Positions 1 to 64,000 are shown, counted from the first letter of the stretch. The stretch is 64,000 bases of DNA from Paramecium tetraurelia (GCA_000165425.1 CT868023.1:186001-250000); one strand, 5' to 3'. Numbers and translations: made by a program. The notes: generated by a model from the letters alone, not told the origin.

Positions 1-491
1 AGTATTGCCAAAACCTTTGATTTGCAGCAACAGTATTTGTGCAAACAAATCTATGACAATGTCATGGATAGAGGTCTATCTATAACAATCACTAAAATCA
101 GAAACATCCTTCTAACTGAAATGAACAACTCCCAATCATTTACTTATAGAATCAATCCCCCGTTTAATGAAATAGAAATTGGAATTTATTTGAGTGTGAT
201 TATTATGAATGTCTTGCAAACTATAAAAACAGGACTCTCAGAATAGGCTGATCAACTAAATATGACCATTTAGGTAATTCTAGAATCTTATTTTAGATTG
301 TTTCCATTATATATTTAGTGTTCACTTTTCTAAAAATAGGGTTAATCCTGTTATTTGTTAGAGGCCATTACTTGAACGAATTTTAAAATGTTAAGAAATT
401 AACCATCTTATTACCATAGGCTGCATTATTCATTGATGACTTATTTGAAAGGCAATTAAGATAGCTGATTGCAAAAGAAAATCTCGTCTGA
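1..491 (+). CDS. 3' end of a membrane protein, possibly TmcB/TmcC (PAS/TM)-like; 5' partial
   Basis: Frame 1 is open with TAR=Gln. A 23-nt intron at 274-296 restores the frame into a TM helix (IVSIIYLVFTFLKIGLILLFV) and the tail KKLTILLPQAALFIDDLFERQLRQLIAKENLV-TGA(489-491). The family call rests on tail resemblance only. Confidence 0.6.
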
Positions 492-634
492 ACAAATAAT
501 AATTAAAATATTTAATGTATATTATATTATCTTATTATTAACGTTGGATATTATCTCATGACGGAATCAAAGGACTAAAACATTTTAAATAAGCTTCTAA
601 TATTAAATTGTTTAAATAAAAGTAGATAAAAATG

Positions 635-865
635 TCATTGTTAATGCATAGTTGAATCGTATGACATGTCACAATTTGCTATGTTCTAAAGTTTATCTAA
701 TTTAATTGGTTCTACATCAACGATCATAGTTGGATGCAATTGATGGACAATTTGATATCTATACATCAATAATATCAAAATCATCAAAATTATTATAGCT
801 CCAGATTATATAATGATAATAGCAAAACACTCTGTCGGTATTTAAGAGCACAAATCCACTCCCAT
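635..865 (-). CDS. small single-pass membrane protein, 76 aa
   Basis: MGVDLCSQIPTECFAIIIIQSGAIIILMILILLMYRYQ...MHQQ-TGA. Intronless, one hydrophobic helix, flanked by AT-rich spacers. Confidence 0.6.
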
Positions 866-1025
866 TCAAAGTTTCTCAAATTAAAAAAAATAAAATTATT
901 TTATATTAGCAGCACAATCATTATTTATTAAAACAAACTACAATAATTGTTATTTTTTCAATCATTTTGATGACTTTCTGAAATATTGACCTTTTATTAT
1001 TGTATCCAAACAATAGTTAAAAAAA

Positions 1026-2520
1026 ATGGATTGGTTGTGTTGTCAATTATTAATTGAAGAAACAGAATGATAAATATAGATATATCCCAATCTCACATTC
1101 TATGAAATTAATAATAATTTTCATATTATTATTAAACTAAGAACTATAGAATGTGATAAAAATAATTTATGATGTTAATTAAAACATGAACTAACTTGTT
1201 TAAGCTATGATATACTACTTTTTTGCCTTAAATTCTACATTTGAAGATCTTTCTTTTGACAATTAGAACTAAAGACTTTAAGAAGAGTTCATTTTTTGTG
1301 TAAACCTATCTTATTTTTAAATGTAAAACAGATTTATTTTTCCTCCTCCTTCAATATAAACATCATATTTGATGATAAAATCTTCATGTTCATTGAGTTT
1401 ATTGGATTTTTGAACAATTAGTTCTTTTTGTGGAAACTTGATTATCAAACATGAAATCAGAAAGGATTAACTATAAATGATGAAAGAACTTTTAGAAGTA
1501 TTCCACTTAGTATAACTAATCATTTATGCACTAACATAGCATTTAAGTTCCATTTTGATAATTTAGAATATAAGACTTGAAGAATATAATTTTTTCATGT
1601 ACTTAAATTAGACTGTCTTATTTGACTGATAACTCATTATCTGTATTTAAATCATTTAGAAATTATAGTTTTTACAAGACTACTTAGTTATTTTTTTGAA
1701 TGTCCATAGAACATAACTTTATTTCTTATATTTGAAGTTCATTTATTAGTTAAGAAAAAAGTATTTATAATTGATTTAATGTAATTGAGATGATGTTTTG
1801 TTGGAGTATTGCTACTTTACATGTTGATTAATTAACATAATTTTCAATATGTAATTTGAAATCAATATGCCTATTTACAATTTCTCTTAAAAAATGAATT
1901 GAATTAGATAAATTAAGTTGTTAATCTAATTGAAAATGAATGGCATAAAAATATTGTTTATTATAATTGCAATTCTAAAAATATATTTATTTATAATATA
2001 AAATTGTGTATTTAGAAGATGGATTTTATAATCCATTCTACCCCTTAAATTTGGGGAATCCCAATGATTTAAGAAAATAGGATTAAGTTTATGTTTAATT
2101 TGAGGTGAAAAAGGGATTATTTACTATAAAAATATGTTAGCGTTGACCATTTTTCGTAGTTGTGAAATCTTAATCGAAAAAGTGTTAATTTGTACTATCC
2201 TAATAGCAAATAAAACTGCCAATGCTGGATTGGTGAAAGGAATAGAAAGAATTGTCAAAATAATATAAACTGTTAAGCATTAATAGATAAAATATATAAT
2301 TTAAAATATACTAGTAAATTTTGCATTCTCAGTCTAAATTCTAACTATATAAAAAATTTAATTTTGTAAGTATATTTAGAGTAAGACGAGAAAAACACAC
2401 ATAATTACTGATCAGGAGTGTAGGAGATAAAGATTATCAAATTATCGGAGAGCTTTGGTTGGCAGTTTTTTTTTTTGAAAATCAATAATTTTGTTGTTTT
2501 GTGAAGTATAAAGTTCTTTT
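1026..2520 (+). pseudogene. probable decayed gene
   Basis: ATG at 1026 (MDWLCCQLLIEETE) is followed by protein-like segments broken by several TGA codons and frameshifts. No clean intron model was found. Boundaries are approximate. Confidence 0.35.
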
Positions 2521-2807
2521 GAAAATGCGACCTAATGAGTTGTGATGGACAAAAAGAGTAAATATGGAATAAAAGTACGTTAATTGAGTTAGGAAATAAC
2601 AGATTGTGGTAAGACTAAGTAGTGAGTAAGTAAATAGTTTTGTAAGTCAGATAAATATGTATTATTTTTAATTTGAATAACCTACTAACTTCGAAATTTA
2701 GGTAGAGTGACTTATACATTACCGTTTTATTCTGTTTTATACTTATACTTCCTTTGGGATTTAAATACAACTTAACAACATAAATAAATAATTAATTATT
2801 TTTTTAC

Positions 2808-3924
2808 ATGATCAAGAAGAGGATTAGTAAAGATTAAAATAATTGCTAAAAATACAAAAATTCTAATAAATCTAGAAAATATTGGACTGAGGAGGAAGAT
2901 AATATTTTAAAATCAACAGTTTAGTTGCATGGATCAGATTGGAAGTTGATTGCTGAGTATTTGGATGGGCGAAATGCCAGTTAATGTGCTTAGAGATGGA
3001 AAAGAGTCAAGCCTGACGATGTAATTTTGAATTTCTACGATTGTTAGGGAGAAAAAAATCAAAAATGGACACCTGAAGAAGATGAAGAAGTTAAGAGGTT
3101 AACGAAAGAATATAGGTTTGATTGGAAGGTGATTGCTCGTTTTCTCTCAAATAGAACTGGAAGGCAAATTAGAGAACGCTATATAAATCATCTTGACCCA
3201 CATATAAACACCAAGGCATGGAGTTAATAAGAAGATTTAAAAATATGGACCTTATACAAAAAGATAGGATCCAGATGGTCTGAGATGGCAAAGAAACTAA
3301 GAGGAAGGCCAGTAAAATTTTAGTTTATTCCCTTTTTAGGAGAACATGATTAAGAATAGATTTTATGGATATATAAGAAAGAATTATGCCAAGCAAGAAA
3401 ATCCTTATTATATAGTACCAAATCAAAGGAGACAACTCACTAAAGAGGATGATCAAGTTGAACTTTTACAAAATCAAAATACTCTTGAAACAGGTATTGA
3501 AGATATTGAACCACAAATCATCGAACAAATTTAATAAAATAAATCAATATAATAATAGGAGGAATAATCTTAATCCGGCATGCATTCCATATTGCAATCA
3601 CTATAATCTGATAAGCCCAACTTCAGTGTGATTAGCAATCTTCACGATGCCCAATAGTTAGAACAATTTCATAAAATGTTCATAGAATCATCAGAAAATG
3701 AGTTTGCAAAACTTGATCATCTTCCTGCTCATTTTTCATCGATTGAAAGCCATATTCACAGTTAAGCTAATAGTCATAACTAATTTAATTACACTCCTCG
3801 AAGAGACGAGGAGAATGATAATTTCCTAAATCAATTTTTATAAGTTGACGGTTCCTGTATGCCTGTTGCAATGAGAGCCGATATATTTGAAGAGTTTTCA
3901 AAATTCTCCTAATTGGAGTATTGA
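2808..3924 (+). CDS. three-repeat (R1R2R3) Myb transcription factor
   Basis: Three repeats: WTEEED..DWKLIA..RNASQCAQRW; WTPEED..WKVIA..RTGRQIRERY; WSQQED..SRWSEMAKKLRGRPENMIKNRFY. Introns at 3021-3047 and 3312-3339. TGA at 3922-3924. Confidence 0.93.
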
Positions 3925-4148
3925 ATTCCCCAAACATAGACCATGATTACAAATCGAGTCATTTAAATTATATTTATATATTTATAGTTAATTCAAATAG
4001 AATGAGTATTAGAAATCAATTCATAATAAATTTATTTTCGATTCCAATATAATACTGCTTTTCCTGCTGGAATTTCAAATTTTATTTGAAATTTGTGTAT
4101 ACGATGGTATTACAAATACTGAAATAATATATTTTAATCTAATTTAAA

Positions 4149-5401
4149 ATGAATTAATCAGAAACATGTTATGATTCAGATTTATTTGTAAATGAATAAT
4201 TGACCGGCTTAACCTGTCCAATAGGGTTGGGAGTTCTTAGAAATCCAGTTTTTGATTAGTGTGGACATGTATTTTGTTATGGATGCATCACGGATTGGCT
4301 CAAAAAATAGAAGCTATGTCCCATCAACAAGCAGCCATTAAATGAAAATTAATTAATTAAAGCAATACCCATTAAAAATATGATTGATGAACTAGAATTG
4401 AAATAGTGTTTATTGAAGTGTAATTGGAAGGGATCCTTAGACAAATATTGGACACACGATGAAAAAGAATGTCCTGAAAAATAGTTGAATTGCTCCAATA
4501 AAAATTGTAATGTGGTGATGAAAAGAGCATCTCTTCAATAGCATATAGAGCATGAATGTGAACATTAATAAATTAAGTGCGAAAAGTGTTAAGAAATTTT
4601 AATTAGATCTAATTAGAATCAACATTCAGAGGTTTGTCAAGGCAGAATGATTAAATGTGAAGATTGCTTAAAGGAAATAGTATTTATGGATTATAATGAT
4701 CATTAAACGATATGTCCTTAAAAGTATTAATTATCCATTTATTATAGAAAAATTTAATGTCCAATTGAAGGTTGCAGTGAGAAAATCAAGGAAGTCAACT
4801 TAGAAGAACATGTATCTAATTTTAAGCATTTCCTAATACTTTAATAATAAATTAAACACTTAAAAGATGAGTTGGCTTTGACTAATAAAAAGATGGATAG
4901 CCAGCAAATCCCATATTTGGATGGATGGAGGACATCTTTGTCTAAGAGTGTTGAAAGTAGAGAGTGGCTATCAGTAAATTCGATGCATAAAATAAAAGCC
5001 CCATTTTGTTTGCGATTCGAGGCTTTGAATATTAATAAACGACCTAATCAATGGAGAGCAGTGATAGGGGTATCTCAAGAGAAGCTAAAGAATAATCATT
5101 TATGGTATAGACAACAAAATGTAATCGAATTTATAATAATATTCAGTCTTTCGTGTGGATATTTGGAGGTTTTAAATGCAGTAGTCAAGCAGAAAAGTAT
5201 GGTAATGAAGTGCAAGATGAGAATTTTCAGGCTAAGATGGTATTGAATCAATAGGGCGAACTCTCTTTTGAGCACTCTGGAATTGACATGGGTGTTGCAT
5301 TTGTGTTGCCAAAGGAAGTCTTTGCAGATGGCATGTATTTGATCGTTTCTATAATTAATCAAGGAGAAATCAGATTGCTGTCACTGGATAGATTAGTTTG
5401 A
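4149..5401 (+). CDS. RING finger + TRAF-type zinc fingers + SPRY-like C-terminal domain (E3 ligase)
   Basis: CPIGLGVLRNPVFDQCGHVFCYGCITDWLKKQKLCPINK, then repeated H-x3-C..C-x2-C TRAF fingers, a coiled coil and a beta-rich C-terminus (AVIGVS...GELSFEHSGIDMGVAF). Introns near 4724 and 5121. Confidence 0.85.
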
Positions 5402-5515
5402 TATTTTCATTCATTTTAAAAATGGCAATAATCACATGGCTCTCTTTATTATCGGTAATAAGACTGGTATTCTGTGACTCTCCTTTGAATAATAATAATA
5501 TAAAAATAATTATTG

Positions 5516-6888
5516 ATGAAATCGATTACGAATTTATTATCTTCCTTGGTTTCGAAGTAACATACACCATTTGTGCAAAAATTGAATAGTTGTTCCATAA
5601 TGTAGAATAATCCTATAATTTTGATGACAGATATATTGTATTTGATAGAATGCTTTGAAGGGTTTGGTCCAGAATGCAATGGAATTTATCTTACAGGGTA
5701 AGAATACTTGCAATAGTTTTTCAAAGCGATCACCAATAAACCAATGAATGGCTTCATTGCTATTAAAATTACTTTAACTATCCATTTAATTCTCTACGAA
5801 TTCTAAATTGGAGATTCTATTGCAGATGAAATGGTAAAAGAAGGGTCATCACTTCGCATTCAAGAAAATCAACAATTCAGTAATTTTGTTTAAAACTATC
5901 TCATGTATTTGTTGAAACTAGCATAAAATTTAAAATTGTTTTACGCCTGTAAAATAGGGCAATATCCAATCTTTGACTAAGATTAAACCTACACACAATG
6001 TTCAGAGAATACAAGAGATCAATAGTTTCAATAATTTCAAATTTTGAAAAAGAACAATAATTTCAGAGATACCAATTTGCAATACAGAAATTATCAACAA
6101 AAGAAGCTAGAGTTGCATATGCAATAGTAAACAGGGTGCATAACAATAGAACAGAAGATACTATATCTATTTAAATTGCACAACTTGTTGAATCAATGCA
6201 TTCAGATTTTGAATATTTGCATAAACACTTTAAAACAATTAGAAAATCAAGATTGCAAAAATATATTCATTGAGATTAGCTGCGTTCTTTGGAATGATTG
6301 CATGGTAATGTACAAATTTGCTACACAAGAAGTACTATCATCATCTGATAATTTTAGTTGTGCAAACTACTTGATTCTTTTAGATTCATGCCCCTGCAAC
6401 AATTGCTGTCGATCCAACAGATATATTGGGTTACGATCAACTCTTCCACTCAAATTAAATATTTATATAACAATAGAAAGTATTTTGACTAGTAAAACAT
6501 TGTTAAATAACCATTTTGGTTCGAAGAAAATAAAAAGCTGTCTCAAGAAATTCAAAACAGTATCATCGATAACAAAATGCTACAAATACCAGATTCAACT
6601 AGGAATGTAAATAAAGTATCCACCCCTCAAGCGTGTTAGAACCAAAAGTCACCAACCAATATTGCTTAACCATTCACTTCAAGAATCGGGAATTCTTAAA
6701 ACTCAACCAAAACTACAATCCCCCTCCAACCCTACTTCATAGCCAATAAAAAGTTATCGCAACAACCCTAACAGTTTGAAACCTAACAACCTATGAGCAC
6801 AAGGGCAAAAAACTTTGTTGGAAGTATATTTTCCGATGAATAATTAACTCTTTCTCCAAGAGAATCTACAAAATAATAACAACAATGA
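5516..6888 (+). CDS. ANTH/ENTH-domain protein (clathrin adaptor-like)
   Basis: MKSITNLLSSLV...FIAIKITLTIHLILYE...FVQNYLMYLLKLA matches the ANTH helix pattern. A 26-nt intron at 6332-6357 precedes a low-complexity S/P/Q tail. TGA at 6886-6888. Confidence 0.75.
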
Positions 6889-6960
6889 TAATTATTATTT
6901 AAATGATACTTTATTTATAGTAACATAGTATTTAATAATATAATTTAACTTAGTTTAAAG

Positions 6961-9757
6961 TCATAAAAATTTGTCAATGTGATGAACTTCTTAACTTCTA
7001 TCAGATGATTTGGATGACTAAGAACTAGAATCCTCTTAGTCATCGAATTTATCTGATTAAAATCGCAAGAGTTTCCTCTTTTAAACTCTTTTCTACATTT
7101 TCTTTAGATCATTCTAATAATCCTTATCCAAGTTTTTATGGTACTTCTTCTTCCATTTTACCAAGTCCTCCAGCTCTTAATCTAGTAATTTCTATTGCTC
7201 AGCCTATGAATTGTTATTATATAAATATTACAGCTGGATTAGATACTTTCATTCCCTTAGGCAACAACTACTTTCTTTCCTCCTTCCATTGCTCTAGTTC
7301 ATCATTTATTAACTGTTATTTTTGCTCCTTCTCATATCTCTACTTACGTCTATACTTGCTAATTGAAGCTGAAGACTTAGTTTTAATAATATTTGGACGA
7401 GAACTCTTAAGAATACTATTTAATCTATTATCTATGTCAGCAATCTTTTATTTCCCCTTTATATTTGACTAATTTTCAGAATCTAACATTGTGCAATCAA
7501 CTGTTCTATGAGTTATCGATAGATTAGTCTAACATGGAATAGTTGGGACAAAGGATTTTTTTCTTGAAGCTACGATATTTTCAAAAACTGTGTGAAGTCT
7601 TTCAAAATTAGGTAAACTCTTTGCTCTGAACTTTTCAAAACTCTCTGGCTTATATTTCTTCTTATTCTGAACCCTTTTAAGGGATTTTCTAATCTCTTCC
7701 CTCTCTAAAGTTTTCTATAATTAGGTTGAATTTGCGAAATAATCAGCCCATTATGCTTTTTTCTTTTCTACATTGCTCTTCGATCTGGATCTCTGCTCTT
7801 CCATTATCATTTTAAATCTTGGATCTCTTGTGCTATCTGGTACAGGTCGAGACATGAATTTGAATTCAATATCTTCTTCTGGTGGCAATATTTGTTTCTT
7901 CTGTTTTTCAAAGCTTTTAGGTTCCATCATACTTTGCATTAATCGAGCTTTGCTCTCCTCTTTTATTCTTTCCCTTCTCTCCTCTCTCTCCCTATTCAAT
8001 TGATCATACAAAGGTTCCTTAACATACCATGGCACTGGATTAGCTTAAAACCGAGTATTGAGCTCTTTTAATAAATCTTTCTCCTTGTCTATTAACATCT
8101 TTTCAACTTCCTTCTACCTAATGGATTTCGCTTAATTTTCATTTTCCTTCCTACCATCAGGTACTGTAATTAAAAAAAATCCATTATCAATTTTATTTAT
8201 AGCTCCAAACTTTGTGTTTTCAACAGGGTTCTCCTTCTACTTCTTATTTAGAGTGTATTATTGCTTTAATTTCTAACTCAATATCAAAGGACGACCTCTT
8301 ATGGTGAAGAAATCTATAAGTTCATCTAAATCGATGTATTCATCTGCCTCTTGCAATATTCGATTAAGAGTTTCCTCTACAGTTTCTATAGGTAATTGAT
8401 TGGTTTTTTCTCTTCTGACTCTCAATTTGAAGAATTTCCTTGAAAAGTCTTCATTGGCAATCAAATTATCAACGACCAATTTCTTTTATGAAAATCTTTC
8501 ATTGCTCTTCCTTATTTGATTGAAAATCTTTTCCAATTCACTAAAGAAATTGGATTAAAGCGATATTTCTTCATTCTCAAACAATTTATCATACTTCCTC
8601 TTTTTTGATATCTACGATGATTTTAAGATTATAAATTTGTTTGGTATCTCAAATAATTAATTTTGCCATTCCCTAAAATAAGATTTGGATATGGATTCCA
8701 AATCTAATCTTTAACAATACACTTCAAATTCATATAGCCACTTTTCAAATGGTATATTTTTATTAATTTCTTTAAACGAAATAAAAGTATCAAACAGCTT
8801 TATTCTTGTTTCATATCTCGTCCTAATTGAAGCGATTAGTTTTAGAGGATTCACTTTTTCTTCGCAATCTAAATTGAATTCATCATAAACTTTTAGCAAT
8901 ATTGATTTCTATGATTCCTCGAATTCCTAAATTCCTTTAACAGGCTTCAACAAATTCAAGTCGTAATTATCCTTTATAATTAGGATCTTGGGATATAATG
9001 TGAAGTTAATAAATTCCTCTAATGTTATTTCTTCCTCAAATTAAGTGGGAAATTCATTCAATTAATCTTCTAGCAAATTCTTGTTAATGTTATAAGCATC
9101 ACAAAACTTCCTATTCTCCAACATGTATGAGCATAATACTGATTTAGGAATGGACTTATTTGGGTATTCCAAAAATTAATTATAAAAATGTGTGACAATT
9201 ACAAAGTCATCAGGCGAAGGAGTGGGGATTTCGAAATCGGGATTGAATGAGGCAGGTAACAATATGTCCTTTGGTCTTGCCTAAGGATATGAGTGCTTTT
9301 TTTTCAATCTCTCCTGAGCATTTAAATCTCGACGTTATTTTGCAGTAAAGGCAATTTGCAAATTAACATCGTGGTCAAGCAATTCATCTTCACTTTTTTG
9401 TTCTTTGTCTTTGAGATATTTAAAAAATTTAATGAAATCTGGTTTCTTCATCTTTTTTTCAATTTCTTCCAATTCAATTGTCTCTCTCTTTGATATTAGA
9501 TAATGATTGAACTAAGTAAGATAGTTGTGTCGTTTTCCGATTTCGCAATCCCAAATATTCAAGAAATCAAATAATTCCCTTGTTTTCAATTTTTTAGGAG
9601 GCTTGGGTTATTCTTTTTTTGGCTTGGGTTTCTAGTAAATTTAAAAGTTTCTATAATTCTTTTCTTTCTTTATTGTCTTCTCAGTGTCCTCTAAATAATT
9701 TGGATTTCTCTAATTAATAATTGAAGGATGACATACTTCTGCATGGGGAATTAACAT
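6961..9757 (-). CDS. FAM161 (UPF0564) family basal-body/cilium protein with N-terminal EF-hand-like repeats
   Basis: ITVP...KSIRQKEVEKML...FQANPVPWYVKEPLYDQLNREREERRERIKE...FMSRPVP...FRAKSLPNFERLH are FAM161-type motifs. Upstream repeats such as EEEITLEEFINF and DEYIDLDELIDFF look EF-hand-like. The start and first intron are inferred. Confidence 0.8.
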
Positions 9758-9909
9758 ATTCGTTATAAAATTGATTTTGATTATTTATATTAATATTTAA
9801 ATTAGTTATATTATTATATTTGTTGGTCATCCTATTTAACTATCTCTTACACGTAAATAAATAATAATAGACCATTGTTGACAAATTTTTAATAATTTTT
9901 GTATATGAT

Positions 9910-10869
9910 TCATTTTTATCCAAGTTTGTGTCTTAGAGATTACAAATCAATTTCTAGCTGTTGAATTTTTAGATCTTTATCATCGTTTAAACTTTGTTTT
10001 TCTTTTATTGATGATTTTTATATTTTTATATCATTTTTTAACTTCTCAACCTCTTGAGCACTGTCTTTATTTTATTATTCTAATTCTTAGACTTTTTAAG
10101 CGTATTATTGCATATACTAAGAAGCTTATGAACCATACATTTGATACGATTAACAGACTTCATTTAATTAGCTTGAAATTTATGTAATCTAAGTCTAATA
10201 TTAATAGATTTCTTATTGAGCTAATTAAGCTTATTATTAAAAAGCCTCTTAATATTTTTTCTCTTATTCTAATTTTTCATCTTGAATACTTTTGATTTTT
10301 AAATTCAGATTTTCAATATCTTTTTTTTATTGATTTATTTAGTTATTCAATTCAAGAATCTATTTTTCAAATTTTACTTTATCATTAGTAGCCTATTATT
10401 TTGTTTATTGAAATTCATTTTCTAAATTCTATATATATTACTACATTTTTTGAGTTTGACTTACCTTCTCATTTTAAACATCTTCCATAGTGTTCTAATA
10501 TTAAGATTTAATTTATTCAAATTGTAATTTCTTGTCCTCCTCTAATTATAAATTTATTTAATTTAATCTTTGTATTTCTTCATTTGCATAATTTTTCAAT
10601 TTTTCATTTTCCTATAAGAGAAATTGATTTTATTTAAATAGGGTGTTTGAATCAAAAACCCTAAATTATGTTTTATTTTAATATTTCTAAGCTAAATTGG
10701 TTTAGCTATAAACTTAATCATTATCATCTACAATAATTAAATGGTCAAAAGGAATAGTTAATTCCTTTTCTGAAACTTGTCTCTTAAAGTCCATCATATT
10801 TTATAAACAAGTGATTTTAACCATCTGACCATTGGTTGTTTGTACTTCGAATGTGTATGTATTTATCAT
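9910..10869 (-). CDS. coiled-coil protein with a possible ubiquitin-like N-terminus
   Basis: MINTYTFEVQTTNGQMVKITC..DFKRQVSEKELTIPFDHL, then Q/E/K-rich heptads. Intron at about 10441-10464. Ends LQSLRHKLGQK-TGA. Confidence 0.7.
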
Positions 10870-11275
10870 GATTTAGAAATGATATTAAAAAATAAAAATA
10901 TTTATAATACAATAATTCTATAGAAGAAAATTAAATATCTCATTTATTTAAAAAGGAAACATAATAAATAGGTTGAGAATACGGGAACATAATTTAATTA
11001 CAATAATTATTGTTTTTTCTATTAAATTAAATTTCTTAATTCATTAGGAATAACATTATCAAATAAAAATAGTAATAGTCATTATTATAAATGAAATTCA
11101 ATGATAATGTAAAGATAATTTAAAAAACATACATATTAGATAATTTTTGGAAAACACTCTATAGAAATATATAGCCTGTAGTTTATAAGTCGATGAACAT
11201 GTGACAAATGTGTAATAGAATATTGATTAAATTTTGAGAATAAGAATATTTAAATAATGATAATGATTTTTAGAT

Positions 11276-13832
11276 TCATATACAATCTATATTTTCGCAA
11301 ATATTATACATCTTGAAGCATTGATTCAAAATTATCCTAATTTCTTTAACCTTAATATTGTCTTCAAGATCTAAATCGAATGCTCTAATACATATATTAA
11401 CTCAATTTACTTTAATTTAGAATTGCCTTATTCAATAGAAGATGAACTTACTTGAATAATGGGACCTACAATACACTTTTAATATAAAGTACCTCCGCCA
11501 TAAATTGAAACTAGCACTGTCCATAATTACTCACTTATGAGACTGTAATCCTTCTCAATCTATTTGTCTTGGAGCAGTTGATGATTGCCATCCAGAAGTG
11601 GTAAATTATTGATTTCCCCAGGAGGAGGATTGCCAAATATGAAATTCTTTTGCAGTTGAGATTTTGAATTGTAGAGGTACCTTTACCACATTAGTATCCA
11701 ATCCAGATTGATGATGAATTGTCTATCTGATTGGCAATTCTCATATTTTTAAATCAAGCTTCTCTCCAATTTTCTTCTCTTACTCATGTTCTGAGCTTGT
11801 TCAATACAAACGGTGCAAGTTTAGATAGTCTTTTATATTAAAGGGCCCCCGCCATATTTTTCAACTAAGAATTAGCATATGGCAGTTGGCAATTAGACAG
11901 ATTAGAGTTATAACTAGAAGTAAGAAGAGGAGTTGTTATTTTGCTACAAAATAATACTTTGATCACAGACAAAGCTAGTGTTCATTTGTTCTTGTGAACT
12001 AACGTTTTCATAGGATTGTCTAAAGTCCCAATAGTCAGGTTTCAATTGATTGTGAAAGCACAGCAAATGCGATGTGATGATCATTTGAGGATTGCTTAGA
12101 GTCAAAAATTGTTCAAACCAGAAATTGGGCAAAAAGCTTAATTCATCGTCTTTTAATACTATTTCTCCAGTTTAAATTAGTTCATACTAAGTTAAGACAT
12201 TGTGAATAGTTTTGTAATTAGTGGGTGAATCTACTTTTTGATAAAAGAGCATAAGAGCTTCACTCTCCTTTACGTATTTGAGAGTGACTGGGTTAATTTG
12301 ATCATCTCTGATTGAAATGAAGGTATTGTTAGGTTGTCTGACTATGGATTCGAAATGATCACCACCAACATTGCTATAATGAACAATCAATCCAAAAAGT
12401 TGATAGTTCAAATCTCCTTGCATCTTTCAATAGGATAGTATTAATACATTCAGTAAGTTGGAGAAGTTGGTTTGTTCCACTGGAAAAGACACATAAGTTT
12501 GATCTTTTTAATGTTTATTTTTGAATCTTTATATGTGGATAGCAAGGATATTAGAAAATTTGCTAAATTTATATGTTCTTCTACCATTTCGCGATCCACA
12601 TAGACATAGAAAATTAATTTCTTAAATGGGCTCATAAAACAAATCTAAACAATTTTGTAATGTAACGGCATCTTGTCTATCTTTTGTTAATTTATTGAAG
12701 AATTTAGAGATGACATTCTATTCGTTAATTTAGGGGATCTCTAGTGATATGGCTGAGTAGTTTTCATTCACCAGAGTAAGTCGATTGCAATTCAGACATT
12801 GCAACGTTGATTGCAGTTCTCCAGAGAAGACATTCTAGATGAACGAATAATCCCGAAATTTTGATGCTTAACTTCTATCCCCCCTATTGAATTAATACAA
12901 TTACAATAATAGCCAATCGTGTGGGATTGCTTCTTGATTCAAAAATGGGATGATGTTTTTCCAATAGGAAACACTGTTGGTATATCGAAATTCCTCATGC
13001 AAAAAATTGATCAAATATTTAAATGCCTCCTGATGTACTATTAATGGTGGATACTTACGTAAGCGTCTTTTTGGCCATAGCCCAACAATTTGCTTTCAGA
13101 TTGGGCAATGCTTTTGATGAGTTCTGTGGGATTGAGCAATTTCACTGATTTTGATTTGAGAGCGTCACTTATACAACAGATGTTTCTGAGTATTATTTTT
13201 TTTATGGATTTCACGTTGAAGTCACCTTTCTCCATTTCGGCATGCACTTTGGAGAGAATTTATTAAATAGTAGGAAAATTGAGTAAAATTTATAAAACAC
13301 TATTCATGAAGCTAAAATTAGCAATGTTTAAGATGCCGACATTGGGAGAATTAAATCTCTATATACTTAACTCCTGCTTTTAAAAGTATCTGAGATATTC
13401 AATCCTAATTCTTTATGGATTAATCCATTAACTAAAAACATCTTCATTTCCTGTTAATCCGTATTGTTCGAAGTCCAAGATCTCCAACTTACAAATTATA
13501 CACGTCATTTAAGTGGAAAGCAGATTAATGAAAATGCAATGATCGCTTTTCTCTAGGTGTTATTATGAGTAACTTCATACATTGGTTGTGATGATGGAGA
13601 CACTGCTTTTCCAAGTCGCAAATGACTGCCTAGCATCTTAAACAGATATTCCCGACTTCAATTTTATATTAGCATTATTCACATTTTAAATTGTTTTTTT
13701 AGTACAGCACCTGAATAATCCATGATAAACTACTTATAACTTCTATATTTCTTAAAAGAATTTAGGCAAGGATCTCTAAAGCAGCACCTTGTGATAATGA
13801 GTACAAATATTTTTCTCTTTAATTGATGACAT
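11276..13832 (-). CDS. USP20/USP33-like ubiquitin-specific protease (zf-UBP + USP + DUSP), catalytic Cys replaced by Ser
   Basis: N-terminal CTH..CEQC..CLRC..H..H..CIIC zf-UBP. Cys box GILNIANFSFMNSVLQ, GYGQKDA, FSGELQSTLQCLNC, His box YQLFGLIVHYSNVGGDHF..RDD, and DUSP motifs (YGGGP, PPPGEINN). Several tiny introns. Confidence 0.88.
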
Positions 13833-13898
13833 CAATATTGCTTGATTTAAATTAATATTTCAATAGCAAACATACATATATATATAATAATTAATCTT

Positions 13899-15370
13899 TC
13901 AAATTGGTTCAAATACTTATCCATATTCATTCACCATACTAATATAGATGTCCTTCTTTATCGTATCCTTTCTATTCTTCAACCCCTTCTTCGCAGTCAT
14001 CTTCAATATCTTTTACTCGATTATCCCAACCTCAGAAATACAATACAAATTGACTAGTAAAGATATCAAATCATCTAAGAAAATGTACCCTTGTTGATTC
14101 GAATCTTGGAGCAAGTACGCAATCTCAAGTTTATCATGTTTCCTGCAGTTGGTTTAACCCAGCAAAGTAAGAAGAGTGTTTTTCAAATTGACAATCTAGT
14201 CCACGATGACATTATCCGAACTCTTAACATATTCTTCCCTCACTGGATTTTCATTCATTGAATTAAATAGCAATTTCGATTGGTGATCTTTAATATTGTT
14301 GTATTGTTACTATCTAAAATGTCCAGATAATGAATGAAATCCTCATAAGTGCATGATTCCATGATGTCTAGCTTATTAATTTTCTCAAAAACATCCAAGA
14401 TATAGGCTTGATCGATCTTCTTCTCTCTTACGAACCTCATCGCATTATTTTTCCTCTACAGCATTATTTCCCTTTGACTCAACGAAGACTTCTGTTTCGT
14501 CTATTGAGTTATTTAACCCTCTTCAGATCGAATTACCTTGAGATTCTACCCTATGACTTGTCTCTATTTCTTCTGAGATGCTATGTTGTTGATTGACTAG
14601 AACATAAGTTTGGACTATTCGTCTTAACCAAATCGTGGACTGGTCAATTCATTCTTCCTTATTTGTTCAACCATGTCAGGAGTGATTTTACCTTTTCTGG
14701 CAACCTCCTACACCTCCTTCTCCATCATAGTCTAATTGATTTAAGTACGCTTTTCCACTAATTCCTTTGTTGGTGGATGAGCCTATCCTAAAGTGGGCAA
14801 TGACCAGCCACCAGCTAGATTTTTAAAATCTTCAAATTTTACTTCTCCACTCCCATCCTTGTCACACATTCTTATCATTTCTTCTATCTCCTCAGATGTT
14901 GCCTTCTCACCAATAAAATCCAAGAAGAATGATAAATCCTCAGAAGTTATCCCTCCGTCCTTATTCATGTCCAAGAAATTGAATGCCTCCTTAATTTCAT
15001 CCTCTGTGAACATCCCTCTTACGTAATCATATTACTAATTTGATTCCTCAATCATATATTTCGTATAGCCTGGGGTGATCTTTGATTGATCACTGGGTCC
15101 CGTCTTCATCTTTTGCGATTATTGATCTTCTTGATATCGAAATTGGGAACTCATAGGGATTGATTGATAACTGCTCGCATTCACCATAACCTTGGGTATT
15201 TGATTGATTTGGGGAGCTTGCAATTACTTCAGATCCACTGAGTTTTATGGACTCCCACCCCCAGCCTCATTGAAATCGTTAGACACATATGAACTTTTTA
15301 GTTTCTATTCGGTGTCATTCGATTCCTGTCTTTAAAAAATGTCTGGCTCTTCATTTTGTTATATAATCAT
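13899..15370 (-). CDS. EF-hand calcium-binding protein
   Basis: Calmodulin-like pair DMNKDGGITSED / DKDGSGEVKFED, plus degenerate C-terminal EF hands (DSNQQGYIFLDD). ATG at 15370, TGA at 13899. Confidence 0.85.
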
Positions 15371-15393
15371 ATTAATTATATTAATAAGCAACA

Positions 15394-16893
15394 TCAAGTT
15401 TCAATTTTTAATTGGATAGCCTATTTGGAAATTCTCTGCCTGGGAAACTTGGGAATTAATTTGGGAAAGGTGCCTTGACTCTGAAATGACCTAGGCAATT
15501 TACTCAATGTATTCGATAAGATATTTGGAGGTATCTGAGGCAATTCAAAGGTTGGGATTGTTTTTGCTGGTTTCACTTCCACTTCAGTCTTCTTTCTCTT
15601 GAGGAATAAGGGGTGATCTCTTTGATCCCTATTACCTTCAGTTTAAGGAATGAGCAATTCCTCGAATTATTGTTCACTTAATATAGAGATGGAACCATTC
15701 AACTTTTATATAATTGAGGACGAGATTGAATGATTCATGGTGGTCAGATTTTTAGGTGCCCTCTAACTTACGAGACTGTCATTTATATTTTATAGATCAT
15801 CATTTTGCTACTAAAATCTAGTTGTAAATTAGTGTGATTATTATTATTAAGAATTTGAAAGACTCATTTTTTTATTGTGATAGTTATTATTATTTTAAGA
15901 AGTGCTGGTAATTTATTCATATTCTATTTTAGACATTTGTACATTTTGTCTTTGCAATGTTTACTGGAGTTAGAGGGGGTCTTTGATATCCATCAAGGGA
16001 AAGGTTCTGTTTTTCTTCTTCTCTTGTTTACCATCATAGAATGTAACACCTTCCTTCATGATCATCAATTCGATTTAGGAGACTGAGGTTTTAATGGCAA
16101 ATTAATTGTTTTATCCAATATTTTGACTATTCTTACTAGTCAATTGTATGAGTTCTGATTGCACCTTGTGATTCGGGATAAGATCTCTCACCTCCACTAA
16201 ACTTCGTTTTTCACTGATATTTTAGAATGATTTTGGATATCTCTCAAAATCTGGAGGTTTCTAGACAACAACCTTGCCCTCATAATCAAAAGTGTATTTG
16301 GATTTGGAATCCACATTTAATCTTTTCAATTGCTTCACTTGTTCTTGGACTTCGAGTACTTTAATTTTGTCATTCTATTCTTTTTATTATTGAATTGTAA
16401 TTTATCTCAGTTTAGCCTACCTTATACTTTCAATGTTTGGGTCGAATTCTTATTCATCTTCAGAGTCACCCATTTTGATAAGCTAGGAATCAAAGCATTC
16501 GCTTGGTCTGGAAGTCCGAATGGTCATCAATTTGGACATTATTTTAGTATCCTTTCTCTGAATCACAGGAGAGTGGGAGTTTTCTTTAGACACACCCTAA
16601 GTGACTTGACCTTGACACCTCCTCCAATGTTCTATGTTGACAGCAATTGGCTCAGGGTCTTCAATAACATTTTCTTCAACATTGTCACTTCTCAAATTGT
16701 ACTCCTCCATCAATACAATAACCTACTCTCTGAACCAATTGTATCCCAATTGAGGCAGAATGGAGTTCATATGCTTGTTGACAATTATTGCAGAACTTTG
16801 TTGCACTATCAATTTGAGGATACTTTTGGTTATCCATTAGGATTCGACAAGGGAGATGCAAAGTTCTCCATAGATCGAGTCTTAGTCGCCCAT
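15394..16893 (-). CDS. hypothetical protein, possibly C2orf81/DUF4639-like
   Basis: MGDQDSIYGELCISLVE...EDPEPIAVNIEHWRR...KYTFDYEGKVVV...IQLKIET-TGA. The family suggestion rests only on the EPxxxxx(D/E)xW motif. Confidence 0.7.
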
Positions 16894-16943
16894 GAGCAGA
16901 ATATTATTATATTGATATTAATATAAAATAAATAAATTAAGCA

Positions 16944-19900
16944 TCAATTGTTATTTTTCTAGTATTTTTCTTCTAAGTATGCATACCTTCTAAGTTCCTT
17001 CTCCACCCAATAAGGACAGTCAGGAATTGAAACATCAAGAATATATTTAATAAGTAATAAGACATGTTCTATTGCAGCAAGGAAGAAAGCACTTACGAGG
17101 GCATCTTGATTCCCAATGATTCCCTTGAATTGCTCCTTATTCACAGTCCCAATCACTATGCAATTCATGAAAGTGGCACAATAATTCATGATTTCAAATA
17201 TCTACAACCAAATTCCAATTGAATCTGCAGCCTACGCTCGTTCTCTCTTCAGAATGTGTTGATAATTGTAAATTGACCATCTCAAATTGATGTAACAATT
17301 GATCATGAAAAACAAGGGAGCTGCAGGAAAAGTCGGAGCAAACATGGTCGTGTATCCGAATTGAATTGCAATACTTGTATACTCATCATATAGCACCTTC
17401 TATGGCTGTTTAATTCTACCAATCTCCAGTTCCTAAAGAAATGACAACTGTATTTCTGAATTCACTTGATCTGTACTGAATTTTTAATTGCAAATGTTGG
17501 GCACTTACTTCCTCTCTGCCAATTTCGTTGTGAATATTCTCTTGAATTCTGAAAACTTCTTAGAAAGAATCACCTTCTCCTACTTAAATAAGAAGTACGG
17601 CAAAAAGTTACTCTTCACATTGGATATCACTCCTCTCGTTATAATAATGCTAGCGACTGACACACTCAACTGAGAGGCATTATTCTCAAATATAGCCACG
17701 TAAACCACAGACACATAAGAGATCAGAAACTCAAAAAGGAACACCTTCAAAATGTAAGAGTATTCCTGTTCAGATTCATACATATGATTTTCCCACGTCA
17801 CCAATGATGTACACAGCCGTTTGTATAAATCACAAAACACTGTCATCGAAACTCCATTTAAAGAATTGATCACTATAGGCATAATTTTATCGTCTTTCCA
17901 TTCTTGTAACCACAGATTAAATGCATAAAAACTTACCACTATGATTGCTATCCCTATCAAAATGACAGGCCCTTCTGCAATCAACCGTCTCTTAAACGTA
18001 GTAAAGTAATCGTAAATCTAAATCTTGTTCGTCGCCTCATTTATGATATACTGACCTGTGTACATCACTCTTTAGGGTTGAGATTGTCTGAATTTGTGCA
18101 TGTCCCAACAAAATTTCAACTCAGACTCTCGATTCTTCCATTTCTCCATAAATAACGTAGACCAGAGTGTCATGAGTAAGGCGTAGAAAGGAACAATTGA
18201 AGAACTAATATACGTTTACTCGTTATTCATACTTGACTTCTTCTGTTATTATTATGTAAATTCCCAAAGCCGCTCCAAAGAGAGATGGTATCATGAGCCA
18301 ACCTATAATTTGTACATTTAAGGCTATGTACCATGCAACAACTGGGCCAAAATATGAGGCTATGGCATGCAAGGGTCTCAAAGCTATTTATTAAGTTTCG
18401 TATCGAATCGAATCGCGAATGCAGTTATTTTGCTGTTCATCCCAAAATTGGGTTATCTTTTCGCACTTCTGAATGTCTTCCAAAGGATAATGCGAGATTA
18501 TCAGTTTCTCTAATACGAATTTGTCAACATCAAATTCGTCATTGAGAGTGTTCAGTATCAGCATTTGCACCTGAAGATCCTTTGGAAATTCAAAGAAACC
18601 CCTCTTATCATAGTGAAATTAACATATATGCTACAATTAAAGATGTAACTTACTTTGGTTTTGAAATTGTAACATGATATCTGATAGAGGTGTGCCAATT
18701 GATAAACAGAATCAGGGGGCAATTTTAATACGTAATAATGAAAGAGTGATTTAACCTTGTTTGTCTTGGTGTTGTCATTGTACAGTTCCAGCTTATCAAG
18801 ATCTGGAGCGTGGAATATTAGAAATTCGAAGCTCCATCCTCTCTCTGCGAAAGTCTGTCTTATGTTTTGCAATTGCAGATACACGATGTCCTTATCTACA
18901 CTCAGAGTACCCTTGGTTTGAATCACATACTAATATCCCAACTCAGTTAAACTACTGATTGATTATTTGACTTGAATATTGTCTTTATAAAACTTCATAA
19001 AGTTTTGGTTGAAAGTCAATTCAAATGGTTTGAGACATCTACTATTGACTGTGTCAACTGATACCCCATGCAAGATCAAGGTCTTCATGCACCCATACTT
19101 TTCCTATTCGATAGCCAAATGTAATGCGTTTGATGGATTTTGATCTGTCAGTATGTTTATGCATTCTTTCTATAAAGTATAATCGCATATTAGATACCTT
19201 ATCAAAGATTTAATCTTTGAGTTATTTTTTGTTTTTGTGATTGCCTTCGCCAGAATAATCATAATATTCATAATCGTTTTCTAAGATGATTTTTAAGATC
19301 TTCAGTTTTCCCTTGAAGGCTGCAACATGAAGACAATTGAAGCCCTAATATACATTCAGGAAAGGGTTGCACTTCCTTTTTAAGAAGTAAATGAAAAATT
19401 CAGTGTTGCCCTGACTGGCAGACCAATACTGCAATCGACATTCATATATCTCATTTTTGGTTAGATTGGCTTTACTATGATAGATAGTAAACTTTTCCGA
19501 TTCTTTAAGGGTTTGCCTCTCCAGATCGTGGACATTGAATTTATTGCTTTTCTGATGTTACCTTGGATGGATGTGTTTTTAAGGAGAAGATTCCTGATTT
19601 AGTAATAAAGGAGGAGGTTAGGTTATAATGATATTACATTAATCAGCTTAGAATTAATTTTCCTGATTGGTTTCAGTGTTTTTTTGATTTAGATTGGAAA
19701 TCTTGATTTCTGGTATTTTCTCTTCTTCTGGTTCTTTCATCTCAATTCGAGAATCGTCGAAGAGAGGAATGTCAGCAATTTCATCGATATTCTTGGATTA
19801 TATCTTTTGACAGCAACTCCTTTGTTGGAACTTAATCAGTATTTATTGACTGGGAGTCTGTTTTTGATTTGTTTTGGGCATATTATTTTTGGAGAGGAAG

Positions 19901-20721
19901 GAGTTCGAGGTTTGACTTCGATGATAATTGGAAATATTGGAATATGGTATTCCATTTTTGGAAGGTTCAGATTCTGGTGTTGATTCGTCCTCCTTGATTT
20001 AAGTTTAAATGAAGGGTTGTTAGCTAGTTATGATGGTAGCTTATCTGTGCTTCTTCCTCTTGGGTTTTCTATTCAATGTTTGTTTGGTAGTTGCCTGAGC
20101 ATAATTGATTATTGTATTCTCAAATATTTCGCGAACTGCTTTTCTATTGGGTAATATCGAAATTTATACTTGTATTAATCTGGTCTATTCTCCAAAAACA
20201 AGTAATCGATGGGATAATTACCTTGTTGGTCAGTTTCTAATTGAAGCTAAAAATTTTTTGAGATCAGAAAATCTACTAATTCTTTGTTCCCATAATAAAA
20301 TGCCCAATGTAAAGGATTTGGCTTAGACGTATTAGATTGGGGAATTTGAGCACCGTGATCAAGCAATAATTGTATTGTCTTTTCTTGTTTCTCCGGATTG
20401 TATTCCCCAGAATACCTTTAGAATAAATTGTGATATTGAGTACCCTTTGATGCTTGCTAATTCTAGGGGAGTGTAGGAGTGCATATCTCCTTTGTTTAAG
20501 TCGATCATCTACTTGTATTACTTACACCACCACTTTAACAATTTATATTATCCCAAATAAGCAGCCCAATGCACCACATTTCTGTTTTAATCATCAACCA
20601 TAGAAAAAAATGCCTGCAGTTTCTATTGTGAAAACATTAACTATTCTTCGAAATGCTTTTTCAAAGTAGCCTTATTTCCATCCTTTACCCATTCTAATAA
20701 TTAAGTTTGAGTAATTTGCAT
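16944..20721 (-). CDS. ankyrin-repeat anoctamin/TMEM16 family protein
   Basis: Ankyrin motifs (NVVHWAAYLG, TPLELASIKG, NPLHWAFYYG, NCLHVAAFKG, NALHLAIE) run into the anoctamin core (YFGPVVAWY, FMEKWKNRE, WENHMYESEQEYSYILKVFLFEF, IQFGY..FAPTFPAAP, SIGIW, IPDCPYWV). Several tiny introns. Confidence 0.88.
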
Positions 20722-20963
20722 ATATTTTAAATAATGGAATAAATATTATATAAATAACTCTATTCATTCATCCTTTGTAACTGAACACATTCCAGATTCC
20801 ATCACTCAAAGTTGTTCAACACATGCGAGTTTACAGAATTTTGGAATTCCGATAATGATTTAATATATTAAGAATACGACACTTTTGCTAAAAGATTAAA
20901 ATAGGATCGTTTTAATACATATTAAAAATCCTTGATTTGTAAATATTATAATAAAAATAACAA

Positions 20964-21749
20964 ATGCTCACAAAGTTGGTTAGTTTGGGTAAGATCAACT
21001 CAATGTGCTTCAGATCAGTCTATCAATACAATGTCTTTGGTGCTCCTTTTGAAGGATTGGATCCAGCCAAACACATCTACATGAATAAAGGACTCTAAAA
21101 TCGTAATATTTTGAATTAAGCCTTCTAGAATACGACGATCTCTTCAGATTGGGAGATTACCCATATGTGAATGATTACCCTATAATGATCGATTCCCAAT
21201 AGTATGTCCCACAAATTGCTTAATTGGTGGAATCTCACGTCAAATAGTAATTCGTAAGACTTGTTATCTATTACAGCAAAATGCAACATTTACTGCTGGC
21301 GAGTACAATAATGGCGATGTCTGGGCTGCAACTTGGAATGAGCTTGGAGTCAACAATTTCAAAGTCTTGGTTCCAAATCTCTTATTGAGACTCTCTGAAA
21401 GTAATCCCAATTCATTGATGTCATTCTAGCCATCGTTGTCAAAGAATCAAAATGGACATGGACCAAAGAATAGAGATACAGATTGCATGTGACTCAAACC
21501 GTACTTGGACCATAAGATTATACTCAAATGCCTACTTACTATTTCATTAACGATTACAACACTGTTCTTTGGATGTTAGCAAGATAGTCCAATCAATGGA
21601 CATCCCCAGCAATCAGAGGAGTCCAAACTCCATTGGAGAAATAATTGCTCCAAGACTTATAACCAAAACCCAAGATTCAATCACTATTCAGAGACAGACC
21701 TGAAAATAATACATTCTTAAATAGGTTGTTAAAAGCAGTTCATCAATGA
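20964..21749 (+). CDS. putative mitochondrial protein of unknown function, 235 aa
   Basis: Introns of 26, 23 and 29 nt give a clean 236-codon frame. The N-terminus MLTKLVSLGKINSMCFRS is basic/hydroxylated and lacks acidic residues. C-ending codons are frequent, suggesting high expression. Confidence 0.75.
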
Positions 21750-21965
21750 ATATCAATAAAATACAGCATATTACATTATTATTTTTCATTATTTTTGTAC
21801 CACTCTTAATTAATATCTTCTCATTTTAAATTACTTTAAAAATAACAATGCATTATATTAAATACTCATTCCCATGACTTTAATCCATCTCATTAAACAA
21901 AAGATTTCTCTAAGATTTTTCATTTCTTATAATTCATTTTATATTAAATTATTATTCTTCTATTC

Positions 21966-23696
21966 ATGCTAGGAAATAAAAATAATTTAACATACGAAGG
22001 TAATTATCTTATTCAATAATAAAAGAGAGATATAATAGCGATTAAAAAATACAACAAAATATTGTTATCCTTTATTTGATATCCGTCTTTACTTATTCAC
22101 TAGCAATTGTATTGCTTTCCTATTCGCAATATATCAATTTTAATTCCAACCTCCCCTCAGACTTTGGATTACTAATTTACAATTGGGAACAATATCCTAT
22201 CAAGTCGATAAGGATTGCAGAAGAAACCGATCTAAACAAAGTTACTGCTACATTTGAAAATCAAAAAATTCAAACATATAGAATTGACAACGAAAATTTT
22301 GCATTGACTATTGAAAAGTTAGATACCTTCACCTTTGTTAACAACTATACACTTGATTCAGATTGTGAATAGGAATATCAATTATGCGGAGGTGTTGAAC
22401 TGAATTCCAAATATTGCATAAACATAAATTAAATTACCTCTGCTTTCGAATGCCCTTTTAATGATATCCTAATTCAATAGAACTTCACTAATGGCTATCT
22501 CAAAAACTAGAGTGTTAGTCTATAAAACTTTACGAATTATTTCTATGAAACAAAATTGCAATTGCGCTAAGGATCTGTAAATAAAACCATTATGGTGTTG
22601 TCCTCCGTTTAATCGAGGCAACCTATAACCAATTTCAGATTTGGATTTAATGGAAAAGTTTGCAAAGATTCAGCTGAATTTCAAGTATGCTCAGAAGACT
22701 TATTGAACTACAAGGAAATTTCAAAAATGAAGGCTTCAGAAGTACTCGATCTCAATGCAATCACCAATGCTAATAACATTACAATCAATGATACTATTGG
22801 ATTGTACGCTGAAAGATATATTGAATTTAATATGGACTGCAGATACACTCTCATTGAAAGAGTCTTGGAAAGCCCTGGTTACTATAAGGATTTGGGCTAC
22901 ATATTGTACATTCAAACACTTTTTACTTTGGTATATTGCATATTTATCGGAATAATCCTAAACTTATTACACTTTTTCATGCTCTCTGATTTCACCTTTA
23001 TTCTGGTTCTGCCCATAATGAACCAGCAGCAAAGCAAAATCATTAGAAGAATAGTATATGCTATTAGAATTATTTCCTTCTTATCTTATGGCACTATCAT
23101 TTGTCTGTTGTACTTCTATGAGGCTCAATTTCATGATACCATTAATAGAATTGTGAAAAGTCGTTGCTTAGAGGAGGATTTCTTATATATAATGAGTGAC
23201 ACATTAGATGAGATTGATAAATTTAGATCAAATTAGATTGCAATCTTTTGGATATTTATAGTCAGCTTGATTTTAGAAGTGTTCGCCTGTTTTGTCATAG
23301 TCTATAGAGGAGCTAATGTTAAGAAAAAGAACTTACTATAAAAATGTATATTCATTTATTATTCTATTATTAGAATATGAACATGAATTAGAGATTAAGC
23401 ATGATGATTAACAATATTTCTTTAAGACTGAGTAGAAATAACAATAGAATAGAGTTTTACCTAGACAATCCTTTACTCCAAATGATAAGTAAGCAATCAG
23501 ATAATCAATGATATCTGAGAATTCCTCATCAAGAAGGAACAAAAATAATAACATGTTAGCTGACATTAATGAATAGGATGAGTTTTAGAATCCAAGAGAG
23601 TCAATCAAACCTGTATTTTAACATAACTATTCTCCTCACAATACCATGCAGTCTCCAAACAACTATTAAGGATAAAAAATTTAGTTTAACTCATGA
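21966..23696 (+). CDS. multi-pass membrane protein with a Cys-containing extracellular loop
   Basis: N-terminal TM helix, NWEQYPIKSI, CEQEYQLCGG..CPFNDI, three C-terminal TM segments and a Q-rich tail. Introns near 22000 and 23346. TGA at 23694-23696. Confidence 0.8.
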
Positions 23697-24341
23697 AATT
23701 TAAATTTATCAGTCAATCTTAACTTTTATTTTAGTAATATATAATTGACACTTGAATTCAAAAGTAATTGGTCTAATCTCAAATATTTTCTCATCATTAT
23801 TCATCTAGAATGGTTTTATATTTGTGTTTATTAATTTTGATCTTCTTTATTTAATATGTTATATCCAGAAAGATTTGACAAAAGATTTAATCATAGTTGA
23901 TTGCTATTGTTAGAAAATGGGTAATGATAATTAAATTATTTATATGTAGATTGCAGAAACCTCAATATAATTAAAGTAATATAACACCTACACCTTAAAA
24001 GAAAATTGTATTTATTTTTTAATGTTTATGTTGTTACATACTATTTTACCAGTTCATGAAAAATAGCTAATTTGTGAAAAATCTTTTATTTAAAGTTCCA
24101 ATAATCTCAAGCTGAGGATATACTTAACGTAAGTACATTTAAAAAAGTTAACAAATCATTATTTAGTATTGATATGTAATTAATACATAAATAATATTAT
24201 CAAAATTAATAAATACTTCATAATAAGTCTTGAGAATCAGTAGAAATATTAAACATACATTTATTCTTTTAAGATTACAAATACATAATAATATATAAAA
24301 GCAAATATAATATAATTTAAGCTCATATCTTTCTTGATCAT

Positions 24342-24611
24342 TCAAATTTCAGTTTAAACCTCAGATTCATCAATATTCTGTGAAGAATTAGAGATAATAA
24401 TAGCTTTTCTTCGGATGTTTCTTCTAACATATATTACCTCAGTAATGATCTGATGTGAATGGTTTGGTGAATTAGGTGCTGCAGTTGCTATGCTTTTGCC
24501 ATCAGCGTTATCAAAGCTGTTTTCATTTTCAAAATTTAATTGGTACTGCAAGCGATTGATGCGAATTATTTAAGGACAAGCATTCGATGTTCTAACTGAA
24601 GAGTTTCCCAT
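24342..24611 (-). CDS. small MG-start protein, 89 aa
   Basis: MGNSSVRTSNACPQIIRINRLQYQLNFENENSFD...YVRRNIRRKAIIIS..TEI-TGA. Intronless. Confidence 0.7.
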
Positions 24612-24839
24612 TAATTAAATAATAATTTTTTAGAAATTTTTTCTGAATATAATGCAGAAATTTAAATACAAATTTTAAGTTTCAAATTTATACATTTAAT
24701 ATAAAATTAATGAATTTGAAAGAATTTATCGTATATAAATAAGTTAATTATGATTGAAATTAATATACAAGGAATCAAATAAATAAGTTTTATTTTACAC
24801 ATAAAATATAGAAAGATCAAGGCACCAAGTCAAGTTTTG

Positions 24840-25142
24840 TCATCTTTTGATTAGTCTAATCAATGTTTGTTAAAATTTGTATCGTTCATCACATTTCAAC
24901 AGAGTGGTTTACTTTGAGTTTTTGTTATTGTTAAAAATAACTTCTTGGATCTTAATCTACTATTACTAAGTCAAAGATTTAGAGTTTTATTAAGGAGAAG
25001 GAGGCTTAGAGCAGGTTGGAGGTGAATATGGAATCTATTGTTTAGAGTGATCATAATTTGATAACAGTTTTGATAGAGACTTTTCTTTTGCACCAACCAA
25101 CTGAGACTGATTTGGTTTCTGTTTCTGGATAGAGCACCCCAT
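24840..25142 (-). CDS. small MGC-start (putatively acylated) protein, 100 aa
   Basis: MGCSIQKQKPNQSQLVG...PPTCSKPPSP...LIRLIKR-TGA. Intronless. Confidence 0.7.
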
Positions 25143-25599
25143 TCTCTTCTTTAAATAATTTAATTTCGACAAATATTTGGATTTATAAATCAAATTTATT
25201 CATAAATTCATACTTTAATTCTAACATCGATATGGTTCAAAAAGTATACGATGATAATTTACTTGATCTTTGAATATAATAACAGAAAAATTAATTAAGA
25301 TGTCAAGTAATAGGGCTTAAATTTTACATTCCTGAATAAAACTCTTAATAAAATTTACATTTCTTAGTGTTGTAATTTAGATGTTTAACCTTTATTTATT
25401 CCAGTTGAATAAGATTAAATATTGAACTCTCGATTTTAAATATTACTTTCATTTATATAATTCTCACAATGCCAATCAATAATTCGGCATGTAAACGTTT
25501 GAATTTAATATAATTTTTTATACAATTAAAACTCAATACTGGTTGAAAATGATAGTAACTTTTATTTAAGTTTTGCTTTGAGTTATAATATTATGAATA

Positions 25600-27200
25600 T
25601 ACTATTCAATTTCCTTTGGATTGTGATAATTCAATAAATACATTATTTCCTTTTTTTTTTCATTCTTTAATTTTTTTATATAATAAACACGAAACTGTTA
25701 TTTTTTTATTTGTTTTAATTTTACTCCTAGTTATATGAATTATTTCTTAGCCTTCCCCCTTTTTGAGAGATCACTATTTTTTTGAATCTCCACAAAAGCA
25801 TTTTAGCATTATTGAATTTGTTTTAACTTTTTAATTTTTTGGCTGCTCTCATAAATGTTACTCCCCTTCCTTTATGTCAATCATTTATATCTATAGCTTT
25901 AGAGATTAAAATATAATCCGCACAAATCCAAAATATTCCAATATGTCTTTAAGGGTCTTTATTTTCTCAATCTAATTAATTGATCCAAAGGCTCCTCAAA
26001 TATTTTCTGAATTCCTTTCTTCTTTGACATAGCAAATAACAAAAAAAACTCTTTTTAAATGATCTTACTAAAGATTGATTAAGTATTGCTTCTATTAAGC
26101 TTCTACTTCTTATATTTTACCGATCAACACCGTAGCTCTACTATTAGTTTAAAGTTTTCTTTTATAGTTGTTTTATTAACAAAATAGATCTCAACCACAC
26201 TGTTTCAATCTAATTATTTCTAATTCATATATCGCCATATTAATTGAATAATTTTCTACTATGATGTTCCTAGCCTTGATAATCTAATTTCCTACTAATA
26301 ATGTTTGCTCTATTTTAGAGGCCTCCAACTACTCTTTATTTTCTTTATTTTATTTTCCAGCCTTTAGTCATTTCCATCCTATATAACAAACCCTTAATTT
26401 TTAACACGAATCAACTTACATTTCGACCATCTCTATTTGCATCGAAAATAGATTGTTGGTTTAAATCTTTGTTTATTTTAAAGAAGGTAAAATAGAAGAA
26501 GGCATCTGTAATTATGGCAATAACTTATATTCATAGTATAACAATGTTAACTATTAAAGGAGATACCAAATTCACTCTTTTGTTTATAGATCTTACCTGA
26601 AACTCTCGAGTATTTATGTTATATTATAGATTAAATTAAATTTACATTTAAAGCAAATTAAGTGTATATAAATAATAAAAGTTCAAGGATCATAGTTGTT
26701 ATAATCTTCTTATAAATCTGTGTGTTTGACAAGTGAGGATTTGAACTTTGATAACATTGTGAGTATTAAATTAAGTTTACTCTGAATATATTAGTAATCT
26801 TTTTAAGAGTGTAGAACTAGAATAAATACAGTATTTTTTATTCCTTAACCATCTGGAGTTGTCATTTCTACTTTTAAACACTGATTTTTTTTGGCTTATT
26901 TTATAAATCTCAAATCTTTCAAAGCTGTGTACATGTCTATCATAATCTAATTTAATTTAGATCTTGATATTTTTGGAAAGTCCTTAAAATTCTTCATTGC
27001 AACGACATGATAATTATAGTATCATAGAATTATACATAAAAACGTTAGGGTTTGATTCCATAGTTAGTATACTAATGACCTAAAAGACTTTCTAATTAAG
27101 TTTACACAAATAATTTAAGTCATTTGGACCAAAATTTCTTATATACTATTTTAACTGCATATCAATGTATTCTGGGGATATTATATTTGAATAGCCTAAT
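25600..27200 (-). pseudogene. probable decayed gene
   Basis: Protein-like stretches with plausible tiny introns (e.g. GTAAACTTAATTAGAAAGTCTTTTAG), but TGA codons remain in every frame tried. Boundaries are approximate. Confidence 0.35.
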
Positions 27201-27382
27201 TTACTTATTATTAATATATAGTTTATTATCTAATCTTCAATATTAATTTATCATAATGCTTGTTGTATTCTATAATTTATCTACACATATCCAAGTATTA
27301 ATAGGAAAAGTCAGAGAAGCCAATTAAGAACTATAATTAATATATTATAGTTTTTTCTAAATCCTGGCAGTCATTAATATAA

Positions 27383-28806
27383 ATGCTTATACTTTTTATT
27401 TTATTTGCATCAAGTGTTGAAAAGCTCACATTAATTCAACCAGAAAGCCTTATTGATAAATTGGGCTCAGAAATTAAATATGGCATAGCCCATTTTGGGT
27501 ATTAAGTAATTCATAAGTAGTGATATACCTTGGGGTTAAAGGATGATTGGTACACTGATTCCAACATATCCTATTGATGGATGTGGTTCCATCTTACCTT
27601 CAAAAGACCATGACTTTATTTTTATTGAACGAGGAAAATGTACTTTTGTTACTAAAGTGAAGAACGCTCAAAATGCTGGATATAAATTTGTCATCATTGG
27701 AGACAATGCCAATGAAGACATCGACAATTCATTTACTATGCTTAATGATGGATAAGGATCTTCCGTTCATATTCCTTCCATCATTATAGGTAGTAAATGG
27801 AGTAAAGAGTTTAAGGACATATTTAGTAATTATGCTACGATTTCAGAGTATTCAATTAAACTACTTATGAAATTTGATGTAATCAAATAATTGAAGGTTG
27901 ATGTTTTATTCTCTATTGATTTGTTAAACAATAGTTCACTTCAAATTCTCAGTGACTACAAACCTTATCAATAATTATTCGATACCAATGAAGTGAAATA
28001 TCAATTTTTATATCCTATTTACAGTTTGAAAATGAAAGAGGATGACAATGCTATTATTGAATCCTTAAATTGCATTTCTGATGGTAGATATTGTACTTAT
28101 GACCCTGATGGAGATGATTACGGAACAGGATAAGATGTCATTGAAGAAATGATAAGATAACTTTGTTTATAGAAATTAGACATTGATGTATTTTTTAATT
28201 ACATAGTATTAATATCGATATATTCTAGGACTTATTTAAAGATAAATGTAAGCTTCCTTATATGTATGAATATTGTTTTTCTGAATTGCTTATTCGATTA
28301 AATTATTCAATCTAGACTGTAGAAAATTGTTATGATGATTCTTTCAAAAAGTTAATAAATTAATCATAAAATAATTTGAATTTTTACAATGCTTTATTGG
28401 AAGAGTAATTAGAAATAATTTCTGAATTCCCTTATGCATAACTCCCACCTGTGATGTTGAACAATCATGTTGGTGTAAAAAATATCACAGCCAAGAATAT
28501 ATTCATTAATATTTGCGAAAGTAATATTTGATCTTACAAGGTTTCATAAATCCCCCTGAAATATGCAGTAATTAAAAAGATGACTGGCGCAGATAGGATC
28601 TCTCATAACAATCTAGTTCCTTCTTATAATTACTTATCATCCTATTGGCTGTTCTACTTATATTTTTAGTCGTAGCAACACTAGTCTATAAAAAGGTTGT
28701 GAAGCGTGCTTCGCAAGAATAAACAACAGAGTAAGTGCACGAGCTAGTCACTTAATATATTAATTTTGTGGAAACCAAAGCTTCTAAGTAGAAAAATAGT
28801 TAATGA
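27383..28806 (+). CDS. PA-domain type I membrane protein, vacuolar sorting receptor (VSR/BP-80)-like
   Basis: Signal peptide, IAHFGDIPWG, FIERGKCTFVTKVKNAQNAGYKFVIIGDN, CISDGRYCTYDPDG..GQDVIEEMIRQLC, ICESF..PEIC, one TM helix, tail VTQYINF. Three introns. Confidence 0.9.
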
Positions 28807-28870
28807 GTGAAATCAAATTTATAATTAATTTTTAATTAATAAAAATACTATTTTAATAAAATTCTAAAAC

Positions 28871-31800
28871 TCAAGTAAATATTTGATTTTCTTATATCTC
28901 ATTTATTTTATCATATCTATCATTTAGAATTATCAAAGCCAATTCATTTGCTTTAGTAAAATCTAGCAAGAATGTGTTCCAATCCGAATGAGGATTTTCA
29001 GAATTTATTCTTTCTCCTAAATTATTATAATACAAGCATTTGAACTTCTAAGTAGAATTTAAATCACAAATTAGAGTAACTGAACTATCTTAAAGGCTCA
29101 CAAAAATTGAATTTCCCTCATGTAGATTAGTTGCATGATGCTCTAAGTTATTTTTATTTTTAATTATGCAAGATTTGTTGCAAAATACTTTCTAACATAA
29201 TAAACAAACAGAGATTCCTGAATATGAAAAAATTTTTTCTTAAAATTTGCAATAGTCGCATTTCTCAGAAAAATATTTACTATGAAATTATAGAAATGTC
29301 GGTCCAAGTTTATTATAAATTTTTTTAACGGCTTAACTCTAAAGAGTTTGATAAAAGTTTAAAGTATAGTCTTCTTTAGATATATTTTATACTGCATTCA
29401 ATTATTATTCCATTATAGCTTCTTCTATTCCAAAAGAGCTTAGAAACAGTGAGATTTCATCCTTACTTAATTACTTACTCTTACTGATTAGCTCAATTAT
29501 ATCTAATTTTAATTCATTAAAACTAGATTAATTTGTCAAAATGTTGTAAATCGACCTCACAGTATTGAATACTAAATTATTTTTCTATTTTGGAATCTAT
29601 ACTTAATTCAACATTTCTCTGCTATTTTAATCCATTTCTTAAATAGTTTCATAAAAGCAAATAAGTAATTATTTGAACAAAACATTCTTTTGAGCCCTCC
29701 TATAGTTCTCTGCATTCATAAATAACGAGGTCACCAAATCAAAAAATAAATTAATGTATATTTACACTAACTTATTCATCTAATCCTATTCAAAGTCTAA
29801 ACCTAAATGATCATTTATCAAAAGTAAATCTGAATTAAAACTCTTCAACTTTTGTTTGTCTATATCATCAATAGGAAATCTCTATATTACAGACTGTTTA
29901 CATATTGGGCAATTCAAATCTAATTTGTAGTATCCAAAATCTTAATTTCTAATTTAATCGCTTTGAAAGTATTTAGTTAAACATTAATTATGAAAGTAGT
30001 GCTAACATGTTTATATTCCTAAACATAAATTAAATTTTAATAAATTTTCAAGCTTCTCATGAGTCCCATCATACATTTATGGTTTTGGTTTAAGAAAAAT
30101 AGATAGGGTCCCCACACTGTTTTAAGCTTTCAAACTAAGTTTACAAGCATAACATAGATTCTCATCTTTTATTGCTATTTCTTATTGTTACTCTTCATTT
30201 AACATTTGCTATATCAAATTTGAAGATTATATTTAATTGAACTTTGCCTTATATCTGTCCTTTTAAGCTTAAAATTTCAACTTGGTTTATTAATTTTCTT
30301 ATATCTATGATTTATTCAATTCATTAATTGATGAAATAAGAACTTTTATCTTTTATTACTCTTCCTTTTTTAAATTCATATTGTAAATTTTTTCCAATTC
30401 AACTCTAACAGTATCTACAAATTCTTAGAATAAAATTTAGTTAAATGTATTATGAAAGGCAAGTTGAGCATAAATAAGTTGGCACATCTCTTATAGGAAA
30501 TTGGTATTTTCATTTAATAACGTCATTTGTTTTGATTTGGCAGTTTCCTATAAAAATTTTAGATTTTTCAAAAATAGACTATTTTGGCAAAAATTCATCA
30601 ATATTAAATGCTATAACACTTTATACCTCTAATTTGAAAATTATTAAATGTCCCATATAATCCCATTTCCCAGTAAAATTTCGCTTTCAGATTTTTGTTT
30701 TTCAATTAATCTTTCGATGATTTGAGTGTTCAATCCTTTTTAATTTTATATAAGGCTAGGCTCATAAAATATTTGATATTCAGCTTTTAGCTTTAATTTT
30801 TTTGTTGTCTAGTCAAGTTCACATATTTGTAAAATATGGTTTGAAAAATTTTTAGTTATAAGCACTCCAGATTTTTAGAGTTTTTCTAAAATATCTCCAT
30901 ACTCTATTGAGTTTGAGATAATAAAATAATTACCCACCATTCTCACTAAAGTCAATTTTAAATCATTTGATAAGGTAGTTAATAACGGGCTACATACATT
31001 ATATAGATCCAAGTCTGTTAGAATCATGCTAGCAAATAGTTACCTAATAATAATTAAGATATTTACTAAATTATTCTTGTTTAATTTGTAACTTTGAATA
31101 TTCCGTCATTTACTTTGAACGTCTCCAACATATTCTAAAATTAAGAAAATCCATGTTCACCGTATAAAAATATATATAATTTAAAAAGACAGGTGTCTAC
31201 TCTATGAAATTAGGAATACTCTATGAAATTTTCTGCTCCTTAATAAACGCTTTGTAGTTTTTTATTTTGATTGCAATGAATTGTCAAATAAACCTGAACA
31301 ATATTACCTAATAATGAGTTAAGAAAATTTTTAAATTCTTATTCGTTTTCATCTAAAATATCAAGTAAAAAATCTAGGAATAACCCTCCATTTTTAAATT
31401 ATGTCGTACAATATAAATGGGCTAAATAAGAAATAAACAACTTCTGTATTACCATACCTTATTTAATTTCTTTCTGGGTGTTATATTCTGGATAAAAATT
31501 ATAATTCTCTAGTAAACATAGGAGGCGATCAGCGATGTCATTATTGATGTGCTTATTTATGAAAGTATTATTCTTCAGGATCTAATACGTTTAATAAAAA
31601 AGGAGTTTTATTATGTTTTTTTCGAACATTTCATTGCTATATCTTTTGAATAGATTCTCTAAACCAACACGAATCGCACTATAATAAGTTGCCTAATCTA
31701 TAATATAATGAACAACGTCAGCTAGTATAATTTCTTGATTTTATTTATTTTAAGATATCTTCATAATTCCCTTCCCTAAACTGTTAATTAATGTTGTTAT

Positions 31801-33161
31801 TGCAAAATTATTATAGTTGAATTAATATATTAGATCAAATTTAATATCTTATTTTGCAAATGAATCAAAATTGTTTTTTAGTATTTCTTTTAATTAATCT
31901 AAAGCTATTTATCCAAAGGCCTTATATTAAAATCTCCTTCTAAATAATAATGGAAGTGCTAATTAACTTTGAGAACATAAAGCACCTGAAGAATAATGTA
32001 ATTTTTCCATAGTAACTATTAAGTCCTAAATATTTTAGTTTTACGAGAAGAATTATTTTTGCATTTCGAAAGATACAAATTAAGATTCAGTTATGAGTAA
32101 ATTACTAATGTAAACAAAATTGATTAGACATGAATTTTATTTTAAAGCTGAATTTATTTGATAAACATATAGAGTGCATAAAGTAACATTTAAGTTGTTA
32201 AATTTTACTTTTGAATCATACTTGGTTACTCTGAAGGTGTCAATCCACCACAATTTAGAGAAATTCTTTAAGATAATAGAAAACAGAAATCTTTTAGACT
32301 TTTCATCAGCATAAAGTTAATAAAGAATTTTATCTATCTTCATGATTTTGAAATCTTGAAACGGTTCAAGATAAACTTAATACTTCAAAATCTTTTCTAA
32401 ATATGTGTATTTAGAATTCTAACAATTCTTCTCCGAAAGGAAATTTTAAATAAAAACTAAATATCTATATCTATAATTAATAAGAGAGCCAATTGTGTTA
32501 AATATAAGAGTATGAATATTTGACGCCTTTTTTATTAGTCTATAAGTTGATTCAATTGGATACTTTTCCTCTATGGTTTACATTAAGTCTTAATTTTATG
32601 TTAATGTAGCAAAATGATAGAGAATTAGAAATGCAATTTGGTTATTTGATTTCCCTTTAATTTATTTCATCGTACTTGTGAAAGTAACAATGAGTGATTA
32701 AAGAATATTAGTGATCTTCTTTTGTACCTTAATGGAAATATTTTTTATTTCATCATCATCGTCTAGAACATAATTTCTATGTTTGGAACAAAACCCTTGT
32801 TTTGAAATAATTGATTCACTACCACAATCGCACAATCCCTTACTTTTTCCATTAATAATACATTAGTGGCCTAATAATTTAATAAATATATTCTACCTAA
32901 ATGTTGGTTAGGATCAAAACACTCTTAGCAATATATATGTGTTGCTTCAATTCCACATGTAAAACATTAAAAACTTAATTCATTATTAGAAATTAATGCT
33001 TAGCAATTCTATTTAAATTCTTTTGGTTTAATAGTCCAACTTTTAACTTTATATTGATCTGGAAAAATAGATCTGAATAATATAAATGGTCCAAATTCTG
33101 AAAAGTCGCCTTCATAGTAGTTAAGTCTATTAATATCAAATTTTTGTTTGGAATTCTTCAT
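28871..33161 (-). CDS. UBR-box N-recognin E3 ubiquitin ligase (UBR1/2/PRT6-like)
   Basis: UBR box CQALI..FQCFTCGIEATHIYCQECFDPNQHLGH..GLCDCG; RING CYAC..TCQHYFHNQC..CPICK; C-terminal CDYC..VCLLCQKVFCN..HATNLH. Confidence 0.9.
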
Positions 33162-33893
33162 ATTTGTAAGCAATAATTAATTAATACAATGTAAAATGTT
33201 CTAATTCTATTATGGAAAAGATTAAATAGAATTATAGAAATATTTTATGTACTTTGATTATGAAATCATTTTAATCAATATTGCAAGTTGATTGAGAATT
33301 TCTAATTATATACGATTTTATAAGGAATGGATTTGAAGAAAATTTTATTAGATAAAGTTTAAAAAATAAAACAAATTTTTTCATTTTTCTGTTTTTCAGA
33401 ATTTTAATTCTTTCGTATAATTGTGAAAATACGTTATAAAAGAAAATATTATTAATTATCACAGTGATTCTTACAATAATGTGCTTTCTATTTATAAATA
33501 ATCTTTATATATAATATAGTTAGTATTAAGAGATAATCATTTTGTTATACCATTCGCAGAGAAACTATTAGGAAGTAGCGTTATTCGAAAGCCAAAAACA
33601 ATATTTTCACTAGTTTGATATGATAGTTAATATCTTAATTGTCATTTAATTTAAAATTTAGAATTTTAATTACTAAGGGGTTTTTGGAGTAAAAAACTGC
33701 TAAGCTAAAACTTGAGTAATTTTATACTAAAATATCCTTAAGCTATAATAATAATTCAAATTAAAGATATGCATAATAAAGAAATAAGGGTCAATTTTTA
33801 CAAACCATCTTTGTTGTAGATTCTTTAGAAAGAAAACAAATAAAGTATATTTGCGAAAGATAATAAAAATATTTATGCATATATAATAAATTT

Positions 33894-35139
33894 TCATAAT
33901 TTTAGTAATGTTTTTGTTTAAGGAAAGTTCAAACTATTAAATATTTAGTTCCTTTGTGGTTTTTTATTTTAAACCTCATGAAAACTAAAATCTTATGGTC
34001 TCATTATAGGCTTAGCTTTCAATAACTGATTTTATTTAGCCATATGAGATTAAGGCTAAATTGGTATTAAAGGTTTTTTAGCTTTCTTATTACTTTTTCT
34101 CACTCTTTCTCGAAATTGTTTAATTTTATCAGGAGGATTATAAAATACATCTTTAGGCATTTCTTATAAATGGAATAACTCTTGGCTTATTATATTGCAA
34201 TGTCCTTCCTGTGTTGATTCATGAGAAATGAAATTCATTGAAGGGATGTGTTGGATTTTCACATTTTCATCAAAATCTAAATTCGATATAACTAATCTAT
34301 ATTAGTAATATGCATACTATTTTTATGCTTAATGCTAAACATTGAAAAATTCAATCAGATTGGAGAGCTCAAAAGATGGTAATCTTAGTAGATTTTAGAA
34401 CAATTCTTAATTTATAGTTAGCAATTCATTCAACAGTTTATTATTCTGTTATGAATTAGTTAGGGTTTATATGTATTGTTTATTCAAATAATGTGATCTA
34501 TTTTAGTCTCCTAGTTTATAGACTCATAATATACTTGAAAGTTGTTAATTTATAAAATTTACTAGTGTGGCTTCACATCCTGTTTCATTTTAATTGGAAA
34601 CGACAACTATGGATTTTTACACATATATGCATATATTCGCATTATTAGAGAGTAATGTTGATTTAATAGCTGTCACTTGTTTGCTGTTAATTAATGCTTA
34701 GATATCAATTTATGGAGACCACGTGATAATCTTTGTTCTTTTACCAGCCAAAGTTTCAATATTTTAGATGTATGCTTATTCCTAATAAATCAGATCATCA
34801 TTACATAAAATGATAACACATGGCAATATTTATATGTAGAGTCATCTAACTGAACCTAAAATTAATGGATTTTAGATGATATTCCAATGTCTTTCGAATT
34901 CAATTTGGTTGGATGGATCAACTTGTTATCATGTGAATATAAAGAAGGTTGTCCTTAAGAAAAACACTACGATATTGAATGCGAAATCAATGGGGATTTT
35001 TTAAGATGAGAAGGATAAATTTCTAATATTTCTGGCTCGTATTCATTTTTTAACAACATATCCAAATTTGGCTCTAATAATGTATACTTGCATTACTTTT
35101 ATCAATATCATATCCTACAATAGCACATAATTCAAACAT
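33894..35139 (-). CDS. uDENN-domain-containing protein
   Basis: MFELCAIVGYD..YEPEILEIYP..SISQCFSQG..IHQFQVQLDDSTYKYCHVLSFYE..YVQKSIVVVS follows the uDENN pattern, then a basic low-complexity tail ending LLKL-TGA. At least two 23-nt introns. Confidence 0.7.
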
Positions 35140-35659
35140 AGATGTCGATTAATTATTTTAAATTATATAATGAAATACTTGAATGAGTATCCGTTGTGAT
35201 TTTTTGTTATTAAATTATAATGAATTAAAGAAATTTGCACTTAGATTAATCAATCTAAAATATTACCCACCTTTTTTAAGTCTCATACTCACATTTCATT
35301 GGAGGAAAGTTGGCCAGTGAAGTGGAGAATCATAAGATTAAAGATATTTTTCGAAGCTCTCCTTTATTATTTTAATGATCATAATTAAGCTAAGAATTAA
35401 ATACTAATGTCTAATCTTTTATTTATAAAAATAGATTTTAATTTATTATGATCCTTTCCATAAATTTAAGCTTAAATTCTATTCTTTATATTGCTTTATT
35501 ATATCAATTGTTTGGATTCATTTTAGTTTTAATCTATGATTTGTATGCATTTCTGAATTGGTGTATTGGAAGAATATTATTTATTTATAACATGATTGAA
35601 GCAATATTTATGCGAATCAAAAATAAATTATATATATATCATATTATTTAAAATAAAAA

Positions 35660-36260
35660 ATGGCTATCAGAAACAGATTGTTCTAGGCTTTCAATACCGT
35701 CCATAGGTATATTAAGTAGATAATCTTAGAATTTTTAACGTTGAGGCCAAATTCTTACCATACACCTGCACAACTAGAAATGAAGCCTTAGTACAGAATC
35801 ATACCAAACATCAATCCTACTTACAGTATTAATTTTTCTATGAAATAGCTATGCCAATAAAGATTAGAATCTCTAAAATATCACTAGATCCACATTAGAT
35901 GAATTCTAAAAATTGGAATTTAATGTCATCTCCCAATTTTAGAGAAAGGGACTAAGTATAATTACATATGTCATAATAGATAATCCACATGTGGACCCAC
36001 ATTAAATCATATACTAGTTGGATAGAATTGAAGTCTTAAGAAAATTAAAGTAGATATTTTTATTAACTTCTAGAGTTTTGGAATAAAATGCAGGAGCATT
36101 TCCAAAAGATGAAGCTGAATGCTTAAAACTTATTGCCAAAGTCCACCTAGAAGAACCAAAGTAAAGCAAAATTATAACTATTAGCGCTTAAGAAAACTTA
36201 GATAAATTTATTGAGGCTAATCCACAATGTAGAAGATTATTGCACCTTGGATAAATTTGA
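35660..36260 (+). CDS. 160-aa protein, probably a ciliate-specific mitochondrial complex subunit
   Basis: Five introns (35707-35729, 35826-35848, 35956-35979, 36050-36073, 36161-36184) give exactly 161 codons: MAIRNRLFQAFNTVHR...VDPHQIIYQLDRIEVLRKLKVLE...LHLGQI-TGA. Confidence 0.8.
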
Positions 36261-36338
36261 GCATGATCAATTATTACAAATAAACAACAAAACATAAAAT
36301 AATATATGTAATTGCATTTCTTTTCAAAATCTATGAGT

Positions 36339-38561
36339 TCATTTACAGAAAATTTAGCAAATATTAATTTTATTAATTAATAATACCATTACCTAAAATG
36401 TTATGAAGATTTCTTAGAACCAATGTAGGATTATTTAAATTAAATATATTTTTCATGTTTGTTCTACTCCTGCTCAATAAAGATTGTTATTGTACTAGCG
36501 AAGATTAGATTTTTGTTCATTTTTGGCATCGCATTTTCTTTTGTAATTTATTTTTGCTGAAACTAATAATTATTATCTGCATAACTACTTCCGATTTTTT
36601 AATTATTTATGTCTTTCACCAGTTGCAAAATATCTAAAGTGGATTAAAATATACCTTTCTTTTGATAATTTAAGTGTTCATATTTATTTTAATTTTTAGC
36701 TTTATCTGTGCTTAGTTTATGAGACTCTTCAGATTTTATTGTTTCTGATTCTTTCCGTGAATTCGAATAGGGTTTCAATGAAAATAGTCTAATTTAAAAA
36801 ACAGAAATTACTATCTGGTTTTAAACTAAATGTCGTCGTTGATGTGAGGAGAATATTGCCTACAATATGCATCCTTGTATCTAGATTTTTTCAAATCGCT
36901 TCCTGAAAATAGCAAACTAGCATATGATTTTTATTTATCAGAAATATTGTTTAATTTTGAATCTAAGGTCTCTTTAAACTTTTATGTTGCATGAAGATAT
37001 TTATTTGGCGAGTTAGGAGCAGCCTTTTTCATCATATTTTGTAATATATTTGAATAATTGGTAGGATCTTATCTTAAAATATTCAATTCACCAACAGATG
37101 TAGAGTTTTTTGTGCTTCTAAGTAAAATATCGATTTCATACTGTATTTTTCTAATCTACTATAAATTATCTTCTTTGAAATAGCCATTTTTTGTTTAATG
37201 CAAAGTCAAATTTTTGTGAATTGAAGTAGATACTTCATTTTTGTTGGCTTAAGGTGTTATCACATTTGAACTAAGATTTTGTTTAGTAGAAGAAATACAA
37301 GTTCATATTTTTATTCTAATCTAATTATGAGTGATTTGCACTTAGGTTTAAGAATGATTGTTTCTATTACATCATGACGCTTGCTTTTATGTTTTCTTTT
37401 TTATTATAAATTTAGGTAGGTTGTTGAACTTCCATACCTAAGTATTGTGGAACTTAATTGATAGCTTATTTATCCTGATTATGGTTTTAATTAGCATTGT
37501 TTTGGTTAAGAATTGATTGAGTTTCAAGCATTTCAACCTATTAATTTAAACTTTTTTTACATTATTTTATAATTTGATTATCTCATAATGTAATTTAGCA
37601 TTCTGTGTTGATTTAACATTTAGTTTTTCAATTAAATAACATATTTTTTCTTTATCATTTAAATTATTGTTATGACTAAACCTTAATTATTCTTTATCCT
37701 ACTTTTGATTAAGTTAATTATCAATTTATGAAATAAGATTTGATAATTTTTGATTTTATTGTTTCAACTGCATTTATTCTTCCTACTCTATTTCTAATTT
37801 CGTTTATAAATCTTAGATAAGGGCATTTAATTCAACGATTTCAAGTTCATACTAATTTTTAATCCTATCTTTATCATTTTACAATTAAAATATTTATGAT
37901 TTTAATTCTAAATCATTCATTTAATTTTATTTTTATTATTATTTTATCATTGTTTATTCATATGAACTAGTGATATTTTGTTTAACTTCAGGAATTGCAA
38001 TTTATATTTATTTCTTCACTTTTGATAAACAAAGATACTTACATCCTGCCATAGAAGATCCTTTTTGTGGAAAAGTTGACTTGACTTTATCTTTATTTTT
38101 AGGTGCTGGAGGCTCTTGAACCAATTTAGAATTAATATTTGATAAGTTCTCTTATTAAATTTGAGTATTCTCAGAATTATCTCTATTTCCATTATTTTAT
38201 GGATAATACTCTTCAAAAATAATCTTTTAAACCTTTTCATTGTCATCGTCTTCGTCTGGAAAAATTAACAATAATTTTTATACTGATTGGTAAGTGTATA
38301 GGTTTGGAACTGCTTGATTCATCATTTTAACAGTGTTCAAAATTCGATGATTTTGATTGATTCAATGGATAAAGTTCTTTTTTTTGTGATTATTGTTGAT
38401 GTTGATTGAAAATATCATCAAATTAATTTATTTCTTAAGCCTTATTAATCACATTGTTTTACTTCTGGAAGTATCTCTTTTTAGGGTTACTGGTTTTCCA
38501 GATAATCCAGTGTTAATCCTATTGGCTTTTTTGTTTTAAATTTAAGCTAACTAATTTTCAT
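36339..38561 (-). CDS. low-complexity coiled-coil hypothetical protein
   Basis: MKISQLKFKTKKPIGLTLDYLENQ..., Q/N/K-rich, with introns near 38255-38282 and 38019-38042. The 3' end is uncertain (about 36340-36480). Confidence 0.6.
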
Positions 38562-38640
38562 AACCTTAGAAAGTTTGCTTATGTTTTAAAATAAGTTAAA
38601 TAAATGTTTAATAAGAAAGACTTTAATACAAGAATAGAAA

Positions 38641-39429
38641 TCAATTACAATATCCACAAATATACTCCTTATCGTCATAACATCCATCTATCAAATCCAC
38701 ACATTCGAAGTGGTACCATTTCTGACATTTATCACACTAAAAATAAAATTTAAAATTTACTTAAATGTAGTTGAGTTCAGGATTCCATGGTTATTGACAT
38801 AGACAGTACAACTAGATTTCATTCATATTAGTAAATTTTTTATTTTCAACATCCCATTCAAGTCTGTTATAATATGTAGTCAGATCACTGTTTTCGAGAT
38901 TCACAAACTCATCACAATTAACTACTTAGCACTTCTAAATTATGGTTTAGGCAAGAATATAATCGTTCTTTTTGGTTGAAAATATTTCTTAAGTTCCAAT
39001 CCAACATCTAGCTCTTGGCTTATGATTTACAATTTCACTCTTTTTCAAGAACCATTAAACTTGACACAGACAAATTAACTTGTTAGTCTATGGTTCTAAA
39101 ACAGAACAAATTTTCTATATTGTTCCAACATAATCTTCGACTTTATGATCACCATTTTTTATTATGACGTTATCATTGATTTTTAATATGCTGCCTTGAA
39201 TCTTTATCTCGTCATACTCTTCATAAAGATCTTCATTGCTTTTCTAGGCTTTAGTTACTATTTCAGCTAGTTTGTTCTATTTATATAATGACTTGTAAGT
39301 AGTTTCCTACAGACCCTTTTCGTTTCTCTTTTATATTCTTTTGCGTATAGGAGGCAATGTTTCTGAAGATTGCCTATTGAATTTTGATGGAGATTCATTA
39401 TTAACATTTGTCCAGTGAATCACACTCAT
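38641..39429 (-). CDS. BAH-PHD chromatin reader (EBS/SHL/EPR-1 architecture)
   Basis: BAH: LKINDNVIIKN..DYVGTIQKI..CQVQWFLKKSE..QEIFSTKKNDYILAQTIIQKCQV..YYNRLEWD. PHD: YCLCQQPWNPELNYIQCDKCQKWYHFECV..YICGYC. Intron at 38737-38760. Confidence 0.9.
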
Positions 39430-39691
39430 TTTTTTTTATTTTAATTGAAAATTCTAATTATCATTTAGGCAATAAATTGCCTCAAACTTGTTTACTACCA
39501 TTAACATCGCTTTAAAATTTTATTGAAATAAAAAAAACCCCTTTCTAGTACTTTTGCTGATTCTCAATTAACCTCAATTTTCAATTTGAAACTATGTTCT
39601 ATATTTTGTGTTTTACACAAATAATAACATAAAATTGTAATTGATAATGGAATGTAATTAAATTAAAATTATTATTTTTAAAACCTATTAT

Positions 39692-41287
39692 TCATTAGTT
39701 ATTCAAAAATTATTCTTTATTCTATTCAATAACTTTTAATATATCTTCCCTAGTTCCATTTGGATTCATAGCCTGCCAAATCAAAATATTTTATTTCACA
39801 TCCTTTATTTATTTTGCTTCTACTTTCCAAATTTACTTTATTTCATTGCCCTAAAATTTATTACAGATGTTACATCTATCAATGCTTTTGCATTATAAAA
39901 TTCTTATAAATTTTATGAATAGACGAAATTTTAAAATTTCTCATTCAATTGAGGTGTCGCCTATGGATCATTTATGTATTCTTATAAATAATCTATGTAT
40001 AGAATTAGTTCCCATTATTGTTTAGCATCTTGTAAGAAGGTGACTAAAATTAAAACAATATATATACCAATTCTTCTGTAATTATTAATTAGTTCTTCTT
40101 TTTTTAACTAGTTGAATTGCTCCACCAATCTACATGCATTATAAATTTCATCAGTTGACTTTCTTGTCATCTTATAGATATTTAATATATAATACTTTTA
40201 ATGACTCTGCCAATATATAGATGATAGTGCTTTCTATATTCTTTCCTTTTTTATAGGTTATTTTCTAATAAGGCAGGCAAATGCAACTTAGATTTAGATA
40301 CAAGTTTAGTTATTACTAGCTCTCGAAGCCATGGATTTATGGAAATTTAGGAAAATATTTTAAATCTTGTAAAGTTTTTAGATATTTAAATGACTCCAAA
40401 TGATATTTTCCTTAATCCTCCACTTTTACATTGCACTGGTTCTGATTTTGTTTTGGCAATTCAAAAATTATACACCAAAGTCCAAGTTCATGATAATTTT
40501 TTAAACCTTAAAGACATTTTTCAGATTTTAGCATCCAATCCATTTCAATGCTGATTCTTTCTCTGCTAACTTTATTTTGCAATGCCTCTTTGATATCTTA
40601 TAATTCTATCACTTTGATGATTTCCTCAACAATTTAAAAATTAAATCTAGTAGCGAATCTAAATGTTCTTAGTATTCTCAAAGGATCATCTTTAAATGTG
40701 ATGTAAGGATCTAAAGGAGTTCGAATAATTCCATTTTCAAGATCTTGCAATCCCATTTTGGTAAGATCCTCTATTTCTTAGGTGTTTAAATTGTAAAACA
40801 TTGAATTAATTGTTAAATCTCTTCTAAAAGCATCTTATTCCGGAGTACCTACCACAATTTAAGGAGTTCTTGAGTTTTATGTGTAGGTCTCTCCTCTCAG
40901 ATTAACAAAATCAATAGATTGATCAAGTATTTTAATGCAAGCTGTTTCCAGATGCTTTGATTATTCAGGGTTTAATTTAGTTACTCCAAAACCACTAACT
41001 TTGATATTTTTAGATTCAAAATAGTCTTTCATTTTGAGTACAAACTATTCGCCACTCATATTGTCAATAGTGATGTCAATATCGTGAGATTCATTGCCCA
41101 TTAATTTATCTCTGACCCATCCCCCTGCTACTCTCAAAACTGATTAAGTATTGGTGTCATTTCTAAATTACATAATTGTGTTGAAAATTTGATTCTCTTT
41201 TTCTGTTATATGGATTCTTTTTACGACTTAAGATTGTTACATGTAAATGAGATTATTTAATTACTTTTTAAAAAAGAATTTTAACAT
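39692..41287 (-). CDS. CCA1: CCA tRNA nucleotidyltransferase (class II)
   Basis: LRVAGGWVRDKLMGNESHDIDITID, NPEQSKHLETA, IDFVNLRGETY, QDAFRRDLTINSMFY, DDPLRILRTFRFATR. Confidence 0.93.
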
Positions 41288-41479
41288 TTAATTCTTTAAT
41301 TATAAATAGTATTATATTTCATTTCTATTGAATACCCATCCATAAAGAAATTTTTACATCTTTTCCACCTTTATCGATAAATTTAATTTATGATAATATA
41401 ATTTCAATATTCTTATCTTCCGATTTTATTAATTCGTATTGTTTCAGCTATATAGACAATTATATACAAATATTAATTA

Positions 41480-42193
<714 letters not shown>

Positions 42194-42239
42194 ATATCAT
42201 CAATAATCACTCAAATCTACATTATCAATTGCACTCAAA

Positions 42240-45150
42240 GTTCTATTATTCTATTATCATATTAAAAATTAATCATACTTCTAAATAATTAACTCTAGTT
42301 TCTGTATCCCTAATAACTTCAATTTATTCAATAGACTTTTACTAAGACTACTTTCATAAACCATGAAATACTGGCCATTTACTCTGTAATTATAATGTGT
42401 TTTTTTATTATATAAATAAGTAAATTCAATTATTATTTATTCTAGTTATTAATAATTGTTCTAAGTTTGATAGTTTGATACTTGAAAAATATGAAAATTC
42501 ATAAAATTAAATAGAAATATATCTTTTCATGAGCTGATTTTATCATTTAAGGTACTTCCCTATGTAAACTTTTAATACTATATGTACATTAATTTACTCT
42601 TCTCATTTATGATTTGATATTATATGTATTGATCAGCACATATGTTCTCCTGTGCTCCTGTTAGAATATAATATTTTTTCATGTTCGCCCATCTTCTATA
42701 ATATTGAAGAACCTAATTTGAAATATTGTGATTTGAATTTACAGATGTGTATATTCTATATCATAAAACATATAATTGTTTAACAATTTTAAAAGATAGA
42801 ATGCTCATTTTAAAATTCCTTTAAAAACAAATAGTGTTGATCCACTACAGAAAAATATAGTTGAACAATATTATTCAGAAAACAAGTTCAAATGCATAAT
42901 AAAATATTGGAAAGAAAAACCTCAAAAAAGACTCGAAATTATATAGGTCAGTTTATCCTTTTAAAATCAATTGTGTAATTTATTGTGAGTATAATGCAAT
43001 TTTATTTATCCTTAGTTAAATAAGAAATAGAAAATTATCTAAATATCTAATATAGATTTTCTAAATAGGATTAATAGCTAATAATGCAGATTTTAAAATT
43101 AATGCCTATTATGAATAATTAATTTAATGTTAATTAAAATATTAACAAGTATCCTAATACTATTAATAATTTTAAGTTTTCTATTTTCACTTCTATAATA
43201 GGAGGAGCCTCCTTAATTCTAAATGAACGATTCTATTATCTGATAGATGCATATATCACTGTAAATTTAATGTTTAAAATATAGGAATATCCCCATTTAT
43301 TATTCCTTCATATATATATAAAACACAGCATTTTCTCTTTAATTTTATCTACTTAATCACAATTCAATATAAATTTGCGCCCAGTTAGAAATAGATAAAA
43401 CTGTTTTATATTAAATTACTCCACTTTTTTTAATCCCATCATATAACAAAAACATCAGTTAGAAGACTTCTTTATTTTGATTTTTAATGTATGTATTAGC
43501 CGAGAGATAGATTCAACAGAGCAAATCTAGTTTAAGCAAGTTTCATGTGTTATTAATTGAATTATATCAATTCAATTTAAGTTGCAATATAAAATATTAA
43601 TCATGAGTGAGATTCTCAAGAAACGCTCATAATCTGTTTTGGTAGTGAATTTAAAATTCAACTTTTTTATAAAATAAATTTAAACTCGCTTAAAATTAAG
43701 GATAAAATTATCTGCATCAATAAAGAATAACATATTGATAAAATTAAAATAAACACCAAAAAAAAATCTAAATTATCTGTGCCAAAATCCATGAAAGGGA
43801 TATACAAATTTTTTAAATATAGAGATGAATATCACCAAAGATGTTTTTACAACCAGATAATGAAGAAAATCAGTTTGGACCATAATAAAACTAAAGAAGT
43901 TAAATAATGATAAATGAATACGAAGAGGTTGAATATCAAATAGATCAAATCAAAGAGGTGTATACGAAAATATATGATATTAAAATGATTTCATAATTTA
44001 TAATCTAAAGTTTCTGGAAGGGCTTATTAATAATTATAATATTTTATATAGTTATGAGAAATAGTTATTGTTAATGTATATTTAGCCTTCTTTATCTTTT
44101 AAATCAAGTCTTGGGACAACTCACCTATGATTCGGGAATCTTTACTGGGTTTAGTTTGAAAAATTTACAATAAAGCAAATCTTCGATTCAACCTTGAAAG
44201 CTTCAGTGCATCTAACTATTTTGCAATTCAAGATTTCATTTAAATAAAATAACATTTTGGATGTTCTTTAATTCTGTATAATTGAATAAAATGAATAATT
44301 AAGGAATGTCAAGATTATAAAGTTGCTGTAAACGATTATATTTTTCATGATGAATCATAGTTAAACAATATGATATCAACAAAAATATGTGTTACAGTGT
44401 TTTCAAGTAAGTTTTAACAGCAGTATAATTTTTATATTTAATTTATCTTTAAAAGAAGTGCTACTCTATTAAAAATATAATCCACTATTGGTAAATAATT
44501 ACTGACTATATAAATAATTAAGTATTATTATTCAATTTTCTATAATAATAATACCAACGTCTTAAATTTTATTTTTCTCAACATAAACTCCTCTTTTAAT
44601 ATAATTCAATTCATAATTAAAGTTCTTTCATTTTGTGTTTACAAGATAGAAAGTAATTTGTTAGTCGCAACAAGAATTAAATAATACTGTAACTATTAGA
44701 TTTTTAGTATTGATGTAATGCAGAAAACAAAGATCTTTATAGAATTTTACAAAGAAACTAAGGATGTAATTGTGAAGCGTTAAAATTCTTAACTAATATG
44801 CAATCTATCTTAAGAATTTTATCCTTCCCAATTTATTTTATATATTTTAAAGAACTCTTAGAGAACAAAAGAAACCTTAAATTCAAATCAGTCATTTGGT
44901 AATTAATGTTATTTTAGAATAGAATAATAATAGCAAATTATATTAATAGCTCTTATAGATTTTCAAGAAATAATTTATTCACTATAAATTTATTTTAATT
45001 TTCCCAGCTCATTTCCCTCGGTTTCAATCATATTATTGATTATCTATATATAAGCCTGTTTGGAGTCTAAAGGCTATAGAATTTAATACTAATAAATTAG
45101 GGGTAGATCTAAAGAGAAATTTGAAAATGATGGCTCATTCTCTTTGGAAG
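42240..45150. pseudogene. gene-poor tract with probable decayed coding remnants
   Basis: About 3 kb with no clean model. Protein-like fragments on the minus (about 42250-42700) and plus (about 43600-44900) strands are broken by TGA codons and frameshifts. Confidence 0.3.
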
Positions 45151-45192
45151 TTAATAAAATTTTATTGTAATAATTAAACCCCCTAATTAAAT

Positions 45193-45565
45193 TCATACCA
45201 AAAAAAAGATGGATATTTCCAATAATATTAATCTTTTATTATATTATATGGTCTAGAGTCTTTAAAGATTGGATCTAGAGTCTTCATAGAGAGGTGGTGT
45301 ACATCCTATTGTGGTTATGAGAATTGTTTCTGTAAATGGAAAAGATATTAAACTTTCTGAACTGGGTATTACTCCATCATTTTATTCTGATTATTACTTT
45401 AAGTAGAACCCATAAGCTTGTCTGATGTCGTTAACTATGCTTGATGTGGAATCATAATCTATTCCACCAGAAGGTGTGTCTATTCTCTTGATTACTTTTG
45501 AGAAAAGTATTGTTCTATTTAAATTATTCATTGAGGATTTCTCAAATCTATGCATTTATGGTTGA
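45193..45565. CDS. hypothetical protein of about 120 aa; strand ambiguous
   Basis: Two complete ORFs in the ciliate code: + 45209-45565 (MDISNNIN...CIYG) and - 45555-45193 (MHRFEKSS...FFLV). GC is higher than in the flanks. Confidence 0.45.
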
Positions 45566-45968
45566 GTTTTCCGATTAATTTAGAATCTAATTCAAATATT
45601 AAATATAATATAGAAATATAATTTTTGAACTTAAATTATTTAAAAGTGGATTTGGAGCGACCAACATTTAAATATTTTTATTTTGTAAAATAAAGGCATT
45701 TAGCCTTTAACCAATTAGTGTTTTGATAATTAAATAATATGCAAAATGAGGCAAATATCAATTATTAAACATACAAAGAAATAAAATTAATTCTGGTTGC
45801 ATTAGTGAGTATTTTGAGTTAATTCCAAAATTTGTATTTTAAGAGCAAATTCGGTTGCAAAGGATGCCTATCCTTTTGTTTATTTTTCATTTGAGTTACA
45901 ATTTTATTTGTTATAAAAATTACCTATTTTAAATGTCTAAACTGTAGATTTTCACATTATTTATATTA

Positions 45969-48900
45969 ATGATTTAAGCATGCTTCGCAATAATTCTTTA
46001 TATGAATTGTATAATCAAAGTTTTTGGAGTTAGAGAAGTGGTATCGACTTCATTTTAAGAAATTACTTTTTCTGATGCGGATAGTAATAATAATGATATT
46101 CATTTAAATTTAGATTGGGTTGTAAATGGAGCCTAGCCAAAGCTCACTAAATGTTCAGGCTATACATTATTTGGAGGTTATAGTGTTTTTGGACCAAATA
46201 CTGTAGTTGCAAAGACTTTTGCACTTCCACCTCATTATATGATAACTTTGCAATTTGGATTTTATAGAATTGATTCATGGGATAATTAGAATTTTACGAT
46301 TGTTATGGATGGGCATCCAGTAAGGTAAATCATGGCTGCAAATGATGGATCTTTTTATTGTGGGAATCAAGCAATGGCCGACAGGTTCTATCGTTTTAAT
46401 ATAGATTTTTATCATACAAGTCCTTCAGTTGTAATTTAGTTTAAAAGTAATTTAACAAGAACAGCTTATTATGTAATATAAATAAGATTATTTTTTAAGA
46501 ATTCTTGGGGAATTAGAGAAATCATTTTATTTGTTGAGAAATGTCCTGAAAGATGCATTTTTTGTGATATCTTCAAAAATGGTGTTTCATGTTTAGCTTT
46601 ATCTGTATTTTATAAAAGTTGGACTTAACTAAATGCAACAGAGATATCATCTGATGGTTGGAATGTATATCTAGGAATTGCTGAATCAACATCCTGTGGA
46701 TGTATATAAAAATGAATATGAATTAGCTGTTGCTTTATTTGGTGGCTATAAAAAGATAGGAGCCAATACAGTCCTCAAACAGTCTTTTTATAACATTCCA
46801 AACCATAACGAATTGTGGATTGAATTTTTTTTCGCTAAAATTGGTTTGTGGGAGAATATATATTTATATCTTATAGTAGATGGTGTGCTTCGTTCAAAAT
46901 TGCACTCTTGGGAGGATGGCGGCAATGGGTTTATTTGTGAAGATTCACCATAAAGTCAAAAAACATGGTTTTATAGAGTTCGTTATTATATCAGTCATAC
47001 GAGTAGTTAATTAGATATTTCCATTTATATCAAAAACAATATAAGTGGCATAATTGAGGATGATTCAATTGGCATCAGGGACTTTTTAATTTATTATAAT
47101 GATTGCCCTGAAGGAACTTATAGGAATGGGACCTATTGTTATTGTAATTGTGTCTTATTTTAATTTAGCTTGCAATAAATCATGTTTTAAATGTGATGGT
47201 CCAAATTTAGATGACTGTACTGATTGTGGAGACCCAATAAGATATTAAAAATAATTAGTGGCTGGCTAATGCACATGCTTAGCAAGAATGGTTGAATATG
47301 ATAACATAGATGGGACTACTTCATGTTAAAGTATTTTACTTTGAGTTAAATTTTAGCTTGCCACCCTAAATGTCAGAGGTGTTTTATGTATTTTGATAAT
47401 ACAGTTAATCAATATTGCACAATGTGTATAGCAGGATAGAATAGAGTTGTTTCTTCTCAATATATGTGCGTTTGTGGAACAGGTTATGGTGAGGATGGCA
47501 TTTCTGAAGTTTGCTTTAGTAATTATTTTCTTTATGTTAGAATGCTATTATACATGTCTACATTGTAATGGTCTCTTAGCAAATAATTGTACAACTTGCT
47601 CATCCTAATCTAATCGTATTTTGACTTCTGATAGTCAGTGTTTATGCAACTAAGGATATTTTGATACTGGAATAAACGAAATCATCTGTGAAAGTAAGTG
47701 ATTAAAGATCTCAATTTATAGAAAATTGCCATAATACTTGCTCTAGTTGTGCTTCACCTAGCGCAGATTAATGTACAAGTTGTCCAGTTACAAGAAAACC
47801 TGATAGAATAGGAACAACTTTTGGATGCTTGTGCAATGATTCTCATAAATATAGTGATGATACACAATCAGAATGCTAGGAATGTCATTTCACTTGCAAA
47901 ACTTGTTATGGGGCTGAATATAATAACTGTTTAACATGTGATGAAAATGCTTTTCGAAATTTCTCAATGAGAAAATGTATTTGTTCTGGTGGATATTATG
48001 GGGAAAACTAATTACAATGTCTCCGTAATTATTTTGAGTATTAAAAGCTTGTCATTATACATGCTTGACCTGCTTTGGTCCAGCTGAAAATAATTGTTTA
48101 ACATGTGCGGATAGTAACAATAGAGTATTGAAAACTAATTTGTGTTTATGTCGAGATATTACATATATGTAAAAATAGATTGGTGACGCTATGTGTTACA
48201 GTAAATAATATACTCAATACTAGAATGCTCATATCGTTGTTCCAGTTGCAGTAATGAAATAGAAAATTGTACAGCTTGTCCACCCTAATCTTATAGGGAT
48301 CTAGGAGTAGATAATTCATGCTCTTGCCTCGCTAAGATGTATGACCAACCTAATAATCCAATTTGCATTCGTATATATGTGATTTAAACTAGCCTGTCAT
48401 TACACTTGCTTAACATGTAATGGACCTCAATCAAATTAATGCACAGCCTGTTATGCTGAAATTATGAGAGTATCAAATCAGTCAGGGTCTTGCTTATGTA
48501 TGGATAAATACTATGAAGCTGGTAAACCTGATTGCTTACGTATAAATCAAATTAAATTTTAGCATGCAGTGCCAATTGTTTGACTTGTGTGAACTCTGCG
48601 GATAATTGTATATCTTGTAAATCAGATAGATATTTATAGGGGAATACTTGTATTTGCCAGAATAAGATAACTGGCGCCCTTATAAGTAAGTATGAAGTTA
48701 AAGGAAAAACCGATTGTCAAAGTGATATCTAATTAATTTAACATAGGTTGTCATTATTCTTGCTTAGAATGTTATGGATCAGAATTTAATCAATGTACTA
48801 AATGTTTGGATCGTGAAAGTAGAATTTTATCTAATTCTACTTGTGTTTGTGCTGGACACTATTTTGATATTGGGCAACCAAAATGTAAATGTATAATTGT

Positions 48901-51900
48901 AGACATAATTAATAGAATGCCAATATACTTGTGAAACTTGTGGTATGTCTACCACTTGTTTAACATGTGCTCCAAACACTTTTAGAACTTTATCAATTTC
49001 ACGATGTATTTGTTAATAAGGATATTTTGATGATGGATCAAATCCTATATGCTAAAGTACTTTAGAATAATATGATTTATAGAATGTCACTATTCTTGTT
49101 CTTATTGCTCATCCATTTCTACAAAATGTGATACATGTTCGTCGACATCCAATAGAGTAATAAATCCATCAATATTTACTTGTGATTGCGTTGAATCTTA
49201 TTATGATAATGGAGTTGAAACTTGCTCAAAATGTCATTATTCTTGCTTAGCTTGTAATTAATTTGGAAATTAATTTTGTCATTCTTGTAAAGAAAAGTCA
49301 ATTTCTTTTAGAGTTTTTAATTAAGGATTCTGCTAATGTTTACCTGGATATTTTGATGATGGAGTCTCTCCTGTTTGTCAGAAATGCTTGATTTCCTGTT
49401 TGACTTGTTTAAACACTGCAACTTATTGTACATCCTGTGAATCAACAAGAAATTTCGAAGGAAATAGTTGTATATGTAAAGAAGGTTATTTTGAAAAAAA
49501 TCAAATTTCATGTGGTAAGTGTGATCAAAATTGTTTAAATTGCTCAATTAAATCTAATATGTGTACTAAATGTGATTAATCATTAATGAGAATTCTAAAT
49601 AATGTAACTCAAACTTGTGTTTGCAAGACTGGAACAACTGAAATAAATGGATAATGCCAATATTGTGATATTACTTGCGATACATGTTCAAATTTAATCA
49701 CTAATTGTACTTCTTGCAAATCTTTGAGATTTTTATCTAGCAATAAATGCAACTGCATAGATGGTACATATGAGAGTAGCAGTGATAAATAGTGTCTATA
49801 TTGCAATAAAACTTGCAAAACATGTATTAAAAAAGAAAACTATTGTACATCGTGTTCAGATGATCTTTATAGGATATTTTCTTCAGGGAATATTTGTGTA
49901 TGCAAAAATGGATATTATGAAGACTCAGTTTCTTTAGATTGTAAACCTTGCGATTCGTCTTGTTTAACTTGTAATACATAACCTACTTATTGCCTAACTT
50001 GTAATGCTAAGTACAACCTCAGTCTGAATGTCTATAATAAATGCGTTTGTTCTACAGGTTTATATTTTAACTCTTTAAGTTTAAAATGTGAAGGTATAAA
50101 TTATTGATATTCATTCAGCTTGTAATATAAAGTGTTTGGAGTGTAAGTAATAGTAAGAATGCATAGAGTGCGAACAATTTACTCGATATTTTGACCCAGA
50201 CAAACTAGAGTGTCCATGCAAAGACGGATATTATGAGGTTAATGCAAAGACTTGTTAATGTACAAAATTTAATAATAATATTAGTATGTGATTATGGATG
50301 TAAGACTTGCTAAACTTCAGCTACAAAATGCTTATCATGCGAAGCTCTTTATTATAGATTTTTAAACTTTAATAAATGTATTTGTTTGGATGGTTATTAT
50401 GATATTGGGATTGAGATGTGTTAACAATGTGATACAATTTGTTTAACTTGTTAGAAGTCTTCAACCTAATGTACTTCTTGTAACTAAACCCAACACTTTA
50501 GATCATTGAGTCTAAATCAATGTATTTGCTAAAGTGGATATTATGATATTGGTTAATTGGTTTGCCAAAGTAAAATTATGATTAATATTATAGAGTGCTC
50601 CAACTAATGTCTCACTTGTACAGGGTAGAAGGATTTTTGTACAAGTTGCGATATTTTATAATAAAGAATTGATCAATCTATTATAAATAAATGCCCTTGT
50701 TTAAAAGGTTTTTATTAAGATGTAAATGACTAATGTTAAAGTATTATTTGTTTATATAATCAGAATGTCATTATAAATGTTAAACATGTGTTTAATAGAA
50801 TGATAACTGCTTAATTTGTACTTATTCAAAAACCTCAAATAGACTAAATATCTCTAACAATTGTATTTGCAAGGATGGGTACTATGATAATAACTTGTAA
50901 TTGGATTGCTAAAAATGCAGTCCACAATGTAAATTGTGTTAAAACTCTTCAAATAATTGTCTAACTTGCTATGGTGATCTGAGATAAGAACCTCCTACTT
51001 GTAACTGTAAACATGGTTTTTTTGAGACTATCCTTGGGTTTTGTGAACGTAATCAATTATCCTTATAATATAGCTTGTGAAAATTAATGTTATAATTGTG
51101 ATAAAAGTCCTTCTAATTGTTTATCATGCAAAGAAGGGAGAGTCACTCAACTTTGTATATGTTAAGAGGGGTATTATGAAATCGGATAGCCTCAATGTGA
51201 TTGTATTTTAATATTTATACTCTAAGAATGTTCGTTTTAATGCTAAACATGCAAGAATTCCGCCATAAATTGTTTAAGTTGTAAAGGAGATCGTATCAAC
51301 ATGCCTATTTGTTCATGTCCTGATGGTTTTTATGATGATTACTTGAATTATTCTTGTTAGGTTTGTAATTGGTTATGCTAAACATGTAACTTAAACGGCT
51401 GCCTAATATGTAAGGCAAATAGGATCTTATCTCCTGAAATGACTTGTGATTAACCACTAGATTCTGTGAGTTACCCTGATACTCCATGGTGTTCAAGTAT
51501 TAATTTCTATTAATATCAAAGCTTGTTAAGTTGCTGTACTCAATATTAGGTTCTCCGATGATTTGCTGTCTATATAAGTTAAATTCGACTTCCCCTTAAA
51601 TCCAAGTTTTTTCATTAATCAATTCTAAGAAAATATTTGTTCAAGAATATTAAAGGATCAAACATATTAATTACTTGGTAAGAATCCTAATTGTTATATT
51701 GATTCTAATGATGATACAATAATAATGTTAGGGGTAGGAAAAGATCCTAAGATTCTTCTAGGAGATCTGATCTTATTCTAAGAAAACTAAATTGGTCATC
51801 AAGGTTGCGATTCACTATTAATTTATTTTATCTTTAATGAAATTAAAAGCCCCTTAAACCCAGTATCTCCAATTCTAATTTACGATGAACCTACTTAGTT

Positions 51901-54900
51901 AATAAATCCTTGTGATGATAATATAATACCCTTGAAATCAATATTAAATGATGGACTTAGAAGTTTGATTGAAATAAAATGGACCTATTTTGTAATTGGG
52001 TCAAATGGCAAAGGTAATATTGACAACTTTATTGCTTCATAAACAAAATACTAGATTTTAGAATTAGTTATCCCAATCTAAACTCTACCAAAGTAGTCCA
52101 ATATTACCTTTGAGATAGAATTTAAAAATTTTGTTGCAGAATTTGGTGTAAAATCAATTCGATTTTAAACTCATTCTGGTCTTTTCCCCACTATCCTTTG
52201 GGTTTCCAAACCTATCTATTATACTTTTGAACCTATTGCTATTGAATTTAAAATAAAAAAAAAGGTTTGCTTGGACACTGATGCTACTTAAGTTGATAAA
52301 TCTTAATACTCTTTATCCTTAATTGAAGTGCATAAGAACGATTCTAATTCCAGGTCATCAAGAGTGAATTATTCAGAAATCACAAGTTAAAACAGTTTTA
52401 TTGTTACCATTGAAAAATATATTTTGACTCCAATGGTTGCATATACTTTTGAATAAACAACAAACGATTTAATACTTAACTTTTCAACTAAAAAAAATAT
52501 TACACTTGAAATTAGCTCTGGAGGTATTATGTGTCAATTTAATGGCACCAAAAAGATTTAGAATTTTAGAAAAGATACTTAAATATTCATATCTTGTAAA
52601 GACTTAGATACTTAATATGACTGGAATTAGGATCCTAATATTGAAATTGATATCAATTGTGTTGACTTTAATAGGAATTCCCTCTGTGTGGATTTATAAA
52701 ACAAAATAATCCATATCAATAAAACTGATCCTTTCCAAGTCATTCCAAAATACACAATATCTCCTTACACTATTTAATGTTGGACAGTAGTAGCTAAAAA
52801 ACTATCACGCTCATTTAAATTTTAAGTTAAAATTGTCTATATAGATCAAAATTTTGAATTATTGAATGTCACTTATAGTTAAGGGTATTTAAAGAGACCA
52901 GTCAATAACTATGAAAATTTGGAGTTCACCATTAATATTCCTTTTCAAGATAGGTAGTATCTTCTTGAATATCAAGTGGCTATCATTTATAATTTTGAAC
53001 TCATAAGGATTTTACAATCTGAATACTTTTAATTCTAATTTAATATATTTGATTAATTTTAGAAATTTTCAGAAGGAAATACAATTAATTTGAAATTTTT
53101 GGCTTAGTTTACTAATGAGATCATACCTTGCCAAGAGGATTTATAATTAACGGTTAATTTACCTCCTTCATGCACGGTGAGTTTGAGTGAATAAATAGTT
53201 CAAGCATTAAAACCGTAAAAGATTATATCAAATTGCCTTTTTTCAAATGCAGCTCCTTTTACCTACTAATTGAGATATTTTCTTCATAATTAAGATTTAA
53301 TTGATTTTTTGAGTAGAAAAAATGATTATTCATTAATTTTGAGTCCTTATTCAAGCTCAAATATTATGGAAGGCTCTTTTCCATTTTCTGATGGCTTTCT
53401 TCTGATATAAGCAATGGATTCCAAAGGATCATACTCAAATATTTAAAGATAGTTAAATATAACTTAGATTGTGCTTAATTGTTCCTAGATAAATATTTAG
53501 CAATATCCTTTAAGATATTAAATTTCATTATTATTAGAAGTTATATTGAACCATCAAGATTAATAAAATTGTATTGATTTTTCCTAATAGTTGTATTCAT
53601 ATATCAAAGCCTTTTTAAATGCTGAGGATGATGATGATTAATTCTTAGTTTATCAGACCGTGAAAGTGTATAAAAGAATAATTAGAAATCGTAATAATTT
53701 GAACACTTCAAAGAGATTATTAGAAGATAAATAAGAGAGTTGCTTTTAGAATTCTTCAAAATCATTTTATGTCTAAAGTACACTGTTTAATAATTCATCA
53801 TTTCTAAATGCATCTAGTTTGCAAGCAGATTTACAATATATTATGGATACTGTTTAGAAAATGATAAAAAAGTTAACTGACATTAAAGATTAAATTAACA
53901 AAAATGATTTGTTCTTGAATGAAAAACTGTATTAGAGCAAAGTAGCCACTTTGGAGTCTTTATTAATTGCTTAGCTTTTAATAGATGATATTTATCTTAA
54001 GATTCCTATGGCCAACATTAATTCTACTTTAGATAAAGAAAAGATTTTTTAAATAGCAGAGGGATTAATAGGTCTTTTTGAAGTGATTTCAATGCATGTT
54101 AACGATTACGCAAAGGTAAATGGCCCTCCTTTAATTAACGATGGGGAAATCATAAAATGGAAATTATCCAAAATTACTAAGGTATAATTTAATAAACAAT
54201 TTAACATTGAAAGAGATTAATTAGATGAATTGATTGAATTCGTTCAAAAAGAACAAATAGAATTAAATTACAATTATTTAAATCTATCTCAACAATTATA
54301 AACATAATTGTAAGACTTCTATAATGTTACCACTATAAAAATATATGAGAAGAAATAATAGAGAGTTTATCTATAGAATCATCTTTATAATAATCGTTCT
54401 CTACATTATTAGGATCCACTTACAACATACATAATCGATATGATTTAAATTCCTTACTGCTAAGAATAGGTTCCTTTAGAAAAACTCTATACATATGAGT
54501 GTGTTAATATCAATCTGAAAGGATAATTATTTAAATGTGATTTTATAACAGAGGAGATTGATAATAAAACTATGGTAATATCTTGCAGATGTCAAAAACT
54601 AGGAAGTATCTTTTTAATTTAATACCACAACAACTCAGCTCTATTATAAAATGACACTTTTAATCCTTAGGAAAATAGAATTGACAATTCAAATGAAAAA
54701 CTAGATTAGTAACCAATTTTATTATTTCATGGCATTTTCATCGTTTTTTCTTACCTCATCTATTATGAATTACTTTAAATTGAAATGAGATCTAAATAAT
54801 TACAGATAGAATCCAGATTAGAAACAGAAAATAGTGTAGATCCAGCTTTTTTCTACGTAAAAACTCAGTAAATCATCTTTTATCCAGGAAATTTTGCTTT

Positions 54901-55504
54901 ATTCAAAAAATACTTCAAAGTAAATAGCATTATAAATATCTAGTTTATTCATGAAGTATTATCCTGCTTTTATATGGATGATCCTATACTTCCAAAAAGT
55001 TATCGGTTTTTGTAGCTATCAATCAAAATAAGTATTTTCATCCTATTTTCATTTTTGTAACTCACTCTGATTGATATATTTCCAATATCCATAATATCAT
55101 TTGCCAATTGCGGAATTTACTTACTTATTAGAATGATTCTAAAAATATTTTAGTCGATTTACAGATTTGGTGGGAAATGTAGTAATTCTGTTATCATCTT
55201 TTATCTACTAATACATTTCTTATGTTATCTAGGGCTTGTTCTATAATTGAAGCAATGGTAAATATGAATTAATCCTTTTAGTTAAACAGAAATTTAAATA
55301 ATCAACCTTAAGGTTTCCATTATTACAATAGTTTCACTCCTTTAATTTTATGTCATAATCGAACCATTTATGATATTCTCAAGAATATTTCTTTTTAGGC
55401 ATATTGCCATGTAAAGTAGACATTAAATAATTACTCCTTTGAATTAATTAATCTACTTTTTTGTTAAGCATAACACATTAGATGAACATTTGAATAATTA
55501 TTGA
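45969..55504 (+). CDS. giant Cys-rich (furin-like repeat) surface receptor with REJ-like region, GPS-like motif and C-terminal TM segments (PKD/REJ-like)
   Basis: Signal peptide, two FGGY..G repeat domains and many CHY(S/T)CxTC...CxCxxGYY repeats. Then REJ-like ISCKDLD and TVNLPPSC segments, the motif CRCQKLGSIFL, and several TM helices. Many tiny introns. TGA at 55502-55504. Confidence 0.85.
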
Positions 55505-55549
55505 AATATATTATATTCACATAATATAAAATTTTTATGGAATCTATCT

Positions 55550-57662
55550 TCAGGTTCTTCAAATTTATTTAATTATTGCACTCACTGTATTGGATTTTAA
55601 TGAGGAATTAATTAAATCTGTGTAACTCCAGAAACCTATTTTTTTTTTTTACACAATAACTGGATTTCTTAACTTAAGTCAAATCATAATAGAGCTTCTT
55701 ATAGTTTCTAATATATTTAACAAAATATCGTATATGCTTGCAAACCCTTTTGTGGATTGAGGTTGAGAATTAATTTATAATTTTATTTGAAATTTATAGA
55801 TGATTCATTATCGTTATAATCAATAGATGTTAAGTATTAAATAAAGTAAGATATTGAAGTATTAATATTATATAAGATGAGAAATAATCTTCATAATCCT
55901 TGCTAAGGATATTCTCTATAGTTAGGATTTTTCAAGAATAATACACAATATCAATATCTCTCCAACGCTTGGCTCCTTAAACTACATAACCATAGAATTT
56001 AAAATATGGTTAAGCTTATTTGATACAACCAGAGATTCATCCTTAATCAAATCTTATACTGTAAAGTTAGATTTGAGTGTTTCAAACAAATTTAAAGCTC
56101 AGTAATTTTTTCTCAAATGATTCTCTAATATTCCTTCAGATCCCATATTCGTTGTTCAGATAAAAATTATCATTTCTTTATCTTATTAGATTTTTTACTT
56201 CTTCACAGAATATCCATTTAAAACCAATATATAAAAATAATCCTAAAGTTCCTTTTTGTCATTATCATTTATACTGATATCTATCATATACACCTTGCTT
56301 TCCTTTCCTTTCCCAAATAAGCTATCCTTATCTCCTCAGTTCTTTTAATAAAAAGGCCAGGTACACACAGAACTAGTTTATTCTGTATTTCCTAATAATA
56401 TTGAAACCTGGTCATGAATAATTCCTCTAAAAAAATAGATCTTGTGTGTAACTCATTTAAACAAAACTCAATCAACAAAAATTATTAGCCTCGCCATTCT
56501 TTAGATAATATAACAATAAAATTTCTTTTTAGTTATTCACTTCTGATTAAATTACCATCATTAAGAAAATTTCATGTTTTCGATCAATTACTTTTATTGA
56601 TTCGTTGATCAAGCCGTACTTTAGCCAAACTAATGTTTATTTTGCATACTCCTTAATCTAACAAGTATGTTTATACGCATGTTATTTTACATAGTCTTCT
56701 AATATATTTATTTAATTAATTATATTGAAAGAGTCAAGAATTTTAAGTTGTATTTCTCATTCATAAAATATATTGATAGATGTCATATAAGAATTTGTAT
56801 TCTTATTAGAATTTTAAGAGTATTTCTAATAGAATTGGAGGATACATTTAATAATTTGAGAAATTAAAAAATTGCAATTTAATTTTAAACCATACTATTT
56901 AAAGATGAAAGCCACCTAAATTATTCACAATTTATTCTGAATAATATTGAAACAACTTTAAAGAAGGCTAGTCTTGCTTAGAAATACAACATTATTCTAT
57001 CTTATGACTTTATTCATCTGTTTTTCATTACTTAAGAATCTTTAATTATAAAAATGGTTGCCTTTACTGGTTGTTGAAACTCAATTCTCTGCATAATAAA
57101 TTTAAATTCCATACTATTCAATTATTTTGAAAGTTCTAAACCAATATTTCAAAAATAAATTACTTTGTCTCAAGGATTGTAAATATTTCTTGATGCTTTC
57201 TTGAAGAATCAAATTTCTTTGATCATAAGACATAGTAAATACGTTATTACATCAATCATTTATACTTTTAAACCATTTCCTATTCTTCAGTTTTATAATA
57301 ATCTATTAACTTAGTTGTTGAATCCTTCATAATATTTCTTCAACTTCACTCTCAATTTCATTTCCTACTAATAGTAATATATTTTATTTTGTGATTCATT
57401 TGCAATATCACCTTTTCCTTTCAACTCTTCTTTCAAGGTTTTTTCTTTGAACTTTTTGATTTGCAATCATCCTTACAATATCCTTTTTTATTTAAATAAA
57501 CTTTCACTTGTTTTACGAAGGTTGATCTTAACATTCTAGGTTTAAACTTCATAAATTAGCAATTTTGATATAACATTTTCTTAGAAATTTTAGGAGAGTT
57601 ATCGATGTTATCTTTATTTTCTTCTTTGAATCATTTGGATTTATATACTACCTAGTGGCCAT
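55550..57662 (-). pseudogene. probable decayed gene
   Basis: ATG at 57662 (MATR) with an intron-like segment is followed by long protein-like stretches broken by repeated TGA codons and frameshifts. Confidence 0.4.
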
Positions 57663-58207
57663 ATATATGGAAATAAATGAAATATAATTAAATAATAATA
57701 TAAATTATATATTAATATTTTCGCTTTATAAAATTTATTGAAAAAAAAGGGACATTACTTTTGATAGTCTTAAAAAGTGGTGTTTGTTTCAAATTTTTGA
57801 ATGAATTTCAAAAAAGATAATTTACATCAACATATGAATACCAACATAAGTACTTTGATTAAATTAATGATAAGGTCTTTGGAAAATAATATTTATGAGT
57901 AAATGAGTTCATCTATTTTAATAGTAGAGCTTTATAATGTTTATAATGTCAGAGACTTTTCTTAAATTCATTGATTGTTTAATTATAAATCCTGAATTAT
58001 TTCAAAGATTATCAAATATATTTTTAAATTTTTTCTTAGTCACTTAAATACAGTAAAGACTTGTTGACTTTCTAAAATAAGAATTTATCATCTAAAACTG
58101 TGACAACTGATTTTTATAGATATTATTATTAGGAAAAAAATTAATATTATGCACAGAATGAGAATTTAAATGGAAAGATATAATCACATTTAAATAATTA
58201 TATTAAT

Positions 58208-61200
58208 ATGGTTTTTTTAATAAAGGCAATTATACTCTTATTACCCTTGCTAAGCCTAGCATAAAGAGTAAAACTTTAAGGATCGAAGTCTATACGTATG
58301 AATTGCAGAGAGATAGACAAAAGTTTAAAAAATTAATTTATTTTAGCAAACAATGGCTTTTTGGGAAGTTAGTACTTTTATCAGTCCCTTTCATAATCTA
58401 GAACTCTGCAAAATCTTGATAAGATTACATTTACTTTATGGATAAACGTTTATGAATAATCCAAATTAAATGGGAAGTAAATTTTGTTTGCTTTTGTTGA
58501 TGGCAACACAAATAATCCTGTAAAGTATTTATTCATATTAGTATCTTAATTTAATGTTGTATTACTAATAATCTACAGGAAATTATAATATGACATTAAC
58601 GAATTAGAGATAGTCTCCAGAAATCCTTAACTTAACACGGTATAAATTTTATATATTCAAGGTAAAATGATCTTTATATTGGCAGCTGGTATCATATAGT
58701 TTTATCTATAGATTAAAGCACGAACCATACATTTATTAATTTGAAATTTTTTTCTACGATAGATTAATAGATGAATTCAATTTAGGAGACTCTAGTGAAT
58801 TAAAAGTAAATAATTTCATTAGTATTAGATTAAAATATAACTTTGGGGTACATTCTAGAATAACAAATGAGTAATTATTTGGCTCCTCTACTGATTACAA
58901 AGCATGTGTCAACATTGCTAATTTTTATTACCATAACGGATGGACAACTATGGATTCAGAAATTTATTTGGACTATGATTTAGAACTGAAATTTTTTTTA
59001 AAACCTTATCAGTTAAAAGGTCTAAATGTTTCAGATTAATATATGAATGTAAATCTGAGATAAAAGTCTAACCCAATAATTTATAGTGATTCTATTGGAT
59101 TGTTGTTGTTTAAAAATACACAGATAGTGTACACATTTATGGAGGATCTAGTTTCCTTAACAATGATGTTTTGGATTAAACCATAAAATATAAAATCGCT
59201 TTTTTAGTTTATTTCTTTGACTGATGATTCATTGTAGTCGACAAGCTTAGGTTTTGGAGTAAATTTAGATTATTAATTATAATTTCATTAAAATTATAGT
59301 AATTATTTCTTAGGTTTACTTGGTAATAAAACATGGTTTCATGTGACAGCAGGTGTTTTGGAGCTAAGTTATAATGCTGATTTTATTCCAACAAATTAAA
59401 AAAAGCTATTAAGAGTTTATATTAATAGTGAATAGGTTTCATAGAAAATCATATACAACATAAGATCATACAAAAGATTAATTTTTGGACCACTATTTAT
59501 TGATACTATTGGAGCAGAAATGATTGATATTTAAGATATCAGAATTTTTAAAGGTTATGGCATTTAAGAAGGTCGAGGAGATTGCTTACTATTTGTTGGG
59601 TCATATTGTGCATTCTGTTAACCTAATACTCATTATTGCTATGAGCAAGATCCAAATGATGATACAAATATTTATATTTGTGCAGCTGGCTTTTATGAAA
59701 CTTAGAACGGCTGTTATCCTATAACGATATAGAATTGTCTTAGACAATAAAGACAATAGTGTAAAATTTGTGCAGATAATTACAATTTATAAAACGGATA
59801 GTGCTATTAGATAGATTCTTTAGTGTCTCCATATGCTTGCTAAGATTCTAATGCAATATTTTGCATTAGAAACATATTGAAATCTATTGCTGAGAAGACC
59901 ATTATTGAAATGAGCAAACTTTGTAAAACTAATTTTAACACTTAGAATATTAAGGCTCATTGCCAAGAAGATTTATCAAATAATTGCTTGTAGGCTCAAT
60001 ACTTTTAAAAATGCTTTAAATGCAGAAAAGATTACTATTTAACAGAATTAAATACATGTGAAAAGACTTGTACACAGGATTACAGATTTTCATATAATCA
60101 AGTTTGCCTAAAAAAGTGTCCAGAAAAATATTTATACGAGTATGATTGTAAAAATACATAATAACAACTTATATACACATGCAACAGTGTGAAAAATTGC
60201 AAAAATAACGTAAGTAATATCAGTTATTATTGTCTAAATGATATCGAATTAACGGGTAAGTATTTAAAATGTGATCATCCTAATTCAAACTAGGATAATA
60301 AAAACTAACTGGATTGCCACTTATCTTGTAAATATTGCTTTGGTGGAAAGGAAAATCAATGTCTGGGCTGTTATGAAGATTAATTCTTTAGTCCTTATGA
60401 TACAACTTGTGTGAAGGATTGCAATAATCTTAGAATGTTCAAATATAATAATAGAGATACAATGGTTTGCGAAATAGAATGTCCACGACCTTATTTAACA
60501 TAGGAATTAGAATGTGTCAAGAATTGTAAATATGGCTATGCTATTTATAATGCTACAGTATGTCTTCCAAAAACTAAAATTACAGATAATTTCTTAATGA
60601 CTTATTATGATACTTCCCAATAAATAACTATATTTGTTGATTGTCCTGAAGTTTGCTAAACATGCATAAGTGAAAAAATTTGTACTAGTTGTCTAAATCA
60701 TTATATTTTAAACGACAATAAATGTCTTACAACATGCTATCCACAATATCTCTATGTTAATAAAGATTATGTCAATCATTGCTTAAATAACTGTGATCCA
60801 AATGATTTTGTATATGATAATGTTAATATTGACGGATATTCAATTAGACAATGCTTCAAACTTAAATGTGGCTCTATCTAGATTAATAAAAAGTAATAAA
60901 CTTATTTACATTAAACGAAATATCGTACTTGTGTTTATCCATGTGACGATCAGTATTATCCTGAATAAAAAACAAATTAATGCTCTAAATGCAACTCACC
61001 TTGTTATAATTGTTAAAACTCAGCTAATTTTTGTACTAAATGCTTGCCAGGTTTATTTCTATAAGATAATAGTTGTATAAATCCCTGCATTTCTAAATTT
61101 AAAAATTATATCAATAATCAGTGCGAAGACACATGCTCTAGCGGATTTACAATTAACGATAAAATTAATGGCATTAAATATCAAGGCTGTGTTTCTTTTT

Positions 61201-64000
61201 GTGGGGAAATATTTTCTATGTTCCTTTATATACTCAATTTTTAATGCTACCAGACTCCCCCCATTGGAGCGTATTGCATAGGCTACTAATGTTACGATTG
61301 CTATTATTAATGCAAGACTTGTTCTGGTCCCTAACAAAATGAATGTTTATCTTGTTATGATAACACATTTTTTTTTGATAATTAGTGTGTAGTAGATTGT
61401 GATACTTAGTTTCATGATTTATTAAATTGGAAATGCGTCGATGTTTGCCCAAGCAATTCATACACTACTACATCTCTCAATATATTAATTAATACAGAAG
61501 TTAAACTAAAAATATTCTGTTCCTCCACGTGCTTACATAATTAATTCTAATATTAGGATTAATGTACTGATACCTAACCAGAAGGAACTTCCTGTGTTCA
61601 AAAGTCTGATTATAAATTATGTGATAAATGTGTAACTGAATGTGAGGAATGTGTTGACCACTATTCAACTACGTGTTAGAAATGTAATCCAGGATTTTAT
61701 TTATACAATACTACTTGCTCATAGGAATGTCCTGATGATATTCCTTATAAAGATACACTTAAAAATATCTGTGTTGATTTTTGTGACAATAATTATTATC
61801 ATTAAAATGGATTTTGCGTTGCTAGCTGTTTAGAAAATTATTACAGATACGATGCTCAGAAATAATGTTATGAATTTGATTGTCCAAAAGGAACGTATAA
61901 CAAAGTTTCTACACTTAATTGTTACGATTGTTCTCAAGGATGTGCTACTTGTCAGGATGGAAAATCAAATTCATGTATCACATGTAAAGAAGGATATTTT
62001 CTGCAAGGTACTTCAAGATGTACAAATGTCTGTAATGTGAGTCCAGATCTTTATTAAGATTGGATTAATGGAAAATGTGTTAACTAGTGTCCAACTGGAA
62101 CATACTTGTAAACTTTACCTAGTGAGTAACTAGCATGTAAAAACACTTGTCCTTTATATTATTATTCGAATCTTTGTGTTGCAATATGTCCTGTTCAATC
62201 TTTTCTTGAAGGAACAACTTGCACTTCATGTGCAGGAGCTTGTAGGCTGTGTTATGGTAGATAAGCTAACCAATGCACATAATGTAATTCTGGATATTAT
62301 TTGGCTGATACTACTTGTGTTGAAATATGCCCAAATGCAACGCCTTATTAAAATCTAGCTGATTAAACTTGTGTCTCAATTTGCCCACAAAATCATTTCT
62401 TGTATTTAGCAAAAAAATACTGTTTTAGCTATTGTCCAAGTACCTTAACTATTTATCAATTAAATGGTAAAAATGAATGTGTTGATTAATGTTATTCTAA
62501 CTCTTATCTATACTCAAGAACGTGCTATCCATGCCATAGTTATTGTTAAGAATGCTATGGACCAAAAAATGGAAATTGTTTATCATGTTCATCAGAATAC
62601 TATTTTTATGAATAAAAATGTGAAATATCTTGTCCATCATAATTATACACTGATTTACTAGATAGAAAGTGTAAAGTGTCTTGTCCATCCACTACTGTTA
62701 TATAAGGTTAGTATTGTAAAACCAATTGTGATACAAATTATTATTAATATGGCTAACTTTGTGTCCTAAACTGTCCACAATTTACCTACAAATTAAGTGA
62801 CAAATGTTTACTTTGCAACCCTCTATGTAGGTCTTGTAGTGGACCTTTAGCAACTTAGTGTTCTTCCTGCTTAGAAAATTATTTATTAAAAGGCAGTACT
62901 TGTACACAAGCTTGCCCAAACCTATATGATTACGAGACATAACAATGTGTGAGCACTTGTGATAAAAAGCATGAGTTAACTGATTTCAAAAGTTGTGTGA
63001 CAACTTGTCCTGCTGGATATCTATAATGTAGTGGAAAATGTTTGAAAACTCCACCAGATGGGTATTATTCAGATGGAGTATATTGCATCTAATGCAATAG
63101 CAAATGTACCAAATGCACATCCCTAAATATATGTTAAGCGTGCAGTAGAAACTACTTTCTAACTTTGTAGACCTGTGATAAGATTTGTACTAATAAATAT
63201 CTTTACATGGATCCAACAACATAGACTTGCGTTACAAAATGTCCACCCTAACTTTTTCATTAAGAATCTTATGATAAAAGGAGTTGTGTTTAGGATTGTT
63301 TTTTAGGCTTTAAATTTAATGATTAATGCGTTAATTCTTGCCCAAAAGGAATGTATATTATGAATAATTTCTGTACAAATTGCCCTTAGAAATGTGAAGA
63401 ATGCACTTCAGTAACAAATTGCACTGCATGCTCTCAAAATTATTTTTTGGAAAATGGAAGGTGTTAGTTAGGTTGTTTGGTTGGCAAAATGGATTATACC
63501 ACTCATGAATGTGTCTCATAATGCGATCCATCATTATTTGAATATCAAAACTCATGTTTAGTTAGCTGTCCCACAAATCCAGTATTATATTATCATTCAA
63601 ATATTTGTATGGATGCATGTCCAAAAAATACATTCTAGAATAATTAAGAATGTCTTGATTGCGATGTGTCATGTTCATCATGTATTGGCCCATCAAACAA
63701 TGATTGTCTAGTTTGCAAAGAAACTTATTACTTGCATGACTAATAATGTACTCTCACTTGTCCTCATTTATATAATGAAGTAGATAGATCTTGTGTTATT
63801 TCTTGTCCTCCAAATCTTCTTTTAGATGGAAATAAATGTATTTTGATTTGTAGATAGTACATTTACTCTAATGCTTGTTTGTCAAACTGTCCACCTGGAA
63901 CACACGATGCAAATTTCATATGCTACGATTGCTCTTAGGATTGTCTAGAATGCGATTCTTTTGGCTGTATTAAATGTGGCAATGGATCATTTTTAAATGA
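58208..64000 (+). CDS. giant secreted/surface protein: LamG/ConA-like domains + furin-like Cys-rich repeats; 3' partial
   Basis: Signal peptide MVFLIKAIILLLPLLSLA. LamG-like motifs TFTLWINV, WYHIVL and TWFHVTAG. Then many CxxC/CPxGxY repeats running off the window end. Confidence 0.85.

Follow-up and report, generated by a model that had tools for sequence, protein, structure and literature searches.

An ankyrin-repeat, TMEM16K-like protein of Paramecium tetraurelia in which four of the five acidic ligands of the orthosteric calcium site are replaced

TMEM16 proteins are usually treated as Ca2+-switched and are expected to form homodimers through TM10/alpha10; to our knowledge, no characterised member carries ankyrin repeats. 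In the Ca2+-activated members, five acidic residues of TM6-8 coordinate two Ca2+ ions (PMC12618243; PMC8640346), and the TMEM16A ligands are numbered N650/E654, E702/E705 and E734/D738 (PMC8640346). TMEM16K (PDB 5oc9, 6r65, 6r7x-z) is an ER lipid scramblase with non-selective channel activity that is stimulated about tenfold by Ca2+, and its basal scrambling and channel activity persist in the absence of the ion (PMC6718402). A third Ca2+ site of TMEM16K, located at TM2 and TM10/alpha10, is formed by the side chains of Glu259 and Asp615, with Lys262 beside them (PMC6718402). Yeast IST2, an ER-plasma membrane tether (PDB 9hhe, 9qja), is described as a constitutively active, Ca2+-independent scramblase without the conserved site (PMC12618243; bioRxiv 10.1101/2025.02.13.638165). 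Three of its five acids are substituted, a lysine (K443) at the second TM7 acid position takes over from Ca2+ through a salt bridge and stabilises the open state, and the protein had formerly been reported inactive before it was shown to scramble (PMC12618243).

Here, we describe a P. tetraurelia gene in which a TMEM16 domain is preceded by two clusters of ankyrin repeats. The gene lies in a 64,000-nucleotide stretch of DNA (GCA_000165425.1 CT868023.1:186001-250000), hereafter the window, to which all coordinates refer; every feature given is on its minus strand. Read in the ciliate code, the coding region at 16944..20721 comprises six exons and five introns of 23-28 nt, begins with an ATG at 20721-20719 and ends with a TGA at 16946-16944. 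Forty in-frame TAA/TAG codons are read as Gln and the sole TGA is the stop, giving 1214 codons plus TGA and a spliced product of 1214 aa that is identical at 1214 of 1214 residues to P. tetraurelia GSPATT00032964001 (P0181). Intron positions were read from the junctions of the Paramecium protein P0001 and were then confirmed by RNA and by the identity to P0181. In order of transcription, the gene consists of exon 1 (20444..20721, of which 20441-20716 is covered by RNA contig X6, record 5), intron 1 (20416..20443, 28 nt, GTA...AAG), exon 2 (20170..20415), intron 2 (20144..20169, 26 nt), exon 3 (19198..20143, encoding the linker and the beginning of ankyrin cluster 2), intron 3 (19170..19197, 28 nt), exon 4 (18654..19169), intron 4 (18631..18653, 23 nt), exon 5 (18233..18630, encoding the pre-TM cytosolic region and TM1), intron 5 (18205..18232, 28 nt) and exon 6 (16944..18204, encoding TM2-TM10, alpha10 and the stop). 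Exons 2 to 5 are supported by the gene model and RNA contigs, and exon 6 by the gene model, homolog alignment and an AlphaFold model; introns 1 to 4 are missing from the X6 RNA contig, and intron 5 from the X6 and X8 contigs. An earlier note on the window, made from its sequence alone, had placed the gene at exactly these limits and had assigned the ankyrins and the anoctamin core to one gene, a reading borne out by the one open frame, the six exons and a linking RNA contig. A Pfam search of the neighbouring ORFs matched no family.

The product is a member of the TMEM16/anoctamin family (PF04547), by a full-length profile match and a predicted TMEM16 fold. The Anoctamin domain (residues 752-1201; 16986..18363, including intron 5) is matched by Pfam with an E-value of 1.4e-89 and 301.5 bits against a cut-off of 28, spanning profile positions 1-459 of 460. 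Ank_2 is matched in three stretches (E 1.1e-20), and other Ank-family matches at residues 104-164 and 442-541 fall into two clusters; besides the Anoctamin and Ank families, the scan lists only a sub-threshold TauE match. Cluster 1 (residues ~40-172; 20178..20604, including intron 1; Ank_2 and Ank_4 at 104-164, with matches on the separate ORF pieces as well) and cluster 2 (residues 406-548; 18996..19452, including intron 3; Ank_3 at 442-467, Ank at 504-532, Ank_5 at 500-541) each comprise about 130-140 residues and, counted by eye, about 3-4 repeats. They are separated by a 233-residue low-complexity linker (residues 173-405; 19453..20177, including intron 2) that is rich in Q, K, I, N and S; Pfam and composition thus agree with the arrangement that had been proposed, two ankyrin clusters with such a linker between them. 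Residues 549-751 (18364..18995, including intron 4), in which Pfam finds no match, are probably the TMEM16 N-terminal cytosolic domain, to judge from their position. Compared with the oldest paralogs, identity is 57-59% in cluster 1, 54-58% in cluster 2 and 48-52% in the pre-TM region, so conservation of the ankyrin clusters is comparable to that of the pre-TM domain; the linker falls to 23-24%, and the TM domain, at 61-63%, is the best-conserved part.

An AlphaFold model extending from TM2 to the C-terminus has a pLDDT of 91.7 and a pTM of 0.86. In its Foldseek search, TMEM16K structures take the first seven places (TM-score 0.80-0.82, rmsd 3.2-3.7 A), and all 50 of the matches listed are TMEM16 proteins, the nearest being TMEM16K, TMEM16F and fungal scramblases; look-alikes in the ESM Atlas are generic anoctamin clusters only. 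Alignment to solved TMEM16s finds TM10/alpha10 conserved in sequence. TMEM16K is also the best solved relative by sequence (E 7.6e-33) and by family profile (E 8.1e-174), and shares the ITR...FLPY, IQFGY and IPD motifs as well as the third-site residues. The gene encodes a protein of the TMEM16K-like type, from the branch that contains intracellular scramblases. TMEM16K itself retains an intact two-Ca2+ site and carries no ankyrin repeats, whereas the Paramecium protein has other residues in place of four of the five acids and carries some 750 residues ahead of its TM domain. The other solved relatives differ in similar respects: nhTMEM16 and afTMEM16 share the fold (Foldseek TM-score 0.65-0.75) and the family (E 1.5e-12 to 1.7e-18) but have no ankyrin repeats and possess five acidic ligands and Ca2+-stimulated scrambling (PMC12618243). 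TMEM16A/anoctamin-1, the Ca2+-activated Cl- channel, also belongs to the family (E ~1e-16 to 1e-17), but it is further off than TMEM16K, its Ca2+ site is intact and it bears an animal N-terminal domain rather than ankyrins.

The columns of the orthosteric site were assigned from HMMER alignments to TMEM16K and TMEM16F, which agree with a 106-sequence family consensus (TM6 ITRxxxxNxxExxxP; TM7-8 DYxExxIQFGY...NNxxEIRxD). TM6 reads ISNVKSN (17607..17627), which places S989, N990 and S993 at the positions of TMEM16A N650, N651 and E654. TM7 reads DEYTSIAIQFGY (17352..17387), with E1069 kept at the E702 position and S1072 at that of E705, and TM8 reads INCYINLRWSI (17271..17303), with N1097 at what we take to be the N730 position, N1101 at that of E734 and S1105 at that of D738. 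The TM6 Glu is therefore replaced by S993, the second TM7 Glu by S1072, the TM8 Glu by N1101 and the TM8 Asp by S1105, and the first TM7 acid, E1069, is the only one of the five acidic ligands left. The earlier note had picked out these three motifs and had read the S, S, N, S replacements by eye; the motifs are present at 17627-17607, 17387-17352 and 17303-17271, and the alignment to known TMEM16s that it had called for confirms that four of five acidic ligands are gone. The TM6 column, the least secure of the set, is unaligned in 45 of the 150 other hits in a phmmer-anchored table, and its assignment is based on the gap-free flanks ITR and FLPY in common with TMEM16K. Of the other 150 best hits, 147 could be scored at TM7 and TM8, and 116 of these have all four acids there, so the columns are read correctly. 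By reading of the sequence, there is no further Asp or Glu anywhere in TM6 or TM8, and TM7 offers only D1068, beside E1069. What was a cluster of five carboxylates is now a polar pocket with one (S989, N990, S993, E1069, S1072, N1097, N1101, S1105), and its eight oxygen-bearing side chains might still bind a cation weakly.

The gene is no one-off: P. tetraurelia has six such paralogs, which belong to a wider protist clade; the earlier note had left this set out. The pattern of replaced acids is shared by 13 of 13 tabulated Paramecium proteins (P0001-P0013); at the second TM7 acid position they have S, N or D. Among 15 further cluster members, the TM7 motif is found in all 15 and the TM8 motif in 14, the TM8 of the remaining member not fitting the search pattern used. 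Although paralog groups share only 61-63% identity in the TM domain, this site pattern does not vary between them and is therefore maintained by selection; the same pattern throughout the Paramecium family indicates that the loss is neither chance nor decay. An 11-row clade that keeps a single acid branches as sister to the Paramecium proteins, with support of 97 (FastTree) and 96 (IQ-TREE quick). Its members retain an Asp at the TM8 E734 position rather than the TM7 acid that Paramecium retains, and have hydrophobic residues at some former ligand positions. The question raised earlier of whether ciliate orthologs share the substitutions is answered positively within Paramecium; the sister clade keeps a different acid.

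Ankyrin repeats occur only in hits with degraded Ca2+ sites. No ankyrin array was detected in any of the 142 non-ankyrin hits scanned, a set that includes every intact-site hit, so that canonical TMEM16s are without them, as the earlier note had said of animal ones. Nine other hits combine ankyrin repeats with an Anoctamin domain (P0014, P0018, P0036, which is weak, P0037, P0044, P0119, P0120, P0141 and P0160). These unnamed proteins, which derive from environmental or transcriptome assemblies and from Saprolegnia parasitica (XP_012199524), keep 1-3 of the five acids and resemble the Paramecium gene in architecture, but are 22-30% identical to it in sequence. One of them, P0037, has an EF-hand pair inside its TM6-TM7 loop, which shows that Ca2+ sensing can sit elsewhere in members of the wider group. 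We considered, but did not adopt, one common origin for every ankyrin-bearing TMEM16: FastTree groups all 23 with support of 96, and a mixture-model tree of 70 of the 161 rows gives the grouping 77, with long branches; the 20-row clade of Paramecium and its sister (96) was kept as the result. A word-based homology search with a five-sequence alignment, aimed at orthologues in named ciliates other than Paramecium, returned only long Paramecium paralogs at lengths from 1265 aa, and in the 230-1264 aa band only Paramecium proteins, one member of the alignment and two canonical anoctamins. In open-access full texts, no paper was found on this gene or on ankyrin-TMEM16s in Paramecium, ciliates or protists.

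By analogy, IST2 is the best functional precedent for an ankyrin-TMEM16, since it too is a TMEM16 without the site that carries a long, partly disordered cytosolic appendage. The two proteins differ in both respects. IST2 has a lysine in the place of Ca2+, whereas the Paramecium protein has Ser or Asn at four positions and no conserved lysine; at the second TM7 acid position, where the IST2 lysine lies, the 13 Paramecium proteins have S, N or D. In IST2 the appendage is a disordered tail at the C-terminus, through which the plasma membrane and OSH6 are bound; in the Paramecium protein it is N-terminal and contains two folded ankyrin clusters. K992 was considered as a built-in substitute for Ca2+ and rejected, as the paralogs have K, T or Q there and intact-site hits commonly have K. 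With no IST2-type lysine and a variable K992, the IST2 mechanism is not simply transferable. IST2 was not found among phmmer hits at E-values up to 1e-3, and its match to the family profile is far weaker than that of TMEM16K (2.9e-34 vs 8.1e-174), so the resemblance is convergent rather than inherited and the site was lost independently.

On balance, we think it probable that the protein is a TMEM16K-like scramblase or non-selective channel that is not gated by Ca2+ at the orthosteric site and is positioned or controlled via its ankyrins. The usual dimer would be retained, and lipids, and probably ions non-selectively, would move through the subunit groove. Micromolar Ca2+ could no longer switch such a protein by bridging TM6 to TM7 and TM8, and activity would be either constitutive, as in yeast IST2, or set by partners of the N-terminal ankyrin modules. 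The two conserved clusters, carried on a flexible and fast-evolving linker, would serve as protein-binding or anchoring modules rather than as a force-transmitting spring, and may direct the scramblase to, or regulate it at, one particular membrane; the ER, the alveolar sacs or a cortical contact site would be our guess.

More speculatively, and as a possibility that we hold only tentatively, these proteins may represent an old protist ankyrin-TMEM16 lineage of ciliates and their relatives, perhaps extending to oomycetes, in which orthosteric gating was lost early. The site would then have decayed by separate paths, leaving Paramecium with a TM7 acid and the sister clade with a TM8 acid, and control would have been handed to proteins bound by the ankyrins; one relative or more perhaps regained Ca2+ control through the EF-hand pair of the TM6-TM7 loop. 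The six Paramecium paralogs would act as partner-gated or constitutive scramblases at cortical contact sites, for example at the alveolar sacs. If true, TMEM16 proteins would here be regulated in a way for which animals and fungi offer no known example. Apart from this scenario, the gene is not without precedent: IST2 recently showed that scrambling can outlast the Ca2+ switch. The present gene is a second, independent and more complete loss of the site, with four of five acids now Ser or Asn. Selection maintains this loss in the six paralogs of a ciliate that is amenable to genetics, and ankyrin repeats always accompany it. The gene provides a natural experiment on what keeps TM6 in position without Ca2+, and on whether a protein-binding module can take over the regulatory part of an ion.

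The side-chain ligands of the third Ca2+ site are retained, a feature that had been overlooked: E815 and K818 in the TM2 motif FMEKWK (18135..18152) align to TMEM16K Glu259 and Lys262, and D1190 in the TM10/alpha10 motif SIPDCPYW (17007..17030) aligns to Asp615. The earlier suggestion that the protein may be Ca2+-independent is reasonable for the loss of orthosteric gating, given the IST2 precedent, but because E815, D1190 and K818 are retained, "independent" is too strong, and the third site could confer residual Ca2+ sensitivity. The protein may accordingly be viewed as a TMEM16 that is still regulated by Ca2+, whether by way of the third site, of a pocket that binds weakly where local Ca2+ is high, or of a bound sensor such as calmodulin on the basic cytosolic extension of TM6; we regard this as unlikely, though worth keeping in mind. 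Such regulation would be consistent with the one carboxylate and several Asn/Ser left in the pocket, with the EF-hand pair of P0037, and with an additional Ca2+ site reported to exert allosteric control over TMEM16A (PMC7786149). However, the TMEM16K Asp615Asn substitution leaves scrambling unchanged with or without Ca2+ (PMC6718402), and Pfam finds neither an EF-hand nor an IQ motif in the Paramecium protein. Moreover, third-site residues are kept in most family members regardless of the state of the main site; of the 150 other hits, 120 keep the residue of E815 and 125 that of D1190, and their presence may thus be structural only.

Alternatively, transport may have been lost together with the site, in which case the protein would be a non-transporting scaffold or tether whose TMEM16 domain only anchors the ankyrins in the membrane and dimerises them. 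The low Anoctamin score of the clade (~300 bits, vs ~340-540 bits for full-length intact-site hits) and the hydrophobic residues of the sister clade would fit such a role. We nevertheless judge it improbable: the TM domain is better conserved than any other part among the paralogs, this domain is confidently predicted by AlphaFold and Foldseek to fold as a complete TMEM16K-like unit, and IST2 was itself once called inactive before it proved to scramble (PMC12618243).

NompC and TRPA1 also carry ankyrin repeats N-terminal to a membrane transport domain, in long uninterrupted arrays that in NompC number 29 continuous repeats, and OSCA/TMEM63 proteins, whose gating responds to membrane tension, are distantly related to TMEM16 in structure. 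By analogy with NompC and OSCA/TMEM63, the earlier note had suggested a possibly mechanosensitive channel or scramblase gated or tethered through the ankyrins. Apart from the OSCA/TMEM63 kinship, this proposal has in its favour only that ankyrins occur together with a TMEM16 domain from which the Ca2+ site is missing, and we consider it very doubtful. The membrane domain is unrelated to those of NompC and TRPA1, and the ankyrin part of the family profile matches the TRPA1 repeats weakly (E 1.1e-4). Instead of a long uninterrupted array, the protein has two short clusters of ~3-4 repeats split by a variable, poorly conserved linker of ~230 residues, an arrangement that cannot form a continuous spring. 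Finally, the Pfam scan detects no OSCA/TMEM63 domain, and no OSCA or TMEM63 chain occurs among the 50 Foldseek matches listed.

That the fusion is an annotation artefact, its halves being separate genes or transcripts, can be set aside as exceedingly improbable: no support for it was found beyond a break between Logan contigs at 18325/18331, where they overlap by only 7 nt, and a low raw-read depth (0.1-10), whereas the open frame is unbroken across all six exons, a single RNA contig runs from 20464 to 18325 and ends within the Pfam Anoctamin domain, stranded oligo-dT reads cover 26 of 26 gene bins in two runs on one strand only with no clustered transcript ends inside the gene, and the architecture is identical by Pfam in 13 of 13 Paramecium proteins (P0001-P0013) and recurs as ankyrin plus Anoctamin in the nine other hits, one of them from an oomycete. 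This 2035-nt contig crosses four introns, links ankyrin cluster 1 with the anoctamin and takes in the first 38 nt of the Pfam domain, from where the next contig extends from 18331 to 17277. All five introns are spliced out in the Logan RNA contigs, and the one-transcript structure that the earlier note had proposed to verify by RNA is borne out to this extent. In the X6 contig, intron 1 is placed at 20413, again with 28 letters, and the repeated letters at its boundary leave the spliced product unchanged.

Read with the ciliate code, the gene region (G+C 28-37%) yields six overlapping open frames on the minus strand. The frame opens with the start codon at 20721-20719 and closes at its sole in-frame TGA, 16946-16944, in exact agreement with the limits that the earlier note had proposed. 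Five exon junctions were placed by comparing the closest protein, P0001 (P-numbers denote homologous proteins), with the window DNA, giving introns of 28, 26, 28, 23 and 28 nt. Once spliced, the frame comprises 1214 codons, among which 26 TAA and 14 TAG triplets are read as Gln, plus one TGA. Its product is identical across 1214 residues to P0181 (GSPATT00032964001, P. tetraurelia macronuclear), so the gene model coincides with the public annotation. The sources of P0181 call it 'Anoctamin transmembrane domain-containing protein'; the gene is annotated, yet uncharacterised. Open-access full texts yielded no literature on Paramecium or ciliate TMEM16 proteins, ankyrin-TMEM16 fusions or these gene identifiers; one Stentor preprint mentions anoctamin in passing only, and a term search of a bioinformatic survey of the superfamily did not return the words ankyrin, Paramecium or ciliate.

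The ankyrin and anoctamin halves are carried by a single mRNA, as the earlier note had supposed. Four public sequencing runs were aligned to window positions 16600-21100. One of these, X6, is labelled as RNA by guess only; its contigs omit all five introns at the predicted positions, and it is therefore spliced RNA. A 2035-nt X6 contig extends from 20464 to 18325; its gaps total 105 nt, corresponding to four introns, and it links ankyrin cluster 1, the linker, cluster 2, the region preceding the transmembrane helices and the opening 38 nt of the Anoctamin domain as delimited by Pfam. A second X6 contig, also present in RNA run X8, covers 18331 to 17277, and here intron 5 has been spliced out. 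In the stranded oligo-dT runs X20 and X21, 26/26 gene bins are covered at a depth of 0.08-10, all reads over the gene are oriented as minus-strand RNA, and no clustered transcript ends occur inside the gene. The weak points are that the two X6 contigs overlap by 7 nt and that read depth is low; even so, the contigs, the coverage and the continuous frame lead us to accept one mRNA.

In the raw frames, Pfam detects Anoctamin in the last frame (E 7.2e-83) and ankyrin matches in four upstream frames. In P0181, Anoctamin covers residues 752-1201 (E 1.4e-89; profile positions 1-459 of 460), Ank_2 matches three stretches (E 1.1e-20), and Ank, Ank_3, Ank_4 and Ank_5 match residues 104-164 and 442-541. 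Each ankyrin cluster contains three to four repeats, counted by eye, and the linker that separates the clusters is 233 residues long and enriched in Q, K, I, N and S. Measured against the oldest paralogs, P0009-P0013, identity is 57-59% in cluster 1, 23-24% in the linker, 54-58% in cluster 2, 48-52% in the pre-TM region and 61-63% in the Anoctamin domain. As judged by these identities, constraint acts on both ankyrin clusters and the linker is a spacer. P0009, a P. tetraurelia paralog of 1277 aa, is named 'Protein required for meiotic chromosome segregation-like transmembrane protein' by one source, presumably by transfer from Drosophila Axs, a TMEM16 relative.

Two Ca2+ ions are coordinated at the orthosteric site of TMEM16 proteins by five acidic residues from helices 6-8 (PMC12618243); its named ligands, in TMEM16A(ac) numbering, are N650/E654, E702/E705 and E734/D738 (PMC8640346). 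Helix 6 in the last exon aligns with TMEM16K without gaps in HMMER (...ITSQILNQIMESFLPYW against ...ITRGVISNVKSNFLPYF), helices 7-8 were aligned by HMMER to both TMEM16K and TMEM16F, and the family consensus of a 106-sequence alignment reads ITRxxxxNxxExxxP and DYxExxIQFGY...NNxxEIRxD. Four of the five acids are replaced, E654 by S993, E705 by S1072, E734 by N1101 and D738 by S1105, and E702 is kept as E1069. N650 is represented by S989, and asparagines persist as N990 and N1097 at what we take to be TMEM16A positions N651 and N730. The substitutions that had been read by eye thus prove correct on alignment. The only other acid in helices 6-8 is D1068, adjoining E1069, where TMEM16K also has Asp, and no acid compensating for the lost ligands is visible in the sequence of these helices.

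This degraded site, as it appears in alignment, is no peculiarity of a single gene. When the last frame was used as a homology query, 13 Paramecium proteins of 1215-1293 aa came back, and each bears Anoctamin and ankyrin families in precomputed Pfam assignments; the gene is one of six paralogs in P. tetraurelia. The substitutions are shared by 13/13 of the proteins returned, whose site columns read S, N, x, S in helix 6, E and then S, N or D in helix 7, and N (Y in one), N, S in helix 8. The same helix 7 motif recurs in 15/15 additional cluster members (P. tetraurelia, octaurelia, pentaurelia and primaurelia) and the helix 8 motif in 14/15, one falling outside the search pattern. Searched exhaustively with HMMER, 1.84 billion representatives yielded 4443 relatives at E up to 1e-3; P0001 is the sole representative of the Paramecium clade in this library, and the next match is only 31% identical. 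Among the other 150 best matches of the 4443, 147 could be scored for the helix 7/8 acids, of which 116 have all four and 23 no more than two; the helix 6 column, unaligned in 45/150, is less reliable.

Among 153 matches scanned with Pfam (37, 67 and 49 proteins), ankyrin families occur in 11: P0001, P0009, P0014, P0018, P0036 (weak), P0037, P0044, P0119, P0120, P0141 and P0160, the last from the oomycete Saprolegnia parasitica. Each of these retains one to three of the five acids, and Pfam detected no ankyrin repeats in the remaining 142; across the scanned set, predicted ankyrin repeats accompany a degraded site. In a FastTree phylogeny of 161 domains, all 23 ankyrin rows fall to the same side of one branch (96), and an 11-row clade whose members retain a single acid is the sister group (97) of the Paramecium clade. 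A quick IQ-TREE run under a mixture model, with 70 of the 161 rows, recovers the Paramecium clade at 100 and the sister relation at 96 (20 rows, 13 of them ankyrin-bearing); the deeper union of all ankyrin forms in this tree is weak (77, long branches). Of the seven rows without an ankyrin match in the 20-row clade, P0017, P0020, P0046 and P0067 are short or truncated at the N-terminus, and P0039, P0063 and P0065 have long N-termini with no ankyrin match at E 1e-4. The sister clade (these seven with P0018, P0036, P0044 and P0119) has its single acid at the E734 position, Asp in ten members and Glu in P0067, and its E702 position is mostly hydrophobic, with Ser in two, the opposite choice from Paramecium. 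That the sister clade keeps the acid at the E734 position and Paramecium the helix 7 acid suggests that the site may have decayed independently in the two clades, with further losses in each once gating there had been given up.

Certain other matches bear additional domains. P0037 (1314 aa), which keeps 2/5 orthosteric acids, has an EF-hand pair (EF-hand_1, _5, _6, _7) at residues 975-1047, which lie within its Anoctamin domain in the loop from helix 6 (ending near residue 923) to helix 7 (beginning near residue 1062). This pair may be a relocated Ca2+ sensor, such that Ca2+ control in P0037 would have moved rather than been lost. Fusions also occur in TMEM16 matches with largely intact TM7/TM8 acids: in P0016 (Thraustotheca clavata, 2374 aa) several Anoctamin domains follow one another in tandem, perhaps because gene models were merged, P0072 carries C2 domains at its N-terminus, and P0076, P0090, P0102 and P0127 have C-terminal EF-hand pairs.

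AlphaFold2 modelled the last exon, with a 106-row alignment, at a mean pLDDT of 91.7 and a pTM of 0.86, with helix 6 as one long helix (residues 176-229 of the modelled piece). The top seven Foldseek matches in the PDB are TMEM16K chains (TM-score 0.80-0.82, rmsd 3.2-3.7 A), followed by TMEM16F, nhTMEM16, afTMEM16 and TMEM16A, and the family profile matches TMEM16K at 8.1e-174 and yeast IST2 (PDB 9hhe, 9qja) at only 2.9e-34. TMEM16K is an ER scramblase and non-selective channel with basal activity in the absence of Ca2+ (PMC6718402). IST2, as described in PMC12618243 and bioRxiv 10.1101/2025.02.13.638165, has three of the five acids substituted, a lysine in place of Ca2+, constitutive scrambling and a long tethering tail. 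A TMEM16 protein lacking the Ca2+ site is thus not wholly new, since IST2 is already a constitutive scramblase without it.

The earlier note had also likened the protein to mechanosensors of the NompC and OSCA/TMEM63 types, for which we find nothing in support: the two ankyrin clusters are short and sit on a variable linker, Pfam detects no OSCA/TMEM63 domain in P0181, and no OSCA or TMEM63 chain is among the 50 Foldseek matches listed. Given the analogy with IST2 and TMEM16K and a site that has lost nearly all its negative charge, we lean slightly towards a protein that would not be switched by micromolar Ca2+ at the orthosteric site and whose activity would be constitutive or governed by its ankyrin modules; these might also place it in the cell. 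The analysis establishes the architecture, the single transcript, the substitutions and their conservation, the fold and the kinship, and from these transport, Ca2+ insensitivity, the part played by the ankyrin clusters and the cellular location are inferred. Several observations count against this reading. TMEM16K has a separate Ca2+ site at TM2 and TM10-alpha10, whose side-chain ligands Glu259 and Asp615, together with the adjacent Lys262, are kept in the alignment as E815, D1190 and K818. The E815 and D1190 positions are kept in most of the family (120 and 125 of the 150 best other matches), so that their retention may be purely structural, and Asp615Asn left TMEM16K scrambling unaltered (PMC6718402). 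The IST2 lysine is missing from the Paramecium protein; K992, which adjoins S993, was considered for this role and rejected, being not conserved and common in matches with intact sites. The EF-hands of P0037 weigh on the same side, as do the Pfam Anoctamin scores of the Paramecium clade, which are low for the family and also count against transport activity.

The surrounding transcription was recorded as well. A divergent upstream neighbour on the plus strand (20828-21100 and beyond) reaches a depth of 400-860 versus 0.1-10 for the TMEM16 gene, with many molecule ends at 20962-20978 and many starts at 21088; its open frames contain no Pfam family. Downstream, a minus-strand ORF at 15394-16902 (about 500 aa, rich in Q, N, S and K, with no Pfam family) is transcribed at a depth of 2.5-17, and the end of its RNA contig, at 16902, is 42 nt past the stop codon of the TMEM16 gene. 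A 31-nt piece of exon 1 (20552-20582) recurs within a different transcript, in one X8 contig and three X21 reads with loose ends on both sides, and is probably an ankyrin-coding word common to a paralog or another ankyrin gene. Finally, RNA reads carry G>A at 17268 (2/7 and 4/6 reads), synonymous (Tyr) from a reading of the codon, and C>T at 20575 (3/3 and 4/6 reads); these variants are strain or allele differences, or reads of a near-identical paralog.
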